Positions 1-64,000 of a stretch of DNA of 64,000 nt are shown piece after piece. Position 1 is the stretch's first letter, and every line of letters begins with the position of its first letter. Under the pieces are notes generated by a model. It had not been told where the DNA came from. It searched no databases and saw only the letters and a list, made by a program, of their open reading frames with translations. This DNA comes from Candidatus Obscuribacteraceae bacterium. GTDB lineage: Bacteria; Cyanobacteriota; Vampirovibrionia; Obscuribacterales; Obscuribacteraceae. The stretch spans positions 160,001 through 224,000 of the forward strand of contig JBGASG010000006.1 of the NCBI GenBank assembly GCA_044229845.1, read 5' to 3'. Position numbers and translations under genes: made by a program.

Positions 1-660
1 TCGGCCAGTTTTTCGAAAAGACAGCAAGAATGGCTGTCCCTTGCGCGAGAAGAGTTCAAGAACAGAAACTACGTTCATACAACAGAGCATTTCGGGTTTT
101 CAGAAGCCGGACCGATTGCTCTTGGAGCACCATTAGCAGTACCGATGAATTCCGAGTCTCTTCGCCTTGGAAAAGACATGATGAAGCGTTATGCCGATGC
201 GGCACAGCGTCCAGTGGGATTGGAGAATCTCGCATTTGCATTTGGGATGGAAGATGTGAAACGACAAGGTGATTTCATCGACCAGTTGATCTCTGAAGTC
301 GATGGCTTTCTCCTTTTAGACCTGCACAACATTTATTGCCAGCTCGCGAATTTTGATGTTGCAGAACTCGAATTGATAAACTCGTATCCCCTGACGAAGG
401 TTCGCGAAATACATTTGTCCGGTGGTTCGTGGACTGAATCGGTGAGCGGGAGGCGACCAGCTGTCAGGCGCGATACGCATGACGATGGTGTGCCGCAGGA
501 GGTTTTCAATCTTGCAACACTGGCGCTGAAACTTTGTCCGAACATTGAATTTGTATTTCTGGAACGACTCGCAAACACGATGACGGACCTGGAATCACAA
601 CGGGAGTTTCGTGATGACTTCGAAACGATGCAGGAAATTTTGGAGCTAAGTTGTGTCTGA
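1..660 (+). CDS. DUF692 / MNIO-family multinuclear iron enzyme (5' partial)
   Basis: Frame 1 is open from base 1 (SASFSKRQQEWL...TEHFGF...). Motifs GLENLA, LLLDLHNIY, EIHLSGG, DTHD and FLER are typical of DUF692 TIM barrels. Confidence 0.85.
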   Translation, partial: SASFSKRQQEWLSLAREEFKNRNYVHTTEHFGFSEAGPIALGAPLAVPMNSESLRLGKDMMKRYADAAQRPVGLENLAFAFGMEDVKRQGDFIDQLISEVDGFLLLDLHNIYCQLANFDVAELELINSYPLTKVREIHLSGGSWTESVSGRRPAVRRDTHDDGVPQEVFNLATLALKLCPNIEFVFLERLANTMTDLESQREFRDDFETMQEILELSCV

Positions 661-859
661 GAATTCACGGCTTCAGGAGTATCAAGACGCTCTTCAAGAG
701 TTGCTCTCGAGTGGGCTCCCGCAAATTGAGATTCTTGAATCGCTGCACAAGGATCCCCGTTTCGAATACTATCGTGACTACGTGAAGGGGTTCGATCCAG
801 ACATGGTGGCAGTCGCTTGCGAATTGATCGGAAAGTGGGCGATACGGAATCAAGAGTGA
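653..859 (+). CDS. small 68-aa hypothetical protein, probable DUF692 partner
   Basis: GTG start overlaps the DUF692 stop by 8 nt; GGAG upstream. Confidence 0.6.
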   Translation: MSENSRLQEYQDALQELLSSGLPQIEILESLHKDPRFEYYRDYVKGFDPDMVAVACELIGKWAIRNQE

Positions 860-1051
860 CGCCGTAAAACCGCACCCATCGCGACTACAGCCGTGAAACC
901 CGGAAAACAATCCGAGCGAAAACGGGCGAATTCAGTTCCCCGAGATATTGATCGGGACACCGAGGTCCGCACCTTCGAATTTTCCTCATTGAGAATTTCC
1001 GAAAGCGTGGGCGCTAATGCCTTGCTTGAACCTTGTTGTTCAAAGAAAAAA

Positions 1052-1073
1052 TGGTGGAGGCGGCGAGAATCGC
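1052..1073 (-). repeat. duplicated tmRNA 3' end (att core)
   Basis: tggtggaggcggcgagaatcgc is identical to 4203-4224, the CCA end of ssrA. Confidence 0.9.
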
Positions 1074-1308
1074 CTGGGCTGTCATTCTCATTAAGACTCG
1101 TCAATTGATTTTGTTTGATGGTGCGGGTTTCGGGATTTTTGTCGCTTGCGCGAAGTGGCGCTAATGGTCCTGAATCGACACATGAGGGGCCACAAAATGG
1201 GCCACAGTTTTTGAAGGAATTTTGGGGTAGGGTATCGCGTGCTTATCCTTCTGGCAATTGCTGCGCCGGCGCGTATCCTTCTCCAGTACTATTATTTGCG
1301 CCTTTCGT

Positions 1309-1388
1309 CATATTTACTGTACAGCGAATATAGGTGTTATAGCGCATATTCTTGCAAATTTGCCATATTTACTGTACGGTAAATATGG
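1309..1388 (+). promoter_or_regulatory. two imperfect inverted repeats (putative antitoxin operators) overlapping a putative promoter
   Basis: CATATTTACTGT|ACAGCGAATATA (1309-1332) and CCATATTTACTGT|ACGGTAAATATGG (1363-1388); TTGCAA-17-TACGGT at 1352-1380. Confidence 0.65.
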
Positions 1389-2470
1389 GCTATTGGGCGA
1401 ATATGATGGACGGTCGACAGTACGGGCAGCAACTAATAGATGAGTTCCTCAAGGTTCTTGAGGAACTTCCAGAAGTACGTGCGACATTGGAAGCAGAGCA
1501 GCCTCTACCAGCTGATGCGAAAATCGACTTAAAGGTAGCGGGCAAAGAAGTAACCTTGCTTGTGGAAGCAAAGAGAGAGGGGTACCCGCGCGATGTGCAG
1601 CAAGCGATATGGCAACTCCGTCGAGCCGAGCAGGCGCTGCCTTCGCACGAGGACATCGTTCTTGTCATGATTGCGGAATACCTTTCTCCTGGAGCGAAGG
1701 CGCAATTGCAAGCAGAGCATATTGGATATTTTGAAAGCGGCGGCAGTTTGTACCTGCCCGCACCTGGCGCGTACTGTTATATAGAGAGACCGTCAGCAAA
1801 GCCATTTGAAAGGGCCGTTCGATCTCTGTTTTCTGGGCGGCGGGCTCAAGTAATCCACGCGATTCTTGTCCATCATGACCGTTGGTTTGGGGTTCATGAA
1901 CTGGCCGAAGTAGCCTTGGTGTCACCAGCCACGGTATCAGAAGTGTTTTCAGAGTTGGAGCGGCAGGACTGGGTATCATTGCAAGGAAAGGGACCGAAAA
2001 AGGAGCGGCAACTATCTCAACCTACCGCATTGCTCGACGCATGGGCCAAAGAAGTGAGGGAGCGTCCATCACCAATCATGGATCGCTATTACGTGCCTGG
2101 AGTAAAAGCTGATAGCTTGACGCAACGAGTCGGCGAACAGTTTGGCAAATGCAACATAGAGTACGCAATCAGTTACGAATACGCAGCACAGCGCTATGCG
2201 CCCTTTCTGTCCAGTATTTCACAGGTCCGTCTAAGGATGATCAAATCCACCGAATCACGCGGTGCGATTTCTGAACTAGGAGCGCGTTCGGTTGTTGAAG
2301 GATCCAATCTCGGAATCATCGAAACCGATGCAGGCGAATTGCTGTTTCGGAATGAAATCGATAGCATTTGGCTGGCAAGTCCTGTACAGGTGTATCTGGA
2401 TCTGATGCACGGCGAGGGGCGTTCAATGGAGATGGCAGAACATCTGCGAAAAGAAAGGATTGGTTTCTAA
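1385..2470 (+). CDS. AbiEi-type type IV TA antitoxin / transcriptional regulator (AbiEi_2-like)
   Basis: N-terminal PD-(D/E)xK-like segment (ADAKID...VEAK), central HTH (VHELAEVALVSPATVSEV), LLDAW and C-terminal SPVQVYLDL. Start could be 1385 or 1403/1406. Confidence 0.75.
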   Translation: MGYWANMMDGRQYGQQLIDEFLKVLEELPEVRATLEAEQPLPADAKIDLKVAGKEVTLLVEAKREGYPRDVQQAIWQLRRAEQALPSHEDIVLVMIAEYLSPGAKAQLQAEHIGYFESGGSLYLPAPGAYCYIERPSAKPFERAVRSLFSGRRAQVIHAILVHHDRWFGVHELAEVALVSPATVSEVFSELERQDWVSLQGKGPKKERQLSQPTALLDAWAKEVRERPSPIMDRYYVPGVKADSLTQRVGEQFGKCNIEYAISYEYAAQRYAPFLSSISQVRLRMIKSTESRGAISELGARSVVEGSNLGIIETDAGELLFRNEIDSIWLASPVQVYLDLMHGEGRSMEMAEHLRKERIGF

Positions 2471-2471
2471 A

Positions 2472-3368
2472 ATGCCGAAGCCAAAGACTTTCGATGGTTA
2501 TGATGAAGGATACACATTGGACTGTGAGCGCGTTCTCGTGACGCTATTGCGAGGACTAGGTCCATGGAAGGATTCGGTGTATTTAATCGGCGGATTGACG
2601 CCAAGATATTTGGTTGATGCCAGCGGCCAGGACGTGCCTCCACACGCTGGCACTCAGGACGTAGACATTGTAATCGACTTGCAGATATTAGCTGATACCG
2701 AAGCCTACCACACGCTTGAAGAGAATCTGAAAAAGTTGGATTTCGAACGCGCTGAGAATGACGCCGGAAAAAAACTTTCTTGGCGCTGGAAAACCAAAAC
2801 CGAAGCCGGTGCCACAGTTATTCTTGAGCTAATATCTGAATCGGTGGAGTTGGGTGGCGGAAAAGTACAGGCATTGCCGACTGAAAAGACAATTTCTGCG
2901 TTGAATGTTCCACACGCATCGATGGTTTTCGATCTGCATGAGATCAAAGAGATTCAAGCGGAGCTCTTGGGTGGCAATGGCATAGCGACTGAAAAAGTAA
3001 GATTTGCGAATCTGGTCTCGTTTACTTGCCTGAAAGCGTTTGCTTTCGATCAGCGGAACGAACGAAAGGACGCGCACGATTTGATCTATTGCCTTGAACA
3101 CGCACCCGGTGGAGTAACTGCCGCCAAAGAGCAGTTCCGAAAAGAGCTGGATGGCAAACACGCGGAAACAGTTCGCTCGGCGTTGGACATATTGCGGAAA
3201 CGATTCGCAAGCGATGCAAAGGTAGAAGGCTATCAAAAGGACGGTCCCGTGGCCGTCGCTAAGTTCGAGCTGGGCGAGAGCAATGAAGAAGCAACAAAAG
3301 AGTCAAGGATTCTCAGGCAGAGAGACGTAAGCCATGTTATTGAACAACTGCTGGAAATCTTCAACTGA
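2472..3368 (+). CDS. AbiEii-like nucleotidyltransferase (type IV TA toxin)
   Basis: LIGG, GTQDVD, LKAFA..R and KDAHDL motifs; starts immediately after the antitoxin stop. Confidence 0.7.
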   Translation: MPKPKTFDGYDEGYTLDCERVLVTLLRGLGPWKDSVYLIGGLTPRYLVDASGQDVPPHAGTQDVDIVIDLQILADTEAYHTLEENLKKLDFERAENDAGKKLSWRWKTKTEAGATVILELISESVELGGGKVQALPTEKTISALNVPHASMVFDLHEIKEIQAELLGGNGIATEKVRFANLVSFTCLKAFAFDQRNERKDAHDLIYCLEHAPGGVTAAKEQFRKELDGKHAETVRSALDILRKRFASDAKVEGYQKDGPVAVAKFELGESNEEATKESRILRQRDVSHVIEQLLEIFN

Positions 3369-3381
3369 GAAGCAAATTGAG

Positions 3382-4045
3382 ATGACTTCAAAACGCGAGA
3401 AGAAAAATACCGGCAAACCTATACGAGGCATTGGTCGAAAACGTGATCGCCAGTCTAATTCGGCTGGAAGGACAGGGGTTCAAGAACATCAAGGTCGAGC
3501 GAGACATTGATTTAGATAGCATCACTAAAGATTCCGATGGAAAGCCAATCCCGAGACAAATCGATGTCTACTGGGAATTCGAATTTGGCGGGCTGAAGTA
3601 CAAAACAGTCATCCAAGCAAAGGATCACGCCCAGAATATCAACATGGGTATGATCGACACCTTTAGGAGTGTGCTCTTAGATCTCCCTGTCCAACCGCGC
3701 GGAATTATGATTACTACAAACGGTCTTCAGTCAGGCGCATTGAAACTTGCGAATGCTCATGGCATCGGCATTTATGAACTTCGATCGGCATCGTCTAGCG
3801 ACTTTCCAAATGGGGTTGTGCCAGCACTCGAAATCTTCGTCGATGCCTTCCATAAGGAGATCTTAAAAGCACGCCTTCAAGCCACCAAGGATCTAGAACA
3901 GAACGCACAAGAGTTCCAATCTTATTGCTCAGGAGATCCGTCCTCGATTTACATCCTTGATCAACACGGAGATCCGCGCGGAACCGCCGAGCAGCTAATG
4001 CAGGAAATTGAGCCACCTGTCGGCGCGGGTGAAGGCACGCATTTT
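3382..4045 (+). pseudogene. Mrr-like restriction endonuclease, apparent 5' frameshift and 3' truncation
   Basis: RQIDVYWE...IQAKD (D-x-QxK) motif. ATG at 3382 (MTSKREKKNTGKP) is one base out of frame with YEALVENV. After ~4045 the ORF runs into att-arm sequence and antisense ssrA. Confidence 0.6.
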
Positions 4046-4202
4046 TACGTCACCCAAAATTCCGAGCGGAAACCGGGTGATTTCGGTTCCCAAGAATATT
4101 TTGACGGGCCACAAAAGGGGCCACACCTGCGCATTTCCCTCTTATTGAGAATGCGCGAAAGCCTGGTCCTGCGACCGTTTGAGCCCTGTTTAAGAAATAA
4201 AA

Positions 4203-4585
4203 TGGTGGAGGCGGCGAGAATCGCACTCGCGTCCAAAACTGCCGAGAATCCGGTCACTACAGGTTTAGTCTCGAATTTCTCCAGTACAGCTGAAGCGGCC
4301 GAGACGGCCACCCTGGTTCGCAATTATGTCTTAGCCACAGCTATTAACAGCTAACTTTGCCGTGGAGCGGCCACCGTGGTTTGCAGTTACCGTTAGCGGG
4401 TAGCCAAGCTAACGTGTAACTACCGCGCCTAAGAGTTAGTTAGGCAGCAACAGCGTAGCTGTTGGCGGTGAATGCCATTGCATTGTTTTTGGCATTTGTT
4501 TGTTTTGTCCAGTGTTTTAAGAGGTGCCAGACTACCTCTACCTGCGACCTGAAACCCTACAATCCTGTCGAATCTAAACGCCCCC
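4203..4585 (-). ncRNA. ssrA: tmRNA
   Basis: 5' GGGGGCGTTTAGATTCGAC; 3' GCGAGTGCGATTCTCGCCGCCTCCACCA; acceptor stem GGGGGCG/CGCCTCC with G3:U; tag ORF 4493-4440 encodes AKNNAMAFTANSYAVAA*. Confidence 0.95.
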
Positions 4586-4794
4586 ATGTCGTGAAAACAC
4601 GGAGACTCCGGTCGGGTTCAAACAATTTGTCAGGGTGCAATCGGGCTTGAATTACCCATTATAGCGCATTTTCGGGTTTCTTGCCCGGGAAGGCTCAGCT
4701 GGCGCGCCATTGCGGCTCTGCAGCCACCTCTCCAGCCTATAGACTGTCCGCCTCAGCGGATGTTCCAGTCCCGGCTCAGTCGGTCCCGCAGACC

Positions 4795-7700
4795 TCAGGC
4801 GCTGCTGTCCGCCTTCGCAGTCAGCGCGGTCAGCAGCCTCAGCACTTCGCTGACTACGACATAGTCAACTTCGGCCAGTGGCATCGCGCCGGCGTTTTTC
4901 GCATCTCGGTAATAGCTAGGTTCCGAGCGTCCTTTAACGAAGAAACACGAGTTAATCGCCTGCGCTTCGCTTTCCATTATGTATTGCATGCCGATGCCGT
5001 CGTAAATAACAATCGCCGTCACATCTGCCCCGGCGAAATACTTAGAGTGCTCGCTGAACACACCTGCATCCGCAGCCAGACCTCTGCTCCATTGGTTCTT
5101 TTCCAGGGCACCAACTATGGTGACTGCCGGCAGTTGAGCCTTATCGAAGCGAGTAATTTCTCGCTCTTTCAACTCTTCAGGTGTGAGCGACATGACGGAC
5201 CGTCCCAGTTGCTGGAACGGCGACACAATCTCGTAGTCCGTAAACAATTCGCCCCACTTCGATTTGACTTCGTCGGAGACATGCGCCGGGTGAACAATGC
5301 CAACGTGGTCAAACTTATCGATGGTCGCCGGTCGATCATTCATGTCGGAATAGGTGCGATCGTCGTTCAATCTGAACGTATCCACGACCTTGCCCTGATT
5401 GTCGTATCCGCCCCAGATCAGCATTCGCGCCAGGTTCACCATCAGCGGATGATTGACGATTAGTTCTTCGAATTCCTGACGCGGCCATCTCCTGCCACCA
5501 ATCATAGTTTGCTCAAGACGAAACGCCTGAATCTTCGCGACTTCTTTGATTTGCTGCTTGAGCAGTTTCCAATCAGCAACGGCTTGTGCAGCTTTGGCAG
5601 CATCGTCCCTGGCTGATGGCTTCGGCAGATCAGACTTCACTTTGCCTTCTGAATCCTTGACCATCGGTTTCAGATCTGAGGTAAGCAAGAACGTAAATTG
5701 CCGCGGACCGAAGTCGAACGTAAACGATCCGTTCTCGTCCAATCCGCAATCCGGAACTATACGATCCTCCAGCTGATCGCGAGTCAGTCCTTTGTCTTTG
5801 GCGATTTCTTCGATGCACTCCATCGCCCGAGCTTTGAGCGCCTTAAACTGCAACTTTTGGGCGATGCCATTGATCTGCATGAGCGCGGTATCGGTTCCGA
5901 TGTGCCTGAGAACCTCTAATCCCAGCACCGCTCGTTGATGCTGACTGGCTCCCGGCCAGGCGCGCACGTATGGTGTCAGTCTCAACGCGCACTCGTCACC
6001 GCCCAGATGTCCCATAGCAATTAATGTCCACTTCTCTTTGCTTGGTGCATCGTTGCGCTGCCAGGCTTCGAACAACTCCCACAGCATTTTTTCAAATGCG
6101 CGACGCTCGACATTTTCTTGCAACGCCTTGATTAGTGGGTGCACGTTCGTCCAATCACTTTGCTGCAACGCCACCAAAAGTAACTCGATCTGCTGTGGAG
6201 ACAGCCGGCGTCCTTCGACCACCACCGCGGGTAGTGTTCGTCCATCCGACCAGGCAGGCAGTTTTACTTTGGCGACTTTGACCGTCTGCATCGCATCAGA
6301 CAGCCAGCCGGGAGTTGACTCCGGCGTCATCACCTCGAATTTGTCCTCAGGCGATTCGCACATCTTTTCGATTTGCGCAAGCACGTCTTCCGGTAAGGCT
6401 GATGTGAGACCGCGGGCATGGAGATCCTTGAGTGTGTTGCGCGCGGTGTCAGCCAGGTCGCCCCTTCCACTCGCCATTGGAATCAGTTGCTGAGCCGACC
6501 AATCGGGAAACCTGTCCAGCCACTCCTTTGCTGCGCCCTGCACTTTGGATTTGTGGTACAGGTGCACCATGGCTGTCGCAGTTTCCGGCGCTTCGATCGC
6601 CGCCAATGCAGGAAACCGTTTTTGCGAATCTTCTTTATTCAAGTTGGGCTCGTTGATCCACTTCGCTAGAACATCACCGGCTCGCTCACCGATGCATGCC
6701 ACCAACCCGCGAGCCATGTCCTCGTCTAGTGGCACCAATTCCAGCCTGTGCCAATGCTCATCTATTTCTTCAGGACTGGACAGTCCCAACACAAAGTCGT
6801 GCGGAAGCGGCATTCTGGCGTGTTGGTAGTAGGTTTTCTTCTCCGTAGCATAACTTTCTACCAGAGGTTTCAACTCTACATGCATTCCCAGTGCCGCGGC
6901 TAAGAGGAAGCCTGCGCCATCGGCGCCGTCCACCTGTTTCGGATCAAAGTTGTAGTTGCTGCGCAGCTTGTCCTTCATAGACTCGACTTCGGCATCTGTG
7001 AGGTACGGATGCATCAGCTTATGGAAATCCGCGATCAATGTGCGACGAACATCCCAGTCAACTTTCTGCACTATGTCTATGAAGTTTTCGACTGTAATGC
7101 AGGAGAATAGCGGGATTCTGATCGCCTGCTCTTTAGCGTACACGCGAAGATAGGTCCAGTGATTTTGGAAATTGCCCTCAGCAATACGCACATACCAGTC
7201 GGCAGGCTTATCCTCATGCAATCGCTCCGCGCGCACAAAATCTGCTAGCTTCTGCTGTTGACGTTGGTTGTTAGCCTGCCGCTCCGCTTCTGAATTCAGC
7301 TCAGGCAGATTGCGCAAGAAGTTAAACTTCGACTTGAATACGAACCAGAATCTTGCTTCTGTGGGTCCCATCTCGAACGGTCGAGCGCTATCGCAACGAG
7401 CTGAGAGTTTTCCCAACTGGGTGACGTCGCTAAGGGTCGCTTCCAGATCGAACGGGCGCGGAGTCGGTTTAGCAATCTGAGTGCGCGGCCGAAATGTTGC
7501 ATAGACGGTATCGGTAGGAAGAAGATTGATCCGTCTAACCGAGGGTGAACGAGGTGGCGCATCTGCTCGCTTCTTCGTTGAAGGTGTTGCCGAAGCCGGT
7601 TCCATCGTCTCCGACGTCTTTACTTCAGCAGGTGTGTCCGGTGCAGGCTGCCGCTCGGCTACGGCTGTCTGAGTTGCTTTGACCATCGGTTCGCCTGCGG

Positions 7701-7977
7701 TCTCAATTTTTGCCTCCGCTTTGCCCGCCGAGGTCGGGCGGACCGTTATGTCCGCCGGCATTTCAGAGTCGCCCACGCGAAGATAGCCCTTCTTGGTCTT
7801 CTCGACAACCAACTTATCGTATGCAACCTGCGCTTGCGCTTCACTGGCAAACTCTTTGGTTTGCATTTGACCGGCTGTTCCGATTCGCCCAAAGTGCACT
7901 GTGTACGATTTGCCTTCCAGACTGATTGTCCAGAACTTATTGGAACCGCCTTCACTGAATTCGAAACGCTCTGCCAT
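4795..7977 (-). CDS. WGR domain and DUF4132 domain protein
   Basis: N-terminal EGGSNKFW...HFGRIGTAGQ...KTKKGY (WGR); C-terminal LEDRIVPDCGLD...RLEQTM..GRRW...HP...PFQQLGR (DUF4132). Start at MAERF with GAGG upstream. Confidence 0.85.
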   Translation of the reverse strand: MAERFEFSEGGSNKFWTISLEGKSYTVHFGRIGTAGQMQTKEFASEAQAQVAYDKLVVEKTKKGYLRVGDSEMPADITVRPTSAGKAEAKIETAGEPMVKATQTAVAERQPAPDTPAEVKTSETMEPASATPSTKKRADAPPRSPSVRRINLLPTDTVYATFRPRTQIAKPTPRPFDLEATLSDVTQLGKLSARCDSARPFEMGPTEARFWFVFKSKFNFLRNLPELNSEAERQANNQRQQQKLADFVRAERLHEDKPADWYVRIAEGNFQNHWTYLRVYAKEQAIRIPLFSCITVENFIDIVQKVDWDVRRTLIADFHKLMHPYLTDAEVESMKDKLRSNYNFDPKQVDGADGAGFLLAAALGMHVELKPLVESYATEKKTYYQHARMPLPHDFVLGLSSPEEIDEHWHRLELVPLDEDMARGLVACIGERAGDVLAKWINEPNLNKEDSQKRFPALAAIEAPETATAMVHLYHKSKVQGAAKEWLDRFPDWSAQQLIPMASGRGDLADTARNTLKDLHARGLTSALPEDVLAQIEKMCESPEDKFEVMTPESTPGWLSDAMQTVKVAKVKLPAWSDGRTLPAVVVEGRRLSPQQIELLLVALQQSDWTNVHPLIKALQENVERRAFEKMLWELFEAWQRNDAPSKEKWTLIAMGHLGGDECALRLTPYVRAWPGASQHQRAVLGLEVLRHIGTDTALMQINGIAQKLQFKALKARAMECIEEIAKDKGLTRDQLEDRIVPDCGLDENGSFTFDFGPRQFTFLLTSDLKPMVKDSEGKVKSDLPKPSARDDAAKAAQAVADWKLLKQQIKEVAKIQAFRLEQTMIGGRRWPRQEFEELIVNHPLMVNLARMLIWGGYDNQGKVVDTFRLNDDRTYSDMNDRPATIDKFDHVGIVHPAHVSDEVKSKWGELFTDYEIVSPFQQLGRSVMSLTPEELKEREITRFDKAQLPAVTIVGALEKNQWSRGLAADAGVFSEHSKYFAGADVTAIVIYDGIGMQYIMESEAQAINSCFFVKGRSEPSYYRDAKNAGAMPLAEVDYVVVSEVLRLLTALTAKADSSA

Positions 7978-8068
7978 GTTGCTGTCCTCAAAACAATCGA
8001 CACCCATAGGTGTCAACCAACATCCCAACCTTGTCAACCCAGCCAAGACTCCAAGCTCTCTATGCCCT

Positions 8069-8138
8069 CCGGAGTTAAAGCGATATCGTTTCAGTTCCGG
8101 CAGCTCCCCAGAGTTAAAGCGATATCGCTTCAGTTCTG
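8069..8138. repeat. GCGATATCG palindromic repeat, 2 copies
   Basis: ccggagttaaagcgatatcgtttcagttccgg and cagagttaaagcgatatcgcttcagttctg. Confidence 0.85.
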
Positions 8139-8161
8139 ACGTACCTGCTAACCAAGAGCTG

Positions 8162-8686
8162 CTAGGAAGGATCCGGAGTCGTGTTCGGGACCACGTATGT
8201 AAAGGGGACGTTGTGCTTTGATTCTAGAGGGATGCCGCCGGGTCCGACGATGGCTCCTACAACAAACGGAGGATAGACATCGATCGTGGTGGTGACACTG
8301 ACATCGCCATCGATTGCGCCACCCACCATCGGCGGTGGCACAACGCGTACCGATTCGGTGGCTTTGATAGTTTCTCGCACTTTCATCGGCAGCTTCGTGT
8401 CGTAGATGCGTTTGATCACTGCGATGGCGCGATCATGGGGTTTCTTCCCGGGTCCGACACTGCGATTGTCACCGACAGTGGCGTCGCCGGGTGGTCCTGA
8501 CGCGGCGGCGCGCGCAGCATCGCGGCACACTGAATCGTTGATGGCGACACCGATGACAATCATGCCGCAATCGATCAGAGCGAGGATAAAAGGAACGAGC
8601 AGAACAACGACTGCCACCATTTCAATGATGCTGGATCCGCTGGACTTGCGATTCAATGTTTGCCTCTTGAACTCGTTCCGTCTCAT
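8162..8686 (-). CDS. TadE-like pseudopilin
   Basis: GSSIIEM plus TM helix plus ARAAASG. Start at MRRNEF with AGGAG. Confidence 0.65.
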   Translation of the reverse strand: MRRNEFKRQTLNRKSSGSSIIEMVAVVVLLVPFILALIDCGMIVIGVAINDSVCRDAARAAASGPPGDATVGDNRSVGPGKKPHDRAIAVIKRIYDTKLPMKVRETIKATESVRVVPPPMVGGAIDGDVSVTTTIDVYPPFVVGAIVGPGGIPLESKHNVPFTYVVPNTTPDPS

Positions 8687-8869
8687 GACTGATGCTCCTG
8701 TGATGGATCGGCTGCTCCCGGATGCAGCGTTGACGACGCGTGTTCTATTTTTAGGCGCGGACTGCAACGAATGAGTGCAATCTCATCCAGCATTCTCCTA
8801 ATTTTGCCCCCACCTCCGTCAGCAACGTATCAAGGCAGCTATCCCTAAATCGAACCCTTAGGAGAAGCA

Positions 8870-9400
8870 ATGAGAAAGGCTAAAGGCCACGCAATGCTGG
8901 AATTCGGCGTCGGGCTACTGGTATTCGTCTGCTTCATTTTCATTCCGTTGATTGACATAGGCTTTATCCCCGTACGCTACGTCATCGGCTCCGGAACCAT
9001 AAATGAATTCACGCATCGGCTTTCGCTCAACGAAAAGCGCAGCGAAGCGTATCAACAATTAACTGATGAAGGAGGCTGGAAAGCCTTCCTCTCTCAATGT
9101 GGTGTCACGGTACACGAGCCTAAACTGAGTCTGGTCATTTGCGGGCAAGACGAAAGCGAACAGCTCTCCATCGCCAAAGGCGTTCAGGTGCCTGCGGAGT
9201 GGCTTCCCAACGGCAATAAGGGACCGTGCATCTACTCGCTTGAACTGGCGACCGACTGTGACATTGCGCCACTGTTCCCCTGTGATAGCGGTGGCATGCC
9301 CGGTTTCACGAAACCGATCACGCTCACATTGAAGAGCAAGTCTCAGTGGGAAAACCTGGGCAGAAATCCCCAGACGCTCGCCTATTACCTGAACGAATAG
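8870..9400 (+). CDS. TadE-like pseudopilin / hypothetical
   Basis: KGHAMLEF prepilin-like motif plus TM helix; AGGAG RBS. Confidence 0.6.
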   Translation: MRKAKGHAMLEFGVGLLVFVCFIFIPLIDIGFIPVRYVIGSGTINEFTHRLSLNEKRSEAYQQLTDEGGWKAFLSQCGVTVHEPKLSLVICGQDESEQLSIAKGVQVPAEWLPNGNKGPCIYSLELATDCDIAPLFPCDSGGMPGFTKPITLTLKSKSQWENLGRNPQTLAYYLNE

Positions 9401-9440
9401 GAAGCACGTAGCGCACTACATCTACATAGGAACGCAATCC

Positions 9441-10319
9441 GTGTCTAAGATATCCAAATCAAATCCCAGAGCATCAAAAGGCAGCATGCAAGTGCTTGCC
9501 TGCGCGCTGTTCGCATTTATGGCTATGGGCCTACTGATCGCCTTTTCATACGGCGGTCTGTTCTTCGTGCAAAACAGATTGCGTGCCTCCGCCGATGAAA
9601 TCGCTCTCGCCGGTGCGCGCAAGCTGAATGACCAGGATCGCATCGGTCAAATGAACAATATGATCGCGCGTTCGCGACAAGCCGTCTTTTCTTCAAGGCA
9701 GCAACTTGAAAAATGTGCCGCCGAGTATCCGCAGATGGAATCGCTGGCGCAGCAGATTCTCGACGAAGACCGCAATTCGGCCGCATTGCTCGAGGATCAG
9801 CGCAAAGCACTGCGAGCCGTCGCCGTCGCAGAGGCGAACAATGCGATGCAGCAGAAGTTCGATCAATTGAAACAGTCTTATTCGATGAATCTGCCCTGGC
9901 TCAAAGTTAGCGTCGCGCAGATGCCCACTAAGACTCTCGGAAAGATTGCCGACATGCAAACCAATGTTCTCGAATTGAAAAATATCGAAGATCTGGAGGT
10001 GCATGACGCATCGCAAGGATACATCGCCCTATCCCCCGGACTGAAGCTATATAAGGAAAGCATCGATGCGAAGTTGCCAGCGACCGATGGCGACTTAAAG
10101 TTTAAACTCTGCCCACTCGCGGCTCCGGTTGAAAAGACGGTATCGCCGGCAAGGCTCGTTCTCTATAGGAAGTACAAGCCGGCGGAGAGCGATCATATTC
10201 CAACGGCAACGCAAGTGCAGCTGAAGGTCAAGATCGCAACCGGACTCGGAGCATCTGCGGAGACCGACATGATTGCAGTGGGCACCGCATCTGCTACCGG
10301 GGCATCGGTCCAACAATAG
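9441..10319 (+). CDS. TadG-like (Tad N-terminal domain) protein
   Basis: KGS plus TM helix, followed by QNRLRASADEIALAGA. Confidence 0.6.
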   Translation: MSKISKSNPRASKGSMQVLACALFAFMAMGLLIAFSYGGLFFVQNRLRASADEIALAGARKLNDQDRIGQMNNMIARSRQAVFSSRQQLEKCAAEYPQMESLAQQILDEDRNSAALLEDQRKALRAVAVAEANNAMQQKFDQLKQSYSMNLPWLKVSVAQMPTKTLGKIADMQTNVLELKNIEDLEVHDASQGYIALSPGLKLYKESIDAKLPATDGDLKFKLCPLAAPVEKTVSPARLVLYRKYKPAESDHIPTATQVQLKVKIATGLGASAETDMIAVGTASATGASVQQ

Positions 10320-10514
10320 TTTTGTCACGCAGTCGGGTTACAACAAAGCTATTGGAACAGCTGTTCCAATAGCTTTGTTGTAACCCGCAATGTAAGCCCA
10401 TATTCGCAGGACATTACATATAGATTACCCGCGATTTTCCGCCTAATTCCTATAACGCTATTGTAAATCCACAAGAACCCAATGTTTCTTATACACCTGA
10501 GTGAGGCACTGCAA

Positions 10515-11873
10515 ATGATCCCCAACCTCAAGAAGTTTTTTGGAATCGCGATGTCCGCAGCCGTGTGCTTATCATCTATGAGCACGTTGCCGGCCCAGAG
10601 CGCGCCCCTCAAGGCTCTGAAAAATCCTGTGCGTTCTGCGCAGAAGCAAGTGCGCCCGCAAGTTTCGTGGACTCCAGATCTATTGATTATCATGCCGGAT
10701 GCCAAAGCTGATTCGGACGACATTAAGGAAGCTCTCGATGACGTACATGGAACCGTAGTCACCACATTTGGTGAAGGCAAGCTGAAAGTAATCGTGCTGC
10801 GCACGGAAAAAGGACAGCTCGAAGCCACCGAGAAAAAACTCACCGCCGACAAGAAACACTTCGCAGCCGTCGGTCGCAACTACAGATTTTCGTCGCACGT
10901 CGTTCCCAATGATCCAGCCTTCCCCGCCTCCTGGCACCTGCCGGCTCTCAACTGTCCGAAAGCCTGGGACAAATCCACAGGCGGCGTGAAGATCGCAGTA
11001 CTCGACACCGGTTGCCAGGCTTCGATTCCAGACCTCTCCGGCAAAGTAGAAAAAGGATTTGATGCGAATACCGGTGCCGCTAAAGCCCTCGGCGGGTTCC
11101 TGGCATTCGGTGGCGCTCCCGGGCTGGACGACATCCTGGGAGCGGCAGCTGCGGCTGCTTCTTCCGGAGCCAAAACAGATCAAAACGGACACGGAACGTG
11201 GGTCGCCTCCTCTGCCGCCGCTAAAATGAACAACAACCAGATTACCGCCGGTGTTGCGCCTTCTGCCACCATTTATCCAATTCGCATTGCCGACGCCGGC
11301 TACTCGCAGAAAGCCAGCACCGATGATCTGTCAGTTATCTGCGCCATGGCTAAGGTGTACACATCGGGCGCCCGCATCGTCAACCTCAGTTATGGCGGCC
11401 CGTACTACGGCTTCCATAACGCAGCGTTGCATGCGCCGCTGCACAAGTACTTCGCCGAGTTCTACACCATGCGCGGTGGCTTGATCTTCCTGTCCGCCGG
11501 TAATGACGCCATATTTGATGGCACCCCGAACATGCCATACTTCAACATGGTGTCCGCCATCGATTCGACCGGCACGCTCGCAGACTTCTCGAACTGGGGC
11601 ACAATCGTCGACTTCACAGCACCGGGTAAGGGCATCGTCGTCAGCGACATCAACGGAGCCCAGGTGTCTGTGGATGGAACATCCTTCTCCTGCCCGATTG
11701 TGGCTGCGGAAGCAGCGCTTGTTTGGAGCAAGAACCCGGCGCTTCCCAACGTTGCTGTCGAGCAAATTCTGCGCGCCAGTTGCGTAAACTCCACACCAGG
11801 CTGGAACCCCTACTACGGCTGGGGCATGCCTGATGCGGAAAGAGCGGCTTCTCTGGCGACAGGCGGACTCTAA
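10515..11873 (+). CDS. secreted S8 (subtilisin-like) serine protease
   Basis: Signal peptide; catalytic motifs IAVLDTG, NGHGTWVA, SAGN, GTSFSCP. Confidence 0.92.
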   Translation: MIPNLKKFFGIAMSAAVCLSSMSTLPAQSAPLKALKNPVRSAQKQVRPQVSWTPDLLIIMPDAKADSDDIKEALDDVHGTVVTTFGEGKLKVIVLRTEKGQLEATEKKLTADKKHFAAVGRNYRFSSHVVPNDPAFPASWHLPALNCPKAWDKSTGGVKIAVLDTGCQASIPDLSGKVEKGFDANTGAAKALGGFLAFGGAPGLDDILGAAAAAASSGAKTDQNGHGTWVASSAAAKMNNNQITAGVAPSATIYPIRIADAGYSQKASTDDLSVICAMAKVYTSGARIVNLSYGGPYYGFHNAALHAPLHKYFAEFYTMRGGLIFLSAGNDAIFDGTPNMPYFNMVSAIDSTGTLADFSNWGTIVDFTAPGKGIVVSDINGAQVSVDGTSFSCPIVAAEAALVWSKNPALPNVAVEQILRASCVNSTPGWNPYYGWGMPDAERAASLATGGL

Positions 11874-12035
11874 TCAATGACCCAGTGGTGTCTGTTCCGG
11901 CAAGATGACAGGCACCACTTTCACCTGGAAGCGTCGCGCTGACCGGCCGAAAAGCGACAGTCGAATGGCAGCCCGACGCTTTCAGATAAGAAGCAATGAA
12001 TTCGCCACTCGATCGCATCGAGCAAGGAAAGGACA

Positions 12036-12650
12036 ATGAACGGCAAGCTTAGAAAATTGGTCTCCGGTCTGATGGCAATAGCAGGTCTAGCAGGAATAAT
12101 CGCGCTGACCGCATCCCAATCGGCATTAGCAGATCTGGTCGACCTGCCGTACGACTGGGTCTTCCAGGTAGAAACCAAGCCGTTATCCAAGCAATTCGAA
12201 TATCAGGGCTCGCCCCTTAAACCAGTCGAGAAAATCGACATCAGGTATCATCCGGCAAAAGATGCGGACAACAAGACCACTTACGAATACCTCTGGTATC
12301 ACGACGGCAAACCGCTCGGTCTCGAACGTACCAAAAAATTCGATCTACCTCAGGGCGACAGCATCGCCATTCAGGTTAAACACAAAAACGGCAGTTCTAC
12401 CAGCGGCGAAGAGAAGGCTGCTGCCAACGCAATTCTGCGTGTGACTCTCGATGCCTACCTGAACAAGAACGCCGTCGCTCTGGTCAAGCTACCATCCGAC
12501 TCGTTCTACGACATCTCCGGGCACTTGCAGAGTCAAGGTCTGCAAGTAGCACCAGACATGGCAGCCGAAGGCACGCCGCTCCAATCAAGCCTGACACTCT
12601 TCCTGGTCTCAGAACCCGAAGGCATAAAACAAACCCTCTACCGTCCCTAG
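12036..12650 (+). CDS. secreted hypothetical protein
   Basis: 204-aa ORF, AAGGA RBS, signal peptide ending near ALA. Confidence 0.7.
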   Translation: MNGKLRKLVSGLMAIAGLAGIIALTASQSALADLVDLPYDWVFQVETKPLSKQFEYQGSPLKPVEKIDIRYHPAKDADNKTTYEYLWYHDGKPLGLERTKKFDLPQGDSIAIQVKHKNGSSTSGEEKAAANAILRVTLDAYLNKNAVALVKLPSDSFYDISGHLQSQGLQVAPDMAAEGTPLQSSLTLFLVSEPEGIKQTLYRP

Positions 12651-12722
12651 CGAAGCCTTCTAGCGACCTAGCGAACGCCCGTCCCAACGCCCATCTCGAG
12701 AACCATCCGCCGTTTCAGATTT

Positions 12723-13148
12723 CTAGCTATCTCTGACAATAGTATTGTGATCCTTCAGATAAACAAACTTATCTTCGGTGAGAGTTTGAATCATCCAGTA
12801 CACAGCGACTCCGAAGGCAAGCAGGCACGCGACCAATCCAGCTGCTCCCATCTGATTCGAGAAAACAATCAATAGCGCGCAGACCACCATCGAAATAAAG
12901 TAAGAGGCTCCCAGCGGAACGCCACACTCCAGATTCACAGTCTCACCCGGTCTCACTGTGATCGGCACTGTCTTGCTTTTGCACCAACTCACTTTGATCC
13001 GCACATTGTGGATACCCGGTGACAACTGAAAAACCTCTTCCGCACCGTTAGCTATGGCACCAATCTTTTGATCATCCACTATGACGCCAAACTTGCGAAT
13101 GCAGTAGATAGGATTGCCCTTTCTCGAGAGACGAAGCCCTTCCGTCAT
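12723..13148 (-). CDS. membrane hypothetical protein (beta-rich N-domain plus 2 TM)
   Basis: 141-aa ORF with AGGAG upstream; two C-terminal hydrophobic helices. Confidence 0.65.
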   Translation of the reverse strand: MTEGLRLSRKGNPIYCIRKFGVIVDDQKIGAIANGAEEVFQLSPGIHNVRIKVSWCKSKTVPITVRPGETVNLECGVPLGASYFISMVVCALLIVFSNQMGAAGLVACLLAFGVAVYWMIQTLTEDKFVYLKDHNTIVRDS

Positions 13149-13191
13149 TGAAAACTCTCCTCGCCAACCACGTCCATTATGTCCCTCTTTA

Positions 13192-13261
13192 CTTGTCCCA
13201 CCCGAACTGAAGCGATATCGCTTTAGCTTGTCCCACCCGAACTGAAGCGATATCGCTTTAG
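13192..13261. repeat. GCGATATCGC palindromic repeat, exact 35-bp tandem duplication
   Basis: (cttgtcccacccgaactgaagcgatatcgctttag)x2. Confidence 0.9.
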
Positions 13262-13381
13262 CTTTGAGGTAGCGGGATAGCGGCGGCTAGAATCGCCATA
13301 TATTAAGAAAAATAGCGCTTGCCAAGAAGGCGGGTGCGGCGAGTGCCAGAATGGTCCAGTTACCTTGACAAGGTGGACGCC

Positions 13382-14089
13382 ATGATCAAAGTCTCGAGAC
13401 AGCTACGGAAACTACAGCGCCCTCAAGCGGCAGGCGACTCAGGATTTCTTCCCTTGGCGACTCTGAGTGTGCTCTGCGTTCAGATGTTTGCGGCAGCGGT
13501 GTTTTTGCTTCTCGTTCTGCAGAAAGGCTATTTCGGTCACCATCATCCACGATTGATGCAGGCAGTGGACGTCGCAGTGCCAATTCTGATCTGCTGGTTC
13601 TGCTTGTCCTTGTTCAATATGGCGAGGCAGAAACGCGGACTGCTGCGGCGACCAGACCTGAAACTCAATCGCTACCTCAATTATTCATTCGAGAAGACCT
13701 ATCCAGTATTCGCCGGGGAAGCATTCGAGCGCCTGGTGGATCGATTGCGCGCACACACGGTGAAAACACCTGACACGCGGCTGGCGTTCTGGGAATTAAC
13801 AAGCCTTAGCGAGCCCGATAATTGTGCGCATTTCAGACTGCAATACGTGCGCGTGCCTCTGGGCACAAAGCCATGGAGACTGTATCCACGGACAGTTGAT
13901 TGTACGATTCGTTTGCTGAGCACCGGTATTAGTACGATTGTGGATGTTTCTTATCACGCCAATTCATCGATGGACTATCCGATCGTTTGCGAGATTATTG
14001 ATAGGACCAATGAAGAGATTGATCGGTGCATGGCAGAAATGTCCTGCGTTCATGAGCTCGCCACAATCAGAAGCCGCGAGAAGCGCTAG
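13382..14089 (+). CDS. membrane hypothetical protein (2 TM)
   Basis: ORF with two hydrophobic helices; start uncertain (13319 or 13382). Confidence 0.6.
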   Translation: MIKVSRQLRKLQRPQAAGDSGFLPLATLSVLCVQMFAAAVFLLLVLQKGYFGHHHPRLMQAVDVAVPILICWFCLSLFNMARQKRGLLRRPDLKLNRYLNYSFEKTYPVFAGEAFERLVDRLRAHTVKTPDTRLAFWELTSLSEPDNCAHFRLQYVRVPLGTKPWRLYPRTVDCTIRLLSTGISTIVDVSYHANSSMDYPIVCEIIDRTNEEIDRCMAEMSCVHELATIRSREKR

Positions 14090-14124
14090 CAAGAATCGCT
14101 AGCAGAAAGCGCTAGCAAGAATCG

Positions 14125-15354
14125 CTAGCGTCCACCGCGGCGAGCCCGGATGGCGGCCGCTTGCTCTACTCGTCCGAAGTAGAGCTTCGGCAGACTGCCG
14201 TGCGGACCCAGTCCTCCAATGGTAGCGTTGCTGGCTTTGAATATGATTCCTCGTGATGCCAGTTGTTCGGCGGACAAGACAGTGCGGACATCGCGGTCAC
14301 TGCCCATAGCTGACGCCGGCAATCCTGCTTGCGACAGCCATTGAAGGACACGTTGCTCTTGAGCCTGGCTATTGGCAGTAGTGTCCTGGTAGACGTTCAC
14401 GAAACGCTTGGTGCCGGCCGCCAGGTCGCGGATGTTGGCTTTAATCCAGGGATCCAGCCCGGTCGGATTGTAAGTCGAGTCGAGCATAGTGATGCTGTTC
14501 ACCTTGGCACCAAGAGTGTTCTTGTAGAGGATGGATTCGGTGGGATTGTAGCCGGCAGAGTGGGAGATGATGCCGACACTGGCGATGTCGGAGAGACGCT
14601 TGCCTTGAAGACCCGGGGTTTTGTCGAAGATCTCTTGCACCATGCCGTCGAAGAAACCATTAGTGGCGAACTTGCCTTGCGCACCGCTGTTGGAGCCCGG
14701 TTTAGTTTGCCATTCCGGAACGATCAAAATTGTGTTGGGCGGGGCATTGGCCATCTCCGCGCCAAAATTATTGTCGCGATAGGCATTACTGACGGTGGCA
14801 CGATGTCCGTGATTGTAGATAACGACGTTGATCGGCTTACTTGGATCGAAGCCCTTGGGTATATGAATCACCGCATCGGTGCCACCATGTCCGACGGTGT
14901 GGCGCAATCGCAATTCACGCGAGTAATCGGCCGGGAAGGCCGACGAGTTCACCTGCACCGGAGGCAGAACATCGCGGCGCGGCTGCACCACATCCTGCCG
15001 GGGCGGCGCGGTGTCGAGACCGGGCGGTACCGAAGTTCCGTCCTGTTTCTTGAACGGCACAATCGGTACGCGGTAGATATCGGTCGCGGGAATGGTCAGG
15101 GTTCCGGGATGCGGAGTCGGCTTGCTCTTGTCGGCAAAGGGAAATTTGTGCTCGGGAGGAAAGCCGAGTGTTCCCAGATTGACACTCAACCCGTACAGCT
15201 CGGGCGAGGTGATCTTAGAGATCAAATCCGGCCGTCCGAGATTGGGACCGAGCACCATCGAAGGAGCAGGCAACTCGGGTTTCAGTTGCATGCGAGACAC
15301 TGGCAGGTCGCTGGTGCGCACAACAGGTTGATCGTCTGAACTAAGTCCGGCCAT
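14125..15354 (-). CDS. alpha/beta-hydrolase-fold protein with Pro-rich N-terminal extension
   Basis: VVIYNHGH, IISHSAGY nucleophile elbow, MLDS, late PH; GGAGG RBS. Confidence 0.65.
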   Translation of the reverse strand: MAGLSSDDQPVVRTSDLPVSRMQLKPELPAPSMVLGPNLGRPDLISKITSPELYGLSVNLGTLGFPPEHKFPFADKSKPTPHPGTLTIPATDIYRVPIVPFKKQDGTSVPPGLDTAPPRQDVVQPRRDVLPPVQVNSSAFPADYSRELRLRHTVGHGGTDAVIHIPKGFDPSKPINVVIYNHGHRATVSNAYRDNNFGAEMANAPPNTILIVPEWQTKPGSNSGAQGKFATNGFFDGMVQEIFDKTPGLQGKRLSDIASVGIISHSAGYNPTESILYKNTLGAKVNSITMLDSTYNPTGLDPWIKANIRDLAAGTKRFVNVYQDTTANSQAQEQRVLQWLSQAGLPASAMGSDRDVRTVLSAEQLASRGIIFKASNATIGGLGPHGSLPKLYFGRVEQAAAIRARRGGR

Positions 15355-15625
15355 AGCAAAGCGCCTCCGGGCGAATGACGGAGTTAAACGGAACGGAAAA
15401 TCTGCAGCCCAAACTAGATCCCGAGGGAAAGGGCAGCGAAACCAATCCGTGGGATTAGTAAAGTCAGTCTCCGCGATCCGAGCGGACCGCGTTTATCAGG
15501 GAACATGCAGTACTTCTAATCAAACATTTCAATCGTGGCAATTTCGTGAAATGAAACCGGCAATTCATGGTGGAAATACGCAATCTGCGCAAAATCATGT
15601 ACCTGTGCAAGCCGCAGTGCATCGA

Positions 15626-16582
15626 CTACCTGGTGACTACCAGCCCAGTCCACATCCCATCTTCCGCCTGGTGCAGAACACTCAGTTTCTGCGCAGCAGC
15701 GGCTGCCAACACCCGTTCCACCTTCTCGGTCAAAATGCCCGCCATGATCAACACCCCATCGGCGGCAAGCAGATGCTCTCCGTAGTCGGGCATCAGAAAC
15801 GCGTTGTCCTCCGCAGTCAGGTTGGACAGAATTGTCGAATACCGCGGACGTTCGCCGGCGACAGCCGGTATATCATCGGTGCTGCCGCAAATTAGTTGCA
15901 CATTCGATTCGACCGCGTTGATGGCGAAGTTTTCGCGCGCCACATCGCAAGCAATTCTGTCCGTCTCAGCGGCGGTAATCTGTTTGTCCGGAAATAATTT
16001 CGCCGCCGCGATCGCCAGGATACCGCTGCCGGTTCCCACATCCAGAATCTGGTTGCCTCGCAGGAATTTTTCAATCGACTCGAGACAGAAACGCGTGGTG
16101 GCGTGGAACCCGGTTCCGAATGCCAAACCTGGTTCAATGATCACCAGATGGCGTGTGCCCTTCCTTTCCGAGGACAGATCCTTCACCGCCCATGGTGGCG
16201 TGACGATCAACTGCGTGCCGACGTCGAAAGGATGGAAGCCCTCCTTCCACTTAGCCAGCCAGTCTTCCTCAACTAATTCGGCGGTGCGCATAGAACCCAG
16301 GCATTTCGCCAATCCATATTCATCTAGAGCACTGTTGATGCTTTGCACTTTGGCGGCATCGAATCCTGCGCTTTCGAACGTAGCGCGCAGCGTGACGGCG
16401 GCGGTTCCGGCTGCTCCGGCAGTTCCGGCTGCTCCGGCAATTCCTGTTCCGCTTTCGGGAAGAAACTCGCAGCCGGTGGCTCCCAGCTGCATAAACAGCC
16501 AACCCGCCATATCTTCTTCCTGCGGCTGGATCGTCACCTCGACCACGGCCCAGGTGCGCTTTTGACGTTGTTGCTGCTGCAT
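15626..16582 (-). CDS. prmA: ribosomal protein L11 methyltransferase
   Basis: EEDWLAKWK, IEPGLAFGTGFHATT, LDVGTGSGILAI, GVLIMAGIL. Confidence 0.92.
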   Translation of the reverse strand: MQQQQRQKRTWAVVEVTIQPQEEDMAGWLFMQLGATGCEFLPESGTGIAGAAGTAGAAGTAAVTLRATFESAGFDAAKVQSINSALDEYGLAKCLGSMRTAELVEEDWLAKWKEGFHPFDVGTQLIVTPPWAVKDLSSERKGTRHLVIIEPGLAFGTGFHATTRFCLESIEKFLRGNQILDVGTGSGILAIAAAKLFPDKQITAAETDRIACDVARENFAINAVESNVQLICGSTDDIPAVAGERPRYSTILSNLTAEDNAFLMPDYGEHLLAADGVLIMAGILTEKVERVLAAAAAQKLSVLHQAEDGMWTGLVVTR

Positions 16583-16592
16583 AATGCCCGCC

Positions 16593-17573
16593 CTACTGGG
16601 CGTCGACTCGCCCTTTGTCGAGAATCCGGTCCTTATTATGACCGATGTCGTCATCCTCGAGGGTATCGCGCCGCTCCCGCAGGCGAGCTACTGCTGCGGT
16701 CGACGAAACATCCGGGCGCTGGCGCCCGCTGCTGGCATGACGAACGGGAACGACATCCAGATAGGCGCTTTCGGCGCCCTTCACGGATCCGAACCAGACC
16801 CGGTCACTGGGTTTCAGCAACACTGGGATGTTTTTGACTTTAATCGGCTCCCGTTCGCCCGGACGAGCAATGAACGTGCCGTTCATACTTCCCCGGTCCT
16901 CTATGTAGAGTCCTTCGGGAGTCTGGACAATCTTGGCGTGACGTCGGCTGACAGTTTCAGACAAAAGCTGCCCCTGCCCGTTTTCTTCCTCACGACCAAT
17001 CAAAATCTCCTGACCCAGGTCCAGCATGCGTCCTTCGTCGCCGACCGTCACGGTCAGCTCAACGCATACCCGTTCTTCCTGCCTGAATCCGAAAAACTGC
17101 AGCCCCCCGAAGGCGACCTTGTCCGTCTTCGGATCAAAATCGACCCAGCCCTCATCTTCTCGCTTGAAGTAAGCCAAAGGCACGATGCCATCCGGTTTTT
17201 CAATGGCAGCCTTCTTGTCGGCGCTGGCCAGCTTCAGCTGGACGTTTCCGCTCTCGCCGGTAAGCAAGTACAGGTACACGCCGCTGGCGGGGGCGACCCC
17301 CTCGGGAGCGCTGAAAGCCACATCAGCGCCAAAATTCCTGCCGATGCCCAGGGTGGCGCTGCGATTGGGTGCGATGTCCGCATTGGTGTCGCGATTGCGC
17401 AAAATCAGCCAGGTCTGGGGCTTGGTCGAATCAATAGTCACGGGCGTCGGCTCCGGTTGACTCAATAGCAGGTCGCCCTCCAGCACAGGATTCCCTGCAG
17501 CGGCATCCCAGGTGTCGCCCTCTTCGGGCCCCGGTTTCGCTGGCGGCTTACCGTCAGGAGGGGGATTGGCCAT
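16593..17573 (-). CDS. FHA domain protein
   Basis: IGR...VSRRHA...DRGSMNGTF motif; an earlier degenerate IGR segment. Confidence 0.8.
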   Translation of the reverse strand: MANPPPDGKPPAKPGPEEGDTWDAAAGNPVLEGDLLLSQPEPTPVTIDSTKPQTWLILRNRDTNADIAPNRSATLGIGRNFGADVAFSAPEGVAPASGVYLYLLTGESGNVQLKLASADKKAAIEKPDGIVPLAYFKREDEGWVDFDPKTDKVAFGGLQFFGFRQEERVCVELTVTVGDEGRMLDLGQEILIGREEENGQGQLLSETVSRRHAKIVQTPEGLYIEDRGSMNGTFIARPGEREPIKVKNIPVLLKPSDRVWFGSVKGAESAYLDVVPVRHASSGRQRPDVSSTAAVARLRERRDTLEDDDIGHNKDRILDKGRVDAQ

Positions 17574-17942
17574 ATGGAGAACCTTCGCGAAAAAAGCAGC
17601 CAGCTATATTCGTTCCCCAGAACGGCTCTCTCATCACGCTTCAGGACGATTTCCACAATAATCTGTAATCGCTTCCGTAATCCATCATAGCCTCTCGGAT
17701 TCCTGACTCAGTTCGTGCCCCACAGTCGTCCCGCAGTCGATCTGCAGTCAGACCCTGAGTCAGCCCCGCAGTCGCCCGCCGTCCAGTCGCTCTCCCGCAC
17801 CATATTTGATACCGCTAATGGTGCCTGATGTGGAATTTTCGTGTCCACGCAATTACACAGTGACCAGCCCGCCCGGCACTCGTACTGTATAGACAGCCCT
17901 CCATAGGCAGCCACTGTTCTGGCAATTTCAGGAGCGAATCTC

Positions 17943-19232
17943 ATGGTAGAGACAGTCAAAGACCAGGCACCCGTCAATCAGCTGCATGAATGCGGCGAAG
18001 ATCCGATTCCTCCATCCAATAAAGATTCATCTGAGGCGCTCGCCGCAGACGGCGCGTTCGCGCCCAGACCACCGGCGGCAGCAGGCGCAGACAAAGCACC
18101 GGAACCACTGGCTGGCGTACCAGGACCCTGGGTCCCTCCGGATGGTGTCACAGTTGAAAAAGATAAGAGCGGCAGAATCACCGCCATGAAGTATGAGGGC
18201 GGAGGTGGCACTAACTTCCAGTACGACGCCAAAGGACGGATGACGTCGTCCGAAACCAAAGACAAGGACGGAAAAGTTACCGGCACCGAATCGGTGCGCT
18301 ACAACGACGCCGCAGGAACACGCGTTTCAGTGAACATCCAGTACAACGACGAAGGCAGTGTGCTGTTCCTGAATCAGGTGCGCGATCAGTTCAGAGACGG
18401 CAAGCTGGTATCACATGCGGAGCGCAGCTTCGACAGTCAAAAAGAAATGCAGTTTGACGACCAAGGCAGAGAATACTTCTCTTCTGAAAAGGATCCCAAC
18501 ACCGGCAAACTCACCGAGATATTACGAGACTTCAAAGAAGACGGCAGCGTCGCCGTCACGTCAACATCCTTCGATGGCAATCATATGCAGACTGGTCGCA
18601 CAACCGCAACCTTCGACAAAGACGGCAAGCAAGTGGGCGCCGAAGTCTCACAACGATTCGACGAAAATGAAAACGAAGTAGCACGCGTAGAAACAACCTT
18701 CATCGAGGGTGGAACGTCGCGCAAAATCTTCGAAAACGGTGAACTCAAGCGTCAGGTCGATGTTGTTAAATCAGTCAACGCCAACCGCGCGGGGCACGTC
18801 ACCGAAAAACATCTGGACGCCGAAGGCAATCTGGTGAAGACGATCGACGTGGATTACTTCCCGCGCCAACCATACCTGCCGACCAAAATCGTGGTCACTA
18901 ATCCCGATGGTAGCGTTAAAGAGTCGACGGCAATCGAGTATGCAACCGACGCTGAAGGCCGCCTGCAGACTCACGGACCAACGGCACTGATCAAAAGCAT
19001 CACGCACGGTGAGCCACCAGCGGCGGAGGCAACCAAAGAGTTCGCCAATAAACGAGACCAATACAATGCCTGGCGTGATTTCTGGAAGTCCGTCAAAGAC
19101 GTAAAAACCTACGCTGCCCCGATTGGGCACCCACCCAACCAGGGAACTTATGGACCGCACTTGGATCGCAGCATGCCGAGAGGCTGGTCCGCAGAAGATG
19201 TCAAAAGCGGACTCAATCAATCGCCCGCCTGA
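17943..19232 (+). CDS. hypothetical protein with YD/RHS-like beta repeats
   Basis: Repeated YDAKGR / FDDQGR / FDKDGK / LDAEGN motifs; AGGAG RBS. Confidence 0.65.
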   Translation: MVETVKDQAPVNQLHECGEDPIPPSNKDSSEALAADGAFAPRPPAAAGADKAPEPLAGVPGPWVPPDGVTVEKDKSGRITAMKYEGGGGTNFQYDAKGRMTSSETKDKDGKVTGTESVRYNDAAGTRVSVNIQYNDEGSVLFLNQVRDQFRDGKLVSHAERSFDSQKEMQFDDQGREYFSSEKDPNTGKLTEILRDFKEDGSVAVTSTSFDGNHMQTGRTTATFDKDGKQVGAEVSQRFDENENEVARVETTFIEGGTSRKIFENGELKRQVDVVKSVNANRAGHVTEKHLDAEGNLVKTIDVDYFPRQPYLPTKIVVTNPDGSVKESTAIEYATDAEGRLQTHGPTALIKSITHGEPPAAEATKEFANKRDQYNAWRDFWKSVKDVKTYAAPIGHPPNQGTYGPHLDRSMPRGWSAEDVKSGLNQSPA

Positions 19233-19247
19233 GGATCCCAAGCACCA

Positions 19248-19271
19248 AAACTAAAGCGATATCGTTTGAGC
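19248..19271. repeat. GCGATATCG palindromic repeat, 1 copy
   Basis: aaactaaagcgatatcgtttgagc. Confidence 0.75.
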
Positions 19272-19295
19272 ACGAAAGTCCTGGCGATGGTATGG

Positions 19296-19328
19296 AAAAA
19301 ATGGCGGTGTAAAAGCACCGCCATTTTC
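19296..19328. terminator. intrinsic terminator (bidirectional)
   Basis: aaaatggcggtg-taaaag-caccgccatttt. Confidence 0.7.
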
Positions 19329-19447
19329 TCTCTTGGCTTCGCATCACAATTGAGTTGGATTAATTCGTCAATTTGCATTGAACTAAATCGCGGTCTCCGA
19401 CGTTTATCAAATAGAACCCCACTCGCACCCAGAACGGAGGTCCGACT

Positions 19448-20362
19448 ATGTCAACCGCCTATAAAGAGATTCACGAGTACATTGCTCTTCTCGATCGGGA
19501 AAAGATATTTGGTTCTGTCGAGTTGCAACGATTAGGAACACCGGCGCAAATCTCGCGCGTCTGCAAAAGACTCGAACAGAACAAACAGATCATTCGCCTG
19601 GCGTACGGTCTGTATATAAAAGGATCCCCGGACGACACACTACTGCCCGACGCGCTTGAAATCGCCTGTGCTAAAGCCGAGATCCACCAGTCGTTCGTTG
19701 TTGGATACCGCAACCAATTATGGCGACACTCCGACATGCCTGAAAGCTCCGACTGCCACCACTTTCTCTCCTTGGGTTACTCCTGTCTCTTCCAATCGGT
19801 ACAGGGGCAAATTGCTTTGCACGGCATCAGTACTTCCCGACTGACCCTATGGAACCATGGGCAAATCGAAGCAGCCCGGGCCACCGGAAGTTCCAAAGCG
19901 TTTCTTGAAATGACCAACGGTAAGTTGATTGGAATTCCAGCACATCGAGCTGTGAAGTTGTACGGCAAGGATCTCGACTACAACTACATCCCGGGTGAAG
20001 GTCAGTACGAAGACTACGATGATGACGCGGGAATAGATAGCTCCGAAGACTATGATGAATTCGACGAGGTCCCTGAGGATTTTCAGGACTACGAGGAGAA
20101 GGCACACTTCGCAGCAATGCGCGCCGAGGAACTCGCCAAGGAAAACCAAGCCATCGAGGAAACGCTGCTCGACTTCGCGCCCGACCATGATGAGCCGGTG
20201 CCCCCAACCACATCAACAGCACCATTAACGGTGGCAAGTGCGGATGGCGAGGAGCGGCAGCGGCGATCCAATTTCTACATCGATCCCGAAGAAGAAGACG
20301 TGCTTGCTTGCAACAATGCAGGCGCCGTCATTCGCAAAACCGTCCTGCGCATTTATCACTGA
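19448..20362 (+). CDS. DUF6088/AbiEi-N-like winged-helix protein with acidic C-terminal tail
   Basis: KIFGSVEL..LGT..QISRVCKRL....IIRLAYGLY motif; GGAGG RBS; D/E-rich C-terminal half. Confidence 0.55.
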   Translation: MSTAYKEIHEYIALLDREKIFGSVELQRLGTPAQISRVCKRLEQNKQIIRLAYGLYIKGSPDDTLLPDALEIACAKAEIHQSFVVGYRNQLWRHSDMPESSDCHHFLSLGYSCLFQSVQGQIALHGISTSRLTLWNHGQIEAARATGSSKAFLEMTNGKLIGIPAHRAVKLYGKDLDYNYIPGEGQYEDYDDDAGIDSSEDYDEFDEVPEDFQDYEEKAHFAAMRAEELAKENQAIEETLLDFAPDHDEPVPPTTSTAPLTVASADGEERQRRSNFYIDPEEEDVLACNNAGAVIRKTVLRIYH

Positions 20363-20406
20363 CCAGGACTGACCCGGAGCGGTGCTGGACACCGCAGGCA
20401 ATAGCG

Positions 20407-20440
20407 AAAACGACCCACTGCCGAAACAGTGGGTCGTTCT
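20407..20440. terminator. intrinsic terminator between convergent genes
   Basis: aaaacgacccactg-ccgaaa-cagtgggtcgttct. Confidence 0.75.
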
Positions 20441-20460
20441 GACGATTTGATTTTCGCGCC

Positions 20461-21564
20461 TTAGCGGGTCCAGGAATAGACCGGAACCGTCAGGTACGAG
20501 AGAACCTTCTCGGCCATCTTCTCGGTGTTGACCAGTTTGTCACCGTGACGATAGATGTCGTTAGTGCGATAGCCGGCGTTCAACGTCTGGTAGACGGCGT
20601 TTTCGATTGCTGCTGCTTCTTCTTGCATATTGAATGAGTGGCGCAGCATCAATGCCACCGAAAGGATCTGACCGATCGGGTTGGCAACGCCCCGGCCGGC
20701 GATATCCTGGGCGGAACCGCCTGGCGGCTCGAACAATCCGAAATTATCTATGTTCAAGCTGGCGGAAGCCAACAAGCCCAGTGATCCCACTAATACCGCG
20801 GCTTCATCGGTAAGGATGTCGCCGAACATGTTAGGCATGACCACCACATCGAATTGAGACGGATCGCGCATCAATTGCATCGCGCAGTTATCGACCAGGA
20901 TCTCTTCCAGATGAACGGTCGGATATTCCTCAGCCACTTCGCGCACCACGGTGCGCCACAGGCGCGACGCCTCGAGCACGTTGGCTTTGTCAACGGATGT
21001 GACCAACCGATTGCGATCGAGCGCGGCACGGAACGCCGTGTGCGCGACCGCCTTGATTTGATTTTCGTCGTAGCGCGAGAGGTCGGATGCGTAGCGCACA
21101 CCGTTTTCTTTGCCTGACTTCTTCTCGCCGAAGTAAGCATCGCCGAGCAATTCTCTTATGAAGAGGATATCGATTCCCTTGCCGGTGATCTCCTCACGCA
21201 GCGGACACATGTTGCGCAGCTTGGGATGCACCTTGATCGGGCGCAGGTTGGCGTAGAAACCAAACATTTTGCGCAACGCGAGAATCGAATTGGCTTCGCA
21301 GCCTTTCCATTTTTCTTTGTGCTGTTCCGAAACCGGTCCGCCGACGGAGCCAAACAAAATGGCATCGCTGTTATGGCAGAGTTCTACCGTTTCGTCGGGA
21401 AGATGCTCGCCGTAGCGATCGTAGGCTTCCCCGCCCACATATCCGTAGCGAGTTTCAAAGCTATGACCGAACGCCTCACCTACCATATGAAGTACGCGCA
21501 CGGCTTGATTCATCACTTCCGGACCGATGCCGTCTCCCGGCAAAACTGCGACTTTCTTACGCAT
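20461..21564 (-). CDS. leuB: 3-isopropylmalate dehydrogenase
   Basis: LPGDGIGPEV, SVDKANVL, NMFGDILTDE, FEPPGGSAQDIAG. Confidence 0.95.
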   Translation of the reverse strand: MRKKVAVLPGDGIGPEVMNQAVRVLHMVGEAFGHSFETRYGYVGGEAYDRYGEHLPDETVELCHNSDAILFGSVGGPVSEQHKEKWKGCEANSILALRKMFGFYANLRPIKVHPKLRNMCPLREEITGKGIDILFIRELLGDAYFGEKKSGKENGVRYASDLSRYDENQIKAVAHTAFRAALDRNRLVTSVDKANVLEASRLWRTVVREVAEEYPTVHLEEILVDNCAMQLMRDPSQFDVVVMPNMFGDILTDEAAVLVGSLGLLASASLNIDNFGLFEPPGGSAQDIAGRGVANPIGQILSVALMLRHSFNMQEEAAAIENAVYQTLNAGYRTNDIYRHGDKLVNTEKMAEKVLSYLTVPVYSWTR

Positions 21565-21581
21565 GATTGTGCTTTTCCTTT

Positions 21582-22172
21582 CTATTTGTGTGATGCGACG
21601 GCCGTTTGCTGCCGTTGTCTGAATTTTTCGATCGTCTGGCGATGCGAGAGGATGTAATCGATATCGTCGTGACCATTGAGCAAGCAGTGCTTACGAAACG
21701 GGTCGTAATTAAATTCAACTGTCGAGTTGTCGGGGAATCGCACTTCTTGTTTTTCAAGGTCAACAGCAAGGGTGTAGTTTTCTGTTTGTGCGTGACGAAG
21801 AATTTCATCCACGGTTGATTCGGGAAGCGTCACAAGCAACAAACCATTTTTGGCGCTGTTGTTGTAGAAAATGTCCGCGAAGGACTTGGCGACGATCACC
21901 CTTATTCCCGCGTCATATAAAGCCCAAACGGCATGTTCTCTTGACGACCCGCACCCAAAATTGCTGTCGGTGACGAGAATCTGCGCCCCGGCGTACTCCG
22001 GTTTATTAAACGGAAAGTTTGCATCCGCTTCACGCAGTCGCTTGAACAGATGTTGACCAAACCCTTCCCGGCTAATGCTGGTCAAATACTGCGCCGGAAT
22101 AATCAAATCTGTATCCACATCCTTCATGGGCAGTGGTATCACTTTCGACGTTACTTTTTGGACTTTTTCCAT
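21582..22172 (-). CDS. leuD: 3-isopropylmalate dehydratase small subunit
   Basis: DVDTDLIIPAQYL, NFGCGSSREHA, SFADIFYNN. Confidence 0.95.
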   Translation of the reverse strand: MEKVQKVTSKVIPLPMKDVDTDLIIPAQYLTSISREGFGQHLFKRLREADANFPFNKPEYAGAQILVTDSNFGCGSSREHAVWALYDAGIRVIVAKSFADIFYNNSAKNGLLLVTLPESTVDEILRHAQTENYTLAVDLEKQEVRFPDNSTVEFNYDPFRKHCLLNGHDDIDYILSHRQTIEKFRQRQQTAVASHK

Positions 22173-22207
22173 TTTCCTTGTCCTGATTTTGCGTTGATTC
22201 GTTTGGC

Positions 22208-22273
22208 GGAGTTAAAGCGATATCGGTTTAGTTTTTCTGGGCTCTCTGAGTTGGAGCGATATCGGTTTAGTTT
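22208..22273. repeat. GCGATATCG palindromic repeat, 2 copies between leuC and leuD
   Basis: gagttaaagcgatatcggtttagtt and gagttggagcgatatcggtttagtt. Confidence 0.8.
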
Positions 22274-22285
22274 TGGGGAACTTTG

Positions 22286-23737
22286 CTAGGCGAAGTATTT
22301 TTCGGGTGAGGTTACGAAACCAGCCAGTGCGCTGGCTGCCACCGTTGCCGGCGACGCCAGGTGCGTAATGCTGCCTGGTCCCTGGCGACCGACGAAGTTT
22401 CTATTGGATGAGCTGATGCAGCGCTTGCCCTCCGGAACCTTGTCATCGTTCATCGCCAGGCACAACGAGCAACCCGGCATGCGGAATTGAGCACCGGCGG
22501 CAAGAAACACTTCGTGCAGCCCCTCTTTAATCGCCTGAGCGCGAACGGCTTCGGAACCGGGAACCACATATAGTGTCACGCGCGGATTGATCTGCTTGCC
22601 GCGCAGCACATCGGCGGCGACCCGCAAATCTTCGATGCGGCCGTTGGTGCAGGAGCCGACGAATGCCCAATCAACTTCTACGCCTTCCATTGGCTGGTTC
22701 TCCGAGAGGCGCGTATATTGGCGGGCACGCTGAGCCAGTGGACGCTGGGATTCCGGCATGCCGGCATCGGCTGGAACGCTTTCGTGTATGCCGACACCCT
22801 GTCCAGGATTGGTGCCCCAGGTGACCATCGGACGCAACGCATCCAGGTCGACCACAACTTCTTCGTCGTACGAGCATTCGGCGTCGGATGCGAAAGACTT
22901 CCAGTAAACCAGTTTGGCGTCGAAGTCTTCAACGCGTTTCTGCAAGTAATTGAAAGTAGTTTCGTCCGGAGAGATCAAACCGGCTCGGGCACCACATTCG
23001 ATGCTCATGTTGCAGACAGTCATGCGCTCTTCCATGGTCATTTTGCGCACGGCGTCACCGGTGTACTCGATGACAAAGCCGGTGGCACCACCTACACCGA
23101 TCTGCGCGATCAGTTTCAGGATGGCATCTTTAGCAAACACACCTTTGCGGAAACCGCCTTGGAATTGCACGCGCATCGTCTTCGGTTTCTGCTGCAAGAG
23201 GCAGCTGGTCGCCATAACGTGCGCCACTTCGGAAGTGCCGACGCCGAACGCCAGGCAACCGAACGCGCCGTGTGTCGATGTATGCGAATCGCCGCAGACG
23301 ATGGTCATGCCGGGTTGAGTCAGACCCAGTTCCGGACCGGTGACGTGCACGATCCCCTGCTGTCCGCTGTCGAAATCGAGGATGCGAACGCCGTGGCGCC
23401 GGCAATTCTCGCGCAGCGCATTGACTTGATCGCGCGCCGCTTCATCGAAGATTTCCCAGCGGTTGTCGCGCGTCGGAATGCTGTGATCGATAGTGGCGAC
23501 CAGTCGTTTCGGGTCAGCGATTTTCAGCCCGCGCGCTTCGATCTCTTGGAACGCTTGCGCCGAAGTCACCTCATGCAAAAGCATCAGGTCAATGGCGAAG
23601 ACAGCGGGGTGCCCGTCCAGTTGTTCGACAACGTGGCTGTCCCAAATTTTCTGCACGATGTTGCGGGCGGTGGCAGATGACTTTGCATCTTTGCCTGAGT
23701 TCTTGTTTGCATCTTTTACAGCGGTACCGGTCGTCAT
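22286..23737 (-). CDS. leuC: 3-isopropylmalate dehydratase large subunit
   Basis: HEVTSAQAF, CGDSHTSTHGAFG, GSCTNGRIEDL, PGCSLCLAMN, SNRNFVGRQG. ATG at 23737 follows GGAGG and overlaps the upstream TGA. Confidence 0.95.
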   Translation of the reverse strand: MTTGTAVKDANKNSGKDAKSSATARNIVQKIWDSHVVEQLDGHPAVFAIDLMLLHEVTSAQAFQEIEARGLKIADPKRLVATIDHSIPTRDNRWEIFDEAARDQVNALRENCRRHGVRILDFDSGQQGIVHVTGPELGLTQPGMTIVCGDSHTSTHGAFGCLAFGVGTSEVAHVMATSCLLQQKPKTMRVQFQGGFRKGVFAKDAILKLIAQIGVGGATGFVIEYTGDAVRKMTMEERMTVCNMSIECGARAGLISPDETTFNYLQKRVEDFDAKLVYWKSFASDAECSYDEEVVVDLDALRPMVTWGTNPGQGVGIHESVPADAGMPESQRPLAQRARQYTRLSENQPMEGVEVDWAFVGSCTNGRIEDLRVAADVLRGKQINPRVTLYVVPGSEAVRAQAIKEGLHEVFLAAGAQFRMPGCSLCLAMNDDKVPEGKRCISSSNRNFVGRQGPGSITHLASPATVAASALAGFVTSPEKYFA

Positions 23738-23976
23738 GCCACCACCTCCTGGGCGCTTGTGTTGCTGATCATTGAATCGCATCCGATCACCGGATTGCAT
23801 CCCATTCCCGGATCGCGTTTCTCGGCGTCGTTCGCCCGACTGCGCAGGATGAAGAGTTCCAGACTGTCCGCCAGCGCCTGATAGCTGGCATCGATGATAT
23901 TCGGCGAGCAACCGACGGTCGCCCAGCGTTCATCGCCGTGCGCTGCTTCCACAAACACGCGCGTCGTGGCTTCAGT
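23734..23976 (-). pseudogene. cimA: out-of-frame C-terminal fragment of citramalate synthase
   Basis: TEATTRVFVEAAHG..RWATVGCSPNIIDASYQALADSLE is the conserved end of the CimA regulatory domain. Confidence 0.8.
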
Positions 23977-25283
23977 CAGATGACATTGCCGACGCGCACC
24001 TTCACCACCGCTTCGGCACTCATGCCGAGCGGTTCGCGATGCGAAACGACCACCATCATGTCCACCAGTTCGAACGGACGGCTGTAGTCGGGATCGGTAC
24101 GGCGCACCATCAGTTCGACAGTGCCTTCGGCTCCCTCGAACTGATAACCCTTCTCTTCCATCTGCTTGATGTTGCGCAGCACGTCTTGCTCGCGACCGTT
24201 GGTGGAAACGCCGGCTTGCGAGGCGTGCATGCGGATGTTGCCGCGACCGGAAAGTTCCGACACGACAATTTGACGCGCGTTGCCCACCGATTCCGGATCA
24301 ACGTGTTCGTAGCTGCTGGTGACTTTTTCGACGGCCGCCACATGCAACCCGGCTTTGTGGGCGAAGGCTGAAGCGCCCACATATGGTGCATGCGGATCCG
24401 GACTGAGATTGGCCACTTCGGCGACGGTGCGCGAGAGTTCCGTCAGTCCCGCCAAATTTTGTTGGGGGACGCAGTGGAAGCCCAGTTTCATTTGCAACGA
24501 AGGCACCAATGAAACCAGGTTGGCATTGCCGCAGCGCTCGCCGTATCCGTTGATGGTGCCCTGCACCTGGCGGGCGCCGGCTTGCACCGCAGCGATTGAA
24601 TTGGCAACCGCGACTTCTGCGTCGTTGTGGCAGTGGATGCCGATGTTGGGAGTGACTTCCGCGACCATGCGCGACACGACATCATAAACGGTGCCCGGCA
24701 AAGTGCCGCCGTTGGTATCGCAGAGCACCACCCAGTCGGCACCGGCTTCCGCAGCGGTGCGCACACACTCCATTGTGTAGGCGGCGTTCTGTGCGTAGCC
24801 GTCGAAAAAGTGCTCGGCATCGAAGATCACTTCCAGCCCTTTGCTCTTGAGAAACGAAACGCTGTCTTTGATCAGGCGCAGATTCTCCTCGGCGGTTGTT
24901 TGCAGCACGTGTTCCACATGAAACAGCGATGACTTGCCGACGATGGTGACGACTTCGGTGCGGGCTTCTAAGATAGCTTGCAGGTTGGCATCGTCTTCCG
25001 GTCTGGAGCCGACGCGACAGGTGGAACCGAATGCGGCCACTTTCGAATTGCGCAGACCCAACTGGCGCACCCGCCGGAAGAACTCCATATCTTTGGGGTT
25101 GGAACCGGGCCAGCCGCCCTCTATATAACTGACGCCGAAGCTGTCCAACAAGCGCGCGATCTTGAGTTTATCCTCCAGTGAGAAACTCAGACCTTTGCGC
25201 TGCGAACCGTCGCGCAGCGTCGTGTCATACAGATGCACGGGCGAGTGCGGGCTCTGTTTGTGCATCGTTGTGACTGTAGACAT
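23976..25283 (-). CDS. cimA: citramalate synthase, truncated within the regulatory domain
   Basis: YDTTLRDGSQ, IEGGWPGSNPKD, FDAEHFFDG, HCHND, FAHKAGLH, GYQFEGAE; premature stop after VKVRVGNVI. Confidence 0.88.
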   Translation of the reverse strand: MSTVTTMHKQSPHSPVHLYDTTLRDGSQRKGLSFSLEDKLKIARLLDSFGVSYIEGGWPGSNPKDMEFFRRVRQLGLRNSKVAAFGSTCRVGSRPEDDANLQAILEARTEVVTIVGKSSLFHVEHVLQTTAEENLRLIKDSVSFLKSKGLEVIFDAEHFFDGYAQNAAYTMECVRTAAEAGADWVVLCDTNGGTLPGTVYDVVSRMVAEVTPNIGIHCHNDAEVAVANSIAAVQAGARQVQGTINGYGERCGNANLVSLVPSLQMKLGFHCVPQQNLAGLTELSRTVAEVANLSPDPHAPYVGASAFAHKAGLHVAAVEKVTSSYEHVDPESVGNARQIVVSELSGRGNIRMHASQAGVSTNGREQDVLRNIKQMEEKGYQFEGAEGTVELMVRRTDPDYSRPFELVDMMVVVSHREPLGMSAEAVVKVRVGNVI

Positions 25284-25530
25284 GGGCGATTGTTGCCTCC
25301 ATTTGGCTCAAGGTTACGCTTTTGACGTCGCAGAGTTTGCTCAGATGTTTGACCATTTGCTCGATAGATCTGGTGCCTTCGACGATAATTCGAGCTTTGA
25401 TAGATGTGTGATCCGGCGACCGGCCGGCGGACATATTGCAGAGGGTAAAACTGCGCTGGCGCAGCCGCCCGAGCACTCGCTCCAGCGCGCCTTCGGTATT
25501 AGCGATCGTGAAGTCGAGAACGAATCTCAT
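25225..25530 (-). CDS. ilvM: acetolactate synthase regulatory subunit (IlvM-type ACT domain)
   Basis: EGALERVLG..RQRSF...LSKLCDV; ATGA overlap with the large subunit gene. Confidence 0.8.
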   Translation of the reverse strand: MRFVLDFTIANTEGALERVLGRLRQRSFTLCNMSAGRSPDHTSIKARIIVEGTRSIEQMVKHLSKLCDVKSVTLSQMEATIAHVYSHNDAQTEPALARASV

Positions 25531-27200
25531 GCCGTGGCCTCCATCATTTGTGAATTGCTCTTGCCTGGCGGCACCAGCGGCCAGACGTTTTCTTTAGAGT
25601 CTATTTGTGCGTGCACGAAGAGCGGTCCTTCGGTGTTCAGGACGGCATCGACCGCGGCGCTGACCTGCTCGCGCTTGTCGATGTACATTGCCGGTATGCC
25701 GCATGCTTGCGCCAGACCGCAGAAATTCGGGTTATCGGATAGGTCGACTTCGCTGTAGCGTTCGGCGAAGAAAAGTTCTTGCCACTGCCGCACCATGCCC
25801 AACACTTTATTGTCGAAAAGAACGATCTTCACGGGCAAGTTGTAGCGCTTGATGGTCGCCAGTTCCTGTATGTTCATCATGATCGAACCATCGCCGGTGA
25901 CACAAACGACACGGCTGTCGGGAAACGCAAACTGCGCACCGACGGCTGCCGGTATGCCGAAGCCCATGGTGCCCAGACCGCCTGAGGTCAAATGCTGATG
26001 CGGGCGATTGAAACCGAAGTGCTGAGCCACCCACATCTGGTGCTGACCGACATCGCAGCTGACATAAGTATTAGCGTCGGCGCGATCGGACAGTTCCTTC
26101 AGAAACGCCGGCGCGAAGATACCTTCGCCCGGCGCGTCGTATTTCCATGCGTAGGTTTCTTTATTTTGTTGACAATGCTCTTTCCATTCTTCGATGACAG
26201 CCGGTGTCACCAGCAAGTTGGACAGCGCATGCTTGATGTCGCCGGCAATCGGGCACTGGACGGTGCGCAATTTGCCGATCTCGGCGGCGTCGATGTCCAT
26301 GTGGATAACGGCGGCGTGGGGAGCGAACTCGCGCAGTTTTCCGGTAACACGATCATCGAAGCGAGCGCCGATGGCGATCAACAAGTCACATTCTTGTACG
26401 GCATAATTGGCGGTCTTGGTTCCGTGCATGCCCAGCATGCCCAGAAACTGCGGATGACTGGCCGGGATTGCACCCAGTCCCTGCAAGGTGGTGACAACCG
26501 GTATGCCGGTGGTCTCAACAAATTGCTGGAACTCGCGCATAACGTTCGCGATTCTGATGCCGCCGCCGGCGTAGATCAAAGGCTTGCGGCTGGCGCGCAT
26601 CATCTGGCGAGCGCGCTCCAGAGTTTTCTCGGAAGCCTTGTCTTGCTCTTCAAATTCCGCTGTCGGGAAATCGGTTTCGGAGTCGCTGTCGGGATCGATT
26701 TCCACTTCGCAGGTGGTCATGTCCTTCGGCAAATCGATCAGGACAGGACCCGGGCGACCGGACTGCGCGACGGTGAAAGCCTCGGCGACAATCGCCGGCA
26801 ATTCGGATGCCTTGCGAACAATGTAGCTGTGTTTGACGACCGGCATGGTGATGCCGTAGATGTCGACTTCCTGGAACGCATCGGTTCCCATCATCGCGGT
26901 CGGCACTTGTCCAGTGACGGCGACCATCGGAACTGAATCCAGAAACGCATTGGCGATACCGGTGACTAAATTGGTGGCACCGGGACCGGAGGTGGCGAAA
27001 CAGACACCGACTTTGCCGCTGGCGCGGGCATAGCCGTCGGCTGCCAGAGCTGCTGCTTGCTCGTGACGCACCAGAACGTGTTTCAGTTTCGAACCGATCA
27101 ATGCATCGTATACAGGCATGATGGCACCGCCGGGGTAACCGAACACGGTGTCCACCCCTTGTTTCTCCAGTGCTTTGATCAGAACTTCAGCGCCCTTCAT
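25527..27200 (-). CDS. ilvG: acetolactate synthase large subunit (IlvG/IlvB)
   Basis: FGYPGGAIMP, RHEQ, TSGPGATN, DVGQHQMW, GDGSIMMN, GMVRQWQ. Confidence 0.92.
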   Translation of the reverse strand: MKGAEVLIKALEKQGVDTVFGYPGGAIMPVYDALIGSKLKHVLVRHEQAAALAADGYARASGKVGVCFATSGPGATNLVTGIANAFLDSVPMVAVTGQVPTAMMGTDAFQEVDIYGITMPVVKHSYIVRKASELPAIVAEAFTVAQSGRPGPVLIDLPKDMTTCEVEIDPDSDSETDFPTAEFEEQDKASEKTLERARQMMRASRKPLIYAGGGIRIANVMREFQQFVETTGIPVVTTLQGLGAIPASHPQFLGMLGMHGTKTANYAVQECDLLIAIGARFDDRVTGKLREFAPHAAVIHMDIDAAEIGKLRTVQCPIAGDIKHALSNLLVTPAVIEEWKEHCQQNKETYAWKYDAPGEGIFAPAFLKELSDRADANTYVSCDVGQHQMWVAQHFGFNRPHQHLTSGGLGTMGFGIPAAVGAQFAFPDSRVVCVTGDGSIMMNIQELATIKRYNLPVKIVLFDNKVLGMVRQWQELFFAERYSEVDLSDNPNFCGLAQACGIPAMYIDKREQVSAAVDAVLNTEGPLFVHAQIDSKENVWPLVPPGKSNSQMMEATA

Positions 27201-27220
27201 GTTTCCTGCCTGCTGTACTT

Positions 27221-27277
27221 GTTGCTTGCGTTGTCTGCGTTGCTTGCGTTGTCTGCGTTGCTTGCGTTGTCTGCGTT
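27221..27277. repeat. 18-bp tandem repeat x3
   Basis: (gttgcttgcgttgtctgc)x3 between ilvC and ilvG. Confidence 0.85.
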
Positions 27278-27349
27278 ACTTTGGTGCGGGTTCTCCGGGA
27301 AGCCGGCAGGAGGATTGAGATGCCGGCGTTCCCAGAGATGTCTTCAGAA

Positions 27350-28447
27350 CTACGTCTTGCTGCCTACAGGCTGACGTGTTTCTTGTTCTTGTTGTTGTTT
27401 GTCGCACTGTTGTTGAGCGCCTTGCTGTTGCTTGGCTTGCTGGCACTGAGCACCAGTGTTGAGCCATGCCATGTTGGCGCGCAGTTTCTTGCCGACTTCT
27501 TCGACCGGGTGTTCGAGGTCTTTCTTGAGCAACGCATCGTAGTTTTTGCGACCGCTCTTGTACTCTTCGACCCACTCTTTGGCGAACTGGCCGCTTTGAA
27601 TTTCTTCGAGCACCTTTTTCATTTCGCCGCGCGTGCGTTCATCGACAATCCGCGGTCCGCGGGTGAGGTCACCGTATTTGGCTGTCTCCGACACGAACTC
27701 GTGCATCTTGGCGAAACCGCCTTCGTAAATTAGGTCGACGATCAGCTTCACTTCATGCAAACACTCGAAGTATGCAACTTCCGGCTGATAGCCGGCGGCA
27801 ACGAGAGTTTCCCAACCAGCGGCAATCAGCTCGGTGACGCCACCGCAAAGAACGGCTTGTTCGCCGAAGAGATCGGTTTCGGTTTCTTCCGCAAAGGTTG
27901 TCTCGATGACCGCGGCGCGTGCGCCACCAACGCCGTGCGCGTAGCCGTACGCAACTTTCCAGGCGTTGCCGGTGGCATCTTGATGGACAGCGGCCACGCA
28001 AGGCACGCCACGTCCTTCTTCATACTGGCGACGCACCAGGGCGCCCGGTCCTTTGGGGGCGACCAGAGCTACGTCTACGTTTTCGGGCGGCGTTACTTGT
28101 TTGTAGTGGACGTTGAATCCGTGAGCAAACATTACGGTGCTGCCCGGCTTCAGGTTTGGTGCCACCGACTCGGCGTACACAGTCGGTTGATGCATGTCGG
28201 GCACCAGGAGCGCCACCACATCACTTTGTTTCACAGCTTCGGCGACCGTGAACGGCTTGAAGCCGTCGGCTTCCGCTTTCGCCCACGTCGGTCCGCCTGG
28301 ACGCAATCCGACAACGACCTGATAACCACTGTCACGCAGGTTGAGAGCGTGGGCGCGCCCCTGACTGCCGTAGCCGACCACGGCCACTTTGCGGGTTTTG
28401 AAATAATCGGCGGCTGCGTCGTACTCTTTCTGGCGCTGTCTGCTCAC
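27350..28447 (-). CDS. ilvC: ketol-acid reductoisomerase
   Basis: [41 protein letters not shown]; Gln-rich tail. Confidence 0.95.
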
Positions 28448-28517
28448 GATGTTTCTCCTCTGCGTGCTTGAGTTGCTTTTGCTGTATTGCTTGTGCTGTA
28501 TTGCTTGTGCTGCTGCG

Positions 28518-30230
28518 TCACTTCTTGGACAGGGCGGGTTGCGGGTTGGATGCCGGTTTCGCTCGCGACGGCTTAGACCCGGGCGGGAACGTCACTGCTC
28601 CTTCAGAAGCCGATGACACCAGATATGCGTACTTGGCGAACACACCGCTCTGGTAGGCGGGGTCAACCGAACGTACCGGCGCGCTGCGACCTTTTAGGTC
28701 GGCTTCGACGTTCAACGTCCGTTTCTCGACATCGATGGTGATCTTGTCGCCATCTTTGACCAAAGCAATCGGTCCGCCTTTGGCGGCTTCCGGTGCGACG
28801 TGCCCGACCACCAGTCCGTGGCTGGCGCCGGAGAAGCGACCATCGGTGATCAGGGCGACCGAGGAACCCAATCCGGCTCCCACCAATGCGCCTGTGACTT
28901 GCAGCATCTCCGGCATGCCGGGTCCGCCTTGCGGTCCCACCCATCTGATGATTACTGCATCACCAGCTTGAATGGTGCCGTCTTGTATCGCGGCGAAGGC
29001 GGCGGCTTCGGTGTCGAACACGCGCGCTTTGCCTTCGAAACCTTTAGTGGACTCGTGTCCTGACAGTTTGATCACGCAGCCTTCCGGAGCCAGGCTGCCG
29101 CGCAATATCGCCAGTCCGCCCGTGGGCTTGAACGGCTTGCCTTCGGGCGCTACGACTTTTTGCCCTTGAGTTTCTTTGTGCTGTGCGGCTTCTTGGAAGA
29201 GGGTCTTGCCGGAGACGGTCGGCGTGTCGTGCAGGAGTCCTGCTTTTTCCAGTCGGCTCGCAACCAGCGCCATGCCACCAGCGCGTTCCAGATCTGCCGC
29301 AACATAAAGCCCCCCTGGCTTGAGTGTGACGTAAACAGGTGTACGGCGGCTCAACCGATCGAAGTCATCGATCGTCAATTCGACGCCGGCTTCGCGGGCA
29401 ATCGCTAAAAGATGCAACACCGCGTTGGTTGAACCACCGGTGGTGGCAACCGAAGCGACGGCATTTTCCAGTGACTGCCGAGTGATGATATCGGCTGGCC
29501 GAACATTGTCGGCGAGCAGCTTCATCACTTGCTGACCGCAGTAAAAAGCCACCTCGGCTTTGCGTGCATCGGTGGCTGGAATATCATTGGCGCCCATGGG
29601 CGACATGCCCAGGAAGGTCATGGCGGTGGACATAGTGTTGGCTGTAAACTGTCCACCGCAAGCTCCCGCGCCGGGACAGGCGCGGTTTTCCAGGTCATTC
29701 AATTCCTCTTCTGTCATTTTGCCGGCCATGCAGGCGCCGACGGCTTCGAACACGTCTTGAACGGTGACGTCGCGTCCCTGGAACTGACCAGGTTGTATGC
29801 TGCCGCCGTACAACATCAAGGACGGCAGATTCAAACGCGTCAGCGCCATCACCGTCCCCGGTATCGTCTTGTCGCAGCCGCTCAATGCCACCACTGCATC
29901 GAAGAGGTGACCGCGGGTCGCCAGTTCAATTGAGTCGGCAATGATCTCGCGAGAAACCAGCGATGCCTTCATGGCTTCGGTGCCCATGGAGATGCCGTCG
30001 GAAACGACGACGGTGTTGAACTCCAGCGGCGTGCCGCCGGCGGAGCGGATGCCCTCTTTGACTTTCTCGGCCAATCCGCGCAAATGGAAGTTGCAGGGAC
30101 CTGCTTCCGTCCAGGTGTTGGCGACGGCGACCAGCGGTTTCGCCAGGTCTTCATCGGTCAACCCGGTCGCCTTGAGCATGGCTCTGGCTGGAGCGCGAGA
30201 TGTGCCGGATTTAATTTTGTCGCTGTTCAT
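28518..30230 (-). CDS. ilvD: dihydroxy-acid dehydratase
   Basis: [50 protein letters not shown]. Confidence 0.95.
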
Positions 30231-30271
30231 TTGGAGAGGGTTCGCTGTCTTGCTGCTTGCGCTGCGTGGTG

Positions 30272-30310
30272 AAAACGAAAGCCCCGCACCTTATTGGAGG
30301 TGCGGGGCTT
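30272..30310 (-). terminator. attenuator terminator upstream of ilvD
   Basis: Minus strand aagccccgcacc-tccaataa-ggtgcggggctt-tcgtttt. Confidence 0.85.
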
Positions 30311-30333
30311 ATGTGATGCTTGTTAGGTATTAC

Positions 30334-30432
30334 CTACACAAGGAGCCCGCACCTCGGAGACGCAATAAGTACCAGAATTACAATAATTCCGGCAAAAGCG
30401 TTGAGGATAAGGAGACCTTGGTTGGCTTGCAT
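30334..30432 (-). CDS. ilvL: ilv operon leader peptide (32 aa) MQANQGLLILNAFAGIIVILVLIASPRCGLLV
   Basis: Ile/Leu/Val-rich uORF. Its 3' part (gaggtgcgggct) is complementary to the terminator 5' arm and can act as antiterminator. Confidence 0.85.
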   Translation of the reverse strand: MQANQGLLILNAFAGIIVILVLIASPRCGLLV

Positions 30433-30461
30433 CTTAGTTATGTGAGCTGGGAAGGGGGGCG

Positions 30462-32132
30462 CTAGGCGCCCTTAACTCCTTCTAGCATACGTGTCCATTC
30501 TGAGGTGTCAATTACTTGTGTCGAGTCTTTTCGTTTTCCGTTCACATTGTTTACGCAGTAGCGACTTCTGACGTACGACTTATTAAGCGCCGCGACGAGA
30601 GATTTCATTGCTGACACTTCTATGTCTTGATCTGATGCAGTACCTTCGCAACGCACACCATTGTGGTCGACGATCTCGATCGTCGAGGTAGAAACGGCGC
30701 TCACGCCGCTCGTTTCGGCGCGGCTGAAATGCGTAACAATGTCGAAACCGCCGAAGTAATCTTCCAATGCAATCTTGAGTGCAGCAATCGCTGAATCTTT
30801 GCCCGGCTGTTCGTGATTGATGATGATCTCTTTGCCGTGAAACGTGCCGTACATAATCACGTGCGCGCGCCCGTCGTTCTTGGCGTAGTCGACACGGTCG
30901 ACGGTCATCGGACTGCGATAGTCGAAGTAAGCATTCATCAACTCGCTGTCAGTGATGCCTTTACGACGCTGGCTGAACTTGTCTTTGACATACTGCGCGA
31001 TCACCGCTTTCTCTTTGTCGTCGCAGTGGTAGCCCGCGGCTTCGATAATGGCTTTGGCGTGGTTGCCGCCGGACAATGGTCCGAAGATGAACGTCACCGG
31101 CTTGCCAATGACGCGCGGATCAAACGGCTGGTACGCAGTCGGATTCTTCAAGATAGCATTGGTGTGACCGCCACTGGAGTGGCAGGCGGCGTTGTTGCCG
31201 GTGACAGGCCAGTGCGGTTGACGCGGCAACATGTGGTCGTGTACGAAATCGGAGACTTCCTGCAATCTGGTGGCGTCGCAGCGCGTGTGGAACGGACCTT
31301 GCGGTGCGGTTCCACCGAATTGCGCGATCAGCATGATGCACTGCTCGAGCGACGCATTGCCGGCGCGTTCGCCGATGCCGTTGATGCAGCCTTCAATTTG
31401 GCGCGCCGGACCTTCGAAGACGCCGTTTATGCTGTTTTGGACGGCCAGTCCGAAGTCGTTGTGGCAATGTACGGACCAGATAACGTTATTGTTCGGGAAC
31501 TCGCGGTCGATAATGTCTGCGTGGCGCGACATGTGTTTGACGAAATATTGTTCGCCTTCCATAACGGAGGCACCGCCAATGGTATCCGGGCAATTGATCA
31601 CGGAGGCGCCCGCATCGACGGCAGCGCGAATCAGTTCGGTGACGAAGTCGAAATTGGCGCCCATACGCGAGTAGCCTTCCGGGCTGAACTGCGCTTCGCA
31701 GCCGGCGTCGACAGCCATTTTGATCAAGTCGTAGACGCTGCGCACGATCGCTTCGCGATCGGCGGCTTTGTCGCCTAATGACGCAGCCATCAATGACGGA
31801 TCGACCGGCACATATGTGTGCACCCTCGCCTTGCCTCGGGGAATGGCGGCGCGCACCGATTCGATGGTACGCTCCACTTGCTCGGGTCGCAGCTGACACA
31901 ACGCCGCGATCACCGGGCTATGCTCGCGCGTGGTGATTTCTTCAGCGATCGCTTTGACGATCTCGAAGTCCATAACGCTCGCCGACGGGAACCCCGCCTC
32001 CAGAACATCGACTCTCAAGTCTGCCGCGAGCCTGGCATAAGCAATATTGTTCTCGAAGCTCATTCCGGCGCCCGGGCACTGCTGCCCATCGCGCAATGTG
32101 GTATCGAAAATTCTGACTTGACCGTCTCGCAT
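30462..32132 (-). CDS. leuA: 2-isopropylmalate synthase
   Basis: FDTTLRDGQQCPG, LEAGFP, PDTIG, HCHNDFG, GIGERAGN; preceded by a Leu-rich leader. Confidence 0.9.
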   Translation of the reverse strand: MRDGQVRIFDTTLRDGQQCPGAGMSFENNIAYARLAADLRVDVLEAGFPSASVMDFEIVKAIAEEITTREHSPVIAALCQLRPEQVERTIESVRAAIPRGKARVHTYVPVDPSLMAASLGDKAADREAIVRSVYDLIKMAVDAGCEAQFSPEGYSRMGANFDFVTELIRAAVDAGASVINCPDTIGGASVMEGEQYFVKHMSRHADIIDREFPNNNVIWSVHCHNDFGLAVQNSINGVFEGPARQIEGCINGIGERAGNASLEQCIMLIAQFGGTAPQGPFHTRCDATRLQEVSDFVHDHMLPRQPHWPVTGNNAACHSSGGHTNAILKNPTAYQPFDPRVIGKPVTFIFGPLSGGNHAKAIIEAAGYHCDDKEKAVIAQYVKDKFSQRRKGITDSELMNAYFDYRSPMTVDRVDYAKNDGRAHVIMYGTFHGKEIIINHEQPGKDSAIAALKIALEDYFGGFDIVTHFSRAETSGVSAVSTSTIEIVDHNGVRCEGTASDQDIEVSAMKSLVAALNKSYVRSRYCVNNVNGKRKDSTQVIDTSEWTRMLEGVKGA

Positions 32133-32177
32133 TATTGGATGTCCTTATCTCAGTTTTGGGATTTGTGGATAACAACT

Positions 32178-32208
32178 AAAAAGGGCTCTGTTCTATAAAC
32201 AGAGCCCC
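32178..32208 (-). terminator. attenuator terminator upstream of leuA
   Basis: Minus strand gggctctgtt-tatag-aacagagccc-ttttt. Confidence 0.85.
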
Positions 32209-32235
32209 AAGGAGGATTGCTAAATGACTCTGTTT

Positions 32236-32325
32236 CTAATTCTCCAGGCTAAGCAGAAGCGCCCCGCCGTTAAGCAGGAGGCTAAGCGCGCCGAGGAGAA
32301 GTTGAAACTGTGTCATTGATTGCAT
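32236..32325 (-). CDS. leuL: leu leader peptide (29 aa) MQSMTQFQLLLGALSLLLNGGALLLSLEN
   Basis: 11 Leu codons; aaacagagtc just after the stop can pair with the terminator 5' arm. Confidence 0.85.
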   Translation of the reverse strand: MQSMTQFQLLLGALSLLLNGGALLLSLEN

Positions 32326-32331
32326 GCCACC

Positions 32332-32361
32332 GTTTTAGTCGACGTTCAACCGATCTGTCAA
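32332..32361 (-). promoter_or_regulatory. putative sigma70 promoter of leuL-leuA
   Basis: TTGACA-18-TAAAAC, 6 nt before the leader ATG. Confidence 0.55.
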
Positions 32362-32454
32362 CAGAAATTTTTCGCCGTGTAAACATTCGCCCCGACCAGA
32401 CATTCGGGGCGGCACCATATATGGTGTCATCTCGCATCGCGATATGACGGATCT

Positions 32455-32581
32455 CATCCGCATCACGGCATCTGCCACCGCACCTGCCATTCCCGCATCG
32501 GACTTCGCATCCCCCATCGCACCTGCCGTCGCATCCCCCATCGCATCCCCCGTCGCATCCCCCATCGCATCCCCCATCGCT
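32455..32581. repeat. degenerate 12-bp tandem repeat
   Basis: Repeats of cccccatcgcat / cccgtcgcat. Confidence 0.75.
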
Positions 32582-32722
32582 CCATGTTTCCGCCAGCATC
32601 AAACACTCCAGCACTGAGACCATCAATAGTTCGCGGCTAAGCCCACGTGCGAGCGCGCGACTTAGTCGTCGCGGTCGGGTATAAGATCTACGTACAATCC
32701 AGTTCACCCTAAGGAATCCGCT

Positions 32723-33808
32723 GTGGGACAACGTGATATCGAAAAAGAATCACCAGCAGCGAAGGTCGTGCAGCAAGCCACGGACGGCAAGGACATCTCC
32801 GAGGCATACAACGCACTACCGCCAGAGGACAAGCGTGCGGTATTTGCCGCATTACGCAACGGGCAAAAATCCGACCAGCCCGGGTTGAATAGCCTCGTGG
32901 TCACGGGCCTGGATATTGATGGCGACGGCAAGGAAGACGTTTTAGCAGACGTGTACAACAGCAAAACAGGGGCGGACCTCTATAACCGCCCCGGTGAAGC
33001 TGGCAACAGTCCCGAAGCGCGGGCGGCGAGGGAGCGCGCGCTTATGTCCCGCGCCACTCAGATGGACGTAACCAACCCGTCCGGGCTGGACAATGCAACG
33101 GTCTCCAGCGCTCGGGAATACTGGGAAAAGGCGAATCAAAACGCAGACTCAGCCACTAAAGCGGTTCTTTCGGCAATCGCGCATGACGTATTAATGCCGA
33201 TGGCCGCAATGGACTATTTGGCAAACGTAGATCCGAAGCTGGTCGCCGAAGGACGTAAGCAGGCAAAATTTTCCGAGTCCGGACAACTACAGATTCAAGG
33301 CGGCGTTCTGCGCCCAGATAGCCCCCAGGAAGTGGAAAAGTTTCGCACCTGGCTCGATTCCAAAATCCCGCGCGATGGACAGGAGTCTACCGACGATAAG
33401 CGGACAGCACTGATACTGAAACTGGCACTGGCGGATGCCAGCCTGGAAACCGCCAACCCCCATGAGCAGTGCTCAAGGGCTTACTCAACTCTCTTGCAGA
33501 TGCGGGTTGCCATGAACAGCTTCGCTCCCGGCAAGAACAATGGCAATGCCTCCGACATCGCCAACGCCGAACATTTTCTGGAAACGTCGTTTCGGGTCTC
33601 TGCACCCATAACAGAAAGCAACGATGGCGATGCAGGCATCGGACACGGTCCGCTTTCTGCCCCCGCCTGGGCCGTCATCGCTCCCACCTACGGGGTGCTC
33701 AAGAAGCTCGGTTTCTTCGAGGGCTCAAAAGCCGGCACCCAGCAAACAGGCTGGGAACTTGCCGGCATCGGTCACGGATTGCGCGTTTACGCCCGCACAA
33801 ATCGGTAG
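32723..33808 (+). CDS. hypothetical protein
   Basis: 361-aa ORF, GTG start with AAGGA upstream; DIDGDGKED Ca-binding-like motif. Confidence 0.65.
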   Translation: MGQRDIEKESPAAKVVQQATDGKDISEAYNALPPEDKRAVFAALRNGQKSDQPGLNSLVVTGLDIDGDGKEDVLADVYNSKTGADLYNRPGEAGNSPEARAARERALMSRATQMDVTNPSGLDNATVSSAREYWEKANQNADSATKAVLSAIAHDVLMPMAAMDYLANVDPKLVAEGRKQAKFSESGQLQIQGGVLRPDSPQEVEKFRTWLDSKIPRDGQESTDDKRTALILKLALADASLETANPHEQCSRAYSTLLQMRVAMNSFAPGKNNGNASDIANAEHFLETSFRVSAPITESNDGDAGIGHGPLSAPAWAVIAPTYGVLKKLGFFEGSKAGTQQTGWELAGIGHGLRVYARTNR

Positions 33809-33820
33809 CCCTCGTACAGG

Positions 33821-33907
33821 AGAGCTAAAGCGATATCGCTTTAGCTTCTCCGAACTGGAGCGATATCGCTTTAGCTTCTCCGAACTGGAGCGATATCGCT
33901 TTAGCTT
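33821..33907. repeat. GCGATATCGC palindromic repeat, 3 copies at a 30-bp period
   Basis: agagctaaagcgatatcgctttagcttctccgaactggagcgatatcgctttagcttctccgaactggagcgatatcgctttagcttt. Confidence 0.9.
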
Positions 33908-33933
33908 TGAGGGAGGGGGCTGGAGCTTGACAG

Positions 33934-35220
33934 CTAGCGGACGATACGGCTTTCGTAGAGGGCGGCTTCTTGCGGTTTTTTGTCGCGGCGATAGGCATCC
34001 TGGATGGCATCGACAGATGCGCGCAGCATCTTGGAGTACTTGCGGTCGCCTTGCGCCAAAATCGACTCGCGTAACACCATTTCCGCATCGGAGTAATTTC
34101 CGGCGTTAGTGTACATCTTGCCCAGTTCCAGGGAGCTACTCCAGAACATGGGGTCTACGTTGTAGCCGCGCTGGACATCCCATGCGGCACGGAGATTCGT
34201 GATGGCTTCTTTTTGTAATTTGGGATCATTGCGCTGAATCATAGCAATGTGAAACTTTGCCACAGCCATTTCCTCCTCTTCCTTGAGGGCGGTGGCAATC
34301 TCCAGAGCCTCTTGAGCCGAGGCCAGCGAATCTTTGGTCTGATTCATTTCGCGTTGACAGCCCGCTTGCAGGTTGAGGAGCATGACTCGGTAGTGGCGAT
34401 CTGTGATTTGCGGGTCCTGCAGATACTTCTGAATTAGGGGCATCGCTTGCGTGTATTTTTCTTCGCGGACGTAGTGCTGAATCAAATTGGTGGCGGCGGT
34501 CAACGCTTCGGCGCTGTTGGCACCATATTTGGTGCAGCTTTTTTCGTAGAGAAGAGCGTGCTGCTTCTCGCGCTCTTCAAACGTAATCCGTTTCTCGCCG
34601 GGCTTGGGCTCGCTGCTCTGCAGTTGTTCCACCATGGCGCCCGCGGTGGTGCGACGCAGTTTCTCTGCCTCCGCAGTCTGTCCAGTGGCAGCCAGAACGC
34701 GTGCCAGCGCTTCTGTCGCTTCATCCCAAACGCGCGTTCCAGCAGAAGAGCGCCAGGACAATTTGCGCGCCTTGGTGAACAGTTCCCTTGCTTGCGGCAG
34801 CTCTCCTTGTTTCTCCAGAATGTAGCCGTATCCAAGGTACGCTACCGCCATCGGCTTGCCGACGCGCAGAAGAGCTTCTTCGGACTTGACGGTACCGCTC
34901 CATCTCTCGTATGAGCTGATGCCTTCTTCGAAGAGTTTGGCGGCTTCTTCCTCTTTGCCTTGTTTTCTCAAAACTTCGGCGAGGGAAACCACGGTTGTGG
35001 TCCGCCGTGGGTCGCTTTTCTGGAAGTGGTCGGCCAGGTCGATCGCCTGCTCATACTTCGCTTGCGCTACATCGAGTTTCTGGCGGCGTTCGGCCGAGAC
35101 GGCCTCAGCGGTGTATTGCTCCCAGAGGTCGTTGCGTTTCTGGCTCTCTACGCCCGCAAACGAACACCCCGACGCGCTTAGGGTCAGGGTGCCAGCGATA
35201 ATGATTAGTAGGAAACGCAT
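33934..35220 (-). CDS. TPR-repeat lipoprotein
   Basis: Lipobox-like LSASGC; many TPR-like helical repeats. Confidence 0.8.
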   Translation of the reverse strand: MRFLLIIIAGTLTLSASGCSFAGVESQKRNDLWEQYTAEAVSAERRQKLDVAQAKYEQAIDLADHFQKSDPRRTTTVVSLAEVLRKQGKEEEAAKLFEEGISSYERWSGTVKSEEALLRVGKPMAVAYLGYGYILEKQGELPQARELFTKARKLSWRSSAGTRVWDEATEALARVLAATGQTAEAEKLRRTTAGAMVEQLQSSEPKPGEKRITFEEREKQHALLYEKSCTKYGANSAEALTAATNLIQHYVREEKYTQAMPLIQKYLQDPQITDRHYRVMLLNLQAGCQREMNQTKDSLASAQEALEIATALKEEEEMAVAKFHIAMIQRNDPKLQKEAITNLRAAWDVQRGYNVDPMFWSSSLELGKMYTNAGNYSDAEMVLRESILAQGDRKYSKMLRASVDAIQDAYRRDKKPQEAALYESRIVR

Positions 35221-35330
35221 GAACGACGTCCGAGCGGCGCGGCTCTATAGCTCAATTCTACCGGACGGGTCCGCCATGGGCGAATCCGTCTTAGATTACG
35301 ACGTGCTTGGTTCTCTGTGGTCGGCGTTTC

Positions 35331-35579
35331 CTAGCGGCGTGGCTTGCTCACCTGTTGGTCGCCGAGCAGGGGCGACAACACCATGCGATTGCCTTGCACA
35401 GAAACGAACTGCGCGAGCACTTCCTCGCCCTCACGAAATTTCATCGGGGTGACCAGATACCCCGGTTGATTGCTCGTGGTTTTGACCGCGTATCCACCCA
35501 CAGTCGCTGCTTCGATGCGGCAGACGACGTTCTGTCCGGCTTTGAGGCCGGAACCTTTGTTCCAATGATTCAGCGTCAT
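35331..35579 (-). CDS. small S1/OB-fold-like protein
   Basis: GQNVVCRI...GGYAV...GYL...GEEVLAQF...RMVLS pattern. Confidence 0.55.
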   Translation of the reverse strand: MTLNHWNKGSGLKAGQNVVCRIEAATVGGYAVKTTSNQPGYLVTPMKFREGEEVLAQFVSVQGNRMVLSPLLGDQQVSKPRR

Positions 35580-35697
35580 GTCTTGGGATTCCTAAAAAAA
35601 GACCAGCGGCAACCCAGCTTGCCACTTGTCTTATACCCAAAATCGCCTCGCTTCAACCGCCAAGACCCGCATGTAAAGCTAAACTTTGGCGATTAGC

Positions 35698-36183
35698 TTA
35701 CTCATCCGTAGTCTCACGTTTTGCATCCGATTGTTGATTGCGCGAAGTCTCCGATGATTTTGCCTGAAATCCGAATTCTTTGAACCGCAGTTGGCTTTTC
35801 ACTTCGCTGACGCCCAGGACATCACGCGCGATCTCCTCCGCAAGCCGTTTCTCATATTTGTTTGCCGCATAACCGCGCAACGAAACAATGCCATCCAGCA
35901 CGCCAATCTCCATGTCACCGGCATCCAGATCCGGATGGTGCGTGAGCCGCTTGTAGAGCTCGTCCTCGATAGATTGATCCGAGCGTACGTAGTCCTTCGG
36001 ACCGCGCCCCGCAAACTGCCCCGGCGTCCAGTTGGCCGGCATGACGCCTTCGTCGGCTTCGTCGTCGTAGGGTTCGAGGACGCGTCCGTTTCGAGAAACC
36101 CAGCCGCGCTTGCGCCCGTAGGCAATCCATCGCTGGAAGTCGCCGCCCTCAATGTCGTCTATCATGCCGAGATCCGCTCCCAC
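35698..36183 (-). CDS. BON domain protein
   Basis: GRGPKDYVRSDQSI...LDAGDMEIGV.DGIVSLRG...AEEIA..VLGVSEV. Confidence 0.85.
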   Translation of the reverse strand: MGADLGMIDDIEGGDFQRWIAYGRKRGWVSRNGRVLEPYDDEADEGVMPANWTPGQFAGRGPKDYVRSDQSIEDELYKRLTHHPDLDAGDMEIGVLDGIVSLRGYAANKYEKRLAEEIARDVLGVSEVKSQLRFKEFGFQAKSSETSRNQQSDAKRETTDE

Positions 36184-36361
36184 AGCTAGTTACGAGTACA
36201 AGTTACTGGATGGTAACTGCTTTGAATGTGACTGATCGACAGTCTACGAGCGGAATTGTTACGACTTTGGAACCTTAGTGGCGGTAATCACCAATAAAGC
36301 CAGCCTGGTCAAAGCAGATGCCCCTAATATATGAATGTCGTTAGCGAGCAAAGAGGAACTT

Positions 36362-36595
36362 ATGAGAAACCTGCTTTCCCTTTTGACCATAGCCGCCCTC
36401 TCGTGCGCGGCAGCCTACGCAAACTGCGGCGATGAAGACTGCGGCAAAGGCGACTGCAGCAAATCCAAAGCCGGCTGCAACAAGAAATCGAAGAAAACCA
36501 GCAAGAAAGCTGCTGAATCGGCGAAAAAAGCAGATGCCAGCGCCGCCGATGCGTCCGCTACTGAAAAGCCCGCAGAAACGCCTGCTGCGCAATAA
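36362..36595 (+). CDS. small secreted Cys/Lys-rich protein
   Basis: GAGG RBS, signal peptide, NCGDEDCGKGDCSKSKAGC. Confidence 0.65.
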   Translation: MRNLLSLLTIAALSCAAAYANCGDEDCGKGDCSKSKAGCNKKSKKTSKKAAESAKKADASAADASATEKPAETPAAQ

Positions 36596-36602
36596 GCCAG
36601 CT

Positions 36603-37988
36603 TTAGTTGTTCAATTTTCGCTGTAGCAGGGAATCGCGATTCTCTTGCAGCCAGCGTATGTTGGCAAAACTTGTGCCCCCGAGAATGCCTGTAATCGGCA
36701 GATTCGGGGTCATTTTTTCCATGGTCATTTTGAGCCCGACGGGCAGGTCAGTGGGGACGACTTCCTGACCGCCGCCCGGCAGAAATGGAGCCTGTCCGAA
36801 CTTGAGCGGAGCACTCACCGGTTTGCTCATGTCCAGAATCAATCCGTTGGTCTGCACGGCTCCGGCCGGAGCCGCGAAGGTGATGTCGGTGCCCGTGAGG
36901 CGGAATCCAGGTACGGTGCCCTCTCCGGCAAGGTTTCTAAACGGATTGGCGACGACGCCAAAGACACCGTCAGCAGGTTTTGCCAGCGAATGGTTGGCTG
37001 AAAACGGGTCGGGGGTCCCATCCGGTCTTTGTGAACGCAGCTGCACTGCTGCGCTCATGAAGTCGGGGCTGAACTCGCCGGGTCCATTGTTGCCTGCGGC
37101 GTGGACGACGGTGATTCCTTTATCTTGAAGCCGCTGAATCGCCGCATTGGTGTCAACGATGCGAGAGGCAATCTTGCGTTCTTCGGGCGTGCTGGCGGGA
37201 TTGTTGACGATCGCTTGCATGCCCTGGAGAATTCTGTCTTTGTTGGCTGCCAAATTCTCGGGAGTAACGTTGAGATCCGGCATCCCGCCTTTAGTTTGCA
37301 ACATGGAAGAAACTTTGGTGAACGACAGGTCGGGGTTGTTTCCCAAACTGATGTTGATGACATCGCCCTTTCCGAGCGGCAGTTCGCCGCTGTTGATCTT
37401 TTGCTCGATGCCCATGAGCGGCATGGCGAAATTGGCTCCGGTACCGTCCCACGGCGCCGTCGTGTTGTCCTGAACGCGAACGACGTTGAATCCGTTCTGC
37501 CGAGCCGCCTGGGCGGTCGGTTCGCCGTGCGGCAATCCGTTGCCCTGCGAATCCAGAGGTTCGGTGTTGCGAATGGTGTTTCTGAAATCGTCGAGAACCA
37601 CCACAGTCGGCTTGGACGGGTCGAGGTTCTGGGCGCTGTCCAACATGGTGATCGATTTGCGGGGGTCGATGCTGGCAGGGCGCTCAGGCGGCAGCGGAAC
37701 GCCGCGATCGCCCTTTTTCGATTTGAGGGCGCGGGTCAGGTCATCACCAAAACTGTCGGCTCCAGTAAACGCGTTATCGAACACCAGGTCGTTGCCGCCT
37801 TGGCTGTTCGGCTGCAGGACGCTGTCTCTCTGGTTGAAGGTGCCGCTGCCCTGATTACCGCTGCTCTGATTGCCGACGACGCTATCGAACTGCGCCAGCA
37901 ATTGTGGTGAGTCAAAGTTAGGCTGTTGAACCGCATCCCTGACGGGCGGTCTAACTGGGGCATCGCTGCCCGCGATTTCATCGGCCAT
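36603..37988 (-). CDS. divergent S8-like serine protease without a signal peptide
   Basis: VVVLDD, PHGE, INISLG, HAAGN, GTSFA motifs. Confidence 0.7.
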   Translation of the reverse strand: MADEIAGSDAPVRPPVRDAVQQPNFDSPQLLAQFDSVVGNQSSGNQGSGTFNQRDSVLQPNSQGGNDLVFDNAFTGADSFGDDLTRALKSKKGDRGVPLPPERPASIDPRKSITMLDSAQNLDPSKPTVVVLDDFRNTIRNTEPLDSQGNGLPHGEPTAQAARQNGFNVVRVQDNTTAPWDGTGANFAMPLMGIEQKINSGELPLGKGDVINISLGNNPDLSFTKVSSMLQTKGGMPDLNVTPENLAANKDRILQGMQAIVNNPASTPEERKIASRIVDTNAAIQRLQDKGITVVHAAGNNGPGEFSPDFMSAAVQLRSQRPDGTPDPFSANHSLAKPADGVFGVVANPFRNLAGEGTVPGFRLTGTDITFAAPAGAVQTNGLILDMSKPVSAPLKFGQAPFLPGGGQEVVPTDLPVGLKMTMEKMTPNLPITGILGGTSFANIRWLQENRDSLLQRKLNN

Positions 37989-38133
37989 GCAATAGTAAGG
38001 TGAGCGAGGTGGGGGTCTGCCGTGATACTAGCAAAACGGGCGTGCAGTCCTCGTGAAAGCCGGCAGGACGGCAAGATCCCCTCGGAGGAGCGCTCACTTA
38101 CTTTGGCCGTCCGGATCCCCGGAGAAACGCTCC

Positions 38134-38928
38134 CTAGGCGGTGCGAGCGATTTCGGCGTCGGCGCAAATTAGAGTTCCCGGGTGTCCGGGATTGAACGTG
38201 TTGCGCACGCGAATCTGGACACCGTGCTGCTTAGCCAGCGTCACGGAGCGATCATGAATTACCTGCGCGCCCGCGCGGGCCATTTCGAAGCAGTGGTCGT
38301 AGCCTATCTCGGGAATCAAGACGGCGCCGGCAACTTTGTTGGGGTCGGCGGTAAAAACTCCGTCGACATCGGTAAAGATGTGGCAGACGCCCGCGCCGAC
38401 CGCGGCGGCCAGCGCCACGGCGGACGTGTCCGACCCGCCGCGCCCCAGGGTCGTGATGTCACCGTCGACGGTGCTGCCCTGGAATCCGGCGACGACGATC
38501 ACGTCATTGTCTTGCAGTTCTTCCAGGATGTGCGGAGCATCGACGGTGAGGATGCGGGCACAGCCGTGTTCGGCTTCAGTGAGCACACCAATCTGCTGAC
38601 CGGTAAATGATTTGGCGCGCACGCCGCAGGACTTGAGAATCATGGTCAAAAGCGCGATCGAGACTTGCTCTCCGGTGGACAACAGAACATCCAGCTCGCG
38701 CTTATCCGGCTGCTCCGCACAGCGCAGCGCCAACTGATACAGATGATCCGTGGTATCACCCATCGCCGACACGACGACGATGGTTTTCTGTTGCTTCGAG
38801 AACGATTGCACGATCTGGGCAACGTTCTGCATTCTGCCGATGCCGCGCACCGACGTGCCTCCAAATTTGAGCACGGCGATGCTTTGAATATTGGTCTGAT
38901 TGTTTACCCGCAGGTTAACAGCGCACAT
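38134..38928 (-). CDS. lysC: aspartate kinase, catalytic domain only (no ACT domains)
   Basis: KFGGTSV, VVVSAMGDTTD, TLGRGGSDTSA, TDVDGVFTADP; ends right after PGTLI; GGAGG RBS. Confidence 0.88.
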   Translation of the reverse strand: MCAVNLRVNNQTNIQSIAVLKFGGTSVRGIGRMQNVAQIVQSFSKQQKTIVVVSAMGDTTDHLYQLALRCAEQPDKRELDVLLSTGEQVSIALLTMILKSCGVRAKSFTGQQIGVLTEAEHGCARILTVDAPHILEELQDNDVIVVAGFQGSTVDGDITTLGRGGSDTSAVALAAAVGAGVCHIFTDVDGVFTADPNKVAGAVLIPEIGYDHCFEMARAGAQVIHDRSVTLAKQHGVQIRVRNTFNPGHPGTLICADAEIARTA

Positions 38929-38973
38929 ATTTCCTCCAATCAAGGTATTGCTTAATCTCGTGTCGATCCAAAT

Positions 38974-40275
38974 CTATTTGGCGGGCGATGCCGCCAGTTC
39001 TCTTTGTTGTTCTTGTTGTTCTTGCTGCTTTTGCTGCCGCTCCTTGCCGCCGGAGACAGTGCCGGCAGCCACAGCCGGTAGGGCTTGCGCCAGGTCAGCG
39101 ATCAAGTCACGCGCGTCTTCGATGCCGCAGGACAATCTGATCAAACCATCGGTGATACCACACTGTTCCTGCACGTCTTTCGGTATCGGCTTGTGCGTCA
39201 TCGTGGAGGGATGACAAATCAACGACTTGACGCCACCGAGGGATTCGGCGAGCTGGAACAAACGAGTCGACCGCACCAGATGCTTAGCATTGTCCAGTCC
39301 GCCTTTGACGACAAAAGAAACCATGCCGCCGAAACCAGTCATCTGGCGCTTGGCCAGTTCGTATTGCGGGAACGAGGGGAGTCCCGGGTAGAAAACCTGT
39401 TCTACTGCCGGATGTTGTTCGAGAAAGTTGGCGACTTCCGTGGCGTTGCGCTCGTGTTCTCTCATGCGCAGGGAGAGGGTCTTCACGCCGCGCAAAGTCA
39501 GGTAGCAGTCGAATGGACCGGGAACGCAACCGGATGCATTCGTGTAAAACTGCAATTGCTCGTAGAGATCCTCGCGATCCGTGATCACGGCACCGCCGAT
39601 GACATCGGCGTGTCCGCTCAGATATTTGGTTGTACTGTGAACTATGACGTCGGCGCCGAACTCCAGTGGACGCTGGAAATATGGTGTCGCAAAAGTGTTA
39701 TCGACGCAGTAGATCAAATTGTGGCGCTTGGCGATTTTGCCGATTTCGCGCAAATCCGCAAGCCGGAGCAGGGGATTCGTCGGCGTCTCCAACCAGATCA
39801 ACTTGGTCTGGCTACACACCGCGTTTTCAATCTGTTGAACATCGCGGGCGTTTACATACGAAAAACTGAGATTGTAGCGTTTGAGGACCTTTTCGAAGAG
39901 GCGGTAGACGCCGCCATATACGTCTTCGCCGACAACCACGTGATCGCCTGCATTGAGCAGGCTGGCAACCACTGTCACAGCCGCTAAGCCGGAGGCGGTG
40001 GCGATGCCGTAGCGAGCGCCTTCGAGCGAAGCCAGGCATTCTTCAAGCGCAGTACGCGTCGGATTGTGCGTACGGGCATATTGGTACCCTTTGTTGACGC
40101 CCAGCTCATCGAGCGCGAATGTCGAAGTCTGGTATATCGGAGTAGTGAGGGCGCCGGTGGCGGGGTCTGGTTCCTGCCCGTGATGTACGGCTCTGGTGGC
40201 GAATGCCAGGGTCGAGGTGAACTCGCGTTGCGCTTTGGTCTTCTCGCAGCCGTTGTGAGTGGGATGTACGGTCAT
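38974..40275 (-). CDS. metB: cystathionine gamma-synthase/lyase (PLP trans-sulfuration enzyme)
   Basis: PIYQTSTF, YARTHNPTR, WLETPTNP, DNTFATP, HSTTKYLSGH, AESLGG; AGGAG RBS. Confidence 0.88.
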   Translation of the reverse strand: MTVHPTHNGCEKTKAQREFTSTLAFATRAVHHGQEPDPATGALTTPIYQTSTFALDELGVNKGYQYARTHNPTRTALEECLASLEGARYGIATASGLAAVTVVASLLNAGDHVVVGEDVYGGVYRLFEKVLKRYNLSFSYVNARDVQQIENAVCSQTKLIWLETPTNPLLRLADLREIGKIAKRHNLIYCVDNTFATPYFQRPLEFGADVIVHSTTKYLSGHADVIGGAVITDREDLYEQLQFYTNASGCVPGPFDCYLTLRGVKTLSLRMREHERNATEVANFLEQHPAVEQVFYPGLPSFPQYELAKRQMTGFGGMVSFVVKGGLDNAKHLVRSTRLFQLAESLGGVKSLICHPSTMTHKPIPKDVQEQCGITDGLIRLSCGIEDARDLIADLAQALPAVAAGTVSGGKERQQKQQEQQEQQRELAASPAK

Positions 40276-40301
40276 GGTGATGTTTCTCCTTTCAATAATT
40301 G

Positions 40302-40342
40302 CCAAAAGAAAACTCCCCTTCTCTGCCGCGAGAAGGGGAGTT
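40302..40342 (-). terminator. attenuator terminator upstream of metB
   Basis: 13-bp perfect stem aactccccttctc/gagaaggggagtt, followed on the minus strand by ttcttttgg. Confidence 0.85.
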
Positions 40343-40367
40343 AATTGCACTTTCTAAGCTTGCTGAG

Positions 40368-40463
40368 TTAATCGAGCCAGACGATGTGCAAACACCCTAC
40401 TTCCCCGGCGGGGTAGTAGCGCATGTTCATGCTCATCATCATAGTTGTGGCGCGATTCGACAT
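40368..40463 (-). CDS. putative Met leader peptide (31 aa) MSNRATTMMMSMNMRYYPAGEVGCLHIVWLD
   Basis: Five internal Met codons within 7 positions; lies between a consensus promoter and the terminator before metB. Confidence 0.78.
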   Translation of the reverse strand: MSNRATTMMMSMNMRYYPAGEVGCLHIVWLD

Positions 40464-40470
40464 GTGCCCC

Positions 40471-40498
40471 ATGATAGCGGCAAAAATTGCGCTGTCAA
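40471..40498 (-). promoter_or_regulatory. sigma70 promoter of the Met leader-metB operon
   Basis: TTGACA-16-TATCAT, 7 nt before the leader ATG. Confidence 0.75.
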
Positions 40499-40639
40499 TC
40501 CTTGCGCCGCGCTCTGTAAAGTTGCGCCACGCGAGCCTCTATAGAACTAGATTACATAGATCAATATGTGAACGCGCGCCAGCGTTCTTCTGAGATCCGA
40601 TTCAGAATCTGATCTGCCGATGCGCTTGTGCCGGGCAAT

Positions 40640-41800
40640 TCAAACCAGCTTGATCAGCGGTGGCGAAACATAATTCCGGATGTCGTCCTTTGATATCGCA
40701 TCCGCTGCGACGCACATCGCAAGGAAAGCTCCCTGCGGCCACCGCACCAGATCTGCCAGATGGGAAAACACACAGACATACTGTTGCAAATACTTTCTGC
40801 TCACCCCTTGAAACACATCGATGATGAACGCAGCGACTTGTTGAACTTTCTCGCTCAAGACATCCGACGAGGTTCCGCGGACGGCATCCGCAGCGCGGAC
40901 CGAACCGGTATCAGCGCCGTCGACGTCACGTTCCCCGGTTCGATTTGCCAACACGAAGCGCTCTCCCGGAAGTCTCAACGCAAGTCCATTCAACTCAAGC
41001 ATCACCAAACTCGACGTCAACTCTCCGAATTCCAAACCAGTCTGCTCTCGCAGCAAGTCAATGAAGATCGGCTGCTCACCCAAATGTTGAAGCACTTGGT
41101 GCTCGACCTCGTCGAGGTGCGCTCCGTCAACGCCCGCATCTCGAGTAGTTGCCTCCCCCTGAGCGGTCCCCTCATCTCGAGTAGTTGCCTCCCTTTGAGC
41201 GGTCACCTCATCTCGAGTGGTTGCCTCCCCTTGAGCGGTCCCCTCATCCCGAGTAGTCGCTTCTCTCCAATCAACATTGTGTTCCTCAGAAGCAGGACTC
41301 TGGCGGGCCTCCGTTTCTCGGCTGCGTCGAGTGACGACTTTCATCCACCTGGATGAAGGGACTTCATCCCCAGCGTCAGTTTCGGAAACCGAATTCGTGA
41401 GCACCATCGCGAGCTTCAGAAACATCGTCCATGCAGTCGAATAGGCGACTCCCGTAACCTTAGAGAATCTGCTCGGATTAACCTCAATTCGATGGTCAAT
41501 CAGCCAAACGGCAAACAGCCATTCGCGCACGAGCCTGATGTTCTCAAAGAACGTGCCCGAAGTCAGGTGCATCTTCTCATTGCATTCGGAGCATTGAACG
41601 GTTCGATCATTCACGCGAATCCAATTGCTGTTAGGACATCCCTTTCTGCAAGTGCGATTGGAGCTCGATGTCGCGCAAAGCGCATCTACACAATCAGCAT
41701 CGGTCGGAAACTCAGCATTGAATTGTTCCATTTCATGGAACAGCGGATCTGTGTCATTTTCAGAGGGTCGTCGATCTGGGTTCTTAGCTTGATTTTTCAT
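40640..41800 (-). CDS. IS1595-transposase-derived protein (Zn ribbon, HTH, DprA-like winged helix, no recognisable DDE core)
   Basis: EFPTDADC...CRKGC...CSEC...LTSGTFFE; GVAYSTAW; IDLL.EQTGL...LVMLELNG...LPG; FQGVSRKYLQQY. Confidence 0.65.
   Translation of the reverse strand: MKNQAKNPDRRPSENDTDPLFHEMEQFNAEFPTDADCVDALCATSSSNRTCRKGCPNSNWIRVNDRTVQCSECNEKMHLTSGTFFENIRLVREWLFAVWLIDHRIEVNPSRFSKVTGVAYSTAWTMFLKLAMVLTNSVSETDAGDEVPSSRWMKVVTRRSRETEARQSPASEEHNVDWREATTRDEGTAQGEATTRDEVTAQREATTRDEGTAQGEATTRDAGVDGAHLDEVEHQVLQHLGEQPIFIDLLREQTGLEFGELTSSLVMLELNGLALRLPGERFVLANRTGERDVDGADTGSVRAADAVRGTSSDVLSEKVQQVAAFIIDVFQGVSRKYLQQYVCVFSHLADLVRWPQGAFLAMCVAADAISKDDIRNYVSPPLIKLV
41137..41260. repeat. in-frame 36-bp tandem repeat (~3.5x, EATTRDEGTAQG)
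   Basis: catctcgagtagttgcctccccctgagcggtcccct units. Confidence 0.85.
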
Positions 41801-41885
41801 GGCAGAAACCTCCATTACGATCAACGTCGCTCGCACCCAAAAAGTTCAATTCGCCAGATAAAACTGACAACCCCCCCTCTCAAGC

Positions 41886-42003
41886 TGAACTGAAGCGATA
41901 TCGCTTTAGCTTCTCTGAGCTGAGGCGATATCGCTTTAGTTTTGGTGAGTTGGAGCGATATCGCTTCAACCTGGATGAGCTGGAGCGATATCGCTTTAGT
42001 TTG
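41886..42003. repeat. GCGATATCGC palindromic repeat, 4 copies at a 30-bp period
   Basis: tgaactgaagcgatatcgctttagc / tgagctgaggcgatatcgctttagt / tgagttggagcgatatcgcttcaac / tgagctggagcgatatcgctttagt. Confidence 0.9.
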
Positions 42004-42012
42004 GGTGGAGGG

Positions 42013-42654
42013 TCAGGGAGCCTCGGCTAGTCCCCACCGCTTGAGGACCGCGTAAGCGGCTGGTAGTGAAGCGCCGAATGACAGGATGCCGTCTTCGTGC
42101 CCGGCCATAACAAGGATGCATTGGTGTGACAGGTCGGCTTGGCGGGCAAGCCGTTGCACCTCCGCCGCCATCTCGGGAGTTCCATAGGGGACATGCGGGG
42201 CGGTCGTCGGAACCCTTCCTAAAAGGCGCTGCCAGTGGGTGTTGCTGTGTACATGGATCACCGCACTGCTCTGCGGAAACGTTTCATATATGATTGCGTG
42301 CGTCATGGATTCAGATGAAGCCTTCATCGGTCCGAAACAGCTGATAGAGTTTCTTTGCAGATCGAATGAGGTGACGAGGGCGAAGTGCTGTTCGTCCGCG
42401 CTAGAGATATGTCCCGTTTGGCTAGCTGAAATCAAGAACTGCGGCTGGCTTTGGGGTGGCTGGACCTGGGGTGTCCGAGAATCAGCCACTCGGACGCTGA
42501 TGTTTCCGAAACCGATGCCATCCGGATAGACTCCGATCAACCCGTCGCGATAGAGCTGGTTACGAAAGTCGAAGAGATCGGACGATTTCGCGTACTCGGG
42601 CAACGGGCCTGGTGTCCAAGCACATTCGAACTTGATTACGCCTTCGTCTCTCAT
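42013..42654 (-). CDS. class II aldolase/adducin family protein (MtnB-like)
   Basis: GFGNISVR, ASSESMTH, AVIHVHS, YGTPEMA, MAGHEDG. Confidence 0.8.
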   Translation of the reverse strand: MRDEGVIKFECAWTPGPLPEYAKSSDLFDFRNQLYRDGLIGVYPDGIGFGNISVRVADSRTPQVQPPQSQPQFLISASQTGHISSADEQHFALVTSFDLQRNSISCFGPMKASSESMTHAIIYETFPQSSAVIHVHSNTHWQRLLGRVPTTAPHVPYGTPEMAAEVQRLARQADLSHQCILVMAGHEDGILSFGASLPAAYAVLKRWGLAEAP

Positions 42655-42719
42655 CAGCAGTCAGTTGCGTTTTTACCGGGGATAGTATCAAGATAGATTC
42701 AGGTCTTCTGGACTATCTG

Positions 42720-44552
42720 ATGCTGGTGGTTGAGACACTAACTTTAGCAGCAACGGTTGGCGCTTTGATAGGCGCCGGATGTTACTGCTTTCGCCGTTGT
42801 CCTCCCGACAGAGTTCTGGTAGTGCGAAGTCGCACGAAGGCTGGAGCAGCCGGTGCCGCAAAAAATACCGGCAGTTTCAGAGTTACGCGTGGAGAGATCT
42901 GGATTAACCCGCTCACCGAGGCGGTGCAGGAAGTCAATCTGTCCCCGCTGGAGATCTACGTCGCGGTATCGCTGCCCTCGTCTGCCATCAATGTAGAACG
43001 CCTCTATATTCATTTGAAGGTAGTTACGGCGCCCAGCCCGGACGACGACTCGCTCGCTCGGGCGGCGGGGCACATAGGCGGCCTGGATGTACACCGTGCA
43101 TCTCGCAAGTTAGAGGAGTTGATTGCGGCGAAAAATCCGGAACTGCCACTGTCACTGGTGCCGCAATCGGCTGTGGATCTACAGAGTTTGAGTTTGCGCG
43201 GACGTCCGGAATGGAACGAATGGCTGCTGTCGCTCCTCAAACCCTACGGGATGGAATTGAAATCCTACAGTCTGCTGGAAGTATCTCGACGCACTGAGTT
43301 GCAACCGACTCCGCGGTCCCAGGAACCGGACGTTTCGCGCGCCTGCCGCCTTTTGGAATTCGACCCCGTATGCGAGGAGGTGCAGGTCGAGATTGCAGCC
43401 AGCCAGACTCAATTGGGTGCAGTCGGTATCACGTGGCTTTTGATGTTCAACGTGGAACCACAATTCGACCTATACCGGGTGGCGTGTGAAAACTATCTGG
43501 ACAAGCCGGCGCCGGAGGTTAACTCTCATTTGAGCGGCATCGTGTCCCAGGCAATGCATCGCGCACTCTCGACCTGCAATGGCTACACGATGATCGATCA
43601 GCTCTGCGAATCATATAAGAAGTATGGTGGTGACTCGGGCAAAAGCTCCGGTAAAGAGTTGGCTATCTATATGTTGAACGCTGTTTCCGACGCGGTCAGC
43701 ACCTGGCGCGGCAAATTGATGATGATGCGAGCCTGGTTCACGTCAGCGAATACAGCTCAGAAGTTCTTCACGACTCTTGTGCAATCGTTAGAGGTTGAAC
43801 TCAGTCGGTCTGGTTTGAAGTTCGGTGGGTTGCTTTTCAAAGATGTCGACCTGCAGACATCGACAATTCAATTGCCCACAAAGTGGAACTACACATCCTC
43901 GTTTGTGCCGACCGACGTCATTCAGTTTTCGGGACGAACTCCAATCGTCTTCGAGGGGCGACCACTGACTGCCGTAATCTGGGCGCGCGTGGAAATGCCC
44001 AGGCTGAAAGCCATCGGCGTTGCATCGGGCGGTGCTGCATCGGGCGGTGCTGCATCGGGCGGTGCTGCATCGGACGGTGCTGCATCGGACGGTGCTGCAT
44101 CGGACGGCGTTGCATTGGAGGGTGCCAGCGTTTCGGAGACGACGGTATCTGGTGCCCTTTCCCATCAACTGACGAAGGCACTGGCGACTCCCAAGGTCCA
44201 GAAGTTGGTGATCGCCGCCGAGCGACTTTGGGCAGAACTGAAACGCGACATGGACGAGCTACGCGGCGTCGACGGCACACTGGAAGATCCGGTCACCAGA
44301 CTGATCATCGAACGCGCGGCGCTGCGTTTAGTTCTGCCGGCAGCCAAAGTGGTGCTGGCACTACTGGATGCCTACGCCGAGGTGCGCCGCGAGTTTATCA
44401 AAAACTGCTCGCGAGCAGTGAACGAAACCGGCGGCGTCGGTGAGAACTTCGCTCTGCGCGACTTCGACATTGTCGACCACAAAGGCAATACGATACTTAC
44501 AGCGCCAGAGCAGTCCGTTCAGGAAACAGCTGCAATAGCCCTTCCTCGTTAG
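42720..44552 (+). CDS. membrane-anchored protein with divergent SPFH/flotillin-like regions
   Basis: N-terminal TM plus RRCPPDRVLV...WINPL.EAVQEVNLSPLEI; internal 15-bp GGAAS repeats. Confidence 0.5.
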   Translation: MLVVETLTLAATVGALIGAGCYCFRRCPPDRVLVVRSRTKAGAAGAAKNTGSFRVTRGEIWINPLTEAVQEVNLSPLEIYVAVSLPSSAINVERLYIHLKVVTAPSPDDDSLARAAGHIGGLDVHRASRKLEELIAAKNPELPLSLVPQSAVDLQSLSLRGRPEWNEWLLSLLKPYGMELKSYSLLEVSRRTELQPTPRSQEPDVSRACRLLEFDPVCEEVQVEIAASQTQLGAVGITWLLMFNVEPQFDLYRVACENYLDKPAPEVNSHLSGIVSQAMHRALSTCNGYTMIDQLCESYKKYGGDSGKSSGKELAIYMLNAVSDAVSTWRGKLMMMRAWFTSANTAQKFFTTLVQSLEVELSRSGLKFGGLLFKDVDLQTSTIQLPTKWNYTSSFVPTDVIQFSGRTPIVFEGRPLTAVIWARVEMPRLKAIGVASGGAASGGAASGGAASDGAASDGAASDGVALEGASVSETTVSGALSHQLTKALATPKVQKLVIAAERLWAELKRDMDELRGVDGTLEDPVTRLIIERAALRLVLPAAKVVLALLDAYAEVRREFIKNCSRAVNETGGVGENFALRDFDIVDHKGNTILTAPEQSVQETAAIALPR

Positions 44553-45615
44553 CCGCGCAAATGCCGCGCTCGGTGATCAGCGCCGTAACCAGATGGCGCG
44601 GAGTGACATCAAATCCGAAGTTGGCGGCGGGAGCACTTTCAGGAGAGACCAGCACGGACTTTGTTTTACCGTCAGCGGCATCCAGTCCGGCAACATATTT
44701 GACTTCGTGAGCGCTGCGCTCCTCAATTGGAATCTCTCGACCGTCCACTATGTCCCAGTCGATGCTCGAAGACGGCAGTGCAACAAAGAACGGTATACCG
44801 TTTGCGTCAGCAGCCAGCGCCTTCAGATAAGTGCCGATTTTGTTGGCGACATCGCCACCGCGCGTAGTGCGATCGGTTCCGACAATTACCATGTCTACCA
44901 TGCCGTTTTGCATGAGATGACCGCCGGCATTGTCCGTGATCAGTGTATAGGGAACGCCGTGTTGCCCCAATTCCCAGGCGGTCAGTGCGGCTCCCTGATT
45001 GCGCGGACGCGTTTCATCCACCCAGACGTGAATTGGAATCCCAGCATCGAAGGCTTGATAAATCACCGAGGTGGCGGTGCCCCAGTCGGTGGTAGCCAGC
45101 CACCCGGCATTGCAATGCGTAAGCACTTGCACGGGCTTGCCCTGTTTCTGCTGCGCCAGATCGCGCACCAGCTGCAGCCCGTGCACACCGATCATGCGGC
45201 AGATTTCCACGTCGGCGGCAGCCAGTTGCTGCGCGTTTTCCAGCAAGAGCTGAACGGCATGCTGTTTCGATCTTGCCGCTTCCAGTTGTTTGATTTGCTC
45301 GTCAACCGCCCAGGCTAGATTGACAGCGGTCGGCCGAGCATTCCGCAACTCGGCAGCCGCAGATTGCAAGTAGCTCTTGAAGTTATCCTCGGGCGACTGA
45401 TGTGCGGCGAGATACATACCGAAAGCCGCGCACACGCCAATCAAGGGCGCACCGCGAACGGCCATGTCTGCGATGGCGTCGCGCATTTCTTCATAGCCGG
45501 CCAGCGCCAGCACTTTGAATTCGTGCGGCAACACGCGCTGATCGATGACGCAGACCTGACTGGCGTCCGACTCATTCAACCAGACCGATTGATAGCGCTT
45601 GCCTTCTACTTTCAT
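44497..45615 (-). CDS. mtnA: S-methyl-5-thioribose-1-phosphate isomerase
   Basis: VRGAPLIG, RPTAVNL, LTHCNAGWLAT, DETRPRNQGA, NKIGTY, FDVTP. Confidence 0.95.
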   Translation of the reverse strand: MKVEGKRYQSVWLNESDASQVCVIDQRVLPHEFKVLALAGYEEMRDAIADMAVRGAPLIGVCAAFGMYLAAHQSPEDNFKSYLQSAAAELRNARPTAVNLAWAVDEQIKQLEAARSKQHAVQLLLENAQQLAAADVEICRMIGVHGLQLVRDLAQQKQGKPVQVLTHCNAGWLATTDWGTATSVIYQAFDAGIPIHVWVDETRPRNQGAALTAWELGQHGVPYTLITDNAGGHLMQNGMVDMVIVGTDRTTRGGDVANKIGTYLKALAADANGIPFFVALPSSSIDWDIVDGREIPIEERSAHEVKYVAGLDAADGKTKSVLVSPESAPAANFGFDVTPRHLVTALITERGICAANEEGLLQLFPERTALAL

Positions 45616-45770
45616 GCGGCACCTCGGCCTCAAGTGTAGCAGCACAAGTCAGGCAGGAACCGCGTTCACCGCACGCATTTGATTAGCGATGTTAATGAAT
45701 TATGTAATTCGGTCGCATTTTGGAACGAGCAGTCCAGAATATTGATTCGAATCAGTGTAGGGAAACCAAA

Positions 45771-46109
45771 ATGTTCTTTCTTCTCTATGTTCCTATTGTA
45801 AGCAACCTGCTACCGCCCGAAGCCATCGATGAAATGGCAGCTCACGTGGCGGACAAGATCCTGCAAATTGGATCGAACAACAACGAAGAAGCATCGCCTG
45901 AACAACGCCAGGAGTTGCAGACACAGCTGGCTGAAATGATGCGAGCAGCTCAGCAACAGCGCCAGGGGGCGCTGGAGATGGTCGACGACGGAGTCGAAAA
46001 TCTCGAGGGCGCGGAATCGGAAACGCCGCCCGCAGACGGCAGCGAAGCTTTCATTCGTTTGGCTCCGGCTCGCGACTTTCTGGAGCGCTGCCTGAAGAAG
46101 TCAGCCTGA
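45771..46109 (+). CDS. hypothetical protein
   Basis: 112-aa acidic ORF. Confidence 0.5.
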   Translation: MFFLLYVPIVSNLLPPEAIDEMAAHVADKILQIGSNNNEEASPEQRQELQTQLAEMMRAAQQQRQGALEMVDDGVENLEGAESETPPADGSEAFIRLAPARDFLERCLKKSA

Positions 46110-46184
46110 AGTGCGATCGCAAACGAATCCAGTTTGCTTTAATGGCAACGTTGGAAAAACTTGCCAAGCGCAACTGGAGAACAA

Positions 46185-47420
46185 ATGGTGAAGTCAACGA
46201 CGCTCAGCGATCCGATTCTGTCGCCGTCGGCGGAGTTTCTCGCGAACCCCTATCCGACTTTAGCCAGACTACGACAGGAAGCGCCCGTCTACTGGAGCGA
46301 GAAGGGCAATTACTGGTTGTTGACTCGCTATGGCGACGTGCATGAGGTCGTCTCGGACAGACAGTTCGAGAAAGGCGTCATGAAGTTCAAGAACACCGAT
46401 CTTTTTGTCAAGCTATTTCCAGTCGGCGATCTGCTCGAGTTTCGCGAACACTCCATGCTGCTGCAAAACCCGCCGGATCACACACGGCTGCGCGGTCTTG
46501 TGAACAAAGCCTTCACACCGTCTATGGTGGCAGGGCTGAAGCCGCGTATCGAAGCCATCACCAGCGAGTTGCTCGAAGGCATCCTCGCCAAGTCGGCCAA
46601 ATCCAAGGAATTCGATTTGATCGCCGAAATGGCATATCCCTTGCCGGCTACAGTAATCGCCGAAATGCTCGGCATTCCCACCAGCGACCGTGAGAAGTTC
46701 AAAGTCTGGTCGCACAACATTACAGCGGCGCTCGATCCCAATCCCCAGCCTAATCTTTTAAACATCGCCAAGGTAGCAGGGTCCTACAAAGACTTGATTG
46801 CCTACTTGCGTCCACTGGTTGCAGAGCGACGCAAAGAACGCAAGAACGATCTGATCAGCGCCCTGGTGGCAGCCGAGGAAGACGGCAATCATCTCTCCGA
46901 AACTGAGCTTCTGGCGAACATCGTTTTGCTGTTGATTGCCGGGCACGAAACGACCACCAACTTGATCGGGAACGGCATGCTGGCGCTTTTGCGCAATCCA
47001 GACCAGCTGGAACTGCTCAAGTCGAAACCGGATCTGCTGCCAACCGCCGTCGATGAGTTTCTGCGTTACGACAGCCCGGTGCAGATGGTGCGCCGGATCG
47101 CCGCCGACGATTTTCAAATCGGCGACACAACGATCAAATCAGGACAGCACGTTGTGCCGTTGATTGGTGCGGCTAATCACGATCCGGACCAATTCAAAGA
47201 TCCGGAAACGCTGGACATCACTCGCCAGGACAACAAACACATCTCATTCGGTCATGGCATTCACCATTGCCTGGGCTGGTCGCTTGCCGGTGCGGAAGGA
47301 CAGATCGCGATTTCGGCATTGTTGAAGACCTTCCCGAACATCAAGATGAAGACACAAAAAATTGAGGTGAAGCTGCCTTTTTCGTTGCGCGGCGTCAAAC
47401 AGCTGCACGTGACGTACTGA
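46185..47420 (+). CDS. cytochrome P450
   Basis: PPDHTRLR, AGHETT, EFLR, FGHGIHHCLG heme ligand. Confidence 0.95.
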   Translation: MVKSTTLSDPILSPSAEFLANPYPTLARLRQEAPVYWSEKGNYWLLTRYGDVHEVVSDRQFEKGVMKFKNTDLFVKLFPVGDLLEFREHSMLLQNPPDHTRLRGLVNKAFTPSMVAGLKPRIEAITSELLEGILAKSAKSKEFDLIAEMAYPLPATVIAEMLGIPTSDREKFKVWSHNITAALDPNPQPNLLNIAKVAGSYKDLIAYLRPLVAERRKERKNDLISALVAAEEDGNHLSETELLANIVLLLIAGHETTTNLIGNGMLALLRNPDQLELLKSKPDLLPTAVDEFLRYDSPVQMVRRIAADDFQIGDTTIKSGQHVVPLIGAANHDPDQFKDPETLDITRQDNKHISFGHGIHHCLGWSLAGAEGQIAISALLKTFPNIKMKTQKIEVKLPFSLRGVKQLHVTY

Positions 47421-47450
47421 TTTAGCGCACGCACGTACTGGTCCGACGCT

Positions 47451-48548
47451 TCAGTGGGACTGACTGGTGCCACTAGATGCGGTGGCGTTGTAACGAGCCA
47501 ACCGGCGGCGCAGCTCGGGCAGCATTTTGCGGGCCGCAACCTCACCGCTCTTGATGGCGGCCGCCATATCTTCAGGATCAAACGAGCGCGTCTCAACATC
47601 ACCGAGGTCAGGCTCGATGAGCAAATCTGCGTTCTCCATGCCTTTGCGTTCCAGCTCAGCCATGACCATCGTCAGTACGCGATCGCTGTAATCGAGCCAG
47701 TTGCGAACGCGTTTTTTGTTGATCTCCGGCAATTTAGAATGCACTCGCACGCCAATTACAAATGGAGAGCAAGATGCCGCAGCCACTTCAGTGGGCAACT
47801 GGGAGCGCAGACCGCCATCGACCAAAAGCGCGTTATTGAGCTCGACCGGCTGGTATACAAAGGGAATCGCCGTGCTGGCAGCCACCGCATCGGTGATCTT
47901 GCCCTTGCGGATCCAGACCGGGCTTGTGTCCAAAAGATTGGTCGCAATCACGGCAACCGGAATTTTGAGTTGGTCCAGCTGCGTAACACCAGGTTTCAGC
48001 TCTTTGCTTACAAACTTCGCCATAGTCTTGCTTTTATACATGCCGATTGGCGGATGCATTCCGATCATGCGCTTTAGCGCGTATCCAGGGGTCGACTTGA
48101 TGGCCTGCCACTTCAATCCGCTGGGCAACAACCCTTTCCTCAATTCTCCGCTCAGACACATCTGCTCAAGTTCTTGCGGCGTGCGCCCCGAAGCATAGAG
48201 AACTCCGATCAAGGCACCGATACTGCTGCCGGCGATAAAGTCAGGTTTGATTCCTTCTTCTTCCAGCACCTTCAACACGCCGATGTGCGCGACACCGCGC
48301 CCGCCACCACCAGACAGCGTCAACGCGACATGTGGACGCCCGTCGCACTTAAATCCGTCCAGGTCGCCGTCCGGCGCCGCCGGTTGCTGCACGGAAACAC
48401 CCGGTTGCACCGGGGACACCTTCCCTTCCAGTGAGCTGCCAACGTCCTCGGCTTGTGCCCAACCAGACACCATCAAAGCGGTTAGGGAACTCAGTGCGAT
48501 ACTCAGTGCGGATCTCAGTGCGGACTTCCGGATCCTTTTCATGTTCAT
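47451..48548 (-). CDS. patatin-like phospholipase, exported
   Basis: LSGGGGRGVAHIG, GSSIG, DGG; signal peptide. Confidence 0.9.
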   Translation of the reverse strand: MNMKRIRKSALRSALSIALSSLTALMVSGWAQAEDVGSSLEGKVSPVQPGVSVQQPAAPDGDLDGFKCDGRPHVALTLSGGGGRGVAHIGVLKVLEEEGIKPDFIAGSSIGALIGVLYASGRTPQELEQMCLSGELRKGLLPSGLKWQAIKSTPGYALKRMIGMHPPIGMYKSKTMAKFVSKELKPGVTQLDQLKIPVAVIATNLLDTSPVWIRKGKITDAVAASTAIPFVYQPVELNNALLVDGGLRSQLPTEVAAASCSPFVIGVRVHSKLPEINKKRVRNWLDYSDRVLTMVMAELERKGMENADLLIEPDLGDVETRSFDPEDMAAAIKSGEVAARKMLPELRRRLARYNATASSGTSQSH

Positions 48549-48697
48549 GTTCACGCGGTCACCTGGAAAGCGGGACAACAAAATCACTGACTGATCAATC
48601 TGGAAGAAAGTGCCAGACGGCTGCCGTTCGCGATGAACAGGCAGCCGTCTGTGGTTATTCAGAGTTGAATGATTTGAAAAGGCGTCTTCGCTGTTAA

Positions 48698-49135
48698 CTA
48701 GCGCGCGGCGGCTTTCAGATTTGCTTTCAATTCAATCTTGGTGCCGGCCAGTGCCTTCGAAACCGGGCAGCCTTTTTTGGCATTCTCGGCTTCCTTCTGG
48801 AAAGTGGCATCATCGATGTTCGGCACGTCGCCTTCTGTTTCCAGAACGATGCGTGTAATCTCGAAACCTTCGCCAACCTTCTCCAGATGGACGTGAGCAG
48901 TGGTCTGAATGCTGGTCGGTGTGAATCCAGCCTTGCCAAGACCGGCTGAGAAAGCCATCGAGAAGCAACCAGCGTGAGCAGCGGCAATCAGTTCTTCGGG
49001 ATTTGTGCCTTTGCCGCTTTCGAAGCGCGACGGGAACGAGTACTGTCCTTCGAAGGCTCCACTGCCGAGCTTGACTGTGCCCTGGCCTTCCTTCAGATTG
49101 CCCTTCCATTCAGCCTTAGCGGTACGTTCTGTCAT
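48698..49135 (-). CDS. osmC: OsmC family peroxiredoxin
   Basis: GTNPEELIAAAHAGCFSMA, AKKGCPVSKAL. Confidence 0.93.
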   Translation of the reverse strand: MTERTAKAEWKGNLKEGQGTVKLGSGAFEGQYSFPSRFESGKGTNPEELIAAAHAGCFSMAFSAGLGKAGFTPTSIQTTAHVHLEKVGEGFEITRIVLETEGDVPNIDDATFQKEAENAKKGCPVSKALAGTKIELKANLKAAAR

Positions 49136-49247
49136 ATGTCCTCCAGAAATTTTTGACCGGGGGCATGAATTTATCACATTGCGTCGGCAATTGATCGTCT
49201 CCAGGCGGCGGCCTCGCTATCTGCCACCACTTGCGGTACCAAATCGG

Positions 49248-50618
49248 TCACAACATTTTTGTCAAACGAGCGTTGAGAAACATGACCGCAGCGAAAATCG
49301 CCATTGCCAGGCGCGATACGAAAATTGCCAACCAGATGCCGACGAAACCCATGCCAAATGTAACGCTAAATACGTACGCCATCGGGATGCGCAGGGCGAT
49401 GTACCCAACGAATTGAGCAGCGCACGGCAATGCTGTTCTGCCGGCGCCCTCCAGGCAGGCAAAGAGAATGAAAGCGAATGCAATCACCGGCAGCGCGATC
49501 ATGGCACCATTAGTACCAACGCAGACACAATCTACTAATGCTTCGCTATTCGAAAACAAGCGAGCCAGGCTCTCTCCTCCCAATTGAATCAGTCCACCGC
49601 CCACCAACATGAGCCCGGCGGTGGCGCAGGCCAGCTGCCATCCAAGCGCACGCGCTTGCTCGCTGAACCCGGCACCAACGTGACGCCCGACCATAGCGGC
49701 GCTCACCGACGACATAGCGACAAGCGGCAATATGCCGAATGTTTCTTCAATCTTCAAAACCACTGAGTATGCGGCTTGCAGGGTTTCGCTCTGCGGGTGC
49801 TTACCGAGAATTGCATAAAGCGCGTACAGCGAAACGATGTAGCAGCCTTCAGAAACCAGAACAGGAATGCCAACTTGTGCAAATGACAATAATCGTTCCC
49901 TGGCTGGTGGAAGAAACGCGACTGTCGGCGCGCGCCAGGCATCGCAGCCCGACAGGAACGACCGCAGTAAGAAACTGCCGTACAGCGCTCCCAGTAATGC
50001 GCCGGCGTCCCAGGCTGCTGCCAGCGCCATCAAAGAATGGTGCAATGGTGACTGTTCCAGAAAATAAATCGGGATGACGCCGCCAATACTCACAACTGCG
50101 ATCAGTGACCAAATCCGCAAGCAATCAGCAGTTCCATTATTCGCACGAAATATTGAGGCTTGCACCAGCACCAACATGAAAGGCAAATTGCCCAATGCGC
50201 ACATCTGCAAGTAAGGCACTCCGAGAACTCTCACTGGTTGGGTGCAGCCCACCATCTCCATTGCCGGCTGTGCGCCAACATATAAAAGGAATGTCGAAAG
50301 AGCGCCGAACGCGGCCGCCAACCACAATCCATCGAGCGCATACCGCCTGGCTGCCGCACTTCTGTTGGCACCCAGGGACTGTGACACAAAGCAACTGGTA
50401 GCGGCAGCCAGTCCCGTTGCTATCAACACCATCACGAAAATCACCTGGTCCGCTACCCCGACTGCCGCTTGAGCGGCAGCGCCGTGCCATCCGGCAACCG
50501 CCATATCAACCACGCCGATCAGACAAAACACCAACGAGGTGGCTATCAGAGGCAAGGCCATACGTACCGCCGCGCCAATATTGGAGCGGCGAACATCCAG
50601 TTGTAATGAAGCTTGCAT
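49248..50618 (-). CDS. MATE family efflux transporter
   Basis: MALPL..VDMAVAG, VSQSLGA, about 12 TM helices, GFVGIWLA. Confidence 0.88.
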   Translation of the reverse strand: MQASLQLDVRRSNIGAAVRMALPLIATSLVFCLIGVVDMAVAGWHGAAAQAAVGVADQVIFVMVLIATGLAAATSCFVSQSLGANRSAAARRYALDGLWLAAAFGALSTFLLYVGAQPAMEMVGCTQPVRVLGVPYLQMCALGNLPFMLVLVQASIFRANNGTADCLRIWSLIAVVSIGGVIPIYFLEQSPLHHSLMALAAAWDAGALLGALYGSFLLRSFLSGCDAWRAPTVAFLPPARERLLSFAQVGIPVLVSEGCYIVSLYALYAILGKHPQSETLQAAYSVVLKIEETFGILPLVAMSSVSAAMVGRHVGAGFSEQARALGWQLACATAGLMLVGGGLIQLGGESLARLFSNSEALVDCVCVGTNGAMIALPVIAFAFILFACLEGAGRTALPCAAQFVGYIALRIPMAYVFSVTFGMGFVGIWLAIFVSRLAMAIFAAVMFLNARLTKML

Positions 50619-50690
50619 AAAATCTCCCGCGCCAAATCGGGTACGCGACGGCGAACCCCAACCGATATCGGTTGAGGTGGTCAAGCGAGC

Positions 50691-50720
50691 CCGAGCTAAA
50701 GCGATATCGCTTTAACTCGG
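50691..50720. repeat. GCGATATCGC palindromic repeat, 1 copy
   Basis: ccgagctaaagcgatatcgctttaactcgg. Confidence 0.85.
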
Positions 50721-50749
50721 ACTGACCGAATGGCGACTTGATGTGGTAT

Positions 50750-50787
50750 AACAGTTGAACGTGGTAACGTTACCACGTTCAACTGTT
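50750..50787. promoter_or_regulatory. perfect 38-bp palindrome (putative operator)
   Basis: aacagttgaacgtggtaac|gttaccacgttcaactgtt, overlapping the end of TGGTATAAC. Confidence 0.6.
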
Positions 50788-50809
50788 GGCGGTCAATCGG
50801 GTCGCTGAA

Positions 50810-51508
50810 ATGTCTCCTAAAAAGTCCACAAAAGCTGCAGTGACCTGGTTTGAGGCACTTAACGAGCAATCGTTATGGACATCGGCCGCCATGCGCAACA
50901 ACTGGTTGTCCGAAGTGACGGGACGGTCGATTGCTCCAAGCCAGGCTGCGCTGGCTAAGTTCGACGATACACTGCGGCAGATCCGGCTGCATGCGGGCGC
51001 CATGCACTTTGGAAATGCCGACAACGTGGATTGGTTGAACCATGATTTGGGCAAGTGCCAGGCGGGACTGTATAAGACGACCGGCGAATCGCGCTTGCCC
51101 AGCTTCCGGGTGGAAGCGCACAGCAGTAATGATGATGAGATACTGGAGTCCCTGAGACTGACTCTGATCATGCAGTTCGCGGCATTCGTCGGTGATGTGA
51201 TGCAGAACGGTGACCAGCCGTCACGCATCGAGCGGTGCGAAGGGCTTTATCGCGACGACGACCTGCCGGCTGTAGCGAGATTTCCCAAAGACGTGGAAAC
51301 TAAATGGCGTCGTGAAATCGAGGCGCTCGATGGCAGCGCCGAGTCCGCGGACGATGTTCTGCGGTGTGGAGATTTCTTTTTGAAGTCGCCAAAGGCACGT
51401 TTCTGTTCTGACAAGTGCAGATTCACAACGTTCCAGATAGTAAAGCAATTGCAGGAACCGGATTACCTGGCAAATAAACAGAAGCGGTATCGCGAACGCA
51501 ACAAGTGA
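50810..51508 (+). CDS. CGNR-like zinc-finger protein
   Basis: RIERC...CGDFF...ARFCSDKCR followed by a basic C-terminus. Confidence 0.6.
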   Translation: MSPKKSTKAAVTWFEALNEQSLWTSAAMRNNWLSEVTGRSIAPSQAALAKFDDTLRQIRLHAGAMHFGNADNVDWLNHDLGKCQAGLYKTTGESRLPSFRVEAHSSNDDEILESLRLTLIMQFAAFVGDVMQNGDQPSRIERCEGLYRDDDLPAVARFPKDVETKWRREIEALDGSAESADDVLRCGDFFLKSPKARFCSDKCRFTTFQIVKQLQEPDYLANKQKRYRERNK

Positions 51509-51978
51509 ATAGTGGAACCGTGAAAGTATTTATCGACGCCGACGCTTGTCCCAACCAGATCAAAGATCTGATCGTTCGCGCAGTGCACCGCCTGCAAGTT
51601 GAGACTTTCTTTGTTGCGAACAAACAAATCTTGCTGCCGGAATCACCGTTTCTCTCCTCCGTGCAGGTCTCGCTTGGACCGGACGTCGCCGACGCCTATA
51701 TAGAGACCCACGCCCGGAGCGGAGATCTTGTCGTCACGCAGGATGTTCCTCTGGCGGGACTGTTGGTGCCACGTGGTATCACGGTGATCAGCCCGCGTGG
51801 ACATCTCTGGACGGAAGAGAACATCAACGAGGCTAAAGCAACTCGCGATCTTATGGAGACGCTGCGTGACTCAGGCACCGTATCTGGTGGTCCGCGACCG
51901 TTCGACGAGCGCCTGAAACGTGAGTTCGCCCGACACTTCGATGCAGCCCTTCAGCGGCTGCACAAACCAAAGGAATAG
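51505..51978 (+). CDS. YaiI/YqxD (DUF188) family protein
   Basis: FIDADACP, DVAD, GDLVVTQDVPLA, GGPRPF. Confidence 0.9.
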   Translation: MNSGTVKVFIDADACPNQIKDLIVRAVHRLQVETFFVANKQILLPESPFLSSVQVSLGPDVADAYIETHARSGDLVVTQDVPLAGLLVPRGITVISPRGHLWTEENINEAKATRDLMETLRDSGTVSGGPRPFDERLKREFARHFDAALQRLHKPKE

Positions 51979-52012
51979 TGGTCGCAGCCTGAGTTGGGCG
52001 CACTGCACTGTA

Positions 52013-54499
52013 CTAAGAGCTGGATTTGCCTTCGCTCGGGGCGGGCGCTGCCTCGGTTTCGATGACGATTTCGTCGTCCTTCGCCAGCACTTTCACCGAG
52101 CCGCCGTGTTCCAATTTGCCGAAGAGAATTTCTTCGGAGAGCGGCTCTTTTAGTTTTTGCTGAACCACTCGGCCCATTGGGCGAGCCCCGAACAAGCGAT
52201 CGAATCCCTGAGTGGCCAGCACCTCGCGAGCTTCCTCTGTCAAGTCTAAAGTGACCTGCTTCTCCTTCAGTTGCGCGCGCAGCTCCTCGACGAACTTATC
52301 GACGACGCGTTTGACATCGTCCCGCGTCAATTGGTTGAAGTGCACTATGCCGTCCAGGCGGTTTCGAAATTCCGGAGTGAATTCGCGCTCGATCGCCGTT
52401 TTCGCCTTGCCGGAAGCCATGGCGCTCTGCGCGAAGTCCTTCCCTTCAACAGCGCGGAAACCAATATCTTCGCTGGCCATTTCGCGCGCCCCGGCGTTGG
52501 TGGTCATGATCAGGATTACCTGGCGAAAGTCGGCTTTCTTGCCGTTGTTGTCGGTGAGACTGGCGTGGTCCATAACCTGCAACAGTATGTTGAACAGATC
52601 CGGGTGCGCCTTTTCAATTTCATCCAGAACCAGCACCGAATGCGGTGACTTGTTGATGGCGTCGGTCAGCAAGCCGCCCTGGTCGAAACCGACGTATCCA
52701 GGCGGCGCGCCGATCAGGCGCGACACGGTGTGTTTCTCCATGTATTCGCTCATGTCGAAACGGAGGAACTGCACTCCCATAACGCGAGCAATCTGTTTGG
52801 CGAGCTCGGTTTTGCCAACTCCGGTCGGTCCGGCGAAAAGGAACGAGCCGACCGGTTTCAATGCATTGCCCAATCCGGATCGCGACAACTTGATGGAACG
52901 CACCACTTGATCGATGGCGTGATCCTGTCCATATATCACCGACTTCAGTTCGCGATCCAGTGCCAGGAGCCGTTCCTTGTCCGAACCAGACACCGACTTC
53001 GCCGGCACCTTGGCGATGCTCGCGACCACCTGTTCGACATCGTTAACAGTAACTTCAGGGCGCGGCTTGTCGTCGGCATTGGAAGCAGCGTCGGCATTGG
53101 AAGCAGCGGCGGCATCAGAAGCAGCGGCGGCATCGGAAGCGCCAGCTGTGCGGTCGGCGCCGGTACCGCGCGCTGCAACTGCGGCGCCACTGCCGGACGG
53201 CGCGGTCGACGCACCAGAAGCGGCGGCTTCGGCGACAGGCGCGTCTTCCGTGCAATGAACCAGACGCACAATGGCACCAGCCTCGTCGAGAATATCAATT
53301 GCCTTGTCGGGCAAGAAACGATCGTTTATGTGCTTGGCGGACAGCTCGGCAGCCGCAGTCAATGCCTCTTCCTGATACGTGACCTTGTGGTGATCCTCGT
53401 ACTGCTTTTTCAATCCTTGCAGGATCTTGATCGTGTCCTCAATTGAAGGTTCGGCAATCTCAATCTTCTGGAAGCGGCGAGCCAGCGCCTTATCTTTTTC
53501 AAAAGACGCCTTGTACTCCGGATAGGTCGTTGATCCTATACAGCGCAGCTCGCCCGCGTGCAGCGCCGGTTTAAGAATATTGGAGGCATCCATGGCGCCG
53601 CCTTCCACAGCACCGGCACGGACAATCGTGTGAATCTCGTCGATCACCAGAATGCATCCCGGCTTTTGCTGCAACGCCTTGATCACATCTTTGAGTCGCT
53701 GCTCGAACTGACCGCGAAACTTGGTTCCCGCGATCAAAGAACCCATATCGAGCTGGTAGATCTCGACGTTACGCAGAGGCGGAGGCACGTTGCCGTTGAA
53801 AATGTTGAGCGCCAGCCCCTCGGCAATGGCCGTCTTCCCGACACCCGGATCTCCGACATAAATAGGATTGTTCTTCCGGCGCCGGCAAAGCACCTGCACG
53901 GTGCGCTTAAGTTCCGCTTCCCGACCAATCAGAGGATCGATTTTGCCCTCTCTGGCACGCTCGATCAGATTGACCGTGTATGCCTCCAGGGGATCCTTTT
54001 GTTGCGGCGCGTCGCCTTCGCTACTATCGCCATCCGGAACCGCCCCATCATCACCGGGACGTCCACCCACCTTGGAAATGCCATGCGAAATGTAATTGAG
54101 CACATCGAGACGGGAGATGCCCTGTTTCTCCAGAAGATACACCGCGTGTGAACGCCGCTCCTGGAACATGGCAGCCAGAACATTGCCACCATCTACGGTG
54201 CTCTGCATCGAAGAGCGTGCTTGCTGAATCGCCCGATCCATGACTCGCTGGAATGCCGCCGTAGCTTCCGGATTTTTCTGCGTTTCCGGTGGCAGCTGCT
54301 CCATGTTTTTTTCGATAAACTCGTCTACTTCCTTTTTTAGCGCACCGACGTTACCGCCGCAATTGCGCACGATGTCGGCGGTCGTCTTTTCATCGAGCAG
54401 ACAGAACAACAGGTGCTCGAGCGTCACATATTCATGGCGCCGGCTGAAGCAGTCGTCGACAGTGTGTTGCAGGGTTTTTTGCAGTTCTGGTGTTAGCAT
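52013..54499 (-). CDS. clpA: ATP-dependent Clp protease ATPase
   Basis: [40 protein letters not shown]; adjacent to clpS; Ala-rich insertion between the AAA domains. Confidence 0.95.
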
Positions 54500-54512
54500 C
54501 GGAGTTCGCCAA

Positions 54513-54854
54513 TTACTCTTCTTCTATGGTACACAGGAGCGGAAAATCTTGCTCCTGTGCCAGGGCAATCACCTTATTTACTTTTGCCTCTGCAATCTCA
54601 TAGGTAAACACTCCCGCCACGCCCACTCCCGCATAATGGACAGCCAGCATGATGTTCTCCGCCTCCATCATGCCTTTGTTGAAAACGTTAACGAGGATGT
54701 AGACGACGAAATCCATACTGGTAAAGTCGTCGTTGTGCAGCAGAACTTTATACAAGGGCGGCTTTTCGACCTTGGGCCGCGTTTCGGTAGCAAGGCCGGT
54801 TCCACCCTTGCCCTCGCCATCACCATCATCGTCGTCGTCTTCCCACTCGGGCAT
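54513..54854 (-). CDS. clpS: Clp protease adaptor
   Basis: PPLYKVLLHNDDFTSMDFV...IMLAVH..G...EIAE.K...FPL. Confidence 0.95.
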   Translation of the reverse strand: MPEWEDDDDDGDGEGKGGTGLATETRPKVEKPPLYKVLLHNDDFTSMDFVVYILVNVFNKGMMEAENIMLAVHYAGVGVAGVFTYEIAEAKVNKVIALAQEQDFPLLCTIEEE

Positions 54855-54973
54855 TTTGGTCGGCTCTCTGCGCTGTTCCGGGGCTCCGCTATTGTACAGC
54901 CGGATTTATTCCTCACAAAACCCCTCTTGGCAATTGTCGCAAAACACCCTCTTTTGTCGCAAAGGTGAGACAC

Positions 54974-55007
54974 TCCGGAGCTAAAGCGATATCGCTTTAG
55001 ATTCGGG
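54974..55007. repeat. GCGATATCGC palindromic repeat, 1 copy
   Basis: tccggagctaaagcgatatcgctttagattcggg. Confidence 0.85.
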
Positions 55008-55068
55008 GCAATGGCTCAAACCTGGCGGGCGCTTAAAATAGCACTGTAGCCGACGGAGAGTCGCAGTT

Positions 55069-55842
55069 GTGGCAGACCTGGCCAATTGGGTGCTTGATTA
55101 TTTCGGTCGGGCGAGTTTGACCGACGCGGCTTTCTGGCTGTTTATGCAAAACGTTTTGCAGTTTGTCATGTGCCTGGCTGCCGGGCAGGTTCTCGTCGGG
55201 TTGTTTGCTAACCGGCGGGTAATCGAGGCACCTTTGCCGCTTGAGAAACGCGAAGTGCTGCTGGCATTGTCAGTTGTGTTTTTGAACACGATGGTGGCGG
55301 TGGCCGGGTGGTACTTGTGGCGCCTTGGAATTATCAAGATTAACCGCGATCTGGGCTTGTGGACATTGATAGATGTGGTATTGCTCCTGGTGGCGATGGA
55401 CTTTCTCATGTATGTTACGCACCGTATGTGCCACCATCCCAGGTTGTTTCCCATCGTGCACCAGACTCACCACATTTATGACAAGCCTCGCCCACTGTCG
55501 CTGTTCGTTCTGAATCCAGTGGAGGTCTTCGGATTTGGCTCGCTCTGGCTGCTCGTGCTCGCCGCCCATTCGTGGTCGTGGATGGCGATTTGCATTTACC
55601 TTATGCTCAATGCCACATTCGGAACCCTGGGGCATCTGGGTGTCGAGCCGTTCCCCGATATCTGGACGAGGCTACCTGTAATCGGGCGGCTGACCACCAG
55701 CACCTTCCACGGGCAGCACCATCAGGACAAGGATTTCAATTTCGGATTCTACACCGACATTTGGGACCGGATGTTTCGCACTCTGCACAAAGCCTACGGA
55801 CAGGTATGCGCGCCGGTATCTGAGCCATCGCGAGATCAGTAG
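55069..55842 (+). CDS. sterol desaturase / fatty acid hydroxylase family protein
   Basis: His boxes HRMCH, HQTHH, GHLG, HGQHH; NFG...WDRMF. Confidence 0.88.
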   Translation: MADLANWVLDYFGRASLTDAAFWLFMQNVLQFVMCLAAGQVLVGLFANRRVIEAPLPLEKREVLLALSVVFLNTMVAVAGWYLWRLGIIKINRDLGLWTLIDVVLLLVAMDFLMYVTHRMCHHPRLFPIVHQTHHIYDKPRPLSLFVLNPVEVFGFGSLWLLVLAAHSWSWMAICIYLMLNATFGTLGHLGVEPFPDIWTRLPVIGRLTTSTFHGQHHQDKDFNFGFYTDIWDRMFRTLHKAYGQVCAPVSEPSRDQ

Positions 55843-55905
55843 GCGGCTGCAAATGTCGTAGACAGCGGATTTGGCAGTGCGGCTTAGGCAGTGTGATACG
55901 TGGCG

Positions 55906-57159
55906 TTACTGCGTGCGCACAAGTCCAATTGGCAGCGGCTTGAAGCCTGGAAATACTTCCGAGACATTCGGGGTTCCCATCAGACTGATCAGGATCTCCG
56001 AGAGCACATTGCGGTAGTCGAGGTTAATTGACAATCCGCCGGGTCCGAGCAGGAACGCATCGCGTTCGTCGAGTCCCGGATACTTTCCGTGAATGGTACC
56101 GCCGGCGATGCGATTCCCAAGCGCCAGCACCGCGAAACCCCGTCCGTGATCGGTGCCCAGCGAGCCGTTTTCATAGATGCGCCGGCCAAACTCAGTCATC
56201 ACCAGAACAGTGACCCGATCGCGGAAGTGAACAATGTCCCGGTCGAACGCGGCCAGCCCCCGCGCCAATATGTCGATGGACGCCGCCTGCAATCCTTCGC
56301 CGGCGCCCTGAATGAAATGGGTGTCCCAACCGTCCAGATCGACGCACGCAACCTCGACACCGACGTTTCCCTTGATCAGACGCGCAATCTCGCGCAGCCC
56401 TGTGCCGAAATCGTGTTCCGGATAGGTGATGCCCGACTCCGGCTTGTACTCATGTTCGCGAATCGCCTGCACTCTCGTCAAAAGTTTCAATGTCGCCGCA
56501 CCGGATGAGCTGAGCAGCCCGACCTCGGCTCCATACATTTTGGAGAGCGCATCGCAAAGCGGGGCAGCAAGCGGGGCGGCGACATCGAGCTTCACCTCGT
56601 CGACGGAAGCAAGAGCGGTCGCCACAGGCGCGCCGCGCAAAGATTCCGGAATGCTTGCCCCGATTGCCACCGCTCGCAGTGGCGTTGACGTGCCGGCGCC
56701 GGCGGCGATCTCACCGGTCGCCCGCGCGGCTAAGAACCGTCCCAGCCAGCCGCCGCCGATGGTCTTCTTGTAGGCTTCGCCGTGCTCCATTTGATCCTGC
56801 GTATCGAAATGCGATCCGCTTGGGTTGTCGGTTCCGACAGCCTGCACGATACCGAGGCGATGATCGCGAAACGCGTCCAGCAGAGGTTTCATCTTGGGAT
56901 GAAACCCGTAAAAATCATTCAGCCGCAAGGCCGAGGCGCCGGTGACGGACGCCACTCCGGGTCTGGGGATGGCGATCGTGGGGCGCGCCTTGTAGTAGTC
57001 ATCGTCGGCGTGAGGCACAACGATGTTCAACATATCGGCGCCCCCGCGCAAAAACACGCAAACGAGCGTATGGCGGCTGCGGGCATCCGCCTGGGAATTG
57101 TCGGCTACAAGAAGTTTCTTCAAAAATGTGCGGCGAGAAACTGGCATGGCGGGCGGCAA
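55906..57159 (-). CDS. DUF1501 domain protein
   Basis: SRRTFLK, FLRGGAD, SHFD.QD, GWDTH, TEFGR...GTDHG. Confidence 0.9.
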   Translation of the reverse strand: MPPAMPVSRRTFLKKLLVADNSQADARSRHTLVCVFLRGGADMLNIVVPHADDDYYKARPTIAIPRPGVASVTGASALRLNDFYGFHPKMKPLLDAFRDHRLGIVQAVGTDNPSGSHFDTQDQMEHGEAYKKTIGGGWLGRFLAARATGEIAAGAGTSTPLRAVAIGASIPESLRGAPVATALASVDEVKLDVAAPLAAPLCDALSKMYGAEVGLLSSSGAATLKLLTRVQAIREHEYKPESGITYPEHDFGTGLREIARLIKGNVGVEVACVDLDGWDTHFIQGAGEGLQAASIDILARGLAAFDRDIVHFRDRVTVLVMTEFGRRIYENGSLGTDHGRGFAVLALGNRIAGGTIHGKYPGLDERDAFLLGPGGLSINLDYRNVLSEILISLMGTPNVSEVFPGFKPLPIGLVRTQ

Positions 57160-57170
57160 TCAACCTCGAG

Positions 57171-58670
57171 TCAATACTTCTGAAACGCCGGGCAAGCCAG
57201 CATCAGTCCGAGCACCGGCAGCTGCACCAGTTCGGATGAAGGCGGCAGTTGAGCCGAGACAAACTGCCCGACGACCTCACCTTCCTCCGGTGTGGGCAGG
57301 CGACCGAGCAGGTGAGCCAAGAGCGGCGTCACCGAGTTGCCGGTAATGGACAGGGCTTGCGCCAGACGATTGCCGTCGATATGTACGTTGGGCACCTGAT
57401 TGGCAGCCAGCGTCATGGCGAAATTCCATCGCCACAAAAGCGTCCCCACCCAATGTGCGGGACTCTCAGGATAGCCGTCCGGCGTCGGGAATTGAAACAG
57501 CGGCTGTCCCATCCGCGACAGGTACTCGACCAGTTCCGGGCGGGCATGCGTGTCGGCTCCGGTCGCCCGCAAACAGCTGACGATGTAATGAAACGGACGC
57601 TTGATCTTAGTGCCTCGCTGCTTCGCGAAATCTTCGCTTCTCAGAATCTGGCGCAGCAGCGATTTGATGTCGCCACCACTGGCGGTGAAGGATGCTGCCA
57701 CCTGATTGACCAGAGCCGCGGGCGGATCATCGGCTACGAACTTTCGCACCAGCTTGGTGGCGATGTGCCGGGCTGTTGCCGGATGACTGCAGCAAATGTC
57801 GACCAACCGGTCCAGATCCGCCGCGCCCCCACCGGCGGCAATTGTCTGACCGAGCACATGTTTCTCGCCGTCGTCGTGGAACGCCGGTTCGAAAAATGCC
57901 GTGCCTTTGTGCATACGATCGTGAATGCGCCAGCCCGTCAAACAACGCGCCGCCTCGAAGACATCTTTTTGCGTATAGCCACCATCGACGCCCAGCGTGT
58001 GCAACTCCAGAAGTTCGCGCCCGTAGTTTTCATTCGGAATGTCTTTGGGTGCGGATTTCTTGTTTTCCTTCCCGTCCAGGTAGACCAGCATGGCGGGCGA
58101 CGTTGCAGAAGCTCGGATCAGGTCGCGAAACTTGCCGAAGGCATGCGCCCGCACCACTTGCTTGTCATCGGTCGGTTTCAAATAAACGCAATCACCTTTG
58201 TCGATGTTGATATTCAGGTGATCCGTCCAGAACGACACCATCACTTCAAACAATTGTTTCTTGCTGTAGGCGGCTCGCAAAAGCGTGTGGCGCACGATGT
58301 CTTTGCGCAGCGCCTCGCGACGAAACTCGTAACACATGCCCGGGTCCATAGCCAGCGTTTCGAAACGGCGAGCCCGCATCTCGCAAAGCGCATCATCGAT
58401 TTTTTCCGGGGCGAGTTGTTGTTCGATGTATGCAGCACCGCCCATGGAGGCAATGCGTTCCAGATCACCGGGCCAGACGCCGAAACTGGTGCGCTGCAAA
58501 ATGTGGAAGAGCGGATCGATATCATCACTGGTGGCGGCCGTTACATGATCGGGAATCGCCTGCCCCAGATCCTGCGTGACGCGGCTGAGAATGCCCTCGC
58601 AAGATGTGAGCGGCACACTGCCGGCCAAAGCGGCTCCGGCCAGCAAAAATTTGCGTCGACTCGACTTCAT
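57171..58670 (-). CDS. DUF1800 domain protein (Tat-type signal)
   Basis: SRRKFL, EVMVSFWTDH, PAMLVYLD, NENYGRELLELHTLG, LTGW. Confidence 0.9.
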   Translation of the reverse strand: MKSSRRKFLLAGAALAGSVPLTSCEGILSRVTQDLGQAIPDHVTAATSDDIDPLFHILQRTSFGVWPGDLERIASMGGAAYIEQQLAPEKIDDALCEMRARRFETLAMDPGMCYEFRREALRKDIVRHTLLRAAYSKKQLFEVMVSFWTDHLNINIDKGDCVYLKPTDDKQVVRAHAFGKFRDLIRASATSPAMLVYLDGKENKKSAPKDIPNENYGRELLELHTLGVDGGYTQKDVFEAARCLTGWRIHDRMHKGTAFFEPAFHDDGEKHVLGQTIAAGGGAADLDRLVDICCSHPATARHIATKLVRKFVADDPPAALVNQVAASFTASGGDIKSLLRQILRSEDFAKQRGTKIKRPFHYIVSCLRATGADTHARPELVEYLSRMGQPLFQFPTPDGYPESPAHWVGTLLWRWNFAMTLAANQVPNVHIDGNRLAQALSITGNSVTPLLAHLLGRLPTPEEGEVVGQFVSAQLPPSSELVQLPVLGLMLACPAFQKY

Positions 58671-58680
58671 GGCGGCAGCC

Positions 58681-59289
58681 TCAAACCGGCGTCGCCGCTT
58701 CATCTTCCGCAGACATCGCCATCGGCTCTGCGGTCAAGCCTAACTCGCCCGCGCCGGCAGTTTCATCGCCAACCGCAATGGGCGGCAGAGGCGGTGGTGC
58801 CTTGGGCACTCTTTTTCGCGTCAGCAAAACGCGCGTCAAAGTGCCGAAGCCGACTATCAAAGAAACCGGCAGCAGGAGAAACCAGCCCAGAATCGGAAAC
58901 AGAAACGACAGAACCAGCACCACGCCGCCGCGCAAAGTGCGCTTCCAGGGGCGGGTTTCATCAGCAGGTGAAGGCAGCCGACCGCCCAGCATTGTCGCGA
59001 TGCCAGCCACACCGACACTGGCATACAGGAAAAAGAAACTCAATTCGAAAAGCGGAGACAGCTGACCGACCGGTCCGGGCAACTTGCCGGAGATGCCCAT
59101 GGCGAAAATCAGCATGACCAGAAACGGCAATCCGACAAAAAACGACTTCAGCATGCCGTGGCGGTTGCGGTCGGCGCAGGCGGTGACGGCATCGGTCCAC
59201 ATGCCCCGGCAAAACAGCCAGAGTGCCGGAAAGGCAATCAGAAGCCCGACGATAACCAGGAAGATTCCCACCGTATCCGCTAGCATCAT
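58681..59289 (-). CDS. membrane hypothetical protein (~4 TM)
   Basis: Hydrophobic helices, PILGW motif; co-oriented with DUF1800. Confidence 0.7.
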   Translation of the reverse strand: MMLADTVGIFLVIVGLLIAFPALWLFCRGMWTDAVTACADRNRHGMLKSFFVGLPFLVMLIFAMGISGKLPGPVGQLSPLFELSFFFLYASVGVAGIATMLGGRLPSPADETRPWKRTLRGGVVLVLSFLFPILGWFLLLPVSLIVGFGTLTRVLLTRKRVPKAPPPLPPIAVGDETAGAGELGLTAEPMAMSAEDEAATPV

Positions 59290-59378
59290 GGCTGTTGCCC
59301 CCTAAACCGCGCAAACCGCGCTCGCCTAACCCCAAGGCAGTCTCTGAAACTAATTTACCCGGCCGGCGCCCGAAAGTT

Positions 59379-60341
59379 CTATTTGCCCGATTTGCCCAAG
59401 CTGCCCGAATTGATCGCCAGACGGATCGATGAAAGGGGAGCCCGGTCGTCGAAATAAACACGATCACCGACCTGCCGCACACCCAGCTGCTTCCAATATG
59501 ATTCCAGACTGACCCGCAGGGGTTGGCTGCGCATCTGGTCGTACAGGGGTTCGAGCACTCTCACGCCGACAGCCTGATCGCCGACGCGCAGAGCCTTGCG
59601 CGCCGACCACTCGGATTCGAAATTGCCGCCGGCGGCTGGAATCGCCGCCATCGCATCCTGCAGACCGCGCTGGTTATTGGTGCGCTTGCGAATCTCGCAG
59701 TCAGCGACCAGACAGAAAATAGCGCCGCCCCAGTAGATGCGGTCGATGCTGCGCGCCTCGCTCAGTCCGCTGTCATTGTCGGCCAGCCCGTCAGGCATAC
59801 TTTCCAGAAGATCGCCCCAGACTTTACTTGCCTGCAGGTCATTGACCTGCATCCGGGCGATCGGCTCTATATAGGTAGCCATGCCTTCTTTGAGCCAGCG
59901 GTCGTCGCCGTCAACCATCGGGAAGGCCAGATGCACCATTTCATGCGTCGCTTCCCAGCTGCGCATCAGGCGCTCTTCGGTGATGTTTCGGCCGATGGGA
60001 ATCTCGATGATCGGCCGGCCGTCTTCGAAACCGGCAGTGGAGAACGCCACCGCCCGGCCACTGGTGGAAGACAGCCTGACCAGAAGGCGCGGCACTGGAA
60101 ACTTTCCATAATATCGGCTCACCGACCGGGCGGCGGTGGAAATCCAGCGGGTGTAGGTTTCGCGCGGCAGCGGATAATCGCCGCGCATGAACTGCACATC
60201 GATGACTGAACCGCCGATGTTGAGCCGCACCATATCCGGTGCGCTGCTGCGCTGTCCGGGTACCCACCACTGGGCCATCAGCTCGGGCGGCGCCCACAAA
60301 AACGTAATCAGCAAGGTCAGAAAAACCAGAGCTCTTCTCAA
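59379..60341 (-). CDS. secreted gluzincin-like metallopeptidase
   Basis: Signal peptide; HEMVH...WLKEGMATY; IYWGGA. Confidence 0.75.
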   Translation of the reverse strand: MRRALVFLTLLITFLWAPPELMAQWWVPGQRSSAPDMVRLNIGGSVIDVQFMRGDYPLPRETYTRWISTAARSVSRYYGKFPVPRLLVRLSSTSGRAVAFSTAGFEDGRPIIEIPIGRNITEERLMRSWEATHEMVHLAFPMVDGDDRWLKEGMATYIEPIARMQVNDLQASKVWGDLLESMPDGLADNDSGLSEARSIDRIYWGGAIFCLVADCEIRKRTNNQRGLQDAMAAIPAAGGNFESEWSARKALRVGDQAVGVRVLEPLYDQMRSQPLRVSLESYWKQLGVRQVGDRVYFDDRAPLSSIRLAINSGSLGKSGK

Positions 60342-60405
60342 TTGACAAACCCGGCTTTGCAGTAATGAAAAATTGGACCCACTTACTAGACTTTAGCAGC
60401 TTGGG

Positions 60406-61422
60406 TCAAAGGTCGCCATTTGAGAGTCCGGTCCCCGACTGGATGGCGGATCCCGCATTTTCGGGCAACCGGAGCGCGCTGGCCACAAAACTGCGGCGGG
60501 TGATTTGTTTGCTCAACCAGGCATCGACGGCGCTCATGGCGGCGACGTTCGGCTTCGCGGTTTCCAGCAAAATGTGCCCAGCCGCCGGCAGGCACACAAG
60601 ATCGGCATCGTGGCGAGCGAAGCTGATACGCAGCAGTTGCGCACCGGCAGGCTTCAGCATCTTGTCCTGCCCGCCCTGCAAAATCAATACCGGCACATGT
60701 CCCGGCACCTGTGGTGCTACTTTCAAAGTTTGCCTGACCACCTTGCAGGTGGAGAGAATCGCTTTGATACTAAATCTGGTGCGCACGGTTTGGTCGCCCA
60801 GATGCTCGGAAACTATCTCTTCGTCGTTGGAGATGTGCTTACGCAGATACGGCGCGATGTCGAGCTGGTGTTTCTGAGCGACCAGCATGTGCATCACCCC
60901 GGGGACCATATTCAGCGAAATGCAATGATGCAGTTTGACACCGGGCGCAGAGAGAATCAGTCCGTCGATCGAGTCGGGACGCTGCGCGGCCAGCTGCACA
61001 GCCATGGAGGCCCCGAGGCTCTCCCCGAGCACATAAACCGGGGCATCGGGGCTGCGGCGCTTGATCTCGTCGGTAATGCGCTTCAAGTCGGACAGGCTGC
61101 GTTTGTAGTCGACTTCGCTCGACCAGCCTCCGTAGCCGCGCAGATCAGGCGCGATGACGGTTATGCCTTGCGCCCTCAACGTCTCACCGAGGCGGTTGTA
61201 CACGTGCCCGTGCAAGCTCATGCCGTGGATGGCAATCAAGTAAACGTCTTGCCGCCCGTCGCCTGGCGCGGCGTGCCACTCCGATATCGGCAGCGAGAGC
61301 CGTTCGGAGAGCGAGGCGGTACTGTCGGCATCACTGCCGCAAGCGGGACGCACGCAAACCAGGAGCAGAGCCACCGCAGTGGCCAGAACCAAATTCGATA
61401 CCAGTATCAATAGGTGAAGCAC
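60406..61422 (-). CDS. alpha/beta hydrolase (lysophospholipase-like)
   Basis: IHG, DLRGYG, GESLG, QGGQD, AGH. Confidence 0.85.
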   Translation of the reverse strand: MLHLLILVSNLVLATAVALLLVCVRPACGSDADSTASLSERLSLPISEWHAAPGDGRQDVYLIAIHGMSLHGHVYNRLGETLRAQGITVIAPDLRGYGGWSSEVDYKRSLSDLKRITDEIKRRSPDAPVYVLGESLGASMAVQLAAQRPDSIDGLILSAPGVKLHHCISLNMVPGVMHMLVAQKHQLDIAPYLRKHISNDEEIVSEHLGDQTVRTRFSIKAILSTCKVVRQTLKVAPQVPGHVPVLILQGGQDKMLKPAGAQLLRISFARHDADLVCLPAAGHILLETAKPNVAAMSAVDAWLSKQITRRSFVASALRLPENAGSAIQSGTGLSNGDL

Positions 61423-61793
61423 TAACTACTAAGACCTGCACGATGAGCGCCCCGGGAATGGTTCATCCAGTGCGCTTAATCGACCACGATCTCAGTGGCA
61501 GTTGAAAGTGTAAGTGGAGAACCGCTTCCGACGCGGCTGCGACAAGCGCATATAACTACAATAATCCACAAATCCCGCCGCCTGTCAAGCTTTTGACGTT
61601 TAGCGCCTGGACAAAACGGCGAGATCGTCGTTTCGGAACCGGGTCTGAGACCGGCTTTTCGGTGACTGCCACTGAATTTGGTGCCGCCCCCGGCAGGAGA
61701 TTGCGGCACGCAACAAATCGGCTCAAATCAGCCCGAAGGGGCGCATTAGTGCTACCCTCTAGGTTCTGTCCCAAAAGCTGTGGAGAAACTGAG

Positions 61794-62984
61794 GTGACGA
61801 CGACGACGGATGCGGAATCCAGGCTGGTAGTCGCGCAAGCGCGGCGGGTGGTGGTTAAGCTGGGAACGGCGATTCTCGTGAAGGAAGAAGGCGGCATTGC
61901 GCTCAGCCGCTTTTATTCGTTTATCGAAGGCATCGCCGACCTGATGAAGTCGGGAAAAGAAGTCTTGCTCGTCACTTCCGGTGCCGTCGGACTGGGCGCG
62001 CAGAAACTCGGACTAGCCAAGAAGCCCAAACAGCTGCCTCTCAAACAAGCCTGCGCCGCCATCGGGCAAGGTCGTTTGATGGCGCTCTACTCTGACGCAT
62101 TTCAGGCGCTGGGCGTGGTGACGGCACAGATTCTGCTCACCGAGGAGGACTTCTCCAACCGCCAGCGCTACCTCAATTTGCGCAGCACGATTCACGAACT
62201 GCTGCAATTGCGCGTTTTGCCGATCATCAATGAGAACGACACGGTTTCCACCGCCGAACTCGAGTCGTTGCGCGCCGAGGGCCACTACAAAGTAAACTTC
62301 GGAGACAACGACAAACTGTCGGCGCTCGTAGCAAGCAAAGTGGAGGCAGATCTGCTCGTCATTCTCACGGATGTCGAGGGTCTCTACACCGATGACCCGC
62401 GCAAAGGCGGCGACGCCAAGTTGATCGCGGAGGTCAAAGCCATCACGCCCGAAATCGAAGCCCTCGCCGATGCTCCGGCAAAAACCGCCAAGCTCGGACG
62501 CGGCGGCATGAAAACTAAATTGGACGCGGCCAAGGCAGCCACGCACTCAGGCTGCTCGGTGGTGATCGCCGGCGGCAAGGTAAACAACGTGATTCCGCGG
62601 CTTTTCGCCCAGGAACCGCTGGGAACTCTCTTCCTGCCTCAGCCCGGATTGACCGGCAAAAAACGCTGGATTGCATTTGCCACGACGGTCAAGGCAGCGC
62701 TTGTCGTCAACGACGGCGCGCGACAAGCGCTTCTGGCGGGCAAAGCCAGTTTGCTGCCGGCCGGCATAGTCGCGGTGCGCGGACAGTTCGAACGCGGCGA
62801 TGTGGTCAGCATTGTTGACGGGTCGGGCAGTGAGTTCGCTCGCGGCATCGCCAACTATGACAGCGAAGAAGCAAAGGCTGTCTCGGGGCTGCATTCGGCG
62901 GCGATCGACGAAAAAATCGCCGCGCGCAACTACGATGCCATCGTCACGCGCGATAATGTAGCTCTTCTGGAAGCCGTGGGGTAG
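61794..62984 (+). CDS. proB: glutamate 5-kinase with PUA domain
   Basis: VVVKLGT, VTSGAVG, PIINENDTV, FGDNDKL, GRGGMKTK, SLLPAG; GTG start after GGAG. Confidence 0.95.
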   Translation: MTTTTDAESRLVVAQARRVVVKLGTAILVKEEGGIALSRFYSFIEGIADLMKSGKEVLLVTSGAVGLGAQKLGLAKKPKQLPLKQACAAIGQGRLMALYSDAFQALGVVTAQILLTEEDFSNRQRYLNLRSTIHELLQLRVLPIINENDTVSTAELESLRAEGHYKVNFGDNDKLSALVASKVEADLLVILTDVEGLYTDDPRKGGDAKLIAEVKAITPEIEALADAPAKTAKLGRGGMKTKLDAAKAATHSGCSVVIAGGKVNNVIPRLFAQEPLGTLFLPQPGLTGKKRWIAFATTVKAALVVNDGARQALLAGKASLLPAGIVAVRGQFERGDVVSIVDGSGSEFARGIANYDSEEAKAVSGLHSAAIDEKIAARNYDAIVTRDNVALLEAVG

Positions 62985-62994
62985 TCAATCTGCA

Positions 62995-64000
62995 ATGCCG
63001 CTGAAACCCGACGCCGAAGTTGCCGTCGAAAGCGCCGCACAACTGGCGCAGCGCGCCCGCACGGCATCGACTCAGCTGGCGTCCCTGAGCGGAGAGCGGC
63101 GCCGCGAATTACTGGAGCAGATGGCCGTTTGTCTCGATGCATCCAGCAAATCCATTTTGTCGGCCAACTCTCAAGATGTGGAGTCGGCTGCCCAGATGGT
63201 GGCACGCGGAGAGATGTCCTCGTCCCTGGCTGACAGATTGAAACTGGACGATGCGAAATGGGCGGGTGTGCTGGCAGGCGTGAGGCAGGTGGCAGCCATG
63301 GCGGATCCGCTCGGGCGCGTGGAGCTGGCGCGCGAGCTGGACAACGGACTACGTCTATATCAAACACGCTGTCCGATTGGTGTGGTGCTGGTTATCTTCG
63401 AGTCGCGACCGGATGCGCTGGTGCAAATTGTTTCTCTTTTGATCAAGAGCGGCAACGCCGGAATTCTGAAAGGCGGGAGCGAAGCGAAACGCACCAATCA
63501 AGCCATCATGGAAGCGATACTAATTGCCATTGAGCGGTGCCGGTTTCCTCAATCGTCATACACGCTCATCTCGGGGCGTGAACAGGTCGCTGAACTGCTC
63601 AAGCAGGAGCGCCTGATCGATCTGGTGATTCCCCGCGGATCCAATCAGCTGGTGCGCGACATTCAAAACTCAACCCGTGTGCCCGTGCTCGGACACGCCG
63701 AAGGAATCTGCCATCTTTATATTCACGAAGATGCAGATCTGGACATGGCACTGAAGCTGGCCATCGATGCGAAAACCAATTATCCGGCCGCCTGCAATTC
63801 GATCGAAACACTTCTGGTCAACGAGAAAATTGCGGCTGCGTTCTTGCCTGGTTTTCTTGAGCAGGCGCGAGATAAAAAGACGACGGTGCGCATGACTGCA
63901 GCGGACGCATTACAATTTGGTATCACCACCGAATCCGGTGCGCAGCCCGCCAAAATTGAAACGCCGGACACCATTGACTGGGCAACCGAATATTCGGATC
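62995..64000 (+). CDS. proA: gamma-glutamyl phosphate reductase (3' partial; absent from the ORF track)
   Basis: DRLKLD, PIGVVLVIFESRP, KSGNAGILKGGSEA, IPRGS, GICHLYI, ACNSIETLLV. Confidence 0.95.
   Translation, partial: MPLKPDAEVAVESAAQLAQRARTASTQLASLSGERRRELLEQMAVCLDASSKSILSANSQDVESAAQMVARGEMSSSLADRLKLDDAKWAGVLAGVRQVAAMADPLGRVELARELDNGLRLYQTRCPIGVVLVIFESRPDALVQIVSLLIKSGNAGILKGGSEAKRTNQAIMEAILIAIERCRFPQSSYTLISGREQVAELLKQERLIDLVIPRGSNQLVRDIQNSTRVPVLGHAEGICHLYIHEDADLDMALKLAIDAKTNYPAACNSIETLLVNEKIAAAFLPGFLEQARDKKTTVRMTAADALQFGITTESGAQPAKIETPDTIDWATEYSD

Follow-up and report, generated by a model that had tools for sequence, protein, structure and literature searches.

RESULTS

Layout of the leader upstream of 'metB'

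In Obscuribacteraceae, the genes for a likely cystathionine gamma-synthase ('metB') and an aspartokinase are preceded by what is, with high probability, a transcription attenuator of the classical, ribosome-mediated type, sensing charged Met-tRNA and likely controlling the operon. The locus is on the minus strand of a 64,000-nucleotide stretch of contig JBGASG010000006.1, hereafter the window, and comprises the following features.

40493..40498, minus strand: −35 box TTGACA; a TTGAC-like hexamer at the same spacing in most orthologues, divergent in some
40471..40476, minus strand: −10 box TATCAT after a 16-nt spacer; predicted start site at or adjoining the leader ATG
40368..40463, minus strand: leader ORF of 31 codons, probably leaderless; a 22- to 34-codon ORF in 57/57 orthologous loci
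40422..40442, minus strand: putative sensor codons Met 8, 9, 10, 12, and 14 (first bases 40442, 40439, 40436, 40430, and 40424)
40410..40419, minus strand: segment 1, 5' arm of the predicted protector hairpin 1:2; 83.8% of cells paired in the corresponding columns, with weak covariation
40386..40406, minus strand: segment 2, a G-rich stretch (40406-40393) plus a distal arm (40392-40386); predicted to pair with segment 1 or 3
40330..40350, minus strand: segment 3, a distal partner (40350-40345) plus the terminator 5' arm (40342-40330)
40304..40323, minus strand: segment 4, the terminator 3' arm (40323-40311), and the U-tract (40310-40304)
40286..40291, minus strand: Shine-Dalgarno-like AAGGAG of the first regulated gene, read from the sequence
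38974..40275, minus strand: Cys/Met-metabolism PLP enzyme of 433 aa, likely cystathionine gamma-synthase ('metB'); PRK07811 at 517.6 bits, cut-off 513
38134..38943, minus strand: aspartokinase of 269 aa, catalytic domain only, without an ACT domain

The promoter TTGACA-16-TATCAT (40498-40471) agrees with the σ70-type consensus at 11 of 12 positions and is the sole promoter-like site between 39800 and 41200, where shuffled sequences give 0.7. Because the leader ATG at 40463 lies just 7 nt past the −10 box, transcription would start at or next to the AUG and the leader ORF is probably leaderless, a point absent from the earlier sequence-only reading of this DNA. The ORF reads MSNRATTMMMSMNMRYYPAGEVGCLHIVWLD and stops at 40370-40368. 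A further ATG, in frame and upstream at 40472, was discounted as the start codon: its overlap with the −10 box would leave it outside the transcript. As in classical attenuators, an intrinsic terminator lies between the leader ORF and the first gene: a 13-pair stem (40342-40311; −23.8 kcal/mol) followed by TTCTTTT. The metB ATG at 40275 lies downstream of the AAGGAG. The sequence-only reading had placed the promoter, the 31-codon upstream ORF (uORF), the 13-bp stem with its U-tract, and the metB ribosome-binding site at this locus, and its coordinates proved right.

In the proposed mechanism, the transcript would start at the AUG and a ribosome would load without a Shine-Dalgarno site. When methionine is plentiful, the ribosome would reach the stop codon at 40370 and cover segment 2, the 3:4 terminator would form, and RNA polymerase would release a leader RNA of ~160 nt. 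When Met-tRNA is scarce, the ribosome would wait at Met12 or Met14, covering segment 1 and freeing segment 2; the latter would then capture the terminator 5' arm, allowing read-through into the operon.

Conservation of the leader in orthologous loci

The enzyme was searched in 41 relatives and 104 family genomes, 94 of the latter matching at E values up to 1e-120, and 94 loci, made up of the best-scoring copies and part of the second copies, were examined. When the 91 longer proteins were put into a quick tree, 56 fell on one branch with 99% SH-aLRT support; together with one locus cut by a contig end, these form the orthologous group (n = 57; 18 genera). Promoter-like boxes, ATG, a Met-containing ORF of 22 to 34 codons, and a terminator are kept in all 57 loci; 13 of these leaders were missed by our first pattern and recovered by eye and with a looser pattern. 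The gap between the −10 box and the ATG measures 6 nt in 24 loci and 7 nt in 33, and a Shine-Dalgarno-like word falls within it in 1 of 57. The leader peptides are divergent, with 43 distinct sequences among the 57 loci. Columns that do not vary among 36 aligned leaders belong to the −10 box (A24, T25, A27, and T28 in alignment A2), the start ATG, the ATGs in its frame, and segment 2, where a single G is invariant.

The 37 nonorthologous loci served as a control. Three lacked usable upstream DNA, and most of the 34 informative ones lie directly behind a CBS-domain gene. The promoter-plus-Met-uORF match was absent from 33 of the 34, and the remaining one had a single-Met ORF; among the loci examined in the family genomes, no such Met leader was found upstream of the CBS-linked paralogue.

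Predicted terminator, antiterminator, and protector hairpin

The window leader folds better than all 200 shuffled versions of it (z = −5.3). Across the 36 aligned leaders, 84.4% of terminator cells are paired, with 38 two-sided changes spread over 9 of 10 pairs, and the covariation score was reached by none of 500 shuffles. The sequence-only reading had named conservation of the uORF and its Met codons and stem covariation in metB upstream regions as a check on its proposal; a Met-containing uORF is kept at 57/57 loci, and the terminator covaries across the 36 aligned leaders.

In the fold predicted for a stalled ribosome, the G-rich stretch that follows the Met codons base-pairs with the 5' arm of the terminator, and a distal helix joins 40392-40386 with 40350-40345. 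This pairing would be mutually exclusive with the terminator, as folding and a partner-swap test both suggest; column covariation is only moderate. In one fixed register, 73% of antiterminator cells are paired, against 49 to 66% when the register is slid, and 39 of 500 shuffles paired as highly. Two-sided cells numbered 37, compared with 19.9 in shuffles; the covariation score was equaled by 28 of 500 shuffles and the count of pairs with a two-sided change by 427 of 500. Register slips in the alignment probably contribute to this mixed column-wise support. In the alignment-free swap test, a leader's own segment 2 paired with its own segment 3 at −21.1 kcal/mol, versus −17.5 kcal/mol for swapped partners (0 of 20,000 permutations), and the own partner ranked best in 2 of 24 leaders and among the top three in 12. 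For hairpin 1:2, which spans 40419-40397 in the window, the 83.8% of cells paired come with little covariation (51 of 500 shuffles), and RNAalifold on alignment A2 recovered the terminator alone. Altogether, the terminator covaries strongly, and the comparative sequence support for the antiterminator is moderate. The antiterminator geometry described in the sequence-only reading agrees with both the stalled-ribosome fold and the partner-swap test.

Ribosome-masked folding

To model the switch, the transcript was folded as it would be before segment 4 exists, with the ribosome taken to cover 9 nt beyond the A-site codon; the values are those of equilibrium models, not kinetics. For the window leader, the predicted antiterminator probability is 0 without a ribosome, 0.06 to 0.07 with the ribosome at Met8 to Met10, 0.57 at Met12, and 0.77 at Met14; from codon 22 onward, up to the stop, it is 0. 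The modeled switch window of this leader thus covers about codons 12 to 16, and Met8 to Met10 are not predicted to switch it. Footprints of 6 to 15 nt shift the window, with Met14 staying on in the models. Among 24 representative leaders, predicted terminator-arm pairing exceeded 0.5 with a stalled ribosome in 23 and fell below 0.5 with the ribosome at the stop in 23. In silico, then, a stalled ribosome frees segment 2 and a ribosome at the stop covers it, as classical attenuation would have it. Ribosome-masked folding, another check suggested at the outset, thereby turned out in favor of the proposal.

The untranslated window leader is predicted to be dominated by the 1:2 and 3:4 hairpins and hence to terminate. 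The four-segment logic is not uniform, because the naked RNA is predicted to form the antiterminator at equilibrium already in 22 of 24 Met leaders. Nor is this behavior Met specific, because the antiterminator also dominates in 15 of 16 Leu leaders. The idea that Met leaders are on without a ribosome in order to cope with failed initiation was dropped, as those 15 of 16 Leu leaders behave alike.

Methionine codons and the nature of the signal

In the window leader, codons 2 to 16 include five Met codons, for a post hoc binomial P of ~9e-6 against a background of 2.0% Met in the long ORFs of the genome; such P values overstate the enrichment, because leaders were chosen as the Met-richest ORF behind a −10 box and related loci are not independent. 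Over the same codons of the 24 representative leaders, Met accounts for 94 of 360 residues, versus the 2.0% background. Internal Met codons (codons 2 to 20) number one in 1 of the 57 loci, two in 5, three in 28, four in 11, five in 10, and six in 2; thus, the Met run that the sequence-only reading had wished to see conserved is present, at three or more Met, in 51 of 57 orthologous leaders. The run lies 6 to 15 nt from segment 2 in the 47 of 57 leaders in which the purine run was located. [quoted passage not shown]

Controls with other amino acids point the same way. The promoter-to-ATG layout recurs in 29 of 30 leuA loci, with Leu codons; the filter for these leaders required Leu and left Met content unselected, and Met makes up 12 of 804 residues in leuA leaders versus 217 of 1,572 in metB leaders. 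The two conventional attenuators reported for the window in the sequence-only reading are both present: leuA (32325) has a leader rich in Leu, and ilvD (30432) one rich in Ile, Leu, and Val. A looser scan of genome G000 returned at least 102 candidates among 2,089 terminator-like sites, mostly noise; among the matches listed, four follow cognate logic, namely, the metB, leuA, and ilvD leaders and an Asn/Asp leader before aspS, which encodes a nondiscriminating AspRS. Inspection by eye of the 300 nt upstream of two metH-family genes, metK, and hom in G000 revealed no Met leader, and model R1 found one site in this genome.

One alternative is that translation of the ORF controls the terminator in response to more than Met-tRNA, through nascent-peptide arrest, general slowing of the ribosome, or co-sensing of Thr, Lys, or Asn codons (aspartate family). 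In its favor, Thr and Asn contribute 37 and 32 of the 360 residues in the 24 leaders (backgrounds, 5.4% and 3.4%), the six loci of one genus have only one or two Met with a Lys/Arg-rich run beside them, and ABC-2 transporters are preceded by related scaffolds that lack Met runs. Such scaffolds resemble antibiotic-stalling leaders. However, the Thr and Asn residues lie mostly upstream of the switching window, the ATG codons are the only invariant or nearly invariant elements of a coding part whose peptides otherwise diverge, and leader codons track the downstream pathway: Leu with leuA, Cys/Met with cysDN, and Asn/Asp with aspS. We regard a signal other than Met-tRNA alone as improbable.

Riboswitch searches and expression

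A SAM riboswitch or T-box at the locus was discarded, as no covariance model matched upstream of the terminator. In the window, no Rfam family except tmRNA reached its score, and none reached threshold in 20 related loci, in keeping with the statement of the sequence-only reading that no riboswitch is visible here. When E values up to 10 were admitted, all that the locus itself returned was a PyrG_leader match shaped like the terminator (24.8 bits; cut-off, 65) plus two hits due to chance. Searches of G000 (88% complete) for SAM-I, T-box, and MetJ were negative, and among the 104 family genomes a single one had SAM-I, located where a contig ends; for SAM classes other than SAM-I, the exclusion applies to the loci scanned. 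An undescribed metabolite riboswitch (e.g., for SAM) or a protein-bound antiterminator, with the Met-rich ORF incidental or secondary, might still be considered: Met genes are commonly under SAM control, Rfam would not contain a novel aptamer, and the naked RNA of most relatives can form the antiterminator. Against this stand the open frame kept in all 57 loci, the location of the invariant positions in the promoter and in-frame ATGs and not in a ligand pocket, and the lack of any Rfam match beyond the weak terminator-only one. Such an element is, in our judgment, very unlikely.

Finally, the locus could hold a constitutive small-protein or small-RNA gene with a leaky terminator, metB being expressed by read-through or from another promoter. 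The case for regulation is built from sequence and models, and one RNA contig (40222-40385; depth, 3.6), which may be DNA, crosses the terminator; in the 8 of 24 listed public runs that were compared, all as contigs and 7 of them RNA, cover of the locus is sparse, gives no callable transcript ends, and leaves the Met codons uncovered in RNA. On the other hand, the antiterminator complementarity is partner specific in the swap test, the spacing between Met run and segment 2 varies within narrow limits, and the 39800-41200 region has no second promoter-like site. This reading is the least likely of those considered, and an attenuator responding to charged Met-tRNA remains the preferred one.

The putatively regulated genes

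The label 'metB', given in the sequence-only reading, agrees with the family HMM, which the protein passes above its cut-off, but is provisional in that the HMM does not separate the enzyme from the CBS-linked paralogue (557 bits versus 517.6 bits for 'metB'). A biosynthetic role is probable because of the Met leader and the aspartokinase neighbor. A role as methionine gamma-lyase was considered and appears unlikely, since induction by Met shortage would have the wrong sign for a catabolic gene and since the neighbor is an aspartokinase. MetA was found in none of the 104 family genomes, and MetX gave only weak partial matches (≤27 bits) in 33 of them. Plant cystathionine gamma-synthase uses O-phosphohomoserine, and our guess is that the 'metB' enzyme does so too. 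Here and in several relatives (about 240 to 295 aa), the aspartokinase extends no further than its catalytic domain; most others measure 400 to 475 aa, and two longer ones tested, from relatives (413 to 423 aa), carry ACT domains.

Wider occurrence

Model R1 matched in 66 of 104 family genomes. Twenty extra sites include Met leaders directly before aspartokinase (L192 and L193), Met-containing leaders before other copies of Cys/Met enzymes (L194, L209, and L211), Cys-rich leaders, and leaders before ABC-2 transporters. In 150 other genomes of the phylum, R1 gave weak matches only, in 8. A pattern scan of the genome collection produced 63 matches, comprising ~30 metB leaders of this family, 6 other plausible leaders, and chance matches for the rest; a scan of metagenomes was mostly noise, with one convincing leader (L330) in the 80 loci inspected among the matches listed. 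By inspection, Met-rich leaders precede MetRS in an Anaerolineales record (L160) and the metagenome contig L330, a Flexilinea record (L159) carries a tandem pair ahead of metA, one with a Shine-Dalgarno site precedes a Cys/Met enzyme and a cysK-type gene in each of two clostridial records (L152 and L157), and another occurs in a Peribacteria record (L108).

A broader joint reading is possible, though we hold it only tentatively. Obscuribacteraceae would regulate the making of sulfur amino acids with neither SAM riboswitches nor MetJ. They would use one leaderless scaffold whose codons differ with the target, with Met ahead of 'metB'-lysC, Cys/Met ahead of cysDN, a mixture of Met and Lys in one genus, and, ahead of ABC-2 exporters, no cognate run. 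The enzyme would be an O-phosphohomoserine-using cystathionine gamma-synthase, supplied by an aspartokinase that would have lost its feedback domain, leaving the ribosome as the main methionine sensor.

DISCUSSION

The Met-tRNA-sensing attenuator put forward in the sequence-only reading is supported by 57/57 orthologous loci, terminator covariation, masked folding, and negative Rfam searches. Its description as an undescribed regulatory class does not hold, however, as Met leader peptides have already been proposed in print for Campylobacter metBA, Deinococcus MetRS, and Streptomyces metNIQ. Published predictions exist both for Met sensing and for leaderless starts; new here are the lineage, a complete switch backed by comparison of relatives, and the reuse of one scaffold with different codons. 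Our literature search found no functional test of a Met-codon attenuator and nothing on attenuators of this lineage; older comparative-genomics papers may list more Met cases, and no Met leader was found in the searched portions of PMC2965389 and PMC4239095.

Attenuation by methionine is awkward in that one amino acid is required both for initiating the sensor peptide and for decoding its sensor codons. The 43 natural peptide variants, with a complete predicted terminator and antiterminator, fit a 200-nt reporter, which makes the question of Met attenuation directly testable. Melainabacteria would become another lineage in which leaderless attenuators operate. In addition, the codons of a leader can hint at what an unannotated gene does, as with the probable biosynthetic role of 'metB' in a family in which MetA and MetX were not found.

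Ribosome-mediated attenuation is classic for the enterobacterial trpL, hisL, leuL, thrL, pheL, and ilvL leaders. The mechanism of classical leader-peptide attenuation is summarized in bioRxiv 10.1101/834739. The Obscuribacteraceae leader resembles these systems in its short ORF of cognate codons before a biosynthetic operon, its predicted segments 1 to 4, its intrinsic terminator, and the read-through predicted upon stalling. Unlike them, it would sense Met, which is also the initiation residue, and its ORF is probably leaderless. Premature termination also controls Met biosynthesis genes through SAM-I and T-box elements, and MetJ controls Met genes too.

A close parallel is Campylobacter jejuni metBA, preceded by a 20-aa MetL with three Met codons and a short terminated RNA seen by dRNA-seq, for which attenuation was proposed (PMC3847290). 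The MetL start codon was seen by TIS profiling, and a Met-rich sORF precedes a D-Met transporter in Campylobacter (PMC11955535). Both leaders place Met codons before a Met-biosynthesis operon with proposed termination and antitermination. Unlike the Obscuribacteraceae leader, MetL has a Shine-Dalgarno site, and it is reported only in three Campylobacter species; the available MetL sections of the two papers contained no helix model, covariation, or Met-response test. Homology between the two leaders is not expected.

Leaderless Met-linked leaders have been predicted from transcript mapping in Deinococcus deserti, where Deide_09379 precedes MetRS (PMC4007540), and in Streptomyces lividans, where metL precedes metNIQ and is without a typical intrinsic terminator (PMC8079986). 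They have a Met-linked target and a leaderless start, the latter probable for the Obscuribacteraceae leader too, but the target is a synthetase in D. deserti, an importer in S. lividans, and a putative biosynthesis operon here. An experimentally tested relative in kind is the mycobacterial polycysteine leaderless sORF Ms5788A (bioRxiv 10.1101/834739). Like it, the Obscuribacteraceae leader would use a leaderless sORF to sense a sulfur amino acid via tRNA charging; whereas Ms5788A senses Cys and acts by Shine-Dalgarno occlusion, the Obscuribacteraceae leader has a conserved, covarying intrinsic terminator.

Leaders of the same design with other codons

The scaffold of the Met-codon leader, namely a promoter, a probably leaderless leader ORF, and a terminator, was also found with other codon content (L-numbers denote loci fetched from related or other genomes and records). 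At L006, L046, L051, L053, L065, and L069, all from one genus, the leader carries 1 or 2 Met codons only, placed inside a Lys/Arg-rich run, and precedes metB and a full-length aspartokinase; judged from sequence, these leaders could possibly co-sense Met and Lys. Furthermore, copies with Cys or Cys/Met codons were present at L122, L197, L198, L199, L200, L201, L202, L203, and L207. The L122 copy was located by sequence:

L122:3001-3230, Cys or Cys/Met version of the scaffold, upstream of cysD-cysN

Other targets, in the set L197-L203 and L207, are a 155-200 aa protein without a Pfam match and a fatty-acid-desaturase-family gene adjoining an ABC binding protein. At L196, the scaffold bears Met, Cys, and His codons, and the downstream gene encodes a 600-aa PLP-dependent decarboxylase. 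Operons for ABC-type transporters (L195, L204, L205, L206, L208, and L210; ABC-2 by Pfam in L205) are preceded by a scaffold lacking an amino acid run, and these scaffolds are candidate general ribosome-stalling attenuators. Moreover, another leader ORF of the source genome (G000), identified from sequence, has a promoter-like site immediately 5' and lies before a gene for a non-discriminating aspartyl-tRNA synthetase:

G000:C1:1013237 (locus L375), minus strand, Asn/Asp-rich leader ORF with terminator

Met-rich leaders in other lineages

L249, L252, and L254, from a family other than Obscuribacteraceae but within its class, carry leader ORFs with a terminator and 6-8 Met codons besides the start codon. 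The gene that follows encodes a protein of 432-436 aa lacking a Pfam match, and the Met-rich leader hints that this protein may be Met-related in function. Met-rich units were also found at the following loci:

L159:2600-3077, minus strand, tandem pair of Met-rich leader and terminator units before metA, Flexilinea record
L160:3001-3250, plus strand, Met-rich ORF with hairpin before the methionyl-tRNA synthetase gene
L108:3001-3190, plus strand, Met-rich leader and terminator, Peribacteria record

L330 likewise has a Met-rich ORF with a hairpin before a methionyl-tRNA synthetase gene, and the ORFs of L160 and L330 are probably leaderless. The target of the L108 leader is a 595-aa protein without a Pfam match.

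Aspartokinase, methionine pathway genes, and neighboring features

A domain search of the window showed:

38134-38943, minus strand, aspartokinase without an ACT domain

Short forms, roughly 240-295 aa long, are found in several Obscuribacteraceae branches, which suggests that feedback control of aspartokinase may have been lost repeatedly in the family. Among 104 Obscuribacteraceae genomes, no MetA was found and MetX gave weak partial matches only. MetE was not found in G000, which has two MetH-family genes. Methionine-salvage genes lie near the Met leader (HMM searches), as does an ORF 5' of its promoter; a tmRNA gene is located elsewhere in the window:

42013-42654 and 44497-45645, minus strand, mtnA (methionine salvage; match above cut-off) and a class II aldolase (mtnB-like; weak match)
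40640-41836, minus strand, 398-aa ORF
4203-4585, minus strand, tmRNA gene (Rfam scan)

The 398-aa product is Cys-rich at its N-terminus and contains short repeats as well as a DprA winged-helix domain; a similar gene is also upstream at L004.

Branched-chain leaders of the window

Two further leaders were recognized from sequence:

32236-32325, minus strand, Leu-rich leader peptide before leuA
32208-32176, minus strand, terminator of the leuA leader
30334-30432, minus strand, leader peptide rich in Ile, Leu, and Val, with terminator, upstream of ilvD

The leuA leader peptide is probably leaderless, and its layout is kept in 29 of 30 leuA loci of Obscuribacteraceae. The ilvD leader differs from the Met and Leu leaders in that its promoter lies farther upstream.
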